A stretch of 61,361 bases of DNA, filler included. It is 3 parts of 3 records of this genome, joined end to end, with 100 filler letters (N's around TTAATTAATTAA, not from the genome) between each part and the next. Parts side by side here need not be neighbours in the genome. Positions count along the whole stretch, not along the records: positions 33,914 to 61,361 come from SRR20825019_519; 2 more parts are not named here. One strand, 5' to 3'. The notes below the pieces were generated by a model. That model was given only the letters and a program-made list of their open reading frames with translations, was not told the origin of the DNA and ran no database searches. Positions 1 through 61,361 of this stretch are shown piece by piece. The translations under genes and the position numbers were made by a program. The first letter of the stretch is position 1, and every line of letters starts with the position of its first letter.

Positions 1-176
1 GACCACCAAGCATGATCCCAAAGCGTGCTCACGCCGGAAGTGGTCCATACTCGAAATAAAGGTTTGCATTCGTGATTGTGGTGAATATTGTCTAGTTATA
101 ACTGGCGAAAATACGAAGAACACCATGATGAGCGAACCTATAGTTTGATTGACTGGCCCAAGACAACATTTTGAGC

Positions 177-3100
177 ATGCCAACTGAAGGTCCAACAGCA
201 GTGAGCAGACAGGCCTCCGCAGCGTCCCCGCCACCGGGTTCGTCTAGACAGTCTACTGTTGATAATGGTGGTCAAAGCTCCGAGCCCGAGGTAAAACAAA
301 AAAGTACAAGGGGTGCGGGAAGGAGGCCAAGCGGAATTTCTCGAATGGCATCCCCAGATATGATGGACGTTGGGTCAGAACGTCAGTCAGAGCAGGGATC
401 TAGTTATCATGGCAGCATGACGAAGTTGAGAAGAGGGTCTAAGATTGCCGCTTCTCTCAGTATGGTGATGTCAACCCGGCAGTCTTCTCGCGAGGAGATG
501 GCAAGTATCGGTGACCGCAATATTCCAGCCATGTGGGAACAGGACTACCTTCAAGATGCGCTCACAGGAAAACCGCGAAGATCCTCAATTGGACTCGACG
601 ACTATTACGACAGCGATGAAGATATTGTAGTAGAAGGGGTATGTCTTGTTTGCTTTGGAATTCACATCTTTTGACATACAAATACTATGTAGAAAGAGCC
701 ACCTTACAAGCACATCGAAAGGGCATATAAGAGCACCGACAAGTTTCATCGCATGACAGGGTGGAGGGACGACTATATGGCAAGGGCACCGTCCTCATAC
801 TTTGAGAACAGCATGGATGAACAGGCTATAATTGGGCCTCTTATGCATTATACCTCGCTTTTCAAAGAGTTCACGCCGTCTCTCGAGGATACCCCGCCTA
901 TGATATGCCCGAAGAACGAATGCGGTGTTCGCAAGTTTGTGTGCTGCACGATTACACCTACAAAGCCCATCGAAAGTGCCGTGACTGAAGTGGAGATCGC
1001 TGAGTTCGTTCGATCTTATCTTAGTTACGAGTCGTTGCCTTTTCCAAGTAGAATACCCCCTTATCTTCCGTCGCCCGCCACAGTCATGCAGTGGCAGATT
1101 GCGGATTCTTATGACTATGCCAATGTGCTGGCGTCGTTTCTTATCGGGGCCGGTTATGATGCGTATGTTGTCAGTGGTACTGCACCACAGGTGATCACTC
1201 GTTTGGAAACACATGACAAAGAGAACCCTTACATTGACCCTCTCAACCTTCACGTGAAAGATTTGACGGAAAAGGAACGAATCATAGCACCCGTAAGTGA
1301 TGTTGCTGATCAAGAAGGAGCATCTCAGTATATAAGTGCTGGATTGGAGAAACACCTTTCGCACAAGAGCCGCTTTGATCCAGCGCGGGATGAGCTGGAT
1401 ACTAGGATGCCTTCCGCGTCATCAAGTGATCAACAACTAACAGCGCCAGCGAAGCCGGCAATAAGAAAGCAAAACTCTCAAGTGAGCATGAGAAAGAAGC
1501 GGATTGTTGAGAGCGAAAAGAAGACCCTTGTGCATGCCTGGGTCATGGTAGTCCCAAGGAGTCAGTCCCATATTCCAGTCACTGCCTTCATCGAACCTAC
1601 AACGGGAGATGTTCATATGCTGAACAAGAGCCCATATTTCTCTATTCACAGCCTGTGGAACCACAGGAATTACTACATCTGTTTGCAAGATCAAAGTGCC
1701 GCCGATACGTCGGAGTTGTCATATGACCTTGAGGACCCGCGCCAATGGTTGCCCCTCATCGCAACAGAGCAGTCAAATTTCATCATGCAGAGTTGCTCAA
1801 TAGAGCACTTGCAAAAGCGCCTCAAGGAACCCGGGAAGGGTGACCTTATGAGTTTAAATATTTCGGTTGCATCGGGGGAGAGAAGATCGAGTATTTCAAC
1901 GAACAAATCTGCCCCTGACGGAAACTTCATGGCAGGACTGCGGAGGCTCTCGACAACGGCTGAGGAACAGAAGTCTTCCACCCTAGAAAGTGAATTGGAG
2001 GAAGTGAATGGCATGGTGGTGCTTTTCCGAGAATGCTTGAAGAAAATCACTGATGAAAACGAACTCTTTTGGAGTAATAAGATTGAAGTCCCTTACCACT
2101 CTAGGGCATCTCAATTCCGGTCAGCAAAGGTCTGCGACTTTGCTAAGTCGAGGATAGAGTTTTATCCCCATTTCAAAAGAGATGATGGTCTTGTATGCAG
2201 AATTACATATCACACTGACAGGCCACATAGGATTACCGATGCATTAGAAAGGGACAAAGTGAACAGTGTGGTAGAGAAGTACTTCCGGAGGACTGATATG
2301 CTTGAAAGGCGAATAGTCAACCTTGGAAGTGAGCCTAAGATGACTGAAAAGTTTACGTTCGGGCGCAAGGATCGTTTAATGACACACAGTTTTGTGCGGG
2401 GTACATCTCGAGACCTGAAGTTCTATCCTGGAGCTCATATTCATACTGGACTGAGCCGGCGTTTCATTCGTTTCAACCAGTATGTGTGTGAAGAATTCGA
2501 GGATTGGCGCACAGATAGGCTCACGCGCCGTTTTATCAAAATTCGGTCATTGAGTATTGCCGACTTGGCGGTGAGCGTGTCACTGCGTGAAAAGTACGGG
2601 CCTCTGCCTCCCTCTAAGAACCCGGCTGCGAGGTTACGGCTTCAGGAAGCTCTAAGAAGGCTTCGATGGGCAAGCAGCTTTGTGAGACGGGGCACATCTG
2701 TTGAGGCATACAATGATGCGAACTCCGATAGCTCCTCGATCGTGAACATTACAGAGTACTTCGACAGGGACCCGGACAAGTCTAAGCACACTGGCATGGA
2801 CGTTTGCTCCATCATGTATGATATTGTTCTTGGCAACGTGACAGTTGGATTGTTCCCCTTGCCGGGGTCTATAGTGACAAGAAAGTTGACATACAACGCC
2901 AACGGTGTTGTAGAGGCCATGCTTGATGACAAGGGGACTGAAGTCTTGCTGAGTAAGATAAGCAAGACCTCGATGTCAGAGGGTGTCGAGGAGCCAGTAT
3001 TCAAGGATGTAAATGCAGGTGAGACGGCCTGTGGAGATGAGGACAAGGTGGCCCCGCTGGGATTCTCGGACATGCAGTTGCAGGTCCTGTTTAAGAAGTT

Positions 3101-3746
3101 GTCTGAAAGGAAATTGACCATGCTCGAAGAAACAAAGTCTATCCAGGATGTGTGCACCGCGGTCAACAAGACCCGGGCTGTAGAGGAGGCGGAGAGAGTG
3201 AAGATTATACGACCAAGGAACGACTTTGATATTGAGGACCTGAATGAAGCTGACACTCGACGACGTAAGAATCGGGTATTGGACATGTGGAATCAGAACC
3301 AGTACAGGAAGTTTGGGCTACAAATGGAGTACGGGTATCGGTGGCTGCACAAGGTGGAGGAACGAAGGCGGCGGGGCCGACTTCGCAAGGCAACGGAGAT
3401 GCATCCCACGCGGGGGAGAAAGAACCAGATGTCGGATCGCGAGACAAAAGGTGCAGCCGGGAGACAAAAGTCACATCAGAGAGATGGTAACCGTCGTGGC
3501 GGACATGTATCTCCTGAACCACGTCAGAAGAAGCACCCGGCCCCGCCTCACAATGTGGCGGCGGGTCGCGGAACAGGGCGCCCCCATCGCACCAAAGTGG
3601 CCACTCTTCGTGGAGATCGTGCAGGTGCAGGTGCTAGTCCCAGTCCCCATGGATCACCTAAAAGTAAGATGACTGTGCGCACCCTGAACTTGGGAGACAG
3701 CAGTCCGTCAAAAAAGAAGTCGCCCCTCAAGATGCCACCAATTTGA
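177..3746 (+). CDS. DRC7: Dynein regulatory complex subunit 7-like (DRC7/CCDC135/FAP50) protein with transglutaminase-like domain; exons 177-638 and 693-3746
   Basis: Motifs PKNECGVRKFVCCTITPT, LASFLIGAGYDAYVVSG, HAWVMV, FIEPTTG and SLWNHRNYYI match the DRC7 family. A GT-AG intron at 639-692 (54 nt) joins ORFs 171..674 and 753..3746 in frame. Confidence 0.8.
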
Positions 3747-3885
3747 GTCCCTTGCATAGGCGAAACACGCTTCACACTCCACACTCGAAATAACTAGTAG
3801 AAAATAAAGGAATAGTAGCAACATTGTAGTCACCAAGGCCTGATGGATCGCTGTACAGTTTGTGTTATTATGACTGGTGTCCCGC

Positions 3886-4583
3886 CTAGACGGCACGATT
3901 CGGAGTCAGACCAGGCCCTGCAACCAGCGCGTTAATATCTTGGCCATTCATCCCTGCGTGTCAAAAGAAAATGAAGTGGTGTACTGACCAGTTCCGTTGT
4001 AGAAGCGCCCCTTCCATGAAAGACCATGAGTATCGACAAAGCATCCCTCACCATGAACCCTGGACTATAGTATCAGCACCAACTCTGAGGAACCCTTTCC
4101 CTTGATCCTCACATATTATCCTTCCAGTTCCCCTCATAGAAGGACCCATCAGGCCAGTCATACTTGCCCTGACCATGGTACTTGTTGTGAGCCCATTCTC
4201 CCTTTTGAGCAAGAATCAGTGCCGAGACTTCTTGAATAACAACAGAACACTCACTTCATACATAGCTCCACTAGAGTAATAGAAAGCTCCCTTCCCATGC
4301 ATCAAATCGGCGCTCCACTGTCCCTCATATCTCTGTTCACCGTCTGTCAACACACCTTCACCCTGACGGCGGATAACCCCATTGGAATCCTTTTCCCACT
4401 CGCCAGCTATCAATGAACTATAAGCCGCCATGATGCACGCTTGGACACAAAACTCATACTGTATCGGCTTCCGTCAGCAAACACGAAGCTTCCAGTGCCG
4501 CGCTCCGGTTCAGCCGGGGTCTCTTCCTCCTCTTTCTCAACCTCTGGCTCAGGCTCGGGTACTGCTGCCTTCTTAGGGGGCAT
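3886..4583 (-). CDS. MORN2: MORN-repeat protein (MORN2-like), 5 exons; introns 4407-4459, 4202-4254, 4060-4112, 3918-3988
   Basis: The spliced product contains YEGQWSADLMHGKG, YEGEWAHNKYHGQG, YEGNWKDNMVHGEG and ends WKGRFYNGTGPGLTPNRAV*. All four introns are GT-AG and keep frame. Confidence 0.8.
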
Positions 4584-4729
4584 TGTGAGAGTTTGATGTT
4601 CCAAAGTTGACATGGCTCCCATATTCGTAGATTCACGTCATGGGTTGTGAAAGCGTCGTGCATGCCCCTCTTCTTGGGCGGTGGGGGGCAGACCCTTGCT
4701 GGCCTTCACTATGGGTACCGCACACCCGA

Positions 4730-5660
4730 GCTTAGACGGAGGCGATTAGCCGGGCCGGAACCGCAACACGGCTCCGTCCGGGACTGCTCCCTGGGCAGCC
4801 TTGGTCGCACGTGATGACTTGACGCCGGCGGTCGACCAGAAGCCGCCCGGCCCCGCGAGAGGCGACGCGCCCCCGCCGGCCCGAACCGCTGCCCCGCGGG
4901 GCTGGCCCAGCTCCACTGAAGTTCTGGGCCGCGGCCCGGGCTGCGGTTACAGGGTCCGCGGTGCCGCGCCGGCGGGGGTCACACAGCTGCTGCCCCAGGT
5001 CCATCTCATCACTCCACCGGGCGAGCCGTGCACTGTGGTGCCCGGGCACCGGGGTGTTTGAAACTGCCAACTCACGATTGCAACTGAAGTTGAGGATGGC
5101 CGCGCCTTTGAATCAAAACTGAATTAGCAAGCGCTTGGAGACATCGTGTCGTCTCAGTGATCGGCTGTCACTACGAGTACGGTCAGCGGACTCCGTAGGT
5201 ATGCAACGCACTAACGGATCGGACTGCCCGTCGCTGGGCGGCCCCACGCACCGTGATGGCACTGTGGCCCCGGCCCCGGCCGGCCCTGCCCAGGTGGACC
5301 TGACCACCGCGGCCGGGCCGGGCCCATGGGCCGCGGCGCCCGCCACCGCTGTCCCGGCCGGCCGCGGCCGGGCTCGGGCCCGTCGTACCCAGCCGCGTCT
5401 CTTGACACGGCACCGGCCAGCGCCGCTGGATCGACAGGACTCTCAGTGGCGGGCCCGGCTGCCGGCCCTCCTCCGGCCTGAGCCGCGGTCGCGGCCACCT
5501 TTGGGCCGGGCTGCTGTGGGCGGCTCGGGGCCCGACATTGGCTTGGGCGGTGGACATTGGCCAGGGCGGGACCGGCCGCGCTAGAACTTGGCGCCGCGCC
5601 ATCTATGGCGTGCTCGGCACTCTCAGGCCCGGGCCCCCAGGCGGGCCCTCGGGTCAACAG
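4730..5660. promoter_or_regulatory. GC/CpG-rich divergent intergenic island (putative bidirectional promoter, MORN2 / CCDC142-like)
   Basis: Very GC-rich non-coding tract between two head-to-head genes; the ORFs here are low-complexity G/A/R/P strings. Confidence 0.5.
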
Positions 5661-5784
5661 GGCTCACCTGAGCTCGTGACTAAGACGGCGCAAAAGCCCC
5701 TGCAACAGGCGCACCACTTCGTGCGTGTCTCATATTTATCACAATGAGGTTCTGTGGTAAGGAATACAAGAACGCCTTGCGGCT

Positions 5785-8700
5785 ATGTCTGTTGAGGGTT
5801 TGGGGTCGCCGCGAGCGAACGCCCCCAACTCTATTATCCAACGGGTGAACTATGGCTCTCCGAGCTCAGCACAGTCAAGTATCCACTTCACGAGGTCTAG
5901 GCCAGAAAGATTTCAGTTTGAGGCGGAGGCGGTGAAGGAGCCGTACTTCAGTGTAGTGGCGGGAAATTCCGAACCCCTGTTTGACACTCTATCTCCCAGA
6001 AACGAGTTCTTGGGCCCACATGTAGTGAAACCCACACGTTTCCAGGGTTCGCCTCGCGGGAGCCGTGCCGTTGCGGAGGCTGCCGCTGAGGTGTCAACCG
6101 CCAAAGGATACTTTGATTTCGACCACCCTAGGACAACTCTTGTTGTTGGGGCGCCGTGGAGTGCACGGGAGGACTTTCACAGGTGGCGAACTGCCCATGT
6201 GTATGAGGAGGTATTTGGGAAAGGTGAAACAGACAAGGCCGCGTATGAAGAGCTGAAGCGGCGGCACGAGCAATACTTTTGCTTGCTGTTGCTGCGTGGT
6301 AGTTTGACTTGTGTACACAAGGCACGGGCAGTGCTATCTGGGGTTGAGAAGGGGTCCGGGGGCGACCACATGTTTCCTGAAGACATCCCAGAACACATTC
6401 GCTCGATTAATCAGCAATATGACTCGTGGGACAAAGTGCTTGATCTCAGGTCTGATATTGCAACTTCCTCGCCTTTTGTCCAGATTCCGTCGCTCAAGAA
6501 GGCATGGGATGAACTTAACATTGCGTCATCAAAGGCAGTAGAAGTGATGAGCCAGCGTCTCTTTGCCTACATTCGTTGCCAGGTGGAGCAGGTGTCTAGT
6601 GGACTGTCATCTTCCGACATGATCAGGGACGCTACAATGGAGTCTGAGAGGGCGGCATCATTTTGCGACATGTGTAACGATTTAGAAGAACTTTCAAGAA
6701 GGATTAATGGGATACGGGTGGTTCCTCAAACGTCAATAGCGAACTCTCTCGTCAAGATTGACCTCGTCATTGCCCGTGCTAAGAGGATGTCACAATATGC
6801 GGCGGCCACTATGCTTGCAGGAGAATCAGTCAGTATTGACAGGCTAGAGCATGTATTGAAGCGGGAGGAGGCCTTGATTGAACCGCTGCTGGAGTGCATG
6901 GTGAAGGCACCTGTGCACCTGAAACTGAGTAAGTTTTTTTTCGTGGATTTGAATGTGGTGTGGGGTGCTGACGAATAGATAACAGAAGAAAAGAGATTCG
7001 GTATGGACACGGCGCCCTCTGCATCCCTGGTCCCCTCACCACGGCAACCAAAGCGGGCGCCTGTATCACTTCAGCTTTATCTTGCCCAAGAGAAGGTTGG
7101 TCTGGGCATGGTGGAGGCCACTCCTGAGATCTATAGGAGGCTATACCTGAACATCTTTGTCCTGCACTTGAGACCATTGGTGCCTGCAGTATTTTCGCCT
7201 CACGTTCCATTTGCGCGACACTCGGCAAAGTCTCTTGCAAACCTCCAGCGTGTGGAGCCTTCATCAGCTCTGCTGGCCCGCTCAATGCAATACGTTGATT
7301 ACGCACAGGTGGCGGCCATGGAGGCCCCAATGATGAGCAAGATGGGGGAACTCGCGATATCACTCACCAAGGAGCGTATGCGCATGCCCTTGGACAACCA
7401 CCAACCGGAAACACTAATGACTTCCTCGATGAAGTTGGCACGAGAAGCTCTGGACGGTGGCTTCAAGCTCATGGATTCCTGGGCTGGCCTTGGGGCGGAG
7501 GATGCCGCACGGGCATTGAAGATTGCCACGGCCTCGATACAAGGGTGGGCATATCCGATTCCTGGTCTCTATCCCCAACAGGTCAACATGGAGCAGATGT
7601 GCGTCCTTCACAATGATCTGTGTGTATTGCTGTCATTTGTTCATGGGCGTAATTTGGAATTGCTGAGTCGTGGACATGATGATGTTTTGAAGGACGTGGG
7701 GGCGCCATTGCTGAAAACAATAGATCGGATTACTCTTGTCCTTCAGCAGAAGGTTGCCGAGAAGGCGAAATCCTTCTGGGAACAGAAGGCATTGAAGGGA
7801 TGGTATTCCACAAAGAATACTCCAAAGAAACCAACCACTTGCATGATGGAGGCGGTGAAGATGCTCTTGGACTCCACCGCTGCGAATGTGCAGGTGTTGT
7901 GTATGTACAGTAGGCGTGAAATTCTGGGCGCGGTTGTGGGGGGGCTACTAGAGGGTGTCCACGAGTACCTCCTCGATAAAGGTGTACGCATCAGTCATCA
8001 GGGAGCACTTCAAATCCAGGTGGATGCGAATTATGTACGGCGCTGGACGAGCAAGTGCAAGTGGATCAATGCCGATGAGCAGCAGCGCATTTTGAGCTCA
8101 AAGGTATTTCAACGTGTGGAACTCATCGTGGAGCTGTTGCAAACGAGAGGCAACAAGACCGACCCTATGGTCCGGGCGACCCAACACCCAGTGGTGAAGA
8201 TGCCACGTAGCGAGGCGGAGGCATGGCTCATGGTCAATGACCGACGATCGCCTTGGAATATTGTGCGGAATCTCTTTTCCACAAAACGCACCAAGCCCAT
8301 CGGGATCCTTGCCGCTCAAGTTCCACGCGTTGTGCCGGGACGGCCGCAGACTAACCCAACACGTTCGGATATGGTGCGTGTACGGCCCAGCCCCAGGACT
8401 GCATCTCCACGGGCGCGCCGATCGCCGCAGCGGGAACCTGCGAGGCAGTACTCCCCTCGCCGTGTCCCTAAGAGGACGCAGCAGTCTCCCAGAAGGCAAG
8501 AACGGCCCTCTCTTGTGGCCATGCCGGACGAGATGGCAGTGCCCGAGAATATAGAGGGGAAGTCGCCAAGAGATTCTAAGATCGACGGAGTCCTGCCTGA
8601 ACCTTCGATCGAGGCGGGAGCTTCATCGCAGCTTGTTGAAGACAGCGTGGTGCCATTCGACCAAGAAGTGGTTGTGAAGAGAGGCGTGGACCAGAACGAT

Positions 8701-8913
8701 CAGAATGCGTCTAATCTCCCCTCCAAGGAGGTGGCGAAAACGACCAAGTCGCAGTCGCCCTCACGTGCGAAAACTCCCATGTCCCCGAAGGGTAGGAGCC
8801 CGAACTCAAAGGCTTCCCCACGCTCTCCCAGAGGACAACGGAACCCCGGTGCGAAGTTGCCGCTGAGATCGCCCCGTAACCCTGATGGTATTGCTGCTCC
8901 CGTTCAAGGATAG
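5785..8913 (+). CDS. CCDC142-like helical protein with Ser/Pro/Arg-rich tail; probable intron 6929-6985
   Basis: VHEYLLDKGVRISHQGALQIQVDANYVRRW...ILSSKVFQRVELIVELLQ resembles the CCDC142 C-terminal domain (recalled as HILTHGIRFSLQGALQLKQDF). A GTAAGT...CTGAC...CAG intron joins the two ORFs in frame; the exact acceptor is uncertain. Confidence 0.6.
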
Positions 8914-9021
8914 TCATATTTATGTTAAACACAGTAGTATAACCTTAATTGACCCTGCAGCTTGTGTGCACTCCATGAACCTCAATTAACCCACACAAGT
9001 TTCTGTGATGAATCCAATAGT

Positions 9022-10784
9022 TTAATCGTAGTCCTTTGCACGACGACCCTTGGATGCAGTTCCTCGTGCAGATCCAGAGCGGCCGCCTCCACTGTCGGCC
9101 ATCTTCCTCCTTCCCTTCCTGCGAGTTTTCTTCGTGGCCTTTTCCAACATGAGGGCGGCAATACGCTTCATGTGTTCACGATCAGGCACCTCTTCGTTCT
9201 CCTCATCATCTGGTTCATCATCCGACTGCTCATGGTCGTCGGCAGTCGGAATCTTGATACGCATATTGTGCTGAGACACTTGGGCATCCTCGTGACCAAC
9301 GCCAGCGGACTGTAATTTGGAGTGGTAGTCCATCTCCATCTCCCAGTTGATGGAATCTACTGTCTTGACAAGCTTGCGCTCGCACTGAGCCAGGACCTCC
9401 GCCACAGTCTCGTCTGACATGCTGATAGGTGCCTCATCAATCTTGATGTGCTCAACCTTGTCAGCCAAGTGCTCCACACCGGCCTTGACATTAATGAGAA
9501 TTTTGGCCACTCTTTCGAACTTTTGCTTGTTGCGTTCGCATTTCGCGTTCGCCTCAGCCAAGTGAGTCTCGAACTCGTCCACCACACGACGGGAGCCCAC
9601 GCTTCCGGAGCCGGAGTACTTCAGTTCCTCAACACGCTGCTTAGCGATGTTCTTCTCGTCATTGAGCTGGTCAATGCGTGCCTGGGCCTCCTTTGTCATG
9701 GCCATAAGATTGTTAAGGGTATCCTCTTGAGTCAAGAACTTCTGGATAACCTCGTTGACATCTGAAACACCAGTAGCGTCCTTGATCTTTCTGAACGCCT
9801 CCTCGTAGGTCTGTATCTTCTCCTGGTCCCTCTCTTCTGTCTTCTCTGCAATTGCTCCGGACAGAACATGCATGACAGAAGTCTTCTTAAGGTTCTTCTC
9901 TGCCTCCTCAGACAGATCACCCGCAGCCTCCATCTGAATCTCCCTCCTCATCTTCTCGCGCTTTTCAATACGCTGATTCATATCTACTTGTGCTTGCACC
10001 ATGGCGCGCTTCTCAGCGAGCTCCTTCTCGCGAATCTTGCGCTCCTCAGCAACGGTCTGTTCAAACTTGGCCAACTCGGCCTTCGCCACTTCCTTAGCAT
10101 GGTTAGCGTCATGAGACATGAGGAGCAACTCCTCGTAATCGTGCTCCTTCAGTTTCAGGGTACGCTCGATAGCCGCAAGCTGGTTGTCGAAACCAATCCG
10201 CTCCTCCTTCAACCGCTTGACAATCTGCTCGTATGTCTTTCTAATACTCTGGGCCTCGTTATACTTAATCATGGCCTTATCCAATCTGTTCTCCAGTGTA
10301 CGGATTTGCTGTAAGAAAACCACGCGTTAGCTCTACATTTCGGAGTCAGCTGCTTTTCGCATACCCGTGTCAAGGGGGAATCTTCTGTGTTAGGCTTAAT
10401 CGACTCGCGCTCAAGATCCTTCAAACCATCCTGGGAGAGCTGGAGCTTGGCCTGTTTGCGGGCAGAGTCTTGCCTCATAGTATCATACTTTCTCCTCAGC
10501 TCATTAACCTGGTCCTCCAACTTTGATATATCGTTTACAGTGGCAGCAACGCGTCCATGGGCAACATCTGCGGCCTGAGACTTCTGCAACTGCGCCAACG
10601 CCGACCTCAGATCCTTATTTTCCTGACGAAGGCTAGCAACCGTATCCTTGTTCTGTCTAATAGTCCACTGCGACGTTTCATAGTATGCTTTGCGGTCACC
10701 TTCCAACAGGTGAAACCTTTTCTGTAAGTCCTTTAGCTCGTCCTCCGCGGACAGCCCAGGGCCGCGACGTACTGCGGGCGGCAT
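9022..10784 (-). CDS. CCDC151: Outer dynein arm docking complex subunit CCDC151/ODAD3-like coiled-coil protein; intron 10309-10364
   Basis: LQKRFHLLEGDRKAYYETSQWTIRQN and IRTLENRLDKAMIKYNEA match the CCDC151 family. The phase-0 GTATGC...CTAAC...CAG intron is 56 nt. Confidence 0.85.
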
Positions 10785-10859
10785 TGTCTCGTCACGTATA
10801 TTGTTTCCCCAAGACAGTACTAACACTTATACCTGACGGCACCTCAGGTAAGCCAGCAA

Positions 10860-11750
10860 CAGCTAGAGCATACACGCTCGGCCAACAAATACAGTCCCGT
10901 GCCCACTTGTGAGGTGCTCCGTGCAGTGTCCCGCGGCAGCATTGAGAGGAGAGCTTACTGAGCTCAAACGACCAGGCCACTACCCGGGGCAGCCTAAGCC
11001 TGACAGACAGGGCCCGTAGCAACGGCTCGTCAATCGTAGGTTGTGCGAAGTAGCCGGCGAATCGTGCAGGCCGCTGGGCGTTATCCACTCGCGACGCTGA
11101 GGGTGTGTGCCCGCTACCGTGACGTCGGGTGAGGCTCACTCACTTCAGTGTGGCAGTGCAACCGACCGTGGTTCGCGTGCCCCGCCGTCCGAACTACAAT
11201 GAGCCACTCCGGCCATGCAACAGGGCAGCAGCGCAGTGCCGGGGTGGGCGCTTGATCACGGCTGAAACCGTTCTAATTCAAACGCACGTTTCTTATCCGG
11301 ACAAATGAAAAATCTCGATTTTATGATCATGGGCAATTGTACTGTATGTAGCGGTTGAAATTGACTTGTCACTGGGATTTGCTCACAATTCAACTGTGGC
11401 CTTAGCATCCGCGCCCCGCCCCGCAGACTGCTCCGGCTTGTCATGCGCCACTCTGATGAGTGTGGTGGTGCCACACCGGTGGGAAAGTTCCGGGCTGCTC
11501 AATCACGGCGATTTTTTTCCGACACTCATCATCAGTAGTGATCAGATGACTCGGTTGCCCGTAGTGATCTGCTTGTCACGTTCACTCACACTCACTGGCA
11601 TGCGGGGTTGGAGTTCTAAACTGCGCTCAGCCACCGAAAGGCAGCCGGGCCGTCGACGATGGCGGGAAAAGGCCTTCAGTGTTGGCGTCTCCGTACCGGC
11701 CCGAGCTCGGCAACTCTCGGCAGTCATGTTGTAATTGCAGCCATCCGCAT
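10860..11750. promoter_or_regulatory. GC-rich divergent intergenic island (CCDC151 / dehydrogenase)
   Basis: Non-coding GC-rich flanks around an AT-richer core at about 11270-11400, between head-to-head genes. Confidence 0.45.
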
Positions 11751-11886
11751 CATCAGTGTAGACTTGTGTTGAGGACTAGAGTTCATTCGAAAGTGACGGT
11801 TGCAAGGTTCGCCAAGAACCATATATCATGCAGGCTTTGAAACGTTTTATGTAAGCAAGGGGCCTCACCACAAGCCTTAGTTTGCA

Positions 11887-14668
11887 ATGGCACTGTTGCT
11901 GAGACGCATTGGAACCTCCACCATCACAACTGGCACGCGTTCTTTGTCCACGCTTGCGGGAACCCAGGAAGATTCCCAGTTTGTGATTGTGGGAGGGTAT
12001 GGCGCTGTGCTATTTGCACTAAGTTCACTACAACTGACCCTTTCTACAGTGGCATTATCGGCCTTGCCACAGCGTATCAGCTTGGCAAGCTCGGTCATGG
12101 AAAGCGGGTCACAGTACTCGAGGCCAACACCTTGACTAGTGGAACCACTTGGCATGCCGCCGGCCTAGTCACCGTTTTCAAGGGTACGAAGGGAGGCATG
12201 CGTTCATTTCCCCCTCTCATGTTCTCTCTGCTCAGGTCACCCTGCTATGGTCGAGATGTGCAAAGTGGGAGCGCATTTATACCCAACATTCGTGGATGAA
12301 GATGGAAACAACGTTGTGGGTTGGAAGAACACTGGGTCGCTCACAGTAGCTAGGACTGCTGATCGATGGAAGGGCCTCCAGCGCACGCAGTCGGTTCTCA
12401 AGGACTTGGGTGTGGACTACAAGATCTTGTCTAAGGAAGAGCTGAAGGATCTGTATCCACTGATGGATACTGATGTTGTGCATGGTATGTGCAATTGGGA
12501 GGTGATGTGCTGTTGACACGCTGACTTGCCTTGATGCAGCTGCTGGATTCGTACCCGCGGATGGGCTGGTGAATCCATCCGATGTTGCTTTGTATATGGC
12601 CTCAGAAGCGAAGAAAATGGGTGCCCGCATTATCGAGAACTGCCCTGTTCAAAGCCTCAAGCAGACCCCCGATGGATTGAAGGTCACCGAGGTTGTGACC
12701 GAATCTCACGGTTCGTTCCTATGTGACAAGCTTCTTCTCGCATGTGGTCAATGGACCCCCGAAGTCGCTGCGATGGCTGATGTTGCCGTGCCGTTGTCTA
12801 CTGTGCCTCATCAGTACCAGGTGACAGACGTGATTGATGGTGTTACCGATAACACTCCGATCATTCGTGACTATGACGGACGCATTTACATCAAGCCAGA
12901 AGTCGGCGGACTTGTCGTGGGTGAATTCGATGCGCACCCCAAGCCCGTTCCCGGATGGCGTGACACCGTTCCAAAGTTGGCCTACCATCTACTGGAAGAA
13001 GATTATGAACGCACCATCAATGGATTGGAACATGCTATGAGCCTGATTCCAGCAATCGGGGAGACTGGTCTTAAGCGTGCTCTCCACGGCCCGGATGCCC
13101 ATACTCCCGACCACGAGATAATTATGGGGCCTGCCCCCCGCAAGGACAATGTATTCGTCGCGGCGGGATTCAACTCCCAAGGCATCCAGAGTGCTGCTGG
13201 CGTGGGATTGGCAATGTCTGAATGGATGATTCATGGAAATCCTCAGAGCTTTGTGTCGGACTTTTTTGAGCTCGATCTTCGCCGATTCGATCCTGAAATT
13301 GCGGCGGACCGCCAGTGGTGTGAAGACCGTGCGCTTGAAGGATATTCCATGCTATTCCCCATCCACTGGCCCGGACATGAATTTCATACGGGCCGAGACA
13401 GGAAGCTATCGCCCCTTCATAGTAGGATGAAGAATCATGGCGGTGTGTTTGGACAGAGTTTTGGTTGGGAGCGGCCGAATTGGTTTGCGCCTGAAGGCAC
13501 TCTTGGGGAGGACACATTCTCGTGGGATCACACACGTGTGAGCTGGCATGATCATGTGCGTAATGAGCATCTTAATACTCGCAACCATGCCTCCGTATTC
13601 GACTTGTCCATGTTTGGAAAGTTTGTGATTCACGGCCCTGAAGCCGACAAGGCCGCTCGCTGGCTTTTCGCGAATGATACGGACAAGCCCGTGGGCAGCA
13701 TAATCTACACACAAATGCTCGACAAGAATGCCGGCATCCGGAGCGATCTTACGGTGACTCGGACTGCCGAGGATAGCTTCTATTGCGTGATTGGAGCAGG
13801 CGTGGTAGAGCACGATTGGCAGTGGATGCGGCAGCAGATTGCGTCCAATGGATTCCGCGCCCACCTGTCGGATATAACTCAAGACCGCGGCGTTCTTTCT
13901 CTGATGGGTCCAAATGCGCGCCTAATCCTGGAAAGTGTTTCGTCAGACGATGTCTCAAATGCCGTCATGCCTTTCGGAACAAGCAAGATGATATCGATTG
14001 GGGGTCGGCCCGTAAGAGCTCTCAGGGTGTCGTATGTCGGAGAACTTGGCTGGGAGTTGCACGCCGAGAATGATGACATGGGCGTGATTTTTGACGCCAT
14101 CTGGCATGCTGGCAGGCAGTACAACCTCGCCCCTGCCGGATACCGTGCAATGAACACCCTTCGCATGGAGAAGAGATACGTCCACTGGGGCCATGACGTG
14201 ACGCCCCTCGAGAATCCGCTCGAGGCCGGTCTTCTCTTTGCTACAAAAGTGAAAACGGACACCGATTTCTTGGGACGTGATGCATTGCAACGAGCGCGCG
14301 AGACTGGGGCAAAGAAGCGTCTGGCGACGTTCACGGTGGACACCGAGCCAGGAATGTCATTATGGGGACGGGAAGTACTGTACCGCAATAATGAGAAGGT
14401 TGGCTATCTCACCAGCGTCGGATACGGCCATTCCTGCGACAAATTCGTGGGCTTTGGATTCGTCGAGGACCCCGCAGGAGGTAGTGTAAACAAGAAGTTC
14501 GTGGAGGCCGGTGAGTACGAGGTTGAGGCGTTCGGACAACGCCTCGAGGCTTCCGTGGTCCCGGGCGGGGTTGTGTATGACCCTAAAATGCATCGCATGA
14601 AGGAAACCGGTGAGGAAACAATCTTCACCGCCCCTCTTGTGAGAAACACCACAAAGGCATTCGAGTAA
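11887..14668 (+). CDS. Sarcosine/dimethylglycine dehydrogenase family (DAO FAD domain + GcvT domains), likely mitochondrial; introns 11997-12049, 12184-12235, 12485-12539
   Basis: Spliced VIVGGGIIG FAD motif, LTSGTTWHAAGLV covalent-flavin motif, GWERPNWF, RVSYVGELGWELH and LRMEKRY. The N-terminus looks like an Arg/Thr/Ser-rich transit peptide. Confidence 0.9.
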
Positions 14669-14706
14669 ACAAACACCACACCTTAAACCGGAACATGAGA
14701 ATATTA

Positions 14707-15573
14707 TTACAGACCGACTTCAACCACCGTGACCTCAAACTTCAAGGTGGAATTGGGGGGAATCTTGGCACCAGAGTGGCCCTCCTTGCCTGGAAAGTAC
14801 GTTAGTCACAGCTAACCTCAGACTTTACTCAATAAGTCTGCTTACCGTAGGCATGCTCCGGCGGAATAATAACCTCCGCCTTCTCGTGCAAACACATACC
14901 AACCAACGCCTCATCAAGACCCTTGATCATGGCTCCGGTTCCAACCTACAGAATCCCCTTCCTTAATTGCCAAGTTACCGATATATCACACAACAGTATC
15001 ACCTTCACGCGAAGAGGCTCCTGCTTCTTCTTTTTCTTGTTGTAGGAGCTGTCAAATACCATCCCACCCTCAGGAGTACCATCATGGATACATCCCCAGT
15101 ACTCAATCTTGATGGTCTCACCCTTCTTGACGAAGTTGATCTTGTCTCCTTTCTTAAGAATATTCTTGTCGAAATACTTGACATCCTTCTTGTCCGCAGC
15201 AGAAGAAGATGACTCGGCGGCGGCGGCCTCCTGGTATTGTTGAACATAGTTAAATATCTTCCAACTCGTCAAATAAGTGCAAACTTACGGCTTCCTGCTT
15301 AGCCTCAAGCTTGGCCTTCTTTTCGAGTTCAAGAGCCATAAGAGCCTCCTCTTTCTCTGCCTGGGAGCACCAGGCCTTCTTTTCTACCATCTCCTTGTAG
15401 CAGGCAACAAGCTCGTCCTTCTTCCTTGACTTAGCGATTGCTTTGGCTTGCCCATGCACCTTGTGGGCCTGAAGGAGCTCAAGGGTGGCATGGGCCTGGA
15501 GATGGTCCACAAGCTCCTTCTTGCCAACCTCTTCGACTTCGGCATCAGTCCAACGATCGGGTTTATCTGCCAT
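14707..15573 (-). CDS. FKBP3: FKBP25/FKBP3-like peptidyl-prolyl isomerase with N-terminal BTHB domain; introns 15231-15288, 14946-15002, 14790-14845
   Basis: N-terminal WTDAEVEEVGKKELVDHLQAHA...KKDELVACY resembles the BTHB domain. The FKBP domain reads ILKKGDKINF...VFDSSYNKKKKKQEPLRVKVGTGAMIKGLDEAL...AYG...IPPNSTLKFEV. Confidence 0.85.
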
Positions 15574-15619
15574 GCTGTGACTTTAGAGAACAATAAAATT
15601 TCTTCGAGCCGCAGGGGAA

Positions 15620-16300
15620 TTAATTAAATAACTGACAGCTGTCTTGAACAGAGTGGCATGATGTCAAAGTGCAGCCTAAGGAGTGTGTGTGTACGGGTCG
15701 GGTGGTAGTGGAGACTGGGGGAGGGGGGTTAGGATCGGCCGGATCAGTCCAGCAGCTGGAGATGTCTCGGAGAGCCTCCGGCCGCGGGGCCGCGACCGGT
15801 CCGCGCGGCGGCGCCGGGCCCCCGGCGTCGGGCCTGCCGGTCGCTCGCGGCTCGGCTGGCGCGGCGGCCCGGGCGGCTGTGATCGAAGGGTTCATTTTCC
15901 GCTCGGCTTCCGGGTCCGGGTCTATTTTTCTAAATTTAGAACACTGACACCCGTTCCGGACCGTACCGTCTTGCAGGCGGCGTCGGCCTTCACTACGCTT
16001 CTCAGGCCCGTCCCTGCGGCACCGTTTCTTGGCCTTCCGTTCGTGACTGCACACAGTGGCGTTCGGAATCGCTCCCGGGGACCGTTCCGGGGACCGTTCC
16101 AACTCCATGGTCCACTAGTGAGCCGGTCACAGTTCGCACCCCAGCCACCTGCCACGCCACCTGCGACTACATTTACCTTTGAGTATGAACACTGGCCATC
16201 GACCAAAGTGTGCGTCAGTGACCTAGTATTAGTGGTCTGAGCTTAAGAATCCAGACAGCCTCCTAGACTAGATTTCCCGGTCTTCCTCGGCCAGAGATAC
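15620..16300. promoter_or_regulatory. GC-rich divergent intergenic island (FKBP / ankyrin gene)
   Basis: Same architecture as the other two divergent spacers, with an AT core at about 15920-15945. Confidence 0.45.
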
Positions 16301-16457
16301 CAACGAACTCACCCGTCGGTGTCGTAGATTCACAGGACCCAAGGTTGACGTGGACTCTCCATGTTGTTACGCATCCGACTCCGTCGGATTTAACGCATTT
16401 CACGCAACTTTCTGGTTCGCAACTGAAAGCGCCATCAGGCCAACAAGTAGAGCCAGA

Positions 16458-17497
16458 ATGGGAGATATTGCAGCCTTCGTGTTGACCAACAGAGACCTAT
16501 TGAATTTTATTTTCAAATGCCAAAAGTTGTTAGAACTGCCTGGAAAACGTGTTGGTATGTTGACTACCATATGGTTACTCCCAGCCCTTGACTGATCACC
16601 AGTCTATGTAGTGACTTATCATGATTTCACTTCAGGTGATATGGCAGCTAACATGGGGCACATATCACTGATGAAGTCAAAGTACTCCGAACGGGAGAGC
16701 TCTCAACATCAAACATACGGAATGGAATATAGTGAAAATGTCGTAGATGGAGTTGCTGGAAGAGGTTGCCTTTTTGGGCTGAAGTACCTTCTGGAAGAAC
16801 TTCGGTTCCCAGTGACTATCCGCACTCTTGCATGTGCAGCGGAGGCTGGTCATCTTCCTGTGGTGAAATATCTTCACTTTAATCACTCCGCACCGACAAC
16901 AGTAAGGGCAATGGACAGGGTAAGGATTTATTAACGATCCCTTAAGGACTGCTGCCTTACCAAGCTACAATCGACTTTTCAGCACTAACTTTAGTTTCGC
17001 CTAGGCCGCAGCAAATAATCATCTAGACGTTGTGAAGTTTTTGCACGAAAATCGAAGTGAAGGATGTACATCAGCGGCGATGAACAGGGTCGGTGATGTG
17101 TGTGCAGTTCCAACAAGGTAGCCTTTAATACAATTCGACAGGCTGCTAAAAATAACCACCTAGATGTTGTAAAGTGGCTATGGAGAAACCGGAGAGAGGG
17201 ATGCACAGAGTATGCTCTTATCGATGCCGGTTTGTTTTCAGGCTACATGTAGGCAGATGTCTCCTTGTTGATACTATTTTGGTGAACAGCTGGTCTTGGG
17301 CATGGTGAAATGGTGGAGTTCTTGATTTGCGAGGTAATGGCCTTTGATATTTCTGTGGATGTCATTGGACTTGCCATGAAGCGGTAAGGACTGAGCGTGT
17401 TGATCAGACCTTCGTACTAAATGAAAACAACGTCAGAGCTGAGCGGAATGGACATTGCATTGACATTAAGGGCATCATCTCTCGAGGAGCCAACTGA
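16458..17497 (+). CDS. Ankyrin-repeat protein, 6 exons; introns 16555-16611, 16920-17004, 17089-17141, 17230-17289, 17384-17436
   Basis: Spliced repeats AAEAGHLPVVKYLH, AAANNHLDVVKFLHENRSEGCT and AAKNNHLDVVKWLWRNRREGCT. All introns are GT-AG and keep frame. Confidence 0.8.
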
Positions 17498-18811
17498 CTA
17501 ATGCTCAGGCGCCATCTACCCAGTGTCAGTGCGGTGTTCAAATAATGCGTTGTCAGAGAAAAGTCTTGTAGTGGGCTTGCTCTATAGAATTGCTACGTGT
17601 TAAAGTAATGGTAATGCAGTGACCAGGTGGAAGGAAGATGGGACTCTTTCCGCCATGTATTATCAACATAATATATGCGTATCACCGTAGTTGCGGAAGT
17701 TGTGAATTTGCTTGGGTTGGTCAAGCCGAGTTGCTCTTTGTAGATCGCGCTGCGTGTTGGCAGTGCTCATGGGTCCTCGTGGGGCATCCACAGGCCGGTA
17801 TGGCTTACGTGTTGGTTTCTGGAACCTTGAGTAGTAGGCACGGCAGATTCCCTTTTCAATTCAAGGCAGCCCGTAGGCTATGATCTAAGGCTGGGACTGG
17901 CAAAATGAACCGACTTCCAAGCATCTCGTAAGATTATATATATATGTATATTGCAATTGGTGTATATGTTCAGAGTGTGACTACACTGGCAGTAACACTC
18001 CGTGCAAAGCAAAGAACAGTGGTTGTGAGGCCACCTCAGGCCATTCCCAACAAAGCCCAACGCACTGTTGCGGCGCCATTGACATCTCTGTCAAGCATGA
18101 GCCCGCGCCGTGGGCATTTGTAGACCCGACCTAGTGAATCCTAGCTTGTTTGAAGATGGCTGCTCCGAGCGGCATGTCGATCTTGGACGTGTACCGCCCT
18201 CCTTTAGTTATCACTTCTGCGCCTAGTGCCCTTCTCTTTAATTGACCGCCTTGCTCTAATTCCTTGCTATGGAGCTGGTCGTTGTGATAGGCCAGCCGGG
18301 TGATGCCCCCCATATCGTTCTTGCCAAACTCAACGGAAATTCGTGGCCTCTGTTAACACCACTTTGAGAGTACGCTGTCATGAAAGTGTGACGCCCGCCA
18401 GCGGGGACCAAGCCGGCACGGCACACAAACGAGTCCCTGGGCCCTTGGTTCTCGTCCCCGAGCCTGGCTTTCAGGACCGGGCTCAACCGATTTGGTACGT
18501 GGAGGCACTACTAGCAGTCGGACTTACGGACCAGCCCGTGGAAAGTCAGGGAGCCGGGGGGGATCCGCGTGACCCAGCCCCAACCAGCAGTACTGCACTT
18601 GTTGATTTGCACTCAGATTGATCAGTGCCGGTGGTGGGTCCGACTGATCAGTATTCGATCTTCAATCAATCATGAGCCTATGCGGTCATGCATGGTGTAT
18701 CATACTGACACTCACCCCACGGCAACTGAGCAGGGTTCGAATGTGGCACAGAATCAGGGTGCGTTAACATATGGTGGTGGTGGGTCCGACTCGATGGGTG
18801 TCAGTCATGAA

Positions 18812-18911
18812 NNNNNNNNNNNNNNNNNNNNNNNNNNNNNNNNNNNNNNNNNNNNTTAATTAATTAANNNNNNNNNNNNNNNNNNNNNNNNNNNNNNNNN
18901 NNNNNNNNNNN
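18812..18911. other. Artificial contig-joining spacer (44 N + TTAATTAATTAA + 44 N)
   Basis: Six-frame stop linker at 18856-18867; organism and composition change across it. Confidence 0.98.
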
Positions 18912-19275
18912 TGACGGATGAGGGGTTTGGGTTGATGGGGTGTTCGGTTATTTGGTTATTAGTTGATGGGTCAAGGGGAAAAGGTAAAGGGTGAAGGGTA
19001 AAGGGTGAAGGGTGAAGGGTGAAGGGTTAAAGGTTCTCGAATTGACAATTGCCAACTGCTTACTGCTCACTGTTCACTGCATACTGACAACTAACTCCTG
19101 CCCACTGCCCACTGACTTCTGACTTCTGACTTCTGACTTCCACTTTTATGTCTTTTGTCTCATGTCTTGGTTCTTGAATCTTATATCTGATTTCTAGACT
19201 ACTGGCAATTGTTCATTGTTCACTGCCTACTGGCGACTGCCTACTGCCTACTGACTCCTGTCCACTGAATTCTAA
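18912..19275. repeat. Mosaic of period-7 short tandem repeats (AGGGTGA, NNNACTG, ACTTCTG, TCTNNNN)
   Basis: Directly visible, e.g. ccaactg cttactg ctcactg ttcactg catactg...acttctg x4. Confidence 0.85.
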
Positions 19276-19322
19276 CTTCTTTTAATTAACTTGTTTGCCC
19301 ATACCAACCCTAAAGCAACACA

Positions 19323-20621
19323 ATGAAAAAAATAGCTCTGCTCATCTTACTCGCTTCATTTGCCTATACATCCACTGCCCAAGAATATCAGCCTTCCAAA
19401 GAAAATCTTGAGAACCGGGAATGGTTTCAGGATGCCAAATTCGGTATGTTTATCCACTGGGGCGTGTATTCCGTATTGGGTCAACACGAATGGGTGATGG
19501 AAACCGAGTCCATCGATGTGAAAACCTACGAGAAATTACCTGCGTTTTTTAATCCTACCGAATTTAATGCAGAAGAATGGGTGTTATTGGCAAAATCCGC
19601 AGGGATGAAGTACATCACTATTACCTCCAAACACCACGATGGCTTTGCTATGTTCGATAGCCAATTGTCCGATTGGGACATTATGGACCGGACCGTGTAC
19701 CAGAAAGATGTGATACAACAAATGGCCGAGGCCTGCAGAAAACACGGTTTAAAGTTGTTTTTGTACTATTCTCAACTGGATTGGCACCATAACGATTACT
19801 ACCCCCGAGGCGATACGGGCAACAAAACAGGAAGGCCGGACAGCGGAAATTGGGAAAAATATCTGGAGTACATGAACGGTCAACTTACGGAACTTTTAAC
19901 CAACTACGGGGATGTTGGCGGTATTTGGTTTGATGGTTGGTGGGACAAAAAAGAGGCCGACTGGCAACTTCGCAAAACGTATGATTTGATTCATAAACTG
20001 CAGCCTCAAGCGATGATTGGCAGCAACCACCACCAAGCACCAAACCCAGGAGAGGATTTTCAAATGTTCGAACGTGATCTGCCCGGAGAAAACAAGGGCG
20101 GGTATAGCGCAGAGGCCACAGTAGGGAAATTACCATTGGAAACCGCTGAGACCATGGCACACCGATGGGGATTTTCGCTGCAGGACAAGGCGTATAAATC
20201 TTCCAAGGAACTCATTCAATATTTGGTGAAGGCGGCAGGATACAATTCCAACTTTTTGCTCAATGTTGGGCCTATGCCGAACGGTAAAATTCAGCCTGAG
20301 TTTGTGGAGACCTTGAATGTTATCGGAGAATGGACAGATACCTATGGTGAAACCATTTATGGAACTAGAGGAGGCCCCATTTCGCCACAGAGTTGGGGCG
20401 TATCCACTCAAAAAGACAACAAAATCCACCTTCATATTATGGACTGGAAGACCGACACCTTCTTTTTTCCGACCATTGAGGGAAATATTAAAAGTATAAT
20501 CAATTTTCAAACCAAGAAAAAATTGAAGCACAGCACCAATTCCTACGGAACCTTGGTAGAACTCCCAGAAAACCGGGATTACGACCAAGCGGATTTTGTC
20601 ATCGAAATAACTCGAAAATAA
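19323..20621 (+). CDS. Alpha-L-fucosidase, GH29, secreted
   Basis: WFQDAKFGMFIHWGVYS, TSKHHDGFAMF, IWFDGWW and FLLNVGPMPNG motifs; signal peptide. Confidence 0.93.
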   Translation: MKKIALLILLASFAYTSTAQEYQPSKENLENREWFQDAKFGMFIHWGVYSVLGQHEWVMETESIDVKTYEKLPAFFNPTEFNAEEWVLLAKSAGMKYITITSKHHDGFAMFDSQLSDWDIMDRTVYQKDVIQQMAEACRKHGLKLFLYYSQLDWHHNDYYPRGDTGNKTGRPDSGNWEKYLEYMNGQLTELLTNYGDVGGIWFDGWWDKKEADWQLRKTYDLIHKLQPQAMIGSNHHQAPNPGEDFQMFERDLPGENKGGYSAEATVGKLPLETAETMAHRWGFSLQDKAYKSSKELIQYLVKAAGYNSNFLLNVGPMPNGKIQPEFVETLNVIGEWTDTYGETIYGTRGGPISPQSWGVSTQKDNKIHLHIMDWKTDTFFFPTIEGNIKSIINFQTKKKLKHSTNSYGTLVELPENRDYDQADFVIEITRK

Positions 20622-20807
20622 GCCCTTGAAAAACCTAAAAAGGTCGTTCTAACCAATTTTATGTTTATTTTAGCACCTGTCAGTCCATAAGCGACCTTAC
20701 TGCGCAAATGTAACCCCATTACATTTTAACACCTTTGGGTGTATACGTCATGGCCAAGAGCCCGTTGACAATTTTACTATTTTAATTTTTTTAGAGACTT
20801 ACTTAAA

Positions 20808-21926
20808 ATGAAAAAGGGCATCAAATTAGTTCTAGTCATCCTAGGTTTTTTAGTATTAGTTGTGGTCATCCAATTTTTAGTCATCAAAAAATTGGACAAA
20901 AATATTATGAATGTCAAACAATTTGCTGAAATTCCTGAGAATCGGGGAATCCCCAAAAAACTCCCATCGATTTTTATGGACAGCTCCAGGTTTTTCGTCA
21001 AACTTCCTTTAATTTCAAACGATACCATTCTGGCATATTGCGACACTGGCGGCGGGTTTTCAATGGTTCTACCAAGAGTCACAGAACAGGAGCACATAAA
21101 TCCGTATGTAAAAACCGGGCTTTTAAAAGGGGTGATGCCTTTTAACTATGTACTGTTCAATGATATCGTAGACAATCCCGATATACCACGTCCCTACCCT
21201 ATGCGGAACTTTATCGTACGCACACCTTTCAGTCCCGTAAAAGAATCATTTTTAATAATTCCCCCAATGGATGGAGAGCTAAAAATGGTATCGGAAAAAG
21301 TTCCTGAAATGGATGCTTTTCTTGGACAAGGCTTTTTTATGGGGAAATCCTGGACCATAGATTACCCAAATCAGGACATTTGGACCAACACACCTTTGGG
21401 AGCAAAGGATTTATCTAACCCCGATGTACAAAAAATCGGATTAAAAAAGAACGAACAAGGCTCCGTTGTTTTTGGGCACCCCAGTATGGAAATTATTGTT
21501 GATGGAGAGCCGATTGATGTGCTTTTTGATACCGGTGCCAGCTTTGTGCTCTCCGATGAGGGTAAAAAATTGTTAAATACCCAATCAGAGACCATGGGCG
21601 GTTCCTTCATTGCTTCTTCAATCTTTGAGCGTTGGAAAAAGAATCATCCCGATTGGAAAATTTATCCCGCCTCGGATTTGGACAGGGATATCATCGAAGT
21701 GCCAGTGGTCAAAGTAGGTACGCACGAAATAGGACCTGTGCTCTTTGCCAGACGAAAGGATGAAATTTGGTCAGAAAGTATGGTACATTCCATGGATAAA
21801 ATAGTTAAAGGAGCCATAGGCGGTTCCCTGTTAAAGCACTTTAAAGTTACCATAGATTACAATTCACAATTGATAAAGTTTGATCACACCCCAAAGGCCA
21901 CTCCTTCTGCTACCAATAGCGAATAA
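20808..21926 (+). CDS. Membrane-anchored protein with two retropepsin-like aspartic protease motifs
   Basis: YCDTGGG...AFLGQGFF and LFDTGAS...GAIGGSLLKHFKVTIDY; N-terminal TM helix. Confidence 0.7.
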   Translation: MKKGIKLVLVILGFLVLVVVIQFLVIKKLDKNIMNVKQFAEIPENRGIPKKLPSIFMDSSRFFVKLPLISNDTILAYCDTGGGFSMVLPRVTEQEHINPYVKTGLLKGVMPFNYVLFNDIVDNPDIPRPYPMRNFIVRTPFSPVKESFLIIPPMDGELKMVSEKVPEMDAFLGQGFFMGKSWTIDYPNQDIWTNTPLGAKDLSNPDVQKIGLKKNEQGSVVFGHPSMEIIVDGEPIDVLFDTGASFVLSDEGKKLLNTQSETMGGSFIASSIFERWKKNHPDWKIYPASDLDRDIIEVPVVKVGTHEIGPVLFARRKDEIWSESMVHSMDKIVKGAIGGSLLKHFKVTIDYNSQLIKFDHTPKATPSATNSE

Positions 21927-22003
21927 ATAAAATGAAGATTGTTTCATTTTGATGTAACTTCGTAAGATGCTATTTTCTTTATCGAAGATAAATTGATTCA
22001 ACC

Positions 22004-22828
22004 TTGGAACAACTCTTCAAAATATTTAGGTACACCACCGAAGATGCCAAAGCTCTGGAAATCAAACAAATCGAAACACATGTCCACGATTTTGAAGAAT
22101 TGATCATTGGCGCCAAAGGAAAGATTTCCCATTTCATTGATTTTGAGGACGAAACGGTCTACGCTCCGTTTGTTAGTTTTGTTACCAAAGGAAAACCCCA
22201 CCAGTTGCTCCCTCAAACACACCAAGGGGAGTGCGACCTTTGGGTTATCCGTTTCCGAAGTGAATTTATGTCAGAGGTGATTTTTAAGATGTACGGCTAT
22301 TTTCACAACCGTGCCAACGTCACGCTTCCCGGAGACCAATGTTTTGACAGGCTTATGGCATTGTGCCAAATGATGTATGACGAAACCCAACGTCCCGATC
22401 CAGGGCTCATCGTCATAAAACAATTGTTTATGACCTTGCTTACCATCATCAACCATGAAAGGCCCACTAATATTAAATCCGATTCTGCAAATTCCGCCTC
22501 AGAGACCTATACTCATTTTCTGCATATTTTGGAAGATAACTTCCGACGGAACGTTAAAATTTCATTCTATGCTGAAAAGCTTTTTATGAGCGAGCGTAAC
22601 CTCAATATTGTATGTCAGGAGGTAATGCAACAAAGTGCAGGCGAAATTATTGAGACACGAAAGCTGAACGAAGCAAAAAACCTTTTGGTGAACAGCAATA
22701 AGACCATTTCAGAAATTGGTTTCGAAATCGGGTATAATGAAAAAGCTTATTTCTCCAAGGTCTTTAAACGAAAAACAGGTTACACACCAACCATTTTCCG
22801 AAAAGAAATGAAACAGCTCATTTCTTAA
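22004..22828 (+). CDS. AraC family transcriptional regulator
   Basis: C-terminal HTH: AKNLLVNSNKTISEIGFEIGYNEKAYFSKVFKRKTGYTP; TTG start. Confidence 0.92.
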   Translation: MEQLFKIFRYTTEDAKALEIKQIETHVHDFEELIIGAKGKISHFIDFEDETVYAPFVSFVTKGKPHQLLPQTHQGECDLWVIRFRSEFMSEVIFKMYGYFHNRANVTLPGDQCFDRLMALCQMMYDETQRPDPGLIVIKQLFMTLLTIINHERPTNIKSDSANSASETYTHFLHILEDNFRRNVKISFYAEKLFMSERNLNIVCQEVMQQSAGEIIETRKLNEAKNLLVNSNKTISEIGFEIGYNEKAYFSKVFKRKTGYTPTIFRKEMKQLIS

Positions 22829-22931
22829 AAGTACAACGTTTCTTCCCAAACGTATTACCCACTACCTCTAAATATATCCAACCTTTGTGGCAGAAACATA
22901 CCATCTAAACAGGGTATGCAGGTATACTCCA

Positions 22932-23759
22932 ATGACAGATTTAGAAACTTTACGCTCTCTTAATCAAAGTCTGCCTTTTACGCAGAAAATGCCTGTTTTG
23001 TTTTTGGGGCATGGGAGCCCAATGAACGCCATTGAGGAAAATGAGTTTGTTGCCAGTTTCAGACAATTGGGAAAGGAAGTAATCAAGCCCAAAATAATTC
23101 TTTGTATTTCAGCACATTGGGAAACCAAGGGCACCAAGGTAACTGCCATGCAGAATCCTCCAACAATCCACGATTTTGGTGGTTTTCCGCAAGCACTCTT
23201 CGATGTGCAATACCCTGCTCCCGGAAGTCCAGAATTGGCAAGAGTTACCAAAGAAATCATTACCAAGACCGATGTGGAGCTGGACACTCACTGGGGATTG
23301 GACCACGGTGCATGGAGCGTCATCAAGCACATGTATCCAAATGCAGATGTACCTGTAATTCAGCTAAGCTTGGATTACACAAAGCCTCCAAAATATCATT
23401 ACGAATTGGCCCAACAACTGGAAACGTTGAGACACAAAGGAGTATTGATCGTGGGTAGCGGAAACGTAGTACACAACCTGCGCAAGGTAAAGTGGGATAA
23501 ATTGAATGATGCCTATGCTTGGGATTGGGCCGAAGAAACCAATGAAAAAATAAAATCCTTCATAGTCGACGGAAATCATCAAGCATTAATAGACTATGGA
23601 AAACAAGGCACCAGTTTTGCCCTGTCCATTCCAACGCCGGAACACTATTTACCCTTGATCTATATATTGGGACTGAAAGACAAAAAAGAGTCAATAGACC
23701 TGTTCAACGATAAAACCGTTGGGGGTTCCATTGGGATGCTTTCCCTTAAAGTTGAATAA
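22932..23759 (+). CDS. ygiD: 4,5-DOPA extradiol dioxygenase (LigB family)
   Basis: MPVLFLGHGSPMNA, ISAHWET, WGLDHGAW, GSGNVVHNL and PTPEHYLPL motifs. The start is set at the ATG at 22932. Confidence 0.92.
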   Translation: MTDLETLRSLNQSLPFTQKMPVLFLGHGSPMNAIEENEFVASFRQLGKEVIKPKIILCISAHWETKGTKVTAMQNPPTIHDFGGFPQALFDVQYPAPGSPELARVTKEIITKTDVELDTHWGLDHGAWSVIKHMYPNADVPVIQLSLDYTKPPKYHYELAQQLETLRHKGVLIVGSGNVVHNLRKVKWDKLNDAYAWDWAEETNEKIKSFIVDGNHQALIDYGKQGTSFALSIPTPEHYLPLIYILGLKDKKESIDLFNDKTVGGSIGMLSLKVE

Positions 23760-23834
23760 TGATTTAATAATAGAGTCCATCATATGAGATAAGCTCTTAA
23801 AAATATTTGCCTCTTTACTTTGATTGATGATGGG

Positions 23835-23874
23835 ACCCCCAGTTGCCAATGTACCAGTGGCGCTGGGGGTTTTT
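23835..23874 (+). terminator. Rho-independent terminator after ygiD
   Basis: ACCCCCAG...CTGGGGGT stem followed by a T tract. Confidence 0.6.
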
Positions 23875-23953
23875 GTTTCTTACATCTATCAAACATACCG
23901 ATAAATAAACCACCAAAATTCGTTAACTTCAACACCTAACTTAAACCAACCCG

Positions 23954-25999
23954 ATGAAACTACGATCAATTCTTGCTGGCCTTATAATTTTGGCCGGCTA
24001 TTCCTGTAAAACAGAACCAACCTCTTCCTTGGCCGATTATCAAGGGGAAGAAAACTATTCCGTGATCATGGGCGAGGCCAAAGTGGGCTATTTAAAAGCC
24101 GAAACTTCTGGTGACACCATCAACATCGATTACGATTACAAAAACAATGGCCGTGGTCCAACCATGAAAGAAACCATTGTGCTCAACGCCGAAGGCTACC
24201 CTATAAGCTGGGAAGTAACCGGTAACACCACTTTTGGAAATGCCGTGGACGAGAAGTTTTCCCTTGAAGGCAACGAAGCCTCTTGGACGGACGCCACCGG
24301 CTCTGGAAATGCTTCCGTGGATGCCGCGCAGCTTTACGTAAACCAATTTGGTAGTCCCTACTCAGCTGTGCTAGCTGCCCGTTTATTGATGAATGCCCCT
24401 GAGAACACGCTGCCCGTGCTTCCGGCAGGCAACCTTACACTGACCAAAATGGAGGATTTGAGCGTTCCCAATACATCAGGCGAAGGTGAATTGGCCCTGA
24501 CCACCTACGCACTTTCTGGAGCCGAAATGAATCCATCTTACTTTATTATGGATGACAGCGACCGCTTCTTTTCCTATATCTCACCACGCTACATTGTGGT
24601 GCGCGACGGCTACGAAGCCGAGGAAAAAGACTTGCGCCAATTGGCGGAGAACTATTCTGCGGAGCGCTACGAGAAACTTCAAAAAGAATATGCCAACAAC
24701 TACGATAAAAAAGTTCGTATTAAAAATGTAAAGGTGTTCGACCCGAAGAACCTATCTCTTACCGAAGCTGTATCCGTAGTTGTGGAGGGTGAAAAAATTA
24801 CGGCCATTGAAGCAGCCGATGCCTCAGGTGAAAACGAGGTGGTGATTGAAGGCAACGGAGGCACCTTGATTCCCGGCCTCTACGAAATGCACGCACATAC
24901 CGGCGACAACGGTGCCCTATTGAATATTTTGGCAGGTGTCACGTCGTTCCGCGATATGGGGAACAACAATGAAGTACTCTCCAAATTGATTGAAAAAATT
25001 GAAAGCGGCGTTCTTGCCGGTCCCCGAGTAACCAAATTGGGCTTTATAGAAGGAAAAAGTGAATATAATGCCAATAACGGTATTTTGGTCGCTTCCGAAG
25101 AAGAAGCTCTGGCAGCTGTGGACAAGTATGACAGCTTAGGTTTTTACGGCGTAAAACTCTACAACAGTATGAACGGGGATTGGGCGCCGGCCATCGTAAA
25201 AAAGGCACACGACCAAGGCCTGTTCGTGGCAGGGCACGTACCTGCATTCTCCAATGCAAATGCCATGTTACGCGCCGGGTTTGACGAAATGACCCACATT
25301 AACCAGACCATGTTGGGTTGGGTACTTGAACCTGAAGAAGATACCCGTACCCTTTTGCGCTTAACGGCCATGAAACGTTTCCCTGAGCTGGATTTGAACA
25401 GCGATAAGGTACAAGAAACTATGGATTTGTTTGTGGAAAACAAAACTGCCATGGACCCTACCCTGGCCATTCATGAGCGTTTGATGCTCTCCCGAAACGG
25501 GGAGGTCACCCTTGGTGCCTTGGATTATGTGGACAACATGCCGCCCAACGAACAGCGCAGCCTAAAGGTAGCCTTGGCCCAGATTGCGGATGACGAAGAG
25601 GACAAAGCTTATCGGGAGGCTTATGACAAAATCGTGGAAACCTTAAAAATGATGAAGGACAAAGGTATCTTGATCGTACCTGGAACCGATTTGGGCGGAG
25701 CCTTTAACCTACACCGAGAACTGGAATTGTATACTGAACAATTGGGCTACACCCCTGCCGAAGTCCTAAAACTGGCCAGCTACGACATGGCCGAGTATTT
25801 GGGTCACGATAGCTTGGGAAGCATTGAAGAGGGCAAACTGGCCGATTTCTTTCTAGTACCAGGGAATCCTGTGGAGGACATTAAGGCCATAAAGACCATC
25901 GCTATGGTTTCCCGTGGCGGTACGTTCTATTATCCTTCGGATGTGTATCCTGCATTCGGTATAACCCCATTTACCGAAAAACCAGAGGTGAAAGAATAA
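23954..25999 (+). CDS. Amidohydrolase-family lipoprotein with extra N-terminal domain
   Basis: Lipobox AGYSC; TLIPGLYEMHAH, AGH, PGTD and LGSIEEGKLADF motifs. Confidence 0.85.
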   Translation: MKLRSILAGLIILAGYSCKTEPTSSLADYQGEENYSVIMGEAKVGYLKAETSGDTINIDYDYKNNGRGPTMKETIVLNAEGYPISWEVTGNTTFGNAVDEKFSLEGNEASWTDATGSGNASVDAAQLYVNQFGSPYSAVLAARLLMNAPENTLPVLPAGNLTLTKMEDLSVPNTSGEGELALTTYALSGAEMNPSYFIMDDSDRFFSYISPRYIVVRDGYEAEEKDLRQLAENYSAERYEKLQKEYANNYDKKVRIKNVKVFDPKNLSLTEAVSVVVEGEKITAIEAADASGENEVVIEGNGGTLIPGLYEMHAHTGDNGALLNILAGVTSFRDMGNNNEVLSKLIEKIESGVLAGPRVTKLGFIEGKSEYNANNGILVASEEEALAAVDKYDSLGFYGVKLYNSMNGDWAPAIVKKAHDQGLFVAGHVPAFSNANAMLRAGFDEMTHINQTMLGWVLEPEEDTRTLLRLTAMKRFPELDLNSDKVQETMDLFVENKTAMDPTLAIHERLMLSRNGEVTLGALDYVDNMPPNEQRSLKVALAQIADDEEDKAYREAYDKIVETLKMMKDKGILIVPGTDLGGAFNLHRELELYTEQLGYTPAEVLKLASYDMAEYLGHDSLGSIEEGKLADFFLVPGNPVEDIKAIKTIAMVSRGGTFYYPSDVYPAFGITPFTEKPEVKE

Positions 26000-26106
26000 A
26001 AGCATGCCTAAATAATTCACAAATGGCCAATGCAAATGTGTTGGCCATTTTTTTGTCCTCTAATTGCATAAAAATCATATCTTTAGAGAAACCAACCCCT
26101 CTTGTC

Positions 26107-26856
26107 TTGTTTAGATTTTTTCGTACCATACGATTACGCTTGCTAGGCGAAAATAAAATCAGTAAATACCTGCTGTATGCGCTAGGGGAAATTATTCTCG
26201 TGGTCATCGGGATATTGATTGCCCTTCGCATCAACAATTGGAACGAAAACAGGAAATTGTACCAAGAAGAAAAAGCCACTATTGCTAGCCTTAAACTGGA
26301 GTTCAAAAAAAACCTCGGTGCCCTCAACGGTGATATTGCCGCCATCCAAGGAATTATTAATTCGTGCAACACCTTACTGGAACATACAGGCCCTGATTAC
26401 CAATATGGCACCTTACCCGCTGTGGACAGTCTGGTGAGCATGACCTCCAGAATGTCTGTTTGGGACCCGAGCCTATACACCTTGGGCAATATTAAAAACT
26501 CGGGGAAGCTATCCAGCTTGTCCAATGAGGAACTGAAAGTATTATTGATAGAATGGGAAACCTTTTACGCCAATCTATTGGACTGGGGCGACTTTTATGT
26601 GAATAGGGGCAACACCTATTTTGATTATCTGTTGCACAACTCCCTGAACCGAAACCTGTTTGCCGGGGCACCGTTTCAACTCAGCCCCTCCAAATTTGAA
26701 CGGAACAACGAGGAACTGTTGCTAAAACCGGAATTCGAAAATTACATTACCAATCGGGTTTTTATCAATGGATTTATGTTAGGTTTTTACCAAGAAGCCA
26801 AAGCTCGCTTAACGGCCATTATTGAACAGTGTGAGACGTATGAGAATGTACAATAA
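26107..26856 (+). CDS. DUF6090-type membrane-anchored protein
   Basis: FFRTIR...KYLLYALGEIILVVIGILIALRINNWNE signature; probable TTG start at 26107. Confidence 0.8.
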   Translation: MFRFFRTIRLRLLGENKISKYLLYALGEIILVVIGILIALRINNWNENRKLYQEEKATIASLKLEFKKNLGALNGDIAAIQGIINSCNTLLEHTGPDYQYGTLPAVDSLVSMTSRMSVWDPSLYTLGNIKNSGKLSSLSNEELKVLLIEWETFYANLLDWGDFYVNRGNTYFDYLLHNSLNRNLFAGAPFQLSPSKFERNNEELLLKPEFENYITNRVFINGFMLGFYQEAKARLTAIIEQCETYENVQ

Positions 26857-26975
26857 GATTTTAATGTTCGTACAACAATCCTACAACTCTTTTTCTCGTA
26901 CCTTAAGAATCCCCATCCCCCTCCGACCAAAGTAGTATAAATCAAAAGAAAGATGATGTTGTTTCACTTACAACT

Positions 26976-28154
26976 TTAAAAATTCCGCCACTTTTGGGTA
27001 AACTCGAACACATGCTCTAAAATTTGGGCCTCTGTATCGTTGAATTCCATGTTGCGGCGCTTCATCATGGCATCGGCAACCTCAAATGCCTTGTTGGTTC
27101 TAAAAGTGGTATAGGTGCCCGTAGCACCGCCCCAACTAAAACTAGGGATAAAGTTTCTGGGGAATCCACTTCCGAAAATATTGGCGCTCACTCCAACCAC
27201 CGTACCTGTATTGAACATGACATTAATACCACATTTACTGTGATCTCCCATCATCAGCCCACAAAATTGAAGTCCTGTTTTGGTAAAACCCTCAGTTTTG
27301 TAGTTCCAAAGTCGAACTTCGGCGTAGTTGTTTTTTAAATTAGAGGTATTGGTATCCGCCCCAATATTGCACCACTCCCCTAGCACGGAGTTGCCCAAGA
27401 AACCATCGTGACCTTTGTTGGAATTAGCGAACAGCACGGCATTGTTTACCTCACCTCCGAGCTTGCACCCCGGTCCGGCAGTAACCGCACCGTATATTTT
27501 GGCTCCCATTTTTAAAATAGCGTTTTCGCAGAGGGCCAATCCACCCCGTACCATACAACCTTCCATCATCAAAGCGTTTTTACCTATGTAAATGGGACCC
27601 GTAGAGGCATTTAAAATACAAAATTCCACTGTGGCTCCTTCCTCGATAAAAATATTATCAGGGCTCTTTACTTGATTCGTATCGGGTATGGGTTGACTTT
27701 TTCTTCCTTTTGTAATCAAATCAAAATCAGCCTGAAGGGCCGCTGCATTATTGGAAAAGATATCCCAGGTATTTTTTATGGTCAACACCTCTTCATCAAA
27801 AGGAATAGCAGTGTATGCCGATTCTTCAAAACCTGTTTCCAGATTTTCAGTTACGTAAGCGATATAGCCCTCTTCGCCTATCAAAGCTTCACCCAACCTT
27901 AAAGTCTTGATGGCCTCTACCAAACTTGTATTGGGCAGATAACTACCATTGATCACAGTGTTTTCAGCAGTAGCCGTCAAAGGGTACTTTTTCGAAAGAT
28001 ATTCTTCCGTTTGGTGGCTCATAGGTGCATTCAACCATTTTTCCCATTTTTCGCTAATGGTCAAAATCCCCACCCTGATCTCCGATACTGGACGGGTAAA
28101 TGTAAATGGGAACAGGTCTTCGCGGTGATTGCCGTCGGAAAGGATATAGTTCAT
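26976..28154 (-). CDS. GlmU-family sugar nucleotidyltransferase/hexapeptide acyltransferase protein
   Basis: LFPFTFTRPVSEIRVGILTI, SNKGHDGFLGNSVLGEWCNIGA and hexapeptide repeats. Confidence 0.88.
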   Translation of the reverse strand: MNYILSDGNHREDLFPFTFTRPVSEIRVGILTISEKWEKWLNAPMSHQTEEYLSKKYPLTATAENTVINGSYLPNTSLVEAIKTLRLGEALIGEEGYIAYVTENLETGFEESAYTAIPFDEEVLTIKNTWDIFSNNAAALQADFDLITKGRKSQPIPDTNQVKSPDNIFIEEGATVEFCILNASTGPIYIGKNALMMEGCMVRGGLALCENAILKMGAKIYGAVTAGPGCKLGGEVNNAVLFANSNKGHDGFLGNSVLGEWCNIGADTNTSNLKNNYAEVRLWNYKTEGFTKTGLQFCGLMMGDHSKCGINVMFNTGTVVGVSANIFGSGFPRNFIPSFSWGGATGTYTTFRTNKAFEVADAMMKRRNMEFNDTEAQILEHVFEFTQKWRNF

Positions 28155-28174
28155 AGCTTAGCTTTGAATACCAA

Positions 28175-28211
28175 AAATAAAAAACGCCCCCGAAAAGCAT
28201 CGAGAGCGTCC
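28175..28211 (-). terminator. Terminator after rpmE2
   Basis: The minus strand reads GACGCTCTCGA...TCGGGGCGTT followed by a T tract. Confidence 0.55.
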
Positions 28212-28235
28212 ATATATTTCGTTAAAAAGTACGAC

Positions 28236-28508
28236 CTACTCGGCCTCCTTCGTATCTTCTTTCTTGAACTTCTTGTATTTGTTCTTGAACTTGTCAATTC
28301 TACCAGCGGTATCGACCAATTTAGTCTTACCGGTATAGTAAGGGTGAGAAGTTCTTGAAATTTCCAATTTTACCAAAGGGTATTCAACACCATCAACCTC
28401 GATGGTCTCTTTTGCTTCGGCAGTGGACTTGGTAAGGAACACATCATCGTTGGACATGTCTTTAAAAGCAACCAATCTATAGTTTTCTGGGTGTATATCT
28501 TTTCTCAT
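28236..28508 (-). CDS. rpmE2: 50S ribosomal protein L31 type B
   Basis: [17 protein letters not shown]...SHPYYTGK...DTAGRIDKF; no Cys. Confidence 0.96.
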
Positions 28509-28543
28509 CGTCTTAAATGCTTAATCTCAGAATTTTCAGGGTG

Positions 28544-28551
28544 CAAATTTA
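28544..28551 (-). promoter_or_regulatory. Bacteroidota sigma-A -7 element (TAAATTTG) for rpmE2
   Basis: Matches TAnnTTTG 35 nt upstream of the start codon. Confidence 0.6.
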
Positions 28552-28668
28552 ATGATTTCTTTGAGACCTCCAACTTAAAATCACTAAAAAAATAAAGTTA
28601 AATTTATATGTAACAAAAATAAGCAATCTATAACTAACCTTCTATAAGCAACACTAATTTTAAAAATC

Positions 28669-29190
28669 ATGGAAGAACAACAACCAAAAACTGGAAAATT
28701 TGCACTGAACTACGGACTATTGTTAGGTCTCATTTCCGTGGTGTTCGGCGTAATGCTCTACACTCAAAAAATGCACTACGAGACTAGTACGTCGGTAGTG
28801 GTGATTTCGATTGTCATCTTAGCAGCTATTATTTTTGTCGCCGTCAATGCCTTTAAAAAAGCAAACGGTGGGTATTTGACAATTTCGGAAGCTTTAAAAG
28901 TGGGCGTGGGAGTTGCCCTGGTAGGCGCCATAATTACTTTGCTCTATCAATTTGTACTCACCAACTTTATAGAGCCTGACTTTATGGACAAGGCCATGGA
29001 ACTTGCCAAACCAAAGGCTATGGCACAAAACCCGAATATGACCGAGGAGCAATGGGAACAAGGCGTGGAAATGCAAAAAAGTTTTGCCTGGATCCAATAT
29101 CCCGTTATTTTGATCATGAACACGGTACTGGGTCTGATTTTAGGTCTAATTACCGGTTTGATTTTGAAAAAGTCCAAAGCGGAATACTAA
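28669..29190 (+). CDS. DUF4199 family membrane protein
   Basis: Four TM segments and NGGYLTISEALKVG; sits upstream of GT2 as is usual in Flavobacteriaceae. Confidence 0.8.
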   Translation: MEEQQPKTGKFALNYGLLLGLISVVFGVMLYTQKMHYETSTSVVVISIVILAAIIFVAVNAFKKANGGYLTISEALKVGVGVALVGAIITLLYQFVLTNFIEPDFMDKAMELAKPKAMAQNPNMTEEQWEQGVEMQKSFAWIQYPVILIMNTVLGLILGLITGLILKKSKAEY

Positions 29191-29232
29191 AACAAAAAAT
29201 GCTACTTTTGGAGGGAATTCCAGAATCAGACA

Positions 29233-30180
29233 ATGCAGATTTCCATTGTAATTCCTTTACTCAACGAGCAAGAATCGCTTAAAGAACTACATGATTGGAT
29301 TGTACAGGTAATGCAATCCAATCATTTCTCTTATGAAATCATCCTTATTGATGATGGCAGCACCGATGCCTCTTGGGAAACCATTTTGGAGCTATCCAAT
29401 ATCAACAAAAACGTAAAAGCCATCCGTTTCCTCAAGAACTATGGAAAATCGCAAGCGCTCCACGCCGGCTTTAAAACTGCCGAAGGTGAGGTAGTAATTA
29501 CTATGGATGCCGACCTACAGGACAATCCCGAAGAGATTCCCGAACTGTATCGAATGATCGCCCAAGAAAGGTACCACGTAGTATCAGGCTGGAAAAAGAA
29601 ACGCTACGATTCCGTCATCACCAAAAATATACCGTCGAAACTCTTCAATTGGGCCGCTCGGAAAACATCCGGAGTAAAATTGCACGACTTTAATTGCGGT
29701 CTAAAGGCTTTTGACAACAAAGTAGTAAAGACCATCGAGGTTTCGGGCGAAATGCACCGATACATTCCCGTTTTGGCCAAAAACGCAGGTTTCTCCAATA
29801 TTTCGGAAAAAGTGGTACAGCACCAAGCCAGAAAGTACGGCTCCACCAAATTCGGAGCGGAGCGTTTCATCAACGGATTTTTGGACCTGATCACCATTTG
29901 GTTTGTATCCAAATTCGGCCGAAGGCCCATGCACCTCTTTGGCGCTTGGGGTGTTCTTATGTTTATGGTAGGATTCGGATTCGCCCTTTATTTAGGTTTG
30001 GACAAGCTCTTTTTAAACCCTTTGGGTCGCTTGATAACCCAACGTCCCCAATTCTATATTTCATTGACTGCAATGATTATCGGAACCCAATTGTTCTTGG
30101 CGGGTTTTCTTGGAGAAATCATGGTGCGTTCCCGAAAAAATGACACCCGATACAATATCTCCGACAAAATTAACCTTTGA
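29233..30180 (+). CDS. Glycosyltransferase family 2 (ArnC/DPM-synthase-like)
   Basis: ISIVIPLLNE, IDDGSTD, TMDADLQD and HDFNCGLKA motifs; two C-terminal TMs; TACTTTTG -7 element at 29203-29210. Confidence 0.93.
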   Translation: MQISIVIPLLNEQESLKELHDWIVQVMQSNHFSYEIILIDDGSTDASWETILELSNINKNVKAIRFLKNYGKSQALHAGFKTAEGEVVITMDADLQDNPEEIPELYRMIAQERYHVVSGWKKKRYDSVITKNIPSKLFNWAARKTSGVKLHDFNCGLKAFDNKVVKTIEVSGEMHRYIPVLAKNAGFSNISEKVVQHQARKYGSTKFGAERFINGFLDLITIWFVSKFGRRPMHLFGAWGVLMFMVGFGFALYLGLDKLFLNPLGRLITQRPQFYISLTAMIIGTQLFLAGFLGEIMVRSRKNDTRYNISDKINL

Positions 30181-30225
30181 GCACCAACAAACCTTTTAAA
30201 GTTTGTATTTTTAAGCATCTAAACA

Positions 30226-31944
30226 ATGATAAACACTATGGATTCCATTACCAAAACAGCGCAATCTTGGTTGACTGATTTTTTTGATGAAGACACCAGA
30301 AAGGAAATCAAGCATTTGATAGACAATGACCCCGAAGAACTTAAAGAACGTTTTTATAAGGATTTGGAGTTCGGTACCGGTGGCATGCGCGGTGTTATGG
30401 GCGTTGGAACCAATAGAATCAATAAGTACACCTTGGGCAAGAACACCCAAGGACTCAGTAATTACCTTAAAAAATCGTACACCGACGACGATATCAGAGT
30501 TGTGATTGCCTATGATTGCAGACATAATTCCAAAACCTTGGCCAAAACGGTAGCGGATGTTTTCTCTGCAAATGGGATAAGGGTTCACCTATTTTCTGAT
30601 TTAAGAACAACTCCGGAACTTTCTTTTGCCGTAAAACACATCGGTTGCCATGCAGGAATTGTCTTGACTGCATCCCATAATCCCCCAGAATACAATGGAT
30701 ACAAAGTATACTGGGCCGATGGTGGGCAGATTGTGCCTCCTCAGGATGGCGAAATCATCGCAGAAATCAACTCCCTTTCTTTTGAGGATATCAAATTTGA
30801 TAAGAATGAGAGCCTGATACACATTATTGATAGTGAAGTGGATGAAGCCTTTTTTGAAGCATCGGTAAAAAATGGAAGTTTCGATGCTAAGGGAAAAGAT
30901 GATTTTAAAATTGTATTCACCTCACTACACGGAACTTCCATTACCGCAATCCCTGAAGTTTTGAAGAGAGCCGGTTACAAAAATGTGACCATCATAGAGG
31001 AGCAAGCAGAGCCCAATGGTGATTTCCCAACAGTGGAATCCCCCAACCCGGAAGAGCCCGAAGCATTGTCCATCGCCATTGCCAAAGCAGAGGAAATCGG
31101 GGCCGATATGGTAGTGGGTACCGACCCCGATAGTGATCGTTTAGGTATTGCAGTTCGCAATCTAGATGGCAAAATAGAACTCCTGAACGGTAACCAGACC
31201 ATGGTTCTCATGACCAAGTTTCTTTTGGACCAATACAAGGAAAAAGGATTCAAGGGCAACGAGTTTATTGCCACAACCATTGTTTCCACACCCATGATGC
31301 AACAAATGGCAAAATCATACGGCGTGGAGTTCAAAACAGCATTGACAGGCTTTAAATGGATAGGTAAAATGATCAAGGATTTCCCAAACTCACAATTTAT
31401 TGGAGGTGGGGAAGAAAGCTTTGGATATATGGTCGGTGATTTTGTCCGCGATAAGGATGCGGTCACCTCTACCCTATTGGCCTGTGAAATTGCCGCTAAC
31501 GCCAAGGCCAATGGCAGTTCTTTTTATAAAGATTTGATCGATGCCTACGTGGAATTCGGTTTTTACAAGGAAAAATTGATATCCCTCACCAAAAAAGGGA
31601 TGAGCGGAGCAGAGGAAATCAAACAAATGCTGAAGGACTTCAAAGAAAATCCTGTTGAGACCGTGCAAGGCTCCAAATTACTGTACATTGAAGATTACAA
31701 TACCTCTACCGTTAAAAATGTACAGACCGGCGAAGAGTTTACGCTGCATCTACCAAAATCCAACGTTTTGATCTACGAAACAGAAGATGGCACCCGAATA
31801 GCGGCAAGACCCAGTGGAACAGAACCCAAAGTAAAGTTCTACATCAGTACAAATGCAAAATTGGACAAGGCAGCGGATTATAAATCCGTAAATTCGCAGT
31901 TGGAAACCAAAATAGAAGGTATCCTGTCCGAGCTGAATTTATAG
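30226..31944 (+). CDS. pgm: Phosphoglucomutase/phosphomannomutase
   Basis: TASHNP, DPDSDR, GGEES and RPSGTEPK motifs. Confidence 0.93.
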   Translation: MINTMDSITKTAQSWLTDFFDEDTRKEIKHLIDNDPEELKERFYKDLEFGTGGMRGVMGVGTNRINKYTLGKNTQGLSNYLKKSYTDDDIRVVIAYDCRHNSKTLAKTVADVFSANGIRVHLFSDLRTTPELSFAVKHIGCHAGIVLTASHNPPEYNGYKVYWADGGQIVPPQDGEIIAEINSLSFEDIKFDKNESLIHIIDSEVDEAFFEASVKNGSFDAKGKDDFKIVFTSLHGTSITAIPEVLKRAGYKNVTIIEEQAEPNGDFPTVESPNPEEPEALSIAIAKAEEIGADMVVGTDPDSDRLGIAVRNLDGKIELLNGNQTMVLMTKFLLDQYKEKGFKGNEFIATTIVSTPMMQQMAKSYGVEFKTALTGFKWIGKMIKDFPNSQFIGGGEESFGYMVGDFVRDKDAVTSTLLACEIAANAKANGSSFYKDLIDAYVEFGFYKEKLISLTKKGMSGAEEIKQMLKDFKENPVETVQGSKLLYIEDYNTSTVKNVQTGEEFTLHLPKSNVLIYETEDGTRIAARPSGTEPKVKFYISTNAKLDKAADYKSVNSQLETKIEGILSELNL

Positions 31945-31947
31945 TGA

Positions 31948-33774
31948 ATGAACTACTTTAAAAAGATTCTCCGGTTTGCGAAACCATATCGCAGATACGG
32001 TATTCTGAATATTTTCTTCAATATTCTATATGCATTGTTCAGTGCGCTGTCCTATGCTGCATTAATTCCAATGCTCAACGTTCTTTTTGATAAGACCAAG
32101 CAAATCAACGAGCCGCCAACCTATGAAGGCATTGGTAAGCTCAAAGATTATTTTGAGGGGTATATGAACTATCAAGTGACCCAATTCTCTGGTGAAGACC
32201 CCATGAAAGGGCTTTTGTTGGCGGTAGGCCTCATCTTATTTTTGTTCCTCTTCAAGAACATCTTCAATTATATGGCAATGTACTTCATCACGTTTTTGCG
32301 TAATGGCGTGCTCAAGGATATTCGCAACAAGATGTACCAGAAAATCGTGGATCTCCCTATCTCCTATTTTTCAGAAAAAAAGAAAGGTGATGTTATTGCA
32401 AGGATTACGTCAGATGTTCTGGAAATACAGCACTCTTTCCTTTCCATTCTAGAGTTGATAGTTCGCGAGCCTTTGACCATTCTGTTCACGATTATTGTCA
32501 TGTTCATCATCAGTGTGAAACTCACCATTTTTGTGTTCATTTTTATTCCTATTGCAGGAATGATCATTTCACGCATTGGGAAATCTTTAAAGAAAAAATC
32601 CGACCGGGTACAAAAAGAACAAGGCGAATTTCTGTCAATAGTTGAAGAAACTTTGGGTGGACTTCGTGTCATCAAAGCCTTTAATGCAGAATCTAAATTC
32701 TACGGTACCTTTAAGAATTCTACATCTCGCTTTTTTAGGTTTTCAAATTCACTTTTGAACCGTCAAAACCTATCATCACCAACAAGCGAATTCCTTGGAA
32801 TCGTGGTATTCGGTGTACTGCTATGGTTTGGCGGAAGAATGGTACTTTTAGAGGGATCCTTGGATGCTGCCTCATTTATTTCTTATATGGGATTGGCCTT
32901 CAATATTTTAACGCCTGCCAAGGCCATCAGTAAAGCATCTTATGCCGTTAAAAAAGGGAATTCCGCTGCTGAGCGGGTTCTGGAGATACTCGAATCTGAA
33001 AATCCGATCAGGGATGTTGATGGCGCTAAGGAAAAAACGAATTTCAACTCCGGTGTAGAGCTCAAAAACATATCCTTCAAATACGAAAATGATTATGTCC
33101 TGAAAGACTTTAACCTAAAGGTTGACAAGGGCAAAACAGTGGCATTGGTCGGTCAGTCCGGTAGTGGAAAAAGTACCGTGGCAAATTTGGTAACGCGTTT
33201 TTACGACGTTAACAAAGGTGAGATTTTGATAGATGGAACCAACATTAAAAACATCACGAAGAAATCACTACGTGGACTCATGGGATTGGTCACTCAGGAT
33301 TCTATTCTATTCAACGATTCGGTAAAAAACAACATAGCGCTTGGAAAGGAAAATGCTTCGATGGACGAAATTATGGAGGCTGCCAAAGTAGCCAACGCAC
33401 ACGATTTTATAATGGATTTGCCCAAATGCTACGAAACCAACATTGGCGATAGCGGGAATAAATTGAGTGGAGGTCAAAAACAACGCCTTTCCATTGCTAG
33501 GGCGGTGCTCAAGAATCCTCCGATAATGATTTTGGATGAGGCCACTTCTGCCCTCGACACTGAAAGCGAGAGATTGGTACAGGACGCGCTGGAGAATATG
33601 ATGAAGAACAGGACTTCCATTGTAATTGCACACCGTTTGTCCACCATCCAAAACGCTGATTCCATTGTGGTAATGAGCAAGGGAGAAATCGTGGAACAGG
33701 GCACCCACGAAGAGCTGATGAAATCTGCGAAGAGCTATAAAAAGCTAGTGGAGATGCAGTCTTTTTCTTCGTAG
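31948..33774 (+). CDS. MsbA-like ABC exporter (TMD+NBD)
   Basis: GQSGSGKST, LSGGQKQR, ILDEATSALD and IAHRLST motifs. Confidence 0.93.
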   Translation: MNYFKKILRFAKPYRRYGILNIFFNILYALFSALSYAALIPMLNVLFDKTKQINEPPTYEGIGKLKDYFEGYMNYQVTQFSGEDPMKGLLLAVGLILFLFLFKNIFNYMAMYFITFLRNGVLKDIRNKMYQKIVDLPISYFSEKKKGDVIARITSDVLEIQHSFLSILELIVREPLTILFTIIVMFIISVKLTIFVFIFIPIAGMIISRIGKSLKKKSDRVQKEQGEFLSIVEETLGGLRVIKAFNAESKFYGTFKNSTSRFFRFSNSLLNRQNLSSPTSEFLGIVVFGVLLWFGGRMVLLEGSLDAASFISYMGLAFNILTPAKAISKASYAVKKGNSAAERVLEILESENPIRDVDGAKEKTNFNSGVELKNISFKYENDYVLKDFNLKVDKGKTVALVGQSGSGKSTVANLVTRFYDVNKGEILIDGTNIKNITKKSLRGLMGLVTQDSILFNDSVKNNIALGKENASMDEIMEAAKVANAHDFIMDLPKCYETNIGDSGNKLSGGQKQRLSIARAVLKNPPIMILDEATSALDTESERLVQDALENMMKNRTSIVIAHRLSTIQNADSIVVMSKGEIVEQGTHEELMKSAKSYKKLVEMQSFSS

Positions 33775-33783
33775 GTGGTGTTG

Positions 33784-33813
33784 GCTTACTGCTTACTGCT
33801 TACTGCTTACTGC
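33784..33813. repeat. (GCTTACT)4 heptamer tandem repeat at the contig end
   Basis: Directly visible. Confidence 0.9.
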
Positions 33814-33913
33814 NNNNNNNNNNNNNNNNNNNNNNNNNNNNNNNNNNNNNNNNNNNNTTAATTAATTAANNNNNNNNNNNNNNNNNNNNNNNNNNNNNNN
33901 NNNNNNNNNNNNN
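33814..33913. other. Artificial contig-joining spacer
   Basis: 44 N + TTAATTAATTAA (33858-33869) + 44 N. Confidence 0.98.
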
Positions 33914-35141
33914 TCATTTTCATGCAGATTTTGTGAGTGGTCATGTTACGCTTTCAGAGCAAACTGGAGCACCTATAATATATGGGCCAAAAGCTAATCC
34001 TACTTTTAAAGCTACAATTGCAGAAGACAATCAAGTGTTTAAACTTGGCGATGTTACAATTACAGCACTACATACGCCAGGCCATACTATGGAGAGTACT
34101 ACCTATTTATTAAAAGATGAAAACGGTAAGGATCATGCAATTTTTAGTGGCGATACACTTTTTTTAGGTGATGTGGGCCGTCCAGATCTTGCTCAGAAAT
34201 CTAATGAAGTTACTCAAGAAGACCTTGCAGGTATTTTGTTTGACAGCCTTCGGAATAAAATAATGGTTTTAGACGATGATGTTGTTGTATATCCAGCACA
34301 CGGTGCAGGTTCAGCCTGTGGAAAAAACATGATGAAAGAAACGGTAGATACATTGGGCAACCAAAAACAAATGAATTATGCGTTACGAGCAGATATGACT
34401 CGTGAAGAATTTATAAAGGAAGTTACAGATGGTTTGGCACCTCCGCCTTCCTATTTTCCTATGAATGTGAAAATGAATCGTGAGGGCTACACGAATTTTG
34501 ATGAAGTTATTGCTGAAGGAACAAAACCATTAGATCCAGAGATTTTTGAAAAAATTGCGAATGAAACAGGCGCAATCGTTTTGGATGTTCGTCACCAGTC
34601 AGAATATATAGAAAGCCATATTCCTCGTTCTATTTTTATAGGTTTGGACGGAGGTTTTGCACCTTGGGTTGGCGCTTTATTGGCAGATGTATCCCAAAAA
34701 ATTCTTTTGGTGGTTTCACCTGGTCGCGAAGAAGAAGCAGTTACACGTTTATCTAGAGTGGGCTTCGACAAAACCCTTGGTTATTTAAATGGTGGAATTG
34801 ATGCCTGGAAAAATAGTGGAAGAGAAATTGACACGCTAGAATCTGTTAATGCAGAGGTTTTAAAAGCAGAATTGGAGCAACATGTTCCTGTTTTTGATGT
34901 TCGTAATGATGGCGAATTTTCTAATGGTCATCTTTCTGACGCAGTACATACACCACTTGGTTTTTTAAATGATTATTTGAATGAATTTCCAAGTGATGAA
35001 AAATTTTACATCCACTGTGCTGGGGGGTATCGTTCTGTTATCGCAGCTTCAATATTAAAAAGTCGTGGAATCCATAATTTGGTAGATGTGGCAGGTGGGT
35101 TTGCAGCAATTAAAAATGCTGGTATTCCTGTTGTAGCATAG
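33914..35141 (+). CDS. MBL-fold persulfide dioxygenase-rhodanese fusion (5' truncated at the contig start)
   Basis: The contig begins in HFHADFVSGH; it also has TPGHT, FSGDTLFLGDVGRPDL, PAHGAGSACGK and the rhodanese motif HCAGGYRS. Confidence 0.9.
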
Positions 35142-35159
35142 TATATCTTTAATATTTAG

Positions 35160-35194
35160 AAAGCCCCAAAGCATAATGCTTTGGGGCTTTTTTT
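35160..35194. terminator. Intrinsic terminator between convergent genes
   Basis: AAGCCCCAAAGCA-TAA-TGCTTTGGGGCTT followed by a T tract. Confidence 0.8.
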
Positions 35195-35232
35195 GCCTTT
35201 TTCTTCTTCATATTATTCATTTCCTATTCTTC

Positions 35233-35706
35233 TTAGGCAAGATCTTCAAGTGTTTTTACTCTACTTAATGTATTGTGGATTTCAGAAGCTTGTCTTTGCA
35301 CAACATCCGATATGTTTGGAGGGAAGTTTTCGTTTTTCAACTTCTTGCTGTATTCTTCCCAGCTTGCTTTTTCACCTCGGATACATTCTTCCAGAACAGC
35401 TTCATCTTCATTCCCTGATACAGCACTCTTTATATCTATCCAAGTGCGGTGAAGATCGCCTGTTAGACTTCCGCTTTCTTTTGGTTGTTCGTTAAGATTG
35501 CGAATGGTTTGGGATAGTTCATTTGTAAAACGGCTTCTTTGAGCTGCTTGTTGTTGTAGAAAAGTTTTTAACCTTGGGTTTTTAGCATCTTTCATAGCTT
35601 TAGAAAACCCTTTTTCAGCGTCATAATTTTTTTCTAAAAGCTCTTGAAGATTATTTACCAACTTATCATGGTTGTTCTCTTTTGCTTTTTCAATTGTAGT
35701 TTTCAT
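35233..35706 (-). CDS. PA2169/DUF2383 ferritin-like four-helix-bundle protein
   Basis: LLEKNYDAEKGF, GDLHRTWIDIKS and ECIRGEKAS motifs. Confidence 0.88.
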   Translation of the reverse strand: MKTTIEKAKENNHDKLVNNLQELLEKNYDAEKGFSKAMKDAKNPRLKTFLQQQAAQRSRFTNELSQTIRNLNEQPKESGSLTGDLHRTWIDIKSAVSGNEDEAVLEECIRGEKASWEEYSKKLKNENFPPNISDVVQRQASEIHNTLSRVKTLEDLA

Positions 35707-35893
35707 AGTTTATGTTTTTTTAATTTATATAAAGATACTGTTGATAATAGAGAAAGATTCTTATAGAACTCTTAATTAAGAAGGGTTTAACGGGAGTTGT
35801 TAATTTTTTTTCATTTTGAAGTCTGAAGTAATAAAATAATATTAAAGTCAATTTCTCACATTAACATATTGCTTAACTTTCAATAAAAAAAAT

Positions 35894-37093
35894 ATGGATA
35901 TACGTTCAAATGAACCCTTTTGGCTTATTAAAAATTCCCTTCCAGAAAGCTATCCGTCCATCCAAAAATCACTATCAACAGAGGTTTTAATTATTGGAGC
36001 TGGAATAACTGGAGCGTTAATGGCTTTTAAACTTATAGAAAGCGGGAAGAAAGTTATTTTGGTAGATCGTCGTGATGTTGCAAATGGTAGCACAGCCGCG
36101 AGTACTTCTATGCTTCAATATGAAATTGATGTTCCATTGCATGAATTAATTAAGCAAGTGGGGTTAACATGTGCAGTTTCTAGCTATCAAAATTGTGAAA
36201 AAGCAATTAAAGACTTAAAAAGTATTTGTGATAAAGTGAAAAGCAACTGTGGATTTGTATTTAAAAAAAGTATCTATTTCACTTCAACAAAAAAGGATGT
36301 TTCTTTTCTTAAAAATGAATTTGAAGTAAGAAGCAAGCATGGTTTTGATGTAAAATGGTTAGCTAAAGAAGCTTTAGAAAAGCTTGGTTTAAAGGCGTTC
36401 GCAGCAATAGAATCTAAATCTGGCGCTGTTATGGATGTATATAAATTAACAAACGATATTCTAAAATACTGTAGTGAAAAAGGATTGGAAATTTATGATC
36501 GCACCGAAATTAAAGAGGTGAAAACTAAAGATAATTGTATAATTGCAAGTACTCAAAATGATTTTACAATTAAAGCGATTGATGTAGTTCACTGCACCGG
36601 ATATGAAAGTACTGAAACCATAAAAGAAGATATTGTATCCTTAAAAAGTACATTTGCATTGGCATCAGAAGCATATACTAAATTACCAAATGCTTTTAAA
36701 AACAGAATCTATTGGAATACTGATTCTCCGTATTTATACTTCCGAAGTACTGAAGATGGACGAATTGTAATGGGTGGTGGTGATCGTGATTTTAAAAATG
36801 CCACGCGAAGGGACTCACTTCTTCCAAAGAAAGAAAAGGAATTACAGAAGAGTTTTAAAAAATGCTTTCCAAATATCCCATTTATAGTTGATTATTCTTG
36901 GGCGGGTACTTTTGGAGAAACAAAGGATGGATTGCCATATTTTGGTAAGCCAAACCCTGATGTTAGGGAGCATTACATACTTGGTTTTGGGGGTAACGGT
37001 ATTACTTTCAGTGTAATGGGGATGGAGGCGCTGTTAAGCTCAATTGACGATAATCCCCATCCTTTTTTAGAATATTATAAATTTAATAGATAA
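35894..37093 (+). CDS. FAD-dependent oxidoreductase (DAO/PuuB-like)
   Basis: IIGAGITG, GSTAASTSMLQYEID, WAGTFGETKDGLP and GFGGNGIT motifs. Confidence 0.88.
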   Translation: MDIRSNEPFWLIKNSLPESYPSIQKSLSTEVLIIGAGITGALMAFKLIESGKKVILVDRRDVANGSTAASTSMLQYEIDVPLHELIKQVGLTCAVSSYQNCEKAIKDLKSICDKVKSNCGFVFKKSIYFTSTKKDVSFLKNEFEVRSKHGFDVKWLAKEALEKLGLKAFAAIESKSGAVMDVYKLTNDILKYCSEKGLEIYDRTEIKEVKTKDNCIIASTQNDFTIKAIDVVHCTGYESTETIKEDIVSLKSTFALASEAYTKLPNAFKNRIYWNTDSPYLYFRSTEDGRIVMGGGDRDFKNATRRDSLLPKKEKELQKSFKKCFPNIPFIVDYSWAGTFGETKDGLPYFGKPNPDVREHYILGFGGNGITFSVMGMEALLSSIDDNPHPFLEYYKFNR

Positions 37094-37116
37094 ACTATAA
37101 TTGTAAATTTAAAACT

Positions 37117-37638
37117 ATGGAAAAACTATTTGAAGCATCACCTAATTCTTTAATTTTAATAGCACTCTCGATCATAGGAATTTATATAGCAACTATACTT
37201 TTTACACGATTTGCAGGCAAACGAAGTTTTTCTAAAATGAGCAGTTTTGATTTTGCAATGACTGTAGCTATTGGTTCCATTGTTGCTTCTACAGCCTTAA
37301 CACAATCCATTAGTTTGTTGCAAGGAGTTGTGGGATTGGCGCTTGTATATATACTTCAAATATCGATAGCTATGTTAAGAAGGTATGATTTCGTTCAAAA
37401 ATTGGTAGATAATACACCCATGCTTTTAATGGATGGTGAAAAAATTCTTTATCAAAATCTTAAAAAAGCACGCGTTGCTGAAACAGATTTACGATCTAAA
37501 CTTCGTGAAGCAAATGTTTTAGAACTTTCAGAAGTACGTGCAGTAATATTTGAAACTACTGGCGATATCAGCGTACTTCATACTAAAGACACTTCTGTTG
37601 AGGTTGATAACTGGCTGTTAAAAGATGTAACACAATAA
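37117..37638 (+). CDS. DUF421/YetF membrane protein
   Basis: GKRSFSKMSSFDF and AVIFETTGDISV motifs. Confidence 0.88.
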   Translation: MEKLFEASPNSLILIALSIIGIYIATILFTRFAGKRSFSKMSSFDFAMTVAIGSIVASTALTQSISLLQGVVGLALVYILQISIAMLRRYDFVQKLVDNTPMLLMDGEKILYQNLKKARVAETDLRSKLREANVLELSEVRAVIFETTGDISVLHTKDTSVEVDNWLLKDVTQ

Positions 37639-37658
37639 AAAAAAGCCTTAAACATGAA

Positions 37659-38039
37659 CTAATCTTTTGTTGTTGATAATACTTCAAGTTGTCTAAATTT
37701 CACAATTTTTTCTATTAACGTCCAAGGCATTTCTTCATTTAAAGGAAATTGAATAGAACCTTTGCCTGTTTTATATATAGAAAGGTCTTCTTTAAAAGCG
37801 GTGTTTCCAGAAGGTAGCGCATAAAATCCTATATGGTTTTTATAGCCGCCAAAATAAACTAAAGGCTTTCCATTTAGCTTAAATGCAGGCATTCCATAGC
37901 TTATATTTTCTTTAGCGTTGGGAACTGATTCTTTAATTATAGCTCGAAATTTATTGAGTATTACTTGGGTTTCAAAAGGAAATTGAGCAATATACTCATC
38001 AGGAGTATTAGGTGTTTTTGTTTCAATTTTATTTGTCAT
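37659..38039 (-). CDS. DUF1801/YdhG-like protein
   Basis: ISYGMPAF, KNHIGFY and GKGSIQFPL motifs. Confidence 0.85.
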   Translation of the reverse strand: MTNKIETKTPNTPDEYIAQFPFETQVILNKFRAIIKESVPNAKENISYGMPAFKLNGKPLVYFGGYKNHIGFYALPSGNTAFKEDLSIYKTGKGSIQFPLNEEMPWTLIEKIVKFRQLEVLSTTKD

Positions 38040-38088
38040 TACTATTTACTTTCTGAGTAATTAAATTAAGAAGAAATAACGTTTTTCA

Positions 38089-38655
38089 TTAAAGATGCTT
38101 TAGGATTTTTTTTGCCCTAGCTTTATATCCAGCACTTTGGCGGTGAATATTTTCTTGTAAAATAACTTTTAATTCTGGGTGAATCCATTCAATTTCATTT
38201 CCTAAATAATAAAGGGATAACATAGCATGTGCTTGGCAAGCTACTTTTTTATTGGTAATTAACCAATCAAAAGAACATTCTGTCATGATGTTTTTGTGAC
38301 TTTCTTTTAAAGAGTTTATAACCAAAGTTTCTTTGTTTTTGTAACACCGAATAGTCAATAGCTCACATATTTTTGCCAAAGAACGCAATGCAGATTCATG
38401 CGTTACTCTTGGAAGATTTTCAAAAAAATAATCAAGATGCGGAAGTAATAATTGAATCTTATCAATGCATACAAACTCCAAAACCCAAGCCGCTTTAAAA
38501 TTTATATCGCCGTCGTTTTTAAAACAAAATTCAAGTAGCTCGGGTAAACATTTTGGATTAGAAAGCACCCAATGCGCAGCTTCCAAACGGTTTTTTCGGT
38601 AAGCTTTTAGGTAGTTTAGTTTTTCAAATAAATTTTCCGGAGCCATTTTACTCAA
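38089..38655 (-). CDS. Conserved Flavobacteriaceae HEAT/ARM-like helical protein
   Basis: KAAWVLE, CSFDWLI, KVACQAHAM, WIHPELK and SAGYKAR; overlaps the cobB end. Confidence 0.65.
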   Translation of the reverse strand: MSKMAPENLFEKLNYLKAYRKNRLEAAHWVLSNPKCLPELLEFCFKNDGDINFKAAWVLEFVCIDKIQLLLPHLDYFFENLPRVTHESALRSLAKICELLTIRCYKNKETLVINSLKESHKNIMTECSFDWLITNKKVACQAHAMLSLYYLGNEIEWIHPELKVILQENIHRQSAGYKARAKKILKHL

Positions 38656-39328
38656 TTTCAGCTATCAATTTTACAACTTTTGGAACCCCAGTTGAAGCAT
38701 TTTCAGGAAAAACAGTGATTCTTTTGGTTTCTGATATAGATGGTTTTGGGTCTACAAAATAAATAGGTGTATTCTCTTTTGAATATTGCACCAAGCCAGC
38801 CGCAGGATATACTTGCATGGAAGTTCCCACAATGATAATACTATCTGCTTGTGCCACAATTTCAGCAGCTTTTTCAATCATAGGTACCATTTCACCAAAC
38901 CAAACAATATGTGGACGAAGCTGATGGTTGTTTTCACAGCAATCGCCTATGTTTAAATCTTTACTCCAATCTAAGACCAAATCTTCATTAAAGGTGCTCC
39001 GCACTTTTAGTAATTCCCCGTGAAGATGGATAACGTTAGTGCTACCAGCGCGTTCATGCAAATCGTCTACATTTTGTGTAATAATTGTTACATCGTGTGT
39101 TTTTTCAAGTGCTGCTAAAGATTTATGTGCTAAATTTGGTTGCACTGTTAAGAGTTGTTTTCTTCTTTGGTTGTAAAAATCCAGTACCAAAGCAGGATTG
39201 CGTTGAAAGCCTTCTGGAGAAGCAACTTCCATAACATCATGCCCTTCCCAAAGACCGTCGCTATCTCTAAAAGTATTTATGCCACTTTCTGCGCTCACGC
39301 CAGCGCCTGTTAATACTGCGATTTTCAT
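38648..39328 (-). CDS. cobB: NAD-dependent protein deacylase (sirtuin)
   Basis: GAGVSAESG, TQNVDDLHERAG, HLHG, RPHIVWFGE and GTSMQVYPAA motifs. Confidence 0.93.
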   Translation of the reverse strand: MKIAVLTGAGVSAESGINTFRDSDGLWEGHDVMEVASPEGFQRNPALVLDFYNQRRKQLLTVQPNLAHKSLAALEKTHDVTIITQNVDDLHERAGSTNVIHLHGELLKVRSTFNEDLVLDWSKDLNIGDCCENNHQLRPHIVWFGEMVPMIEKAAEIVAQADSIIIVGTSMQVYPAAGLVQYSKENTPIYFVDPKPSISETKRITVFPENASTGVPKVVKLIAEIE

Positions 39329-39412
39329 TTTTATATTTTAAACATTGCACTGCTAACCGTTACTGCCAACTGCGTACTATTGATTATCTTCGCTTAAAAT
39401 TAAATATTTTCT

Positions 39413-40078
39413 TTGGATTTAGCATTGTTACAATACCTACAAACGTACCTGACGGAGCGTAGAAAAAACCTTTTTCAGAAAGTTCTTTCAGATAGAACAC
39501 GTCATTTTACGGTGGTTACAGAAGATGTATATCAACTTCATAACACTAGTGCAGTAATGCGAACTTGCGATGTTTTTGGAATCCAGGATTTGCATGTGGT
39601 TGAAGAAAAGGTAAGCAAGCGGATTGATAAAGAAATTGCAATGGGCGCACAAAAATGGGTCGATTTTAAAAGATATAGTTCCATAAAAGATTGTATTTCA
39701 AACTTAAAAAACTCAGGATATCAGATTATTGCGACTACGCCACACACCAATTCTACGATGTTGCATGATTTTGATGTTACCAAAAAAAGTGCTTTTTTCT
39801 TCGGAAAAGAAACCGATGGATTGAGTGATACAGTGATGAATGCAGCAGACGGATTTTTAAAAATCCCGATGTATGGTTTTACCGAAAGTTTAAATATTTC
39901 TGTTTCTGCGGCAATTATACTGCAAAGTGTGGTTTCACGAATGAAGCAAACAAATATTGATTGGCAACTTTCCGAAGCAGAAAAATTTGAAATTGAAATG
40001 CAATGGCTTCAAAAAACCATTAAAGCTTCAGATGAAATTATTGAAAGATATATTGCTGAAAAAACAGCCAATAAATAA
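39413..40078 (+). CDS. trmH: TrmH/SpoU tRNA methyltransferase
   Basis: HNTSAVMRTCD, FGKETDGLS and IPMYGFTESLNISVS motifs; TTG start. Confidence 0.88.
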   Translation: MDLALLQYLQTYLTERRKNLFQKVLSDRTRHFTVVTEDVYQLHNTSAVMRTCDVFGIQDLHVVEEKVSKRIDKEIAMGAQKWVDFKRYSSIKDCISNLKNSGYQIIATTPHTNSTMLHDFDVTKKSAFFFGKETDGLSDTVMNAADGFLKIPMYGFTESLNISVSAAIILQSVVSRMKQTNIDWQLSEAEKFEIEMQWLQKTIKASDEIIERYIAEKTANK

Positions 40079-40132
40079 ATTTTTAATACTCAATCCAACG
40101 AATTCTCAATATTAAATACTCAATTCTAAATT

Positions 40133-40705
40133 ATGAAACTCGTCTTCGCTACCCATAATAAAAATAAATTCACTGAAGTAAAAGCAATGCTTCCACACCA
40201 TATAGAATTGTTGAGTTTGGATGATATTGGCTGCAATGATGATATTGAAGAAACTGGAGAAACCATTGAAGACAATGCTATTTTGAAGGCAAATTACGTG
40301 CGTGATACCTATAATTTAAACTGTTTTGCGGACGATACAGGTTTAGAAGTACAATCTTTAAACAACGAGCCGGGGGTTTATAGTGCGCGATATGCGGGTG
40401 CTTCTCACGATTCAAATGCAAATATTAAAAAATTACTTTCTAATTTAGAAAGTAAAGAAAATCGTTCTGCAAGATTTAAAACAGCTATTGCACTTTCATT
40501 GGACCACGAAGAAGTTATGTTTTTAGGTATTTGTGAAGGGGAAATAATTAACGAATTGCGTGGCGACTCAGGCTTTGGCTACGATCCAATTTTTCAACCC
40601 AAAGGTTTCGATAAAACGTTTGCAGAAATGACACTTCAGCAAAAAAGTGAAATAGGCCATCGTGGAAAAGCAATGCGCAAGTTGATCGATTATCTCTCTA
40701 AATAA
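40133..40705 (+). CDS. rdgB: Non-canonical purine NTP pyrophosphatase (Ham1)
   Basis: FATHNKNK, ADDTGL, PGVYSARYAG, GFGYDPIF and HRGKA motifs. Confidence 0.93.
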   Translation: MKLVFATHNKNKFTEVKAMLPHHIELLSLDDIGCNDDIEETGETIEDNAILKANYVRDTYNLNCFADDTGLEVQSLNNEPGVYSARYAGASHDSNANIKKLLSNLESKENRSARFKTAIALSLDHEEVMFLGICEGEIINELRGDSGFGYDPIFQPKGFDKTFAEMTLQQKSEIGHRGKAMRKLIDYLSK

Positions 40706-40892
40706 GTTGGCAGTATTCAGTTGCAGTTTATAGCTAAAGCTAACACGGATTATTGAGGCTTGTGTGGTTTCAAATTGCAGGTTTCCTTGGCGGTTTTCAC
40801 TAATTACCAAAACTACTGACTGCCACTACAAACGGTAACTTTTTAAACATTTCACAAAAAACTGCCAACAACCGCTGCTAACTGAAAACTTT
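40706..40892. repeat. Degenerate 6/7-nt ACTG-core tandem repeats in two inverted blocks
   Basis: agttggc agtattc agttgc agtttat ... actactg actgcc ... actgcca acaacc gctgcta actgaaa; a similar block lies at 39345-39378. Confidence 0.55.
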
Positions 40893-40896
40893 AGCT

Positions 40897-41045
40897 TACT
40901 TTTGCGCCCTTGAAAAAGCCATAGTTTATAACTTGGTTTTTTTAAGAAAAATCCTCAGGGTGAGGAGTGTTATAGTGAAGCTGTCCGTTTATTATATGTC
41001 CAGTAGCTTCCCATTAGCACACATATAAAAACTTTATTAAATAAA
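40897..41045 (+). promoter_or_regulatory. deaD promoter (-7 TACTTTTG) and long structured 5' leader
   Basis: TAnnTTTG at 40897-40904; three hairpins at 40913-40943, 40952-40966 and 40967-41020. Confidence 0.55.
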
Positions 41046-42890
41046 ATGACAGCATTTAAAGCACTCGGCTTAGAAGAAAATCTTCTTAAAGCCATCGCCG
41101 ATATGGGTTTTGAAACTCCTTCGGAAGTACAAGAAAAAGCAATTCCAATTCTTTTAGAGCGTGAAACCGATATGGTTTCCTTAGCACAGACAGGAACAGG
41201 AAAAACCGCAGCATTTGGTTTTCCAATGTTGCAAAAAATAGACGTAAACAGTCGCACAACTCAAGGACTTATTCTTTCTCCAACGCGCGAACTTTGTCTT
41301 CAAATTACAAACGAAATGATAAGCTACGGTAAATACATGCCAGGGCTTAATGTTACTGCTATTTATGGTGGTGCAAGTATTACAGATCAAGCGCGCCAAA
41401 TTAAAAAAGGCTCGCAGATTATAGTTGCTACACCTGGGCGAATGAAGGATATGATTGGCCGTGGGTTGGTAGATATTTCTAAAATTGAATATTGCGTTTT
41501 AGATGAAGCCGATGAAATGCTTAACATGGGCTTTTATGAAGATATCACTGAAATTCTTTCACATTCTCCAAAAGACAAGAGCACGTGGCTATTTAGCGCT
41601 ACAATGCCGAAAGAGGTTTCTACGATAGCTAAAAAGTTTATGCACACACCGGTAGAAATTACTGTGGGTACAAAAAACGTGGGTTCAGACCAAGTTACGC
41701 ATGAATATTATTTAGTTAACGCACGCGATCGTTACAATGCCTTAAAGCGTTTGGCAGATGCAAATCCAAATATTTTCTCAGTAATTTTCTGTAGAACAAA
41801 ACGTGATACCCAGAAAGTTGCCGAACAACTTATTGAAGATGGGTATAATGCAGCGGCAATTCACGGAGATTTAAGTCAAAACCAACGAGATTTGGTAATG
41901 AAATCTTTCCGTGCACGCCAAATACAAATGCTAGTTGCAACAGATGTTGCGGCTCGTGGAATTGATGTAGACGATATTACGCACGTTATAAATTACCAAT
42001 TACCAGACGAAATTGAAACCTACACACACCGAAGCGGACGTACAGGACGTGCTGGTAAAACTGGGGTTTCAATAGTTATTGTTTCTAAAAGTGAAGTTAG
42101 AAAGATAAGAAGCATTGAAAAAATTATTCAAAAGCAATTCGTTGCAAAAGAAATTCCTTCGGGAATGGAAATTTGTGAAGTACAAATGTTTCACTTAGCA
42201 AATAATATAAAAGATACACCGATAAACCACGAAATTGACGCGTATCTTCCAAATATCAATGAAGTTTTAGAAGGTTTCACAAAAGAGGAACTTATTAAAA
42301 AAGTATTTTCAGTTGAATTTACACGCTTCTTAAATTACTATAAAAATAGTAAAGACCTTAATGTTTCTGGAGAACGTAATTTTTCAGAAGAAGATTCAAA
42401 AGATAGTACGCGTTATTTTGTGAACATTGGTAATAAGGACGATTTCGATTGGATGAGTTTAAAAGATTTCCTTCGTGATTTACTTCAATTAGGAAAAGAT
42501 GATGTTTACAAAGTAGATGTAAAAGATAGTTTTTCATTCTTTAATACAGATACTACCCACCAAGAATTGGTGATGGGCATTTTTAAAGATTTTAAGCTTG
42601 ACGGCAGACAAATTAATATTGAAATTTCTAAAGACACTGGCCGTAAAAGTAGAGGCGGCGGTGGCGGCGGACGCGATCGTGGTAAAAGAAGAGGTGATAG
42701 AAGTGATCGTGGAGGCTTTAAAGGAGATCGTGGGGATCGCGGAGATCGCGGTGACCGAAAAGGTGGTTTTAAAAAACGCAGCAGTAGTTCAACTGGTGGA
42801 GACAAACCCGCTTTTAAAGGTAAAAGCCGAAGAAGTAGCGACCGTCCAGACACAAAAGGAACTGGTGGAAGACGTAGAAGAAGGGATTAA
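41046..42890 (+). CDS. deaD: DEAD-box RNA helicase with DbpA-type RNA-binding domain and RGG/GDR-rich tail
   Basis: AQTGTGKT, PTREL, DEAD, SAT and HRSGRTGRAG motifs. Confidence 0.93.
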   Translation: MTAFKALGLEENLLKAIADMGFETPSEVQEKAIPILLERETDMVSLAQTGTGKTAAFGFPMLQKIDVNSRTTQGLILSPTRELCLQITNEMISYGKYMPGLNVTAIYGGASITDQARQIKKGSQIIVATPGRMKDMIGRGLVDISKIEYCVLDEADEMLNMGFYEDITEILSHSPKDKSTWLFSATMPKEVSTIAKKFMHTPVEITVGTKNVGSDQVTHEYYLVNARDRYNALKRLADANPNIFSVIFCRTKRDTQKVAEQLIEDGYNAAAIHGDLSQNQRDLVMKSFRARQIQMLVATDVAARGIDVDDITHVINYQLPDEIETYTHRSGRTGRAGKTGVSIVIVSKSEVRKIRSIEKIIQKQFVAKEIPSGMEICEVQMFHLANNIKDTPINHEIDAYLPNINEVLEGFTKEELIKKVFSVEFTRFLNYYKNSKDLNVSGERNFSEEDSKDSTRYFVNIGNKDDFDWMSLKDFLRDLLQLGKDDVYKVDVKDSFSFFNTDTTHQELVMGIFKDFKLDGRQINIEISKDTGRKSRGGGGGGRDRGKRRGDRSDRGGFKGDRGDRGDRGDRKGGFKKRSSSSTGGDKPAFKGKSRRSSDRPDTKGTGGRRRRRD

Positions 42891-42977
42891 CTTTTTTAGT
42901 TAGAAGTGCTTTTGTTTAAAGAAAATGAATACTCCTTTTAAACTTTAGCATCACTTTAACGTCTATATAATTATATT

Positions 42978-43012
42978 TACGGGCCTTTAGTAAAGAGGCC
43001 CGTATTTTTTTA
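42978..43012 (+). terminator. Intrinsic terminator after deaD
   Basis: TACGGGCCT...AGGCCCGTA followed by a T tract. Confidence 0.7.
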
Positions 43013-43017
43013 AGCAT

Positions 43018-43623
43018 ATGCAAACCTTCAATTTTCTGCAGGAATATACACTGGAAAACGATTGCGTTCGGCTCAGTCCGTTGCAATATCAAGATATTGA
43101 TAAATTACTTCATTTTTCAGAGCAAGAACCTGAACTTTGGAAATATTCACTGCAACCAGCAAATGGTTTAGCGAATCTAAAAACTTATGTAGCCTTTGCG
43201 CTTCAGAGTAGAAAAGAAGAAACTTCTTATCCTTTTATTGTGTTTGATAAACGTACGCAGGAGATTGCTGGTAGTACTCGTTTTTATGATTTTCAGAAAC
43301 AGCACAATACTATTCAACTTGGTTATACCTGGTATGGCAAGAAATTTCAAGCGACAGGACTCAATAAACAGTGCAAGTTATTGATGTTAGAATTTGCTTT
43401 TGAAACCCTAGGTTTGAATCGTGTAGAGTTTCGCGCAGATGCTACAAACGCACGAAGTATCGCAGCAATGAAAAGTATTGGTTGTACTGTTGAAGGTATA
43501 TTACGAAGTAATTGCGCAGCATTAAATGGCAGAAGAGACAGTATAGTTTTAAGTATATTAAAAGAAGAGTGGTTTGGTGGTGTAAAGGAGAATTTGATGC
43601 TTAAACTACACACGATAACCTAA
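43018..43623 (+). CDS. GNAT acetyltransferase, RimJ/RimL family
   Basis: IAGSTRF, LGYTWYG, RVEFRADATNARS and EGILRS motifs. Confidence 0.9.
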   Translation: MQTFNFLQEYTLENDCVRLSPLQYQDIDKLLHFSEQEPELWKYSLQPANGLANLKTYVAFALQSRKEETSYPFIVFDKRTQEIAGSTRFYDFQKQHNTIQLGYTWYGKKFQATGLNKQCKLLMLEFAFETLGLNRVEFRADATNARSIAAMKSIGCTVEGILRSNCAALNGRRDSIVLSILKEEWFGGVKENLMLKLHTIT

Positions 43624-43687
43624 ATAAAATTGAAAATGCAAGGAACATTTCACTTCACTGAAATTTTTCCTTATATTAAAACCTTGT

Positions 43688-44452
43688 ATGAAAAATAGTA
43701 TCCTACTTATTGCCTTTCTTTTAGTTGCGTTAAATTCCTTTGCCCAAGATCAAAATATAATCAAGGGAATCGTTATGAATGACGCGGATGATAAATTACT
43801 AGAGAATGTAAACATTGTTAATCTTAACCAAGTAATAGGAACAACCACTAATGAAAAAGGGGAGTTTGCATTAAGTGCAGCGGTTAATGACACCCTGTTT
43901 TTTTCATATTTAGGGTTTAAATCTTTGCGAGTTCGTGTAACGAATGACTGGCTTCGGTTTGGAGATATAAAGGTGAAAATGACCGAACTAGGCATTGCTT
44001 TGGAAGAAGTGGTCATTAAACCTGTGGAGTTAACAGGTTATGTTGAAATTGACGCAAAATTGATTCCTATTTATGATAATTACCGTTACAGAATTTCAGG
44101 TTTGAGTACAGGTTATGAAGGTGGAAGCAATCAACCTGGAGCTGTAAGTAAGGTGCTAAGTTCTATTTTTAACCCAGCAGATTTTTTATATCATGTTTTT
44201 GGAAAACGACCGAGGCAGATGAAAAAACTTCGTAAAATGAAGGAAGATGACGAAATACGAAACTTACTTCAAAGTAAATACGATCGTGAAACACTAATGG
44301 CGGTGCTTCAACTGGAGCGTGTAGATATTGATGAAATATTAAATAAGTGCAGCTATTCAAAAGATTTTATTCGAACTGCAAACGATTTGCAAATTCTTGA
44401 TGCCATTAGCGGTTGTTATGAAGAATACAAGATTTTGAATAGAGATAAGTAA
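43688..44452 (+). CDS. Secreted protein with carboxypeptidase-like regulatory domain
   Basis: Signal peptide; GTTTNEKGEF...DTLFFSYLGF...LEEVVI. Confidence 0.82.
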   Translation: MKNSILLIAFLLVALNSFAQDQNIIKGIVMNDADDKLLENVNIVNLNQVIGTTTNEKGEFALSAAVNDTLFFSYLGFKSLRVRVTNDWLRFGDIKVKMTELGIALEEVVIKPVELTGYVEIDAKLIPIYDNYRYRISGLSTGYEGGSNQPGAVSKVLSSIFNPADFLYHVFGKRPRQMKKLRKMKEDDEIRNLLQSKYDRETLMAVLQLERVDIDEILNKCSYSKDFIRTANDLQILDAISGCYEEYKILNRDK

Positions 44453-44504
44453 TATTTTTTTCTCCTTTTTTTAACATCAATCAATTTCATTCAACCTATT
44501 TTTA

Positions 44505-45881
44505 ATGAAAATTGATTCTATGGACCAAATCATCACAGCGCAGCGTAATTTTTTTAACTCACACGCTACAAAGGATATTCAATTTAGAAGAAAACAATTA
44601 AAAACGCTCCATACCGCGCTACAGCAAAATGAGCAGTTACTTCACGATGCTATATACAAAGACTTCAAAAAGTCTAGTTTTGACACGTATACCACAGAGC
44701 TTTCGTTACTTTATAAAGATATTAAGGAGGCTCGTAAAATGATTTTTAAATGGGGGCGTAAACAAAAAGTTGCTACAGGTATTCTAAATTTTCCAGCTTC
44801 AAGTTATATTATTCCAGAACCTTTGGGGGTTTGGTTGGTAATAGGAGCTTGGAATTATCCATACCAGCTTTCTTTTGCACCAATAATCGCTGCAATAGCA
44901 GCAGGAAATACTGTTGTTTTAAAGCCTAGCGAATTGCCAAAACATACCGTAACAGCGATGGCGAAAATTGTAAAAGAAAATTTTGATCCTGCATTTTTTA
45001 CCGTTGTAGAAGGTGGCGTGGCAGAAACTCAAGAATTACTAAAACAAAAATTCGATAAAATATTTTTCACAGGAAGCACAAAAGTTGGGAAGATAGTTTA
45101 TAAAGCCGCCGCCGAAAACCTTACACCCGTTACTCTAGAATTAGGTGGAAAAAGCCCAGCAATTGTTACCGAAAATTGCAATTTGAAAGTTACTGTAAAA
45201 CGTTTGGTTTGGGGAAAATTTCTTAATGCAGGTCAAACGTGTATTGCGCCAGATTATGTTTTGGTCCATAAAAACATCGAGCAGCAGTTTCTTGAACAAA
45301 CTAAACAGGAAATAATAAGTCAGCGCTTCGCTTTTGAAAATGATAATTATCTTCAGATAATAAATAATGACAATTTTGAACGACTTATAGCAATGCTTCT
45401 CCCTGAAAAAATATATTTTGGCGGAGAAACAAACTCCAAAACCCGATACATTCAACCCACAATTTTGCAAAATGTAACCATGCATGATGCAGTCATGAAA
45501 GAAGAAATTTTTGGTCCAATTCTTCCTGTTATTGCATATGAAACACTCGACGAGGCAATTGCAAAAGTGGTTCGTTTACCCAAACCTTTATCGTGTTATT
45601 TATTTACAAAAAACAACTCAACAAAAAAGAAGGTGTTAAGAGAAATCTCTTTTGGTGGTGGTGCAATAAATGATTCCGTAATGCATATAACCAATACTAA
45701 TTTACCTTTTGGTGGTGTTGGAGCTAGTGGTATTGGTAATTACCATGGTGAAGCTGGTTTTAAGGCTTTTACGCATTACAAAAGCGTGATGGATAAACCT
45801 ACATGGTTGGATCCTTCCATTCGTTATTATCCACACACTTCGTTTAGATTGAAGTTGATGAAATGGTTTATGAAATTTTAA
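44505..45881 (+). CDS. Aldehyde dehydrogenase (ALDH3-like)
   Basis: LKPSE, FTGS, LELGGKSP, GQTCIAPDY, EEIFGPILP and PFGGVG motifs. Confidence 0.93.
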   Translation: MKIDSMDQIITAQRNFFNSHATKDIQFRRKQLKTLHTALQQNEQLLHDAIYKDFKKSSFDTYTTELSLLYKDIKEARKMIFKWGRKQKVATGILNFPASSYIIPEPLGVWLVIGAWNYPYQLSFAPIIAAIAAGNTVVLKPSELPKHTVTAMAKIVKENFDPAFFTVVEGGVAETQELLKQKFDKIFFTGSTKVGKIVYKAAAENLTPVTLELGGKSPAIVTENCNLKVTVKRLVWGKFLNAGQTCIAPDYVLVHKNIEQQFLEQTKQEIISQRFAFENDNYLQIINNDNFERLIAMLLPEKIYFGGETNSKTRYIQPTILQNVTMHDAVMKEEIFGPILPVIAYETLDEAIAKVVRLPKPLSCYLFTKNNSTKKKVLREISFGGGAINDSVMHITNTNLPFGGVGASGIGNYHGEAGFKAFTHYKSVMDKPTWLDPSIRYYPHTSFRLKLMKWFMKF

Positions 45882-45899
45882 ATAATAATTTTTACACGT

Positions 45900-46589
45900 A
45901 TGAATATTAAAAGCAACTTTTACTTTATAATACTTAGTTTAATGATGTTCGCTTGTTCCTCGAAGAAAGAAAAAATAATTGCGATTGATGTACTTCTTAC
46001 TCCTTCAGAAGAAATGTATGAGCAGGCAATTCAGCTTAATGCAGCAATATTTAATAACAATCCAGAAACAATTAAGCTTGATGAAAATCATATTCCACAC
46101 ATTACACTTCTTCAATGTTTTATTTATGAAAATAATTTACCAAAAGTGAATAGGGCTTTAAAAGGACTTTTTGAAGCTATTAAAAATGATTCATTATCTG
46201 CCGAAACGTTGTCTTATTCAAAAGATACCGAAGAAAGCTTCGCAATGATTTCTATTGAAAAAAGCCAAAAACTTCTGGATTTACACAAAAAAACAATTGA
46301 TTTGGTAAAACCTTTTTTTGTGCTAAATGGCAATGAAGAATCTTTTGTGCAAAACCCAGATGGTAGTCAGATATCAAGCTTTACAGTGGCCTACGTTCCT
46401 GAATTTGTAAGTAAGTATAGTTATACTAATTTTGATCCACATATTAGTTTGGGTGTTGCTCAAAAAGTTTTGTTAGACAGTTTGGCGACCACAGTATTTA
46501 AGCCAATAAAATTTCCTGCCACATCTGTAAGTGTTTATCAATTGGGCGATCACGGAACTGCACAGAAATTATTGTGGCAGAATGAATAG
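45900..46589 (+). CDS. 2H phosphoesterase-like lipoprotein
   Basis: Lipobox MFAC; two HxT/S motifs (PHITL, PHISL). Confidence 0.65.
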   Translation: MNIKSNFYFIILSLMMFACSSKKEKIIAIDVLLTPSEEMYEQAIQLNAAIFNNNPETIKLDENHIPHITLLQCFIYENNLPKVNRALKGLFEAIKNDSLSAETLSYSKDTEESFAMISIEKSQKLLDLHKKTIDLVKPFFVLNGNEESFVQNPDGSQISSFTVAYVPEFVSKYSYTNFDPHISLGVAQKVLLDSLATTVFKPIKFPATSVSVYQLGDHGTAQKLLWQNE

Positions 46590-46657
46590 TATTAGGTTTA
46601 TTAATTCAATTATTATTTTGTTTAATTATATGTATTTTTACATTTCAAATTAAAACC

Positions 46658-47539
46658 ATGAATTACACTTCAAAAATGCTCCGCGATGATGCGCTAAAAG
46701 GAAAAACAATAGTTGTAACTGGCGGAGGAAGCGGCCTCGGTAAAGCAATGACAACCTATTTTTTAGAACTAGGTGCAAATGTGGTAATTACTTCAAGAAA
46801 TATTGAAAAATTACAAACTGTAAAAGAAGAACTTGAAAGTGCAACTGGCGGGAAGGTGCTTCCTGTTCAATGTGATGTTCGAAACTATGAAGAAGTAGAA
46901 GCAATGGTAAATGCTTCTGTAGCTGAATTTGGAAGTGTAGATGTATTGCTTAATAACGCTGCGGGGAATTTTATTTCACCAACTGAAAGGCTTTCTGCAA
47001 ATGCTTTTGACACCATAATAGATATTGTTTTAAAAGGAACAAAAAACTGCACACTTGCCTTTGGAAAACATTGGATAGATAAAAAAGAAACTAATAAAAC
47101 GGTGCTAAATATAGTAACCACATATGCATTTACAGGTTCGGCTTATGTAGTTCCAAGTGCTACAGCGAAAGCTGGTGTATTAGCAATGACGCGTTCTTTG
47201 GCTGTAGAATGGGCTAAGTACGGAATGCGTTTTAATGCCATTGCACCAGGACCATTTCCAACAAAAGGCGCATGGGATAGATTGTTGCCAGGCGAGTTGA
47301 AAGAAAAATTTAATCCAGCCAAAAAGGTTCCTGTTAAACGTGTTGGAGAACATCAAGAATTAGCAAATTTGGCTGCGTATTTAGTTTCTGATTTTTCATC
47401 GTATATTAACGGTGAAGTAGTTGTTATAGACGGTGGCGAATGGCTAAAAGGAGCTGGGCAAATGAATCTTTTAGAGGAAGTTCCCCAACAAATGTGGGAT
47501 ATGCTGGAGGCGATGATTCGTGAAAAAAAATCTAAATAA
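46658..47539 (+). CDS. SDR oxidoreductase, 2,4-dienoyl-CoA reductase-like
   Basis: TGGGSGLG, NNAAGNF, SATAKAGV and IAPGPF motifs. Confidence 0.9.
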   Translation: MNYTSKMLRDDALKGKTIVVTGGGSGLGKAMTTYFLELGANVVITSRNIEKLQTVKEELESATGGKVLPVQCDVRNYEEVEAMVNASVAEFGSVDVLLNNAAGNFISPTERLSANAFDTIIDIVLKGTKNCTLAFGKHWIDKKETNKTVLNIVTTYAFTGSAYVVPSATAKAGVLAMTRSLAVEWAKYGMRFNAIAPGPFPTKGAWDRLLPGELKEKFNPAKKVPVKRVGEHQELANLAAYLVSDFSSYINGEVVVIDGGEWLKGAGQMNLLEEVPQQMWDMLEAMIREKKSK

Positions 47540-47724
47540 CTTCCAAAAATAAAAAAAAGCAATTTTTGAAATTCTTTTAAATAACGAGTGTTAATGTCTT
47601 TGAATTTTGAATTTTAAAAATTGGAATCTCTTTGAAGGGAAACTATTGACTTGTTGTTAACAAAAATCATTTTCTATCCACATAATTAATCGTACTTTTA
47701 ACTGCTAAAATTCCAAGTAAATTA

Positions 47725-48495
47725 ATGGGTAAAATTATTGCAATTGCAAATCAAAAAGGAGGCGTAGGCAAGACCACGACCTCAGTTAATCTGGCTGCAT
47801 CACTTGGTGTGCTGGAAAAGAAGGTTTTACTCATAGATGCAGACCCTCAAGCTAATGCTACATCTGGCCTAGGCATAGATGTAGAAAGTGTAGAGGTTGG
47901 TACCTATCAATTACTTGAGCACAGCGCAACTGCAAAGGATGCTATCGTGTCCACAAATTCTCCAAACCTAGATTTAATTCCATCCCACATAGACCTTGTG
48001 GCTATTGAAATTGAATTGGTAGATATGGAGAACCGGGAGTATATGCTTAAAAAAGCGATTGAAAACCTTAAAAATGACTACGATTACATTCTTATAGACT
48101 GTGCGCCATCACTAGGTTTATTAACCCTTAACGCATTAACAGCAGCAGATTCTGTAATTATCCCGATACAATGTGAATACTTTGCTTTAGAAGGCCTTGG
48201 AAAATTATTGAACACCATTAAAAGTGTTCAGAAAATACATAACGAAAACTTAGATATTGAAGGACTTTTGTTAACAATGTACGACCAACGGTTACGCCTT
48301 TCAAACCAAGTGGTTGATGAAGTAAAAAAGCATTTTGATGAAATGGTTTTTGAAACAATCATTCAGCGCAATGTGCGTTTAAGTGAAGCGCCTAGCTATG
48401 GTGAAAGCATTATCAGTTATGATGCTGCTAGCAAAGGAGCCGATAATTATTTAAGTTTGGCGCATGAATTAATTCAGAAAAACGAAAAGAAATAA
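47725..48495 (+). CDS. parA: Chromosome partition ATPase ParA/Soj
   Basis: NQKGGVGKTT, DADPQAN and QCEYFALEGL motifs. Confidence 0.96.
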   Translation: MGKIIAIANQKGGVGKTTTSVNLAASLGVLEKKVLLIDADPQANATSGLGIDVESVEVGTYQLLEHSATAKDAIVSTNSPNLDLIPSHIDLVAIEIELVDMENREYMLKKAIENLKNDYDYILIDCAPSLGLLTLNALTAADSVIIPIQCEYFALEGLGKLLNTIKSVQKIHNENLDIEGLLLTMYDQRLRLSNQVVDEVKKHFDEMVFETIIQRNVRLSEAPSYGESIISYDAASKGADNYLSLAHELIQKNEKK

Positions 48496-49395
48496 ATGGC
48501 GAAAGCGACCAAAAAACAAGCCTTGGGACGAGGACTTTCAGCACTGTTGAAAGACCCTTCAAATGATATAAAATCTGTTGCAGACAAAAATGCCGACAAA
48601 GTAGTTGGTAGTATTGTGGAGCTGGAATTGGGAAGCATTGAAGTAAACCCTTTTCAACCACGTACCAGTTTTAATGAAGATTCGCTTCGCGAGTTGGCTT
48701 CATCCATAAAAGAACTTGGTGTAATCCAGCCAATAACGGTACGTAAGCTTGATTTTGGAAAATACCAATTGGTAAGTGGAGAACGTCGTTTTCGTGCTTC
48801 AAAATTGGTGGGTCTTGAAACAATACCTGCATACATTCGTATAGCAAATGATCAGGAATCACTTGAAATGGCTTTGGTTGAAAACATCCAAAGACAAGAT
48901 TTAGATCCTATTGAAATTGCACTTTCCTATCAACGATTAATAGAAGAAATAAACGTAACTCAAGAAGAATTAAGCGATAGAGTAGGGAAAAATCGTTCTA
49001 CAATTGCTAATTACCTACGTTTATTAAAACTGGATCCAATTATCCAAACAGGAATGCGTGACGGTTTTATTAGTATGGGCCACGGTCGTGCCTTAATTAA
49101 TATTGACGATTTAAGCGACCAATTGGATATTTATGAAAAGATTTTAAGCCAAAACCTTTCTGTACGTGATACTGAAGCTTTAGTGAGAAGTTTTAAAAAT
49201 CCAGACCAAAAAGCTGCTCCTAAAAAAAGTGAAACACCTCCTTTTGCAAAAAAAGCAACAAAAGAATTAACGGATCTTTTTGAATCTTCCGTAGAAGTAA
49301 AAGTTTCAAAATCTGGAAAAGGACAATTAGTGGTTCCTTTTAAAAATAAAGAAGACTTCGAACGTATTTTGAAGCTAATTAAGAGTGAAAAATAA
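48496..49395 (+). CDS. parB: Chromosome partition protein ParB
   Basis: LGRGLSALL, NPFQPR, GERRFRA and ENIQRQDL motifs. Confidence 0.96.
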   Translation: MAKATKKQALGRGLSALLKDPSNDIKSVADKNADKVVGSIVELELGSIEVNPFQPRTSFNEDSLRELASSIKELGVIQPITVRKLDFGKYQLVSGERRFRASKLVGLETIPAYIRIANDQESLEMALVENIQRQDLDPIEIALSYQRLIEEINVTQEELSDRVGKNRSTIANYLRLLKLDPIIQTGMRDGFISMGHGRALINIDDLSDQLDIYEKILSQNLSVRDTEALVRSFKNPDQKAAPKKSETPPFAKKATKELTDLFESSVEVKVSKSGKGQLVVPFKNKEDFERILKLIKSEK

Positions 49396-49966
49396 TTTCA
49401 TATATATCTTTCTATTAATTTTTGCCACACCTCTGTTTGCGCAAACAACCGATTCGCTTACAGTAAAAAAAGACGTAAAAGTTATTGTGGTGAACGATTC
49501 CTTAAAACCAAAAGTGGAATACAATCCGTTGGCGCCCGCACGTGCTGCATTTTATTCTGCAGTGGTTCCTGGTTTGGGGCAAGCATACAATAAAAAATAC
49601 TGGAAAATCCCTATAATTTATGCAGGAATGGCTGCTGGTGTTTATTTTTATAAACAACAAGATGATGAATATGACCGTTTTAGAAATGCTTACAAAAGAA
49701 GACTTGCTGGCTATACTGATGATGAATTTCAAGGAATTTCTGATGATCGGTTGATAAATGCTCAGAAGTCTGCTCAGAGAAATAAAGATGTAAGTATAAT
49801 TGTTACAATAGCTTTTTATCTTTTGAATGTTGTTGATGCCAATGTAGACGCACATTTACAGCAGTATGAAGTTAGTGACGACCTTTCACTTCAACCAAAT
49901 TTCGATTATAATCAATTCAATGCGAAACCACAATACGGTATGTCGCTAACGTATCGTTTCAAATAA
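49385..49966 (+). CDS. DUF5683 family protein
   Basis: SAVVPGLGQAYNKKYWKIPIIY and VDANVDAHL; sits between parB and dapB. Confidence 0.85.
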   Translation: MKNNFIYIFLLIFATPLFAQTTDSLTVKKDVKVIVVNDSLKPKVEYNPLAPARAAFYSAVVPGLGQAYNKKYWKIPIIYAGMAAGVYFYKQQDDEYDRFRNAYKRRLAGYTDDEFQGISDDRLINAQKSAQRNKDVSIIVTIAFYLLNVVDANVDAHLQQYEVSDDLSLQPNFDYNQFNAKPQYGMSLTYRFK

Positions 49967-49973
49967 TTTTAAA

Positions 49974-50678
49974 ATGAAAATAGCCTTACTTGGTTACGGA
50001 AAAATGGGTAAAACCATTGAAATGCTGGCGCTAGAAAGTGGTCATGCTGTAGTATATAAAAGTACAAGTAATGGAGCCGAAGGAAATCTAACTGATGCCG
50101 ATGTAGCAATAGAATTTTCTTCTCCTGAAGTGGCAGTTGAAAATATTTCAAAAGCATTAAATGCTGGAATCCCCATAGTTTGCGGGACAACTGGCTGGTT
50201 GGAAAATTTTGATGAAATGCTAAACTTATGTGAAAAGCGTAACGGAAGTTTTATCTATGCGTCCAATTTCAGTGTTGGAGTAAATTTGTTTTTTAGCATA
50301 AATGAATACGCTGCAAAGTTGATGAAGCCTTGGAAAGAGTTTGATGTTTCGGTTGAAGAAATACATCATCTTGAAAAGAAAGATGCGCCAAGTGGTACTG
50401 CAATTACCATTGCAGAAGGCATTTTAAAACACAATGATAAAAAAGACTGGAAACTAAACACTTCCGAAGAAAATAGTTTAAACATCATCGCAAAAAGAGA
50501 AGAAGATGTAAAAGGAACGCATACAGTTTCATACAATTCTGTGATAGATACTATTTCCTTTACACACGAAGCACATTCGCGCGAAGGTTTTGCAAAAGGC
50601 GCGATTTTGGCCGCAGACTGGTTACAGAACAAAAAAGGTGTGTTTACAATGAAAGATGTTTTAGGAATCGAAGATTAA
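49974..50678 (+). CDS. dapB: 4-hydroxy-tetrahydrodipicolinate reductase
   Basis: GYGKMG, GTTGW, NFSVGVN and EIHHLEKKDAPSGTA motifs. Confidence 0.95.
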   Translation: MKIALLGYGKMGKTIEMLALESGHAVVYKSTSNGAEGNLTDADVAIEFSSPEVAVENISKALNAGIPIVCGTTGWLENFDEMLNLCEKRNGSFIYASNFSVGVNLFFSINEYAAKLMKPWKEFDVSVEEIHHLEKKDAPSGTAITIAEGILKHNDKKDWKLNTSEENSLNIIAKREEDVKGTHTVSYNSVIDTISFTHEAHSREGFAKGAILAADWLQNKKGVFTMKDVLGIED

Positions 50679-50742
50679 AAAATAAGAATTGAAGGTTTCC
50701 CTTCAATAAAAAAATATAAAATAACGATAGAAAATTAAGGAC

Positions 50743-52308
50743 ATGAGTTGGACAGGTTGGTTAATATTTTTTTTGATAGTTCAGGTAATCCATTTTGCAG
50801 GAACATGGAAGTTATACCAAATTGCTGGTAGAAAAACTTGGGAAGCTGCGGTGCCAGTTTATAATTCCATTGTTTTAATGAAGATAATTAACCGCCCAGG
50901 ATGGTGGACTATCTTACTCTTCATACCAATTGTAAACCTTATTATGTTTCCCGTTATTTGGGTGGAAACCCTACGGAGTTTTGGTCGAAACTCAACGACA
51001 GATACCATCCTCGGAATTGTAACACTTGGACTTTATATCTATTACATTAACTACACCCAAAACGTTACACATATAAAAGATAGAAGCCTAAAACCACGTA
51101 CTTCAACAGGGGAGTGGGTAAGCTCTATTCTTTTTGCTGTTGTTGCAGCAACCATTGTGCATACCTACGTTATGCAGCCATTTACGATTCCAACTTCTTC
51201 ATTGGAAAAAACCTTATTGGTGGGCGATTTTCTTTTTGTAAGCAAATTTCATTACGGTGCACGAACACCAATGACGCCGGTTGCTTTCCCGATGGTGCAT
51301 GATACAATTCCTGTGGTAAAAGCAAAGTCATATCTTTCTAAACCTCAAATTCCATATTTTAGAATACCTGGTTTTCAAGATATAAAGCAAAATGATATTG
51401 TAGTTTTTAACTGGCCAGTGGATACGGTGAACGCTTTTCAGCAATATGGAGATGGAAAATATTACTACAAACCAATCGATAAAAAATCTAACTACGTAAA
51501 ACGTTGCGTAGCCTTGCCAGGTGATTCTTTGGAAGTGCGTGATGGTTATGTTTTTATAAATGGAAAAAAGAACGAATTGCCAGAAAGAGCTAGAGTTCAA
51601 TTTTCGTATGATGTGAAAGTGAATGGAGCTTTAAATCCTGATATGCTTTATAACCGTTATGATATTACTGATAGATATGGTTATGATTCAAAGTCGAGTT
51701 CTTATAGATTTTCAGCGATTTCAGATGAATCATTAAATATGCTTAAAAACAACCCAAATGTGGTTGAAATTACGCGTATTCACAGCGGAAAAGGTGAGTG
51801 GGATCGAGGGATTTTTCCAAACAATCAAAATTACCCTTGGAATAACGATTTTTTTGGTCCTTTATACATTCCTAAGAAAGGTGCAACGGTTTCTATTACT
51901 CCAGAAACATTACCGCTATACAAGCGTGTTATTGAAGTTTATGAAGGTAGCGAGCTTGGAATTACAAATGAAATTACTCAATCTGGTACCGAAGTTTTAT
52001 TAAATGGGGAGGTTATAACAGATTATACTTTCAAGATGGATTATTACTGGATGATGGGTGATAACAGAAATAACAGTGAAGATGCCCGAACATGGGGGTT
52101 TGTGCCGTTTAATCATGTTGTTGGAAAACCTGTATTTGTCTGGATGAGTTGGGATGGAATTAACAAAAAAGTACGTTGGGAACGTCTTTTCACAACTGTT
52201 GGCGGAAGTGGAAAACCAGTTTCATACCTACTATATTTTATTATTGCAGTAGTAGGTTGGTTTGCATTCGATTTCTTTAGAAAAAAGAAAAAAGCAGCTA
52301 AAAAATAA
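50743..52308 (+). CDS. lepB: Signal peptidase I with N-terminal DUF5684-like membrane domain
   Basis: IPTSSLEKTL, YVKRC and MGDNRNNSEDAR motifs. Confidence 0.93.
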   Translation: MSWTGWLIFFLIVQVIHFAGTWKLYQIAGRKTWEAAVPVYNSIVLMKIINRPGWWTILLFIPIVNLIMFPVIWVETLRSFGRNSTTDTILGIVTLGLYIYYINYTQNVTHIKDRSLKPRTSTGEWVSSILFAVVAATIVHTYVMQPFTIPTSSLEKTLLVGDFLFVSKFHYGARTPMTPVAFPMVHDTIPVVKAKSYLSKPQIPYFRIPGFQDIKQNDIVVFNWPVDTVNAFQQYGDGKYYYKPIDKKSNYVKRCVALPGDSLEVRDGYVFINGKKNELPERARVQFSYDVKVNGALNPDMLYNRYDITDRYGYDSKSSSYRFSAISDESLNMLKNNPNVVEITRIHSGKGEWDRGIFPNNQNYPWNNDFFGPLYIPKKGATVSITPETLPLYKRVIEVYEGSELGITNEITQSGTEVLLNGEVITDYTFKMDYYWMMGDNRNNSEDARTWGFVPFNHVVGKPVFVWMSWDGINKKVRWERLFTTVGGSGKPVSYLLYFIIAVVGWFAFDFFRKKKKAAKK

Positions 52309-52316
52309 TAGCTTAC

Positions 52317-52363
52317 CCACGAATACATGAATGTTTGTTACCTACTATTTCATGTATTCGTGG
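52317..52363. repeat. Perfect 15-bp inverted repeat between convergent genes (REP-like/terminator)
   Basis: CCACGAATACATGAA ... TTCATGTATTCGTGG. Confidence 0.75.
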
Positions 52364-52369
52364 CTATTT

Positions 52370-53488
52370 TTACTCAGGAATTATTCTAAAAATTCCTTGT
52401 CCTTCTACGGCAATATAAATCAAACCATCTAGTCCCATTTTTACGTTTCGAACACGCCCAATATCCTGTGCTATTTTTTGACGCCCAATAACTTTGTTGC
52501 CTTCTAGACTAAGCAATTCTACATACCCAAACTTTAAAGAACCTACCAATAATTTTCCTTTCCATTCAGGATATTTATTGCCTATAACGAATGCCATTCC
52601 ACAAGGAGCTATAGATGGAGTCCAATAATAAATAGGAGGTTCTATCCCTTTTTTTGTAGCTTCATCAGTGATTTTTGTGCCGCTATAATTAACACCATAG
52701 GTTACAATTGGCCAGCCGTAATTAGCACCTTTTTTTACAATATTTATTTCATCACCTCCTTTTGGTCCATGCTCATGCATCCAAATTTCTCCAGTATCGG
52801 GATGTTTAGCCATTCCTTGTGGGTTTCTATTTCCGTAGGTAAAAATTGCTTTTTTTGCGTTTACTTCGTTGTAAAATGGATTGTCTGAAGGGATGCTTCC
52901 ATCGTCATTCAATCTGTAAATTTTTCCGCCGTCACGTTTTGTATTTTGAGGATTTAGGTCGCGTTCACCTCTTTCACCAATGGAAAAATATAAAAATCCA
53001 TCATTGTCAAATTCAATGCGTGAGCCAAAATGTTGCCCAGCGTCGGTATTTGGTTGTGCTTTGTATAGCGTTTCAATATTTGTAAGCGAATTGTTTTCTA
53101 GTTTACAGCGAATAAGTGCGGTATGCCCTCCATTTTCAGCTCCTTCTTCAGAAGCATAGGTAATATAAATCCACCGATTTTTAGCGTAATTTGGATGCAG
53201 TTCAATATCCAATAAGCCACCTTGTCCACTATTAAAAACGTTTGGCACATTTGCAATCTCTTTTTTTTCTCCTGCATTAAAATGTATTAATCTTCCATCT
53301 TTTTCTGTAATCAAAATACTTCCATCTGGAAGCCAAACCATTCCCCAAGGGTTGATCAAGTCTTTTACAACAGCTTCAATTTTATACGATTGTGGTTCTG
53401 CTTTTAGCGCAATGTCTTCTTTCTTTTTTGGTTGCGCACAAGACATGCAAAAAACCAATGTGCTGATTATAAAAATGTGTTTATTCAT
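52370..53488 (-). CDS. PQQ-dependent sugar dehydrogenase (GSDH beta-propeller) lipoprotein
   Basis: PWGM, GQGGLLD, HFGSRI, YGNRNPQG and EHGPKGGDEIN motifs; lipobox. Confidence 0.92.
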   Translation of the reverse strand: MNKHIFIISTLVFCMSCAQPKKKEDIALKAEPQSYKIEAVVKDLINPWGMVWLPDGSILITEKDGRLIHFNAGEKKEIANVPNVFNSGQGGLLDIELHPNYAKNRWIYITYASEEGAENGGHTALIRCKLENNSLTNIETLYKAQPNTDAGQHFGSRIEFDNDGFLYFSIGERGERDLNPQNTKRDGGKIYRLNDDGSIPSDNPFYNEVNAKKAIFTYGNRNPQGMAKHPDTGEIWMHEHGPKGGDEINIVKKGANYGWPIVTYGVNYSGTKITDEATKKGIEPPIYYWTPSIAPCGMAFVIGNKYPEWKGKLLVGSLKFGYVELLSLEGNKVIGRQKIAQDIGRVRNVKMGLDGLIYIAVEGQGIFRIIPE

Positions 53489-53604
53489 ACTATTTCTTTT
53501 ATTCCTAAAGATACCAAACTTGAATTAAACTTTCTAAAATCAACCTTAATTCCTTTTTGCCGAAACCTTAAACAAACCTTATCTTTAACCAAAATTTTTA
53601 ATTT

Positions 53605-54099
53605 ATGGAAGACAGTTATCACCTTTTGGTGAACGAAGGTTATGAGTTTCAATTCAAACCAGAAGATGCCAATATTATTGACCAAACCAATCTTTCTGAA
53701 GCAAAAATACACTTGCTTCACAATCAAAAGTCTTTTTCTGTGGAGGTTTTGGAGAATGATTTCCCAAATAGAAGTTATGCAATAAAAGTAAATGGCAACA
53801 TTTATAAAGTTGCAATTGAAACTGCACTCGATCAACTAATTAAGAAGATGGGGCTTTCATTGGGCAATGCATCCGTTGAAGATGAAATCCATGCACCAAT
53901 GCCAGGTATTATTTTAGAAGTAAATGCTTCTGAAGGAAAAGAAGTTAAAAAAGGCGATTTTCTTTGTGTTTTGGAAGCCATGAAAATGGAAAATACACTT
54001 ACTGCACCTCGTGATGGAATTGTAAAATCTATTACTATCGCTAAAGGCGAAACGGTGGAAAAAGGAAAGTTGCTAATTGAATTAGAGAAAAATGATTAA
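53605..54099 (+). CDS. Biotin carboxyl carrier protein
   Basis: APMPG and EAMKMEN motifs. Confidence 0.92.
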   Translation: MEDSYHLLVNEGYEFQFKPEDANIIDQTNLSEAKIHLLHNQKSFSVEVLENDFPNRSYAIKVNGNIYKVAIETALDQLIKKMGLSLGNASVEDEIHAPMPGIILEVNASEGKEVKKGDFLCVLEAMKMENTLTAPRDGIVKSITIAKGETVEKGKLLIELEKND

Positions 54100-55534
54100 A
54101 AAAATATTGATTGCCAATCGTGGTGAAATAGCATTACGGATAATGAAAACTGCCCGAAATATGGGGCTTAAGACAGTTGCTGTATATTCTGAAGCTGATA
54201 GAAATGCACCACATGTAAAATTTGCAGATGAGGCTGTATGTCTCGGACCACCACCTTCAAACGAATCTTATTTACTTGGGGATAAAATTATAAAAGTTGC
54301 TAAGCAATTGAACGTGGATGCCATTCATCCTGGTTATGGATTTTTAAGTGAAAACGCCGATTTTGGGGAACAGGTTGAAAAAAGTGGAATGACTTTTATT
54401 GGTCCAAAATCGTATGCCATCCGTGTTATGGGAAGTAAACTTGCGGCTAAAGATGCGGTAAAAAAATACGATATTCCGATGGTTCCTGGAACCGATGAAG
54501 CCATAACAGATGTAGGTGCAGCAAAGGAAATTGCCAAAGAAATAGGTTTCCCGATTTTAATAAAAGCCTCTGCTGGAGGTGGTGGAAAAGGAATGCGTAT
54601 TGTTGAAAACGCCAACGAATTTGAAGACCAAATGAAACGCGCAATCAGTGAAGCAGAAAATGCTTTTGGTGACGGTTCAGTGTTTATTGAAAAATTTGTA
54701 AGCTGTCCAAGACATATTGAAATTCAGGTTTTGGCAGATAATTTTGGGAATACCGTTTATCTTTTTGAAAGAGAATGTAGCATTCAACGACGTCATCAAA
54801 AAGTAGTTGAGGAAGCACCTTCCGCTGTTTTAACACCTGAATTACGTAAACAAATGGGCGAAGCAGCTGTAAAAGTTGCAAAAGCTTGTGATTATGTAGG
54901 CGCGGGAACAGTAGAGTTTCTTTTGGACGAAAAGCACAATTTTTATTTCCTAGAAATGAATACGCGCTTGCAAGTGGAACATCCGGTGACTGAAATGATA
55001 ACGGGTCTCGATTTGGTGGAGCAGCAGATAAATGTTGCAAACAATGAAAAACTTTCCTTCACTCAGGAAGATTTAAAAATTACAGGACATTCTTTTGAGC
55101 TTCGTGTATATGCTGAAGATCCGCTAAACAATTTTATGCCAAGCGTTGGAACATTAGAAGTATATCGTGCTCCAAGTGGGAAAAATATTCGGGTGGACGA
55201 TGGATTTACTGAAGGAATGGAAGTGCCAATTCAGTACGACCCGATGCTTTCAAAATTGATAACTTACGGAAAAAGCAGAAATGAAGCAATGCAACGTATG
55301 CTAGAAGCCATTGCTGAATATGAAATTGAAGGTGTAAGCACTACGCTTCCTTTTGGGAAATTTGTGTTTGAGCATGAAACTTTCCGAAGTGGAAATTTTG
55401 ATACCAACTTTGTAAAGAAGTATTATTCCGAAGAAAAATTAAAAGCAATCAATGAAGAAGAAGCTAAGTTAGCAGCGCTTTTCGCATTGAAAGAATATTT
55501 AAAAGATTCCGAAAAACTACGATTACCAAAATAA
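54092..55534 (+). CDS. accC: Biotin carboxylase subunit of acyl-CoA carboxylase
   Basis: [25 protein letters not shown] and [11 protein letters not shown] motifs. Confidence 0.9.
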
Positions 55535-55614
55535 AACCTTCGTGTTCACTCTGTCTCCGTGGTGAAAAAGCAACCACAGCGACACAGAAACACATAGAAA
55601 AAGCATATACTAAT

Positions 55615-57156
55615 ATGACCGATACAAATAAAAAACTGCAAGAAATAATTTCCGAAGCAAAAAAAGGCGGAGGTGAAAAACGAATTGCAAAACAACACGA
55701 AAAGAAAAAACTTACTGCCCGCGAGCGTGTGGAATATTTACTAGATGAAGGTTCTTTTGAAGAAATGGGAATCTTGGTTACACACCGCACCACCGATTTT
55801 AATATGCAAGACGAAGTGTATTATGGCGATGGCGTGGTTACAGGTTATGGAACAATAAATGGGCGCTTGGTATACATTTTTGCACAAGATTTTACTGTTT
55901 TTGGTGGCGCACTTTCAGAAACTCACGCCGAAAAAATATGTAAAATTATGGATCACGCAGTACGTGTTGGCGCGCCAGTAATTGGGTTAAACGACTCTGG
56001 TGGGGCACGTATACAAGAAGGCGTGCGCTCTTTGGGTGGTTATGCAGATATTTTTTATAGAAATGTACAAGCTTCAGGCGTAGTTCCACAGATTTCAGCA
56101 ATTATGGGGCCTTGTGCTGGTGGAGCAGTTTATTCTCCAGCGATGACCGATTTTACCTTGATGGTGCAAGACAGTAGTTATATGTTTGTTACGGGGCCAA
56201 ATGTGGTAAAAACAGTTACTAATGAAAATGTAACTTCAGAAGAATTGGGTGGTGCACGAACCCACGCTACTAAAAGTGGTGTAACACATTTTACGGCTTC
56301 AAATGATATTGTTTGTTTAGAACAAATTAAAACATTGTTGAGTTATCTGCCTCAGAATAACAAGTCTGTACCTGAGAAACTTCCTTTTGAAGCAAAAGAT
56401 GAATTTCGTGATGCATTGGAAACTATTATTCCAGATTCTGCCAACAAACCCTATGATATGCACGAAGTTATAAAGGGAATTATTGATAAAAATTCCTTTT
56501 TTGAAGTGCATAAAGATTATGCCGATAATATTATTGTTGGTTTTGCTCGTTTGGGTGGAAGAAGTATTGGAATTGTTGCAAATCAACCCATGAGTTTGGC
56601 TGGAGTTTTGGATGTTGATAGTTCAAAAAAAGCGGCACGTTTCACACGTTTTTGCGATTGTTTTAATATACCACTTTTGGTATTAGTTGATGTTCCAGGG
56701 TTTTTGCCAGGAACCGATCAAGAATGGAATGGAATTATTTTGAATGGCGCAAAATTGCTCTATGCCCTAAGTGAAGCAACTGTGCCACGCGTTACCGTAA
56801 TTACCCGAAAAGCATATGGTGGTGCTTACGATGTTATGAATAGCAAGCACATTGGCGCAGATATTAATTATGCTTGGCCTACTGCCGAAATAGCAGTTAT
56901 GGGAGCGAAGGGAGCAAGTGAAATTATTTTTAGAAAAGAAATTGCAGCAGCAGCAGATTCAGCACTAAAACTTTCAGAAAAAGAAGCAGAATATGCTGAA
57001 AAATTTGCCAATCCCTTTAAAGCAGCACAACGTGGATTTATAGATGAAGTTATTCAACCGCGGGAAACAAGGAGGAAACTAATAAAAGCATTTACGATGC
57101 TAGAAACGAAAGATGTTTTAAGGCCGAACCGAAAGCATGGAAATATTCCGTTGTAA
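55615..57156 (+). CDS. pccB: Propionyl/acyl-CoA carboxylase beta subunit
   Basis: [30 protein letters not shown] and KHGNIPL motifs. Confidence 0.92.
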
Positions 57157-57161
57157 AAAAG

Positions 57162-57962
57162 CTAGCCGTAAAATTCTTTGAAAATGATGTAAATACCCAT
57201 TAATAGCACAAACCAGCCAAATGCTTTTTTAAGTTTTTTGCCATCAATAAAATTGTTGAGCCAAATACCTATAAAAATACCTGCTACGGATAGCGCAGTA
57301 AATTTCAATAGAAAATTCCATTGAATTGTTAAGGTTTCAACGTCGCCAATAAAACCAATTAAGGAGTTAATTGCAATGATAAGCAGCGAAGTAGCAACTG
57401 CTTTTTTCATGGGTAATTTCGCTAAAAGCACCAAAGCAGGAATAATTAAAAAACCACCTCCAGCACCAACTGAACCGGTTACGAAGCCAAGTATAATTGC
57501 TTGAATAATAATTATTGGGTAGTTATAGGAAATTGGGGCATCTACTTCAGGCTCTGGTCTTTTATTACGGATCATTGTTATGGATGCTAAAAGCATCACA
57601 ATAGCAAAGAAAATCATAATACCAATGCTTTTTGTTACCACAAAATTATTGATTGTGAATAATTCATTAGGCACGGCAGGAATTATAAAGCGCCTTGTTA
57701 AATACACTGAAATAAATGCAGGAGTAGCAAAAATAAACGCGGTTTTAAAATCCACACGTTTTTTTGGAATATTTCTAATGGCACCCACTAATGCGGCAGT
57801 TCCCACAACAAAAAGGGAATAAGCAGTTGCGACAACAGGGTTTAGCGAAAATAGATAAACCATTACTGGAACAGTTAAAATAGAGCCGCCACCACCTATT
57901 AAACCTAACACGACGCCAACAAAAAGTGCGCCTATGAATCCTAAAATTTCAATAGATTCCAA
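57162..57962 (-). CDS. TauE/SafE sulfite exporter family
   Basis: LGLIGGGGSILTVP, GAGGGFLIIPAL and AVATSL motifs. Confidence 0.9.
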   Translation of the reverse strand: MESIEILGFIGALFVGVVLGLIGGGGSILTVPVMVYLFSLNPVVATAYSLFVVGTAALVGAIRNIPKKRVDFKTAFIFATPAFISVYLTRRFIIPAVPNELFTINNFVVTKSIGIMIFFAIVMLLASITMIRNKRPEPEVDAPISYNYPIIIIQAIILGFVTGSVGAGGGFLIIPALVLLAKLPMKKAVATSLLIIAINSLIGFIGDVETLTIQWNFLLKFTALSVAGIFIGIWLNNFIDGKKLKKAFGWFVLLMGIYIIFKEFYG

Positions 57963-58213
57963 TTGTCATCGTTTTTTTTGAATTAAATTCTTTACAAGAA
58001 TAATCATTAAATTAAGGAACTGGAAATTCAAAGTAGCAAAATATTAGCGCGACAGTAAATTTGTATCAAGAAGCTGTTAAGTTATTTTGGGTTTGGATGT
58101 TTTCATTTAGTACTTTTGAACCAAGACGTGATTGGTTTTTAGGTGAAAAATTACGCTTTTATAGGAATGTTATACTGATTTACAACACTGACCACTTAGC
58201 AATAAATTAAAAT

Positions 58214-59335
58214 ATGGGAGAATTTTTTGAAACATATCGTCCGCAGCTTATTTACGCGCTTATTGTAGTGCTTTCAGTTGTTTTGTTACGGTTTTTAACC
58301 AATTTGCTACATAAATGGTTGCTCAAACAAGAGCTGAAAAAATATCCAAACGAAAAGCCTAAAGCAGTAAATTGGGTAAAACGAATTTTGAATGCCCTTT
58401 GGTTGGTTTTAGGTGTTATAGCTTTAAGTTTTCTAATTGTAAATGAAGAAAAATATGACATACTAAAGCATAATTTTAAATTAATACTTTATCTGGGAAT
58501 ACTTTCAATTGTAACAATTGTTGGTGCTGCTTCGGCAAATTTATGGTTTCGAGTGAGCATAAAACGAAAAATTCAAAATTCTGAAGACCCTACAAGTTTT
58601 AAGTTTTTACGTTATATCGCTGTTTTTGGAATTTACATAACAGGTATTCTTTTTGCACTTTTGGCATTTCCTTCGTTGGAAGGTATCGCAAAAACAGCAC
58701 TCGGCGGAGCAGGGGTAATTGCTTTAATTGCAGGTGTTGCTTCACAGGAAGCCTTGTCAAATCTGGTTGGTGGTGTGTTTATTATTTCATTTAAACCTTT
58801 TATTATTGGCGATGTTATAAAAGTAACTGATACTATGGTAGGGACGGTTGTAGATATCACACTTCGGCATACGGTAATTAGAAATTTTGAAAATAAAATG
58901 ATAGTTATTCCGAATGCGATTATCAATAAAGAAAAACTGGTTAATTACAACCTTGGGGAATTAAAAATCTGTGAACGTATAGAAATAGGTGTTGCTTATG
59001 ATAGCGATATAGCTCTTGCAAAAAAAATTATGCAAGAAGAAGCTGAAAAGCATCCATTAATTTTAGATAATCGTTCTGCTACTGATATTTTAAATGGACA
59101 TCCAGTGGTTCGCGTTTCCGTTACGTCATTAAATGACTCTTCCGTTACGATTCGTGCTTGGACATGGGCACGAAATTATTCAGAAGCTTTTGATATGCGC
59201 TGCGACTTATTGGAAGCTATTAAAAAACGATTTGATAATGAAGGAATAGAAATTCCATTTCCATATAGAACGGTGGTGTTAAAAAAAGAAAAAGAACCCC
59301 AGAAAAACTACGTTGATAGAGAAACTTCTTCTTAA
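58214..59335 (+). CDS. Mechanosensitive channel, MscS family
   Basis: ASQEALSNLVGG, KPFIIGD, IPNA and GIEIPFP motifs; TACTTTTG -7 element at 58111-58118. Confidence 0.9.
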   Translation: MGEFFETYRPQLIYALIVVLSVVLLRFLTNLLHKWLLKQELKKYPNEKPKAVNWVKRILNALWLVLGVIALSFLIVNEEKYDILKHNFKLILYLGILSIVTIVGAASANLWFRVSIKRKIQNSEDPTSFKFLRYIAVFGIYITGILFALLAFPSLEGIAKTALGGAGVIALIAGVASQEALSNLVGGVFIISFKPFIIGDVIKVTDTMVGTVVDITLRHTVIRNFENKMIVIPNAIINKEKLVNYNLGELKICERIEIGVAYDSDIALAKKIMQEEAEKHPLILDNRSATDILNGHPVVRVSVTSLNDSSVTIRAWTWARNYSEAFDMRCDLLEAIKKRFDNEGIEIPFPYRTVVLKKEKEPQKNYVDRETSS

Positions 59336-59338
59336 TAA

Positions 59339-59370
59339 AAAAAGTGATTCAATTTTATGAATCACTTTTT
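59339..59370. terminator. Bidirectional intrinsic terminator
   Basis: AAAAAGTGATTCA-ATTTTA-TGAATCACTTTTT. Confidence 0.75.
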
Positions 59371-59376
59371 ATTTAT

Positions 59377-59393
59377 GTCGGGATGACAAGATT
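59377..59393 (-). mobile_element. Displaced 3' fragment of tRNA-Pro (att scar, left edge of a genomic island)
   Basis: The minus strand reads AATCTTGTCATCCCGAC, one mismatch from the recalled Bacteroidota tRNA-Pro 3' end AATCCTGTCATCCCGAC. The rest of the tRNA is absent and AT-rich DNA follows. Confidence 0.65.
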
Positions 59394-59797
59394 ATTTATA
59401 TAAACATAAATAACTGGTCGTCAATATTTTACACTGTTTTATTTAATTGATTAACCGAATTCTAAACCTAGTTCAAATTAGAGCAAATATTGGCAAATAT
59501 TATACGTCTTTCTATTTTGTAAATATATAAAATTATTAATTAGAATTTTTGTTCTTAGTGAAGTTTTCACTTTTGTAAAATAGGAATTGTCAAAAATTTT
59601 TGAGATGTATGTTTAAAGTAGTTGAGAAGCATATACTAGTTTATATACACCGAATAAATCACTTCATTTGAAATTAAAATAAAATCCTACTTTTAAATAG
59701 TTTGATTTTAGGGGAAGCTTCCAATTCAATTGAGAAATAGTATTGGTTTTATTGCAGAAAATTTTATTTAAAAATCGCATTTTTATTTTTTAAGGTG

Positions 59798-59927
59798 TGG
59801 CAACGGTTTGGCAAAGGACGGTTGCTGAATTTAAACAAAACTTCCCAAGTAAAAAACTGCGCAAGAAAATCCGAAGGATTCTTGTAGTCTGCGAAAATCC
59901 AGCAATTGTTTATAGGCATTGTTGTGC
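59798..59927 (-). mobile_element. attC-like cassette recombination site A (130 bp)
   Basis: Minus strand GCACAAC...GTTGCCA, inner arms AATTGCTGGATTT / AAATTCAGCAACC, central AATCC-TTC-GGATT hairpin; starts 9 nt after the stop codon of 59937..60200. Confidence 0.6.
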
Positions 59928-59936
59928 TTTCGTGTT

Positions 59937-60200
59937 TTACTTCGCAGTTATCATTGAATGAATCTCGTTTGCAATTGCAAGACTTTTTTCATTGTCAACG
60001 TTAATACCAAAGGCTTGTTCCAAAACGGAATTTATCATTTTTGATATTTGCTCCACGGAATTTTTTTTATTTATATGGAAGAGAATGTCGGTCGCCTCGG
60101 TTTCATAATTATCCAAATCACTTATTTGACTAGCCCTGTCGCCAAGCGGATTCCATTCGCTCAGAATATCTTTTAATCTTTCAATATGTTTTTTGTTCAT
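59937..60200 (-). CDS. Small cassette protein, DUF1871/YugE-like
   Basis: ILSEWNPLG...DNYETEATDI resembles the W(D/N)P.G...DEY..E motif; ATGA overlap with the upstream gene. Confidence 0.6.
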   Translation of the reverse strand: MNKKHIERLKDILSEWNPLGDRASQISDLDNYETEATDILFHINKKNSVEQISKMINSVLEQAFGINVDNEKSLAIANEIHSMITAK

Positions 60201-60454
60201 TTTATGCTAGATATAAATTGAGACCTTGTTTTGCCGTTATTCTTAAGTCCGTTTTCTTGGCAATATTTATCAAGTTTTATTAAATCTACTTCTACATCAT
60301 TAACCTTAAATCCATTATCCAAGAGTTCTTTTTTAGTTCTAAGATATGATTTGTGCCATTCCTCCCACGTGTCGAACATACTGTCTCTGTCGTCAATAAT
60401 TGCCAGGAACTTTTTCCAATCTTCATTTCTATAAAAAGCAAGATTTATCTCCAT
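60197..60454 (-). CDS. Uncharacterised 85-aa cassette protein
   Basis: MEINLAFYRNEDWKKF...TWEEW...YCQENGL..NGKTRSQF. The start is reset to ATG 60454 because the longer ORF runs into the attC-like site. Confidence 0.7.
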   Translation of the reverse strand: MEINLAFYRNEDWKKFLAIIDDRDSMFDTWEEWHKSYLRTKKELLDNGFKVNDVEVDLIKLDKYCQENGLKNNGKTRSQFISSIK

Positions 60455-60480
60455 TTTTTTCAGTTTCACAACATCAAGCG

Positions 60481-60614
60481 CAACAACGTTGATGTATAAG
60501 ATTAGTGGCGTGATTAAGCACCTAATTTTAGTAAACAGATACTTGCCAGAGAAAATTCCGCAGGAATTTTCCAAGTAGGCTAAAACTAGCCATTAATTTT
60601 ATACGGTGTTGCCA
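60481..60614 (-). mobile_element. attC-like cassette recombination site B (134 bp)
   Basis: Minus strand TGGCAAC...GTTGTTG; inner arms 60494-60509 and 60589-60604 are complementary at 14/16; perfect GAAAATTCC-GCA-GGAATTTTC hairpin at 60551-60571. Confidence 0.65.
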
Positions 60615-60655
60615 ACCGTTTTTTATTTTAACTTTAACATTTTGAAATTCAGATT

Positions 60656-61204
60656 ATGAAAAACAAATTAAATACTAAACTTTTAGATAAATTAAGCATT
60701 GAAAATTTGCAAATCGTAAAATCCGAAGCAGAATTAAATCTTGAAGATTTATCAAGTTCGGAAGATATTATTACAAATAAATCAAATACACTTTTTCAAG
60801 TCCTCGTTGTTATTTTCACAACAATTGTCGGCTATTTGGTCAGTCAGATTAGTTCTTTTGATATAAAGTCAATCTTAATTCAAATCAGCATTGTTTTATG
60901 TGTTGTTATTGGATTTGTATTATTTTTATTGATAAAAGTTATTTATCCAAATAAAGTCGCTCTAAATGGTGCTTCTCCAAACAATTTAATTCAAGATTTT
61001 CTTTTTAATAAGAAATCCGATAAAAGTCAGACAAAGCAAATTTTAAGGAATAGAGTATATTCATTAAATATTGCCATTGAAAGTAATAAAGAAAATTTAA
61101 AAAATCGTGTTCGACTTTTTGATTGGGCAAATAAATCAATTCTTATCGGACTGATAATCGTATTAATTTATTCGGCAATTTATTTCTTTACAATTCCGTC
61201 TTGA
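60656..61204 (+). CDS. Three-TM protein with Pycsar-effector (PycTM/DUF5706)-like topology
   Basis: Helix ending ITNKS, a TM hairpin ending in YP, a soluble loop, helix N..NLKNRV..F..A, then a C-terminal TM. Confidence 0.55.
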   Translation: MKNKLNTKLLDKLSIENLQIVKSEAELNLEDLSSSEDIITNKSNTLFQVLVVIFTTIVGYLVSQISSFDIKSILIQISIVLCVVIGFVLFLLIKVIYPNKVALNGASPNNLIQDFLFNKKSDKSQTKQILRNRVYSLNIAIESNKENLKNRVRLFDWANKSILIGLIIVLIYSAIYFFTIPS

Positions 61205-61323
61205 TTTTCAGTTCTTTCAACATATGTGTTCGTATCACGATATGGTGTTGAATTTTCTGAATTACTATTTGAATCCGATTGATTTGATGATGAATTGTTG
61301 TTGTCTTCGTTTTTATCACTCAT
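61180..61323 (-). CDS. Unannotated 47-aa Asn/Ser-rich peptide, convergent with and overlapping the 3-TM gene
   Basis: MSDKNEDNNNSSSNQSDSNSNSENSTPYRDTNTYVERTENQDGIVKK*; A-rich region upstream; shorter than any ORF in the supplied track. Confidence 0.45.
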   Translation of the reverse strand: MSDKNEDNNNSSSNQSDSNSNSENSTPYRDTNTYVERTENQDGIVKK

Positions 61324-61361
61324 AATGTTTGTTTTTAATCTCATCGTTTTTACTCATACCT

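Follow-up and report, generated by a model that had tools for sequence, protein, structure and literature searches.

Two attC-like sites probably mark the distal end of an integron-like gene-cassette array in a Flavobacteriaceae genome

Two non-coding elements near the right end of the window (the whole 61,361-bp stretch of DNA that was analysed) can be read, with a probability of about 0.82, as attC-like sites that each close a cassette, at the far end of a chromosomal, integron-like gene-capture array on the minus strand. This interpretation is supported through related genomes, in which sequence comparison reveals array architecture, linkage to a recombinase gene, covariation of the site arms, junctions at GTT and at an attI-like site, and turnover of the cargo. 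All the observations that the first-pass annotation had named as speaking against its reading were looked for in relatives, and none turned up in those genomes. Since the recombinase found there is Xer-like and lacks the IntI-specific insertion, the system would be integron-like in its working rather than a canonical integron.

An intact and a decayed attC-like site

60481..60614, minus strand: site B, attC-like, 134 nt, intact; R'' TGGCAAC 60614-60608, spacer ACC, L'' arm 60604-60589, central hairpin 60572-60551, L' arm 60509-60494, spacer ATCAAC, R' GTTGTTG 60487-60481
59798..59927, minus strand: site A, attC-like, 130 nt, apparently decayed, last of the array; R'' GCACAAC 59927-59921, R' GTTGCCA 59804-59798

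The first-pass annotation had described two minus-strand elements of 130 and 134 bp, and their places and sizes were confirmed. The covariance model that it proposed was built (R1) and places site B at 60481-60614 (104.7 bits) and site A at 59798-59927 (80.8 bits), matches which arise by construction since both sites belong to the training set. As an independent check, a sequence-only nhmmer profile was made from alignment A3, which holds 42 sites of other genera. The profile located site B at 60612-60483 (E = 2.4e-20) and site A at 59926-59799 (E = 5.5e-13), and found no third site in the window at E <= 10. BLAST placed site B at 25 positions in 19 of 81 related genomes (69-86% identity), and the left half of site A resembles the type-1 sites of relatives. 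A search of Rfam, also proposed at first pass and not including the attC models of IntegronFinder or HattCI, gave no match overlapping either site (positions 56000-61361, E <= 10).

Several details of the original description held as well: site A starts 9 nt past the stop codon of an 87-aa ORF (59937..60200, minus strand), site B ends 26 nt ahead of an ATG at 60454, and both sites carry the AAC and GTT cores and the central GAA(A)TCC-NNN-GGA(A)TT hairpin. The claim that they share one architecture held only in part: A and B are homologous in sequence, but the long arms of site A are unpaired (fold z about 0).

Under a DNA folding model, z was -3.3 (minus strand) and -4.5 (plus strand) for site B and 0.15 and -0.27 for site A; only site B beats chance. 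The bottom (plus) strand of site B forms the complete R/L hairpin, with -20.9 kcal/mol as against -16.4 kcal/mol for the top strand. A scanner requiring AAC/GTT cores plus complementary arms scored site B at 12.0, the sole strong match in the window, and site A below 8. In site A the outer L''/L' pairing is gone, and A.A stands where the other 19 of the 20 sites of alignment A1 have an invariant A.C pair. Judged from sequence, site B looks functional and site A looks like a decayed terminal site. An alternative pairing of 59949-59929 with 59875-59855, which came from a repeat search (scanner score 9), was judged to be chance because the family alignment puts the cores elsewhere.

The terminal cassette and its homologue

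59804..60486, minus strand: putative complete cassette, from the TT of the site B R' GTT to the G of the site A R' GTT
60197..60454, minus strand: cassette ORF, 85 aa, no Pfam family at E <= 0.1
59937..60200, minus strand: cassette ORF, 87 aa, DUF1871 (PF08958, E = 3.7e-6, 27.7 bits against a cut-off of 22)
60656..61204, plus strand, against the array: predicted membrane protein, 182 aa, Pfam matches sub-threshold only
61180..61344, minus strand: ORF of 54 aa from the ORF list, gene status uncertain, no Pfam family

By analogy with junctions mapped in relatives, the limits of the last cassette would be 59804..60486, a stretch of two overlapping ORFs followed by their own site A. The cassette ending in site B runs past the right edge of the window, and from its position the predicted membrane protein gene may be cargo of that cassette. 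The orientation of the sites fits the original proposal of a distal array end with the recombinase beyond the right edge; a Pfam family scan from 58214 on found no recombinase-like ORF in this annotated part of the window.

A homologue of the two-gene cassette occurs in the related genome G026 (63.5% and 57.5% protein identity), where it is the last cassette of a recombinase-headed nine-site array, has another upstream neighbour, and is likewise followed by a degenerate last site. The untranslated regions of the two cassettes have diverged, and their alignment revealed no clean GTT boundary, homology beginning near the start codon. The nearest genome, G001, lacks this locus.

Co-oriented arrays with varied cargo in relatives

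Matches to R1 were found in 99 of the 101 genomes of the genus. The first-pass annotation had counted single homologues at fixed syntenic positions, and cargo that does not vary, as observations that would speak against its reading. What the relatives hold is different on both counts: in five genomes 103 of 123 R1 sites lie in 17 clusters (gaps of at most 8 kb between R1 sites), every one of them single-stranded, with the other 20 copies solitary, and the genomes G043 and G110, whose recombinases are 98% identical, have no coding cassette in common. The site start lies between -25 and +37 nt from the stop codon of a co-oriented ORF in 64 of 71 sites (a raw count without a shuffled control), most commonly 7-8 nt past the stop, and the median spacing of sites is ~1.1 kb. 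Among 88 cargo ORFs sampled, 51 had no Pfam family, one was SMI1_KNR4/SUKH and the rest were varied enzymes; domains found include GNAT, Cass2, SnoaL, SymE and SUKH. The GC content of the G043 array is 36.2%, versus 39.6% for its recombinase gene. Comparable arrays occur in at least 12 further Bacteroidota lineages.

A Xer-like recombinase at array heads

A tyrosine recombinase, sought at array heads as the annotation had advised, was found in relatives (Pfam Phage_integrase, 1.6e-39) and is usually co-oriented with its array. Its closest models are XerA/Xer, its nearest named relatives are Flavobacteriaceae, and it often bears an extra N-terminal region of ~95 aa without a Pfam family. Matches at E <= 1e-40 occur in 45 of the 101 genus genomes. 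At 79 recombinase loci of other taxa, 45 of 49 R1 matches were on the same strand and downstream, and none lay upstream on that strand; the generic scanner likewise found 54 sites downstream on the plus strand versus 11, 9 and 10 in the other three compartments. Homologues in Bacteroidales MAGs share 43-50% identity with the G043 recombinase, and an R1 site lies downstream of one of them.

On the other hand, a recombinase gene or fragment adjoins only five of the 17 clusters, and the genome G097 has arrays and no such gene at all. Since many arrays in relatives thus stand without an adjacent recombinase (12 of 17), the window block may be an orphan: sites A and B would belong to the family and yet form an inactive, CALIN-like stub with no cognate recombinase in the genome. 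We regard this as possible but doubtful. In the genus, several recombinase genes are damaged (G001 has one with an internal deletion, G096 a fragment of 105 aa, and three of the 19 close homologues carry in-frame stops); the G026 array ends in the same terminal cassette with a similarly degenerate last site; and the window itself holds only two sites, of which site A has neither arm pairing nor the invariant A.C pair. In terms of the CALIN criterion, the window shows two sites and no recombinase-like ORF in its annotated part, with the head side past its edge. An orphan block is opposed by site B, which is intact and scores like the sites of active-looking arrays, and by the presumed continuation of the array past the window edge, while a decayed terminal site is compatible with a live array upstream.

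Covarying arms and junctions at GTT

Two alignments describe the family that supports the integron-like reading: A1 (20 sites, partly gathered by the arm-complementarity scanner) and A3 (the 42 sites of other genera, fitted to the model). Paired cells make up 86% of A1 and 95.8% of A3, percentages that are inflated because the A1 scanner demands complementarity and A3 was fitted to the model. Covariation in A1 was 0.341, versus 0.140 in shuffles (0 of 500 reached the observed value) and at most 0.075 with slid partners; in A3 it was 0.509 versus 0.100, with double changes in 12 of 16 pairs. The arms therefore do covary, where a lack of covariation had been named at first pass as counting against attC-like sites. 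Moreover, RNAalifold recovered the L''/L' stem, with compensatory changes in seven of 13 pairs.

In 57 of the 62 sites (19 of 20 in A1 and 38 of 42 in A3) the bottom strand folds more stably than the top, the mean difference being -2.9 kcal/mol. The arms of the family sites show no conserved bulges but two conserved A.C mismatches. The first is present in all 42 A3 sites and in 19 of 20 A1 sites; at the second, 39 of 42 sites have the A and 35 of 42 the opposing C.

Cassette boundaries could be mapped where cassettes are duplicated or where near-identical genomes part: i) In array 1 of G043, a duplicated 635-bp cassette begins exactly at GTTAGCAAC, one copy following the attI-like site and the other an attC, and the match stops at the next GTTGG; ii) A 1015-bp cassette shared by arrays 1 and 2 (99.9% identical) begins exactly at GTTGTAAAAC, which in array 2 is 39 nt past the recombinase stop codon; iii) G043 and G110 run collinear as far as ...ATATAAACAAGTT and diverge at the base that follows. 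The attI-like motif downstream of the recombinase genes is conserved in several genera.

These junctions weigh against taking the copies for a structured intergenic repeat without a recombination role, be it a REP/MITE-like, terminator, small-RNA or mRNA-stability element. Such a repeat would also lie just past stop codons, contain a conserved hairpin and leave solitary copies (20 of 123), and arm covariation alone would fit an RNA structure too. Identity between duplicated cassettes and near-identical genomes, however, starts and stops exactly at the GTT core and the attI-like site; the copies are strictly co-oriented and linked to a recombinase; a terminator scan made no minus-strand terminator-like call at either site; Rfam gave no match at E <= 10; and the better-folding strand is the non-transcribed one. 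We therefore hold this reading to be very improbable, and a MITE, REP or intrinsic terminator in particular is disfavoured by the clustered, co-oriented copies and the missing minus-strand terminator call.

Core boxes and recombinase distinct from those of canonical integrons

All 61 sites compared carry AAC and GTT (another, with no terminal GTT, was left out), and in each of the 61 the first base after GTT was a purine. The claim that the core boxes deviate from the canonical consensus proved right for the family: RYYYAAC fits four of the 61 R'' boxes and GTTRRRY four of the 61 R' boxes. The recombinase scored 191 bits in two stretches against TIGR02249 (cut-off 265) and 120 against PRK15417 (cut-off 435). 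The G043 query has 30 aa where VchIntIA (2a3v) has 73, and so lacks the IntI-specific insertion (I2); the gap from KxR to HxLRH was 57-67 aa in the 65 measurable loci of the 79. A TIGR02249 search of the 101 genus genomes returned nothing above the cut-off or at E <= 1e-40, which is weak evidence as the search had no positive control and the control genomes were unmatched too.

The least probable reading is a canonical integron remnant, with true attC sites served by a classical IntI that is encoded on a mobile element or at another place in the genome. It would account for the AAC/GTT cores, for the R/L layout and for a site length (~130 nt) inside the attC range, and might draw on the predicted attC of a Polaribacter phage that recombined with attI1 under IntI1 according to the available part of PMC9892861, but it conflicts with the box sequences, with the short insertion region and sub-cut-off IntI scores of the head recombinases, and with the empty TIGR02249 search.

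A model for cassette exchange

Under the integron-like reading, a cassette would consist of one or a few ORFs and then a site of ~130 nt, laid out as R'' (..YAAC-A), a 3-nt spacer, the L'' arm, a variable middle, the L' arm, a 5-7-nt spacer ending in C, and R' (GTT-R..). The bottom strand of the site would fold into a hairpin. The head-encoded Xer-like tyrosine recombinase would cross this hairpin either with a second attC or with the attI-like site (ATATAAACAA|GTT) that closely follows the recombinase gene. With the crossover at or beside GTT, cassettes would be inserted, excised and reshuffled. We infer that the folded single strand is the substrate and the bottom strand the one used; the choice of strand may be set by the two conserved A.C mismatches, which read G.T on the bottom strand, and the window array presumably is, or was, served by a Xer-like recombinase of this kind.

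Relation to known systems

Integrons are the textbook device for gene capture and reshuffling. The arrays of the relatives resemble them in several ways: i) Co-oriented, mostly promoterless short genes are each followed by an imperfect palindromic AAC...GTT site with paired L arms; ii) Structure is kept while sequence varies, and the bottom strand folds better; iii) Cassettes join at GTT and, beside the recombinase gene, at an attI-like site; iv) The cargo is diverse and mostly without family, and there are orphan arrays and solitary sites. They differ from integrons in that the family recombinase has no IntI-specific insertion and is nearest to XerA/Xer, and in that the 7-nt boxes are off consensus. 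Furthermore, in canonical attC sites extrahelical bases in the L box set strand choice, whereas here two conserved A.C mismatches seem to take the place of those bases.

Xer enzymes act on a folded single strand in the attP hairpin of CTX phage and on dif-like pairs in pdif modules. The present system would share with these a Xer-type enzyme on short core sites and, with CTX, a folded single strand. The CTX and pdif systems rely on host XerC/D and dif-like sites of 28 nt; arrays of hairpin sites 130 nt in length, together with an attI and a recombinase of their own, are not known from them.

Among published systems, rAID-1 (recombinase-associated acquired interbacterial defence) of gut Bacteroidales comes closest. 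In the available part of its description (Ross et al. 2019, 10.1101/471110), it is recognized by a 5' XerD-like recombinase at least 44% identical to BF9343_RS08045 together with at least two co-directional downstream genes, a GC content of at most 41% and repetitive intergenic sequence, the repeats being called by the authors "reminiscent of integrons". The two systems belong to the same phylum and have in common a low array GC and repetitive intergenic sequences; in gene arrangement and GC the relatives' arrays fall within that definition, and the window island has 28.9% GC. The recombinases were compared via the Bacteroidales MAG homologues only (43-50% identical to the G043 enzyme). On the other hand, rAID-1 is, as far as the available text goes, described from Bacteroidales alone and has orphan immunity cargo as its defining feature, whereas here the cargo is broad with one SUKH among 88 ORFs, and a folded site, core boxes, a crossover point and an attI do not appear in that portion of its description (10.1101/471110). 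The consulted part of a 2025 preprint (PMC12247911) still calls the biogenesis mechanism of rAID open.

In Polaribacter phage P12002L, with a Flavobacteriaceae host, a CALIN with attC-type sites between genes was described, and in E. coli IntI1 recombined one attC-type site of a Polaribacter phage (Qi et al. 2023, PMC9892861, available in part), from which it follows that sites of such kind can be real recombination substrates. These CALINs differ in being phage-borne and found by canonical attC models, with a cognate recombinase not identified in the available part of that report; they are likened to the R1 family by description only.

An integron-like cassette system run by a Xer enzyme is barely described for Bacteroidota. 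According to the available part of PMC9024848, IntegronFinder 2.0 reported only In0 elements and one complete integron (Salinibacter) in Bacteroidetes, so that integrons seem nearly absent there by the standard tool, whereas in a large Flavobacteriaceae genus integron-like arrays abound (matches in 99 of 101 genomes). We lean slightly towards a broader reading, in which Bacteroidota own a widespread integron-type lineage, with a Xer-like recombinase that never gained the IntI I2 domain, folded bottom-strand sites, and strand choice set by two A.C/G.T positions rather than by extrahelical bases. In such a lineage rAID-1 would be a specialised branch and the Flavobacteriaceae arrays, that of the window included, the general form, and standard integron finders would miss the system because they require an IntI signature. 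If true, the I2 domain would be dispensable for recombining folded sites, the rAID-1 defence clusters would gain a concrete, testable mechanism, and a large mobile pool of cargo genes would lie beyond current integron surveys. The yield for the window itself is modest: the far end of an array, with one site intact and the other decayed.

The array flank

59371..59797, no strand assigned: AT-rich non-coding flank, bounded by the last R' box of the array and by the terminator of an mscS-like gene

Neither R1 nor nhmmer found a further site in this flank, which adjoins a terminator-like hairpin of the mscS-like gene at 59339-59370. Two conserved non-coding pieces lie within it, at 59374-59481 and 59667-59727; they are not tRNA and belong to no Rfam family, and a link to the array was rejected, there being one match in five genomes, far from any array. 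The GC content of 59336-61361 is 28.9%, compared with 42.7% in the rest of the window.

Two attC-like sites in a low-GC island

Over its final 2 kb the window drops to 28.9% GC, against 42.7% elsewhere, and this end carries two elements which the first-pass annotation had read as attC-like sites of an integron-like array. From left to right the features are:

58214..59335, mscS-like gene (Pfam MS_channel), preceding the low-GC island
59339-59370, terminator hairpin of the mscS-like gene
about 430 nt beyond site A, AT-rich non-coding DNA
59798-59927, minus strand, site A (130 nt)
between sites A and B, overlapping 85-aa and 87-aa ORFs, the latter a DUF1871 protein (Pfam, E 3.7e-6)
60481-60614, minus strand, site B (134 nt)
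right of site B, reverse-oriented 182-aa membrane-protein gene
farthest right, minus strand, 54-aa ORF

Both elements were confirmed: site A starts 9 nt after a stop codon, 26 nt lie between the end of site B and the next ATG, and in each an ..AAC start and a GTT.. end enclose a GAA(A)TCC-NNN-GGA(A)TT hairpin. The fold said to be common to the two stood for B, which folded better than its shuffles (z -3.3 and -4.5), but not for A (z about 0). The Rfam search proposed in the annotation returned no match to either site at E<=10.

The sites belong to a large covarying family

When the region was compared by BLAST with 81 related genomes, 19 of them had B-like sequence, in 25 places and with 69-86% identity; the right part of site A was matched at 6 places. 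Twenty sites including A and B were aligned (A1), and in the window the covariance model built from them (R1) matched only A and B, both of which are its training members. As an independent test, 42 R1 matches from other genera were aligned (A3) and converted into a sequence-only profile, whose only matches at E<=10 in the 61-kb window were site B (E 2.4e-20) and site A (E 5.5e-13). R1 matches were present in 99 of the 101 genomes of the genus. Judged by sequence, A and B are members of one large family with homologues in related genomes.

On A1, RNAalifold recovered an L''/L' stem of 13 bp, 7 of whose pairs showed compensatory changes. Pair counting found 86% of cells paired in A1; in A3, 95.8% were paired and 12 of 16 pairs had changed on both sides. 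Covariation was 0.341 in A1 (0.140 in shuffles, reached by 0 of 500; slid partners <=0.075) and 0.509 vs 0.100 in A3, values to be read with the caution that A1 was partly built by a scanner requiring arm complementarity and that A3 was model-fitted. The covariance check proposed earlier thus found covarying arms in both alignments.

In the consensus, n-S-M-Y-AAC-A is followed after 2 nt by the L'' arm; a variable middle separates this from the L' arm, and a spacer of 5-7 nt with a final C leads to GTT-R. AAC and GTT occurred in 61 of 61 sites (one further site was excluded for want of a terminal GTT), and the departure of the core boxes from the proteobacterial consensus held for most of them, with RYYYAAC and GTTRRRY each fitting only 4 of the 61. 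The L stem contains an invariant A.C mismatch (42/42 in A3 and 19/20 in A1, the exception being site A) and the sites a second, nearly invariant one. A.C mismatches become G.T on the complementary strand and, in keeping with this, the bottom strand was the more stable in 19/20 (A1) and 38/42 (A3) sites (mean -2.9 kcal/mol); for site B the complete R/L hairpin appeared only in the minimum-energy fold of that strand.

Site B scores fully with R1: its arms are intact, its spacers measure 3 and 6 nt, and it has both A.C positions. Of a type-1 site, A retains the left half; divergence on its L' side has abolished the L stem and, with it, the invariant A.C pair. Site A is most plausibly a decayed site, the last of the array.

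Co-oriented arrays in related genomes

In five fully searched genomes, 103 of 123 R1 matches fell into 17 clusters (gaps <=8 kb), every one of them single-stranded. Measured from the stop codon of a co-oriented ORF, 64 of 71 sites at 12 loci began at -25 to +37 nt (most often 7-8 nt), six lay farther off and one had no such ORF; this is a raw count leaving out eight weak or reverse-strand rows and the single matches of loci L003, L017 and L018. Median site-to-site spacing was ~1.1 kb. The suggestion that homologues alternate with genes in arrays was therefore borne out. The related genome G043 has two arrays (13 and 8 R1 sites), each starting directly behind a tyrosine recombinase gene of the same orientation. 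Across the five genomes a recombinase gene or fragment adjoins only 5 of the 17 arrays; genome G097 has no such gene.

The cassette between the window's two sites (59804-60486) has a homologue in G026 (protein identity 63.5% and 57.5%), where it is also last in its array, behind nine R1 sites and a 375-aa recombinase, with another upstream neighbour, another chromosomal flank and a degenerate final site. The window holds only the tail of an array. By its polarity, the head would lie beyond the right edge, where the annotation had placed the recombinase.

A Xer-like recombinase at the array heads

The 371-aa protein heading G043 array 1 has Phage_integrase and SAM-like domains. It scored below cut-off with the NCBIfam archaeal XerA/'integron integrase' model (208 bits, cut-off 220), with TIGR02249 integron integrase (191 bits in two stretches, cut-off 265) and with XerD (174 bits, cut-off 329.6). 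It aligned contiguously with the XerA structure 5hxy (9e-41), and in two pieces with VchIntIA (2a3v), with 30 of its residues opposite 73 at a gap where the IntI-specific I2 element lies, so that I2 is absent. An alignment of six such recombinases, scanned against species-representative genomes, gave 79 loci; the KxR-to-HxLRH distance was 57-67 aa in all 65 measurable ones, again indicating absence of the insertion. TIGR02249 had no match at E<=1e-40 in the 101 genomes, in a search run without a positive control. Thus the tyrosine recombinase predicted for array heads is present in relatives and usually co-oriented, but is Xer-like and not IntI.

A recombinase match at E<=1e-40 occurred in 45 of the 101 genus genomes, and 19 had a homologue at least 61% identical across the whole query or almost all of it; several copies are broken. 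The long form (371-380 aa; e.g. L015 5963-7078) is co-oriented with its array and has a ~95-aa N-terminal region matching no Pfam family, which the short form (273-284 aa; e.g. L019 17807-18628) lacks; in G107 a 273-aa form is divergent from the adjoining array.

R1 matched 14 of the 79 loci (thirteen Bacteroidota, one Calditrichales). Of 49 R1 matches at recombinase loci, 45 were downstream on the recombinase strand and none upstream on it; a generic scanner placed 54 sites downstream (+ strand), and the three remaining compartments had 11, 9 and 10. The same scanner found 9, 4 and 4 AAC...GTT hairpin sites downstream of Xer-like recombinases at L048 (Ignavibacteriota MAG), L094 (Planctomycetaceae) and L058 (Flavobacterium sp.), where R1 had none or one match; arrays of this kind, built on different site families, may occur beyond Flavobacteriaceae.

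Genes for ~410-aa tyrosine integrases of another sort, resembling those of phages (Pfam PF00589, 53-59 bits), were also seen at the distal ends of both G043 arrays (G043:C1:966124-966618, 2657283-2657705); array ends may be targets of integrative elements, or such elements may carry the arrays with them.

Cassette junctions lie at GTT

A 635-bp cassette is present twice in G043 array 1 (99.7% identity), identity opening exactly at GTTAGCAAC and closing at the GTTGG of the next site; one copy is preceded by ...GCATATAAACAA, 124 nt after the recombinase stop, and the other by the end of an attC-like site. Likewise, a 1015-bp cassette is 99.9% identical between G043 arrays 1 and 2, identity opening exactly at GTTGTAAAAC, 39 nt after the recombinase stop in array 2. 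The recombinases of G110 and G043 are 98% identical, and the two genomes are collinear through that gene up to ...ATATAAACAAGTT and divergent from the next base on. Beyond ATATAAACAAGTT they have no protein-coding cassette in common, only copies of a 365-nt non-coding unit, in line with the proposed shuffling of cassettes between strains. Counted from the end of the recombinase gene, a motif ATATA(A/C)A.. followed by GTT lies 40-130 nt further on in Algibacter, Flavobacterium, Polaribacter, Gilvibacter and others. As every partner shares GTT, the exchange point within it cannot be assigned to one phosphate.

Relation to known systems

With a recombinase, attI, folded attC-like sites and shuffled cassettes, the system would functionally be an integron. 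It falls outside the canonical definition: tests in relatives for the IntI signature domain and for the RYYYAAC/GTTRRRY consensus came out negative. The reading as an integron-like array was supported, with two amendments: the recombinase is not IntI but Xer-like, and site A is decayed.

IntegronFinder 2.0 (PMC9024848) lists for Bacteroidetes only In0 elements and one complete integron (Salinibacter), a 2024 preprint (10.1101/2024.07.02.601686) counts Bacteroidota among clades earlier found without integrons, and Ghaly et al. 2021 (PMC8618304) count them among phyla with integrons. Qi et al. 2023 (PMC9892861) describe a CALIN in a Polaribacter phage, one site of which recombined under IntI1. 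For the rAID-1 recombinase-associated gene clusters of gut Bacteroidales (bioRxiv 10.1101/471110), the available part of the account contains no folded-site model or junction, unlike the Flavobacteriaceae system, and that of PMC12247911 calls their biogenesis open. A literature search on attC or integron with Bacteroidota, Flavobacterium or 'attC-like' (subscription journals and supplements outside its scope) found no account of the Flavobacteriaceae system.

Cargo and associated non-coding elements

Among 88 ORFs ending just before a site, 51 had no Pfam family at E<=1e-4 and 37 were varied, among them GNAT acetyltransferases, the Cass2 'integron-associated effector binding' domain, SnoaL, SymE, SUKH, DMP19, hydrolases, reductases, GH25 lysozyme, NERD nuclease and DUF4917/SIR2-like proteins. 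The cargo looks like that of chromosomal integrons and not like a pure immunity-gene bank.

The GC-rich 365-nt unit occurs in six copies in G043 array 1, two in array 2 and ten in G110:

L015 (G043:C1:2631000-2650999), unit starts 7832, 8994, 11629, 13335, 14330 and 18753; also in L016 and G110

It opens right at an attC R' (GTTGGAGCAC), has CTCCAAC-GACCCGCTAAAC near position 70-90, and ends in GTTTAGCGGGTC followed by GTT, the sequence beyond differing in every copy. Its fold reaches -71 kcal/mol (z -6.1), and Rfam returned nothing for it at E<=1. The unit resembles either an oversized attC-like site or a non-coding cassette with secondary structure.

In the window, a conserved non-coding stretch (59374-59481, GTCGGGATGACA... 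to ...TTAACCGAA..CTAAAC..AGTTCAAA) directly follows the mscS terminator. It is neither a tRNA nor a member of an Rfam family, and has 70-85% matches in ~15 genus genomes, the copy in G096 again lying behind a terminator hairpin, far from any array. A second conserved piece (59667-59727), with 79-87% matches in several genus genomes and three in G047, may be a small dispersed repeat.
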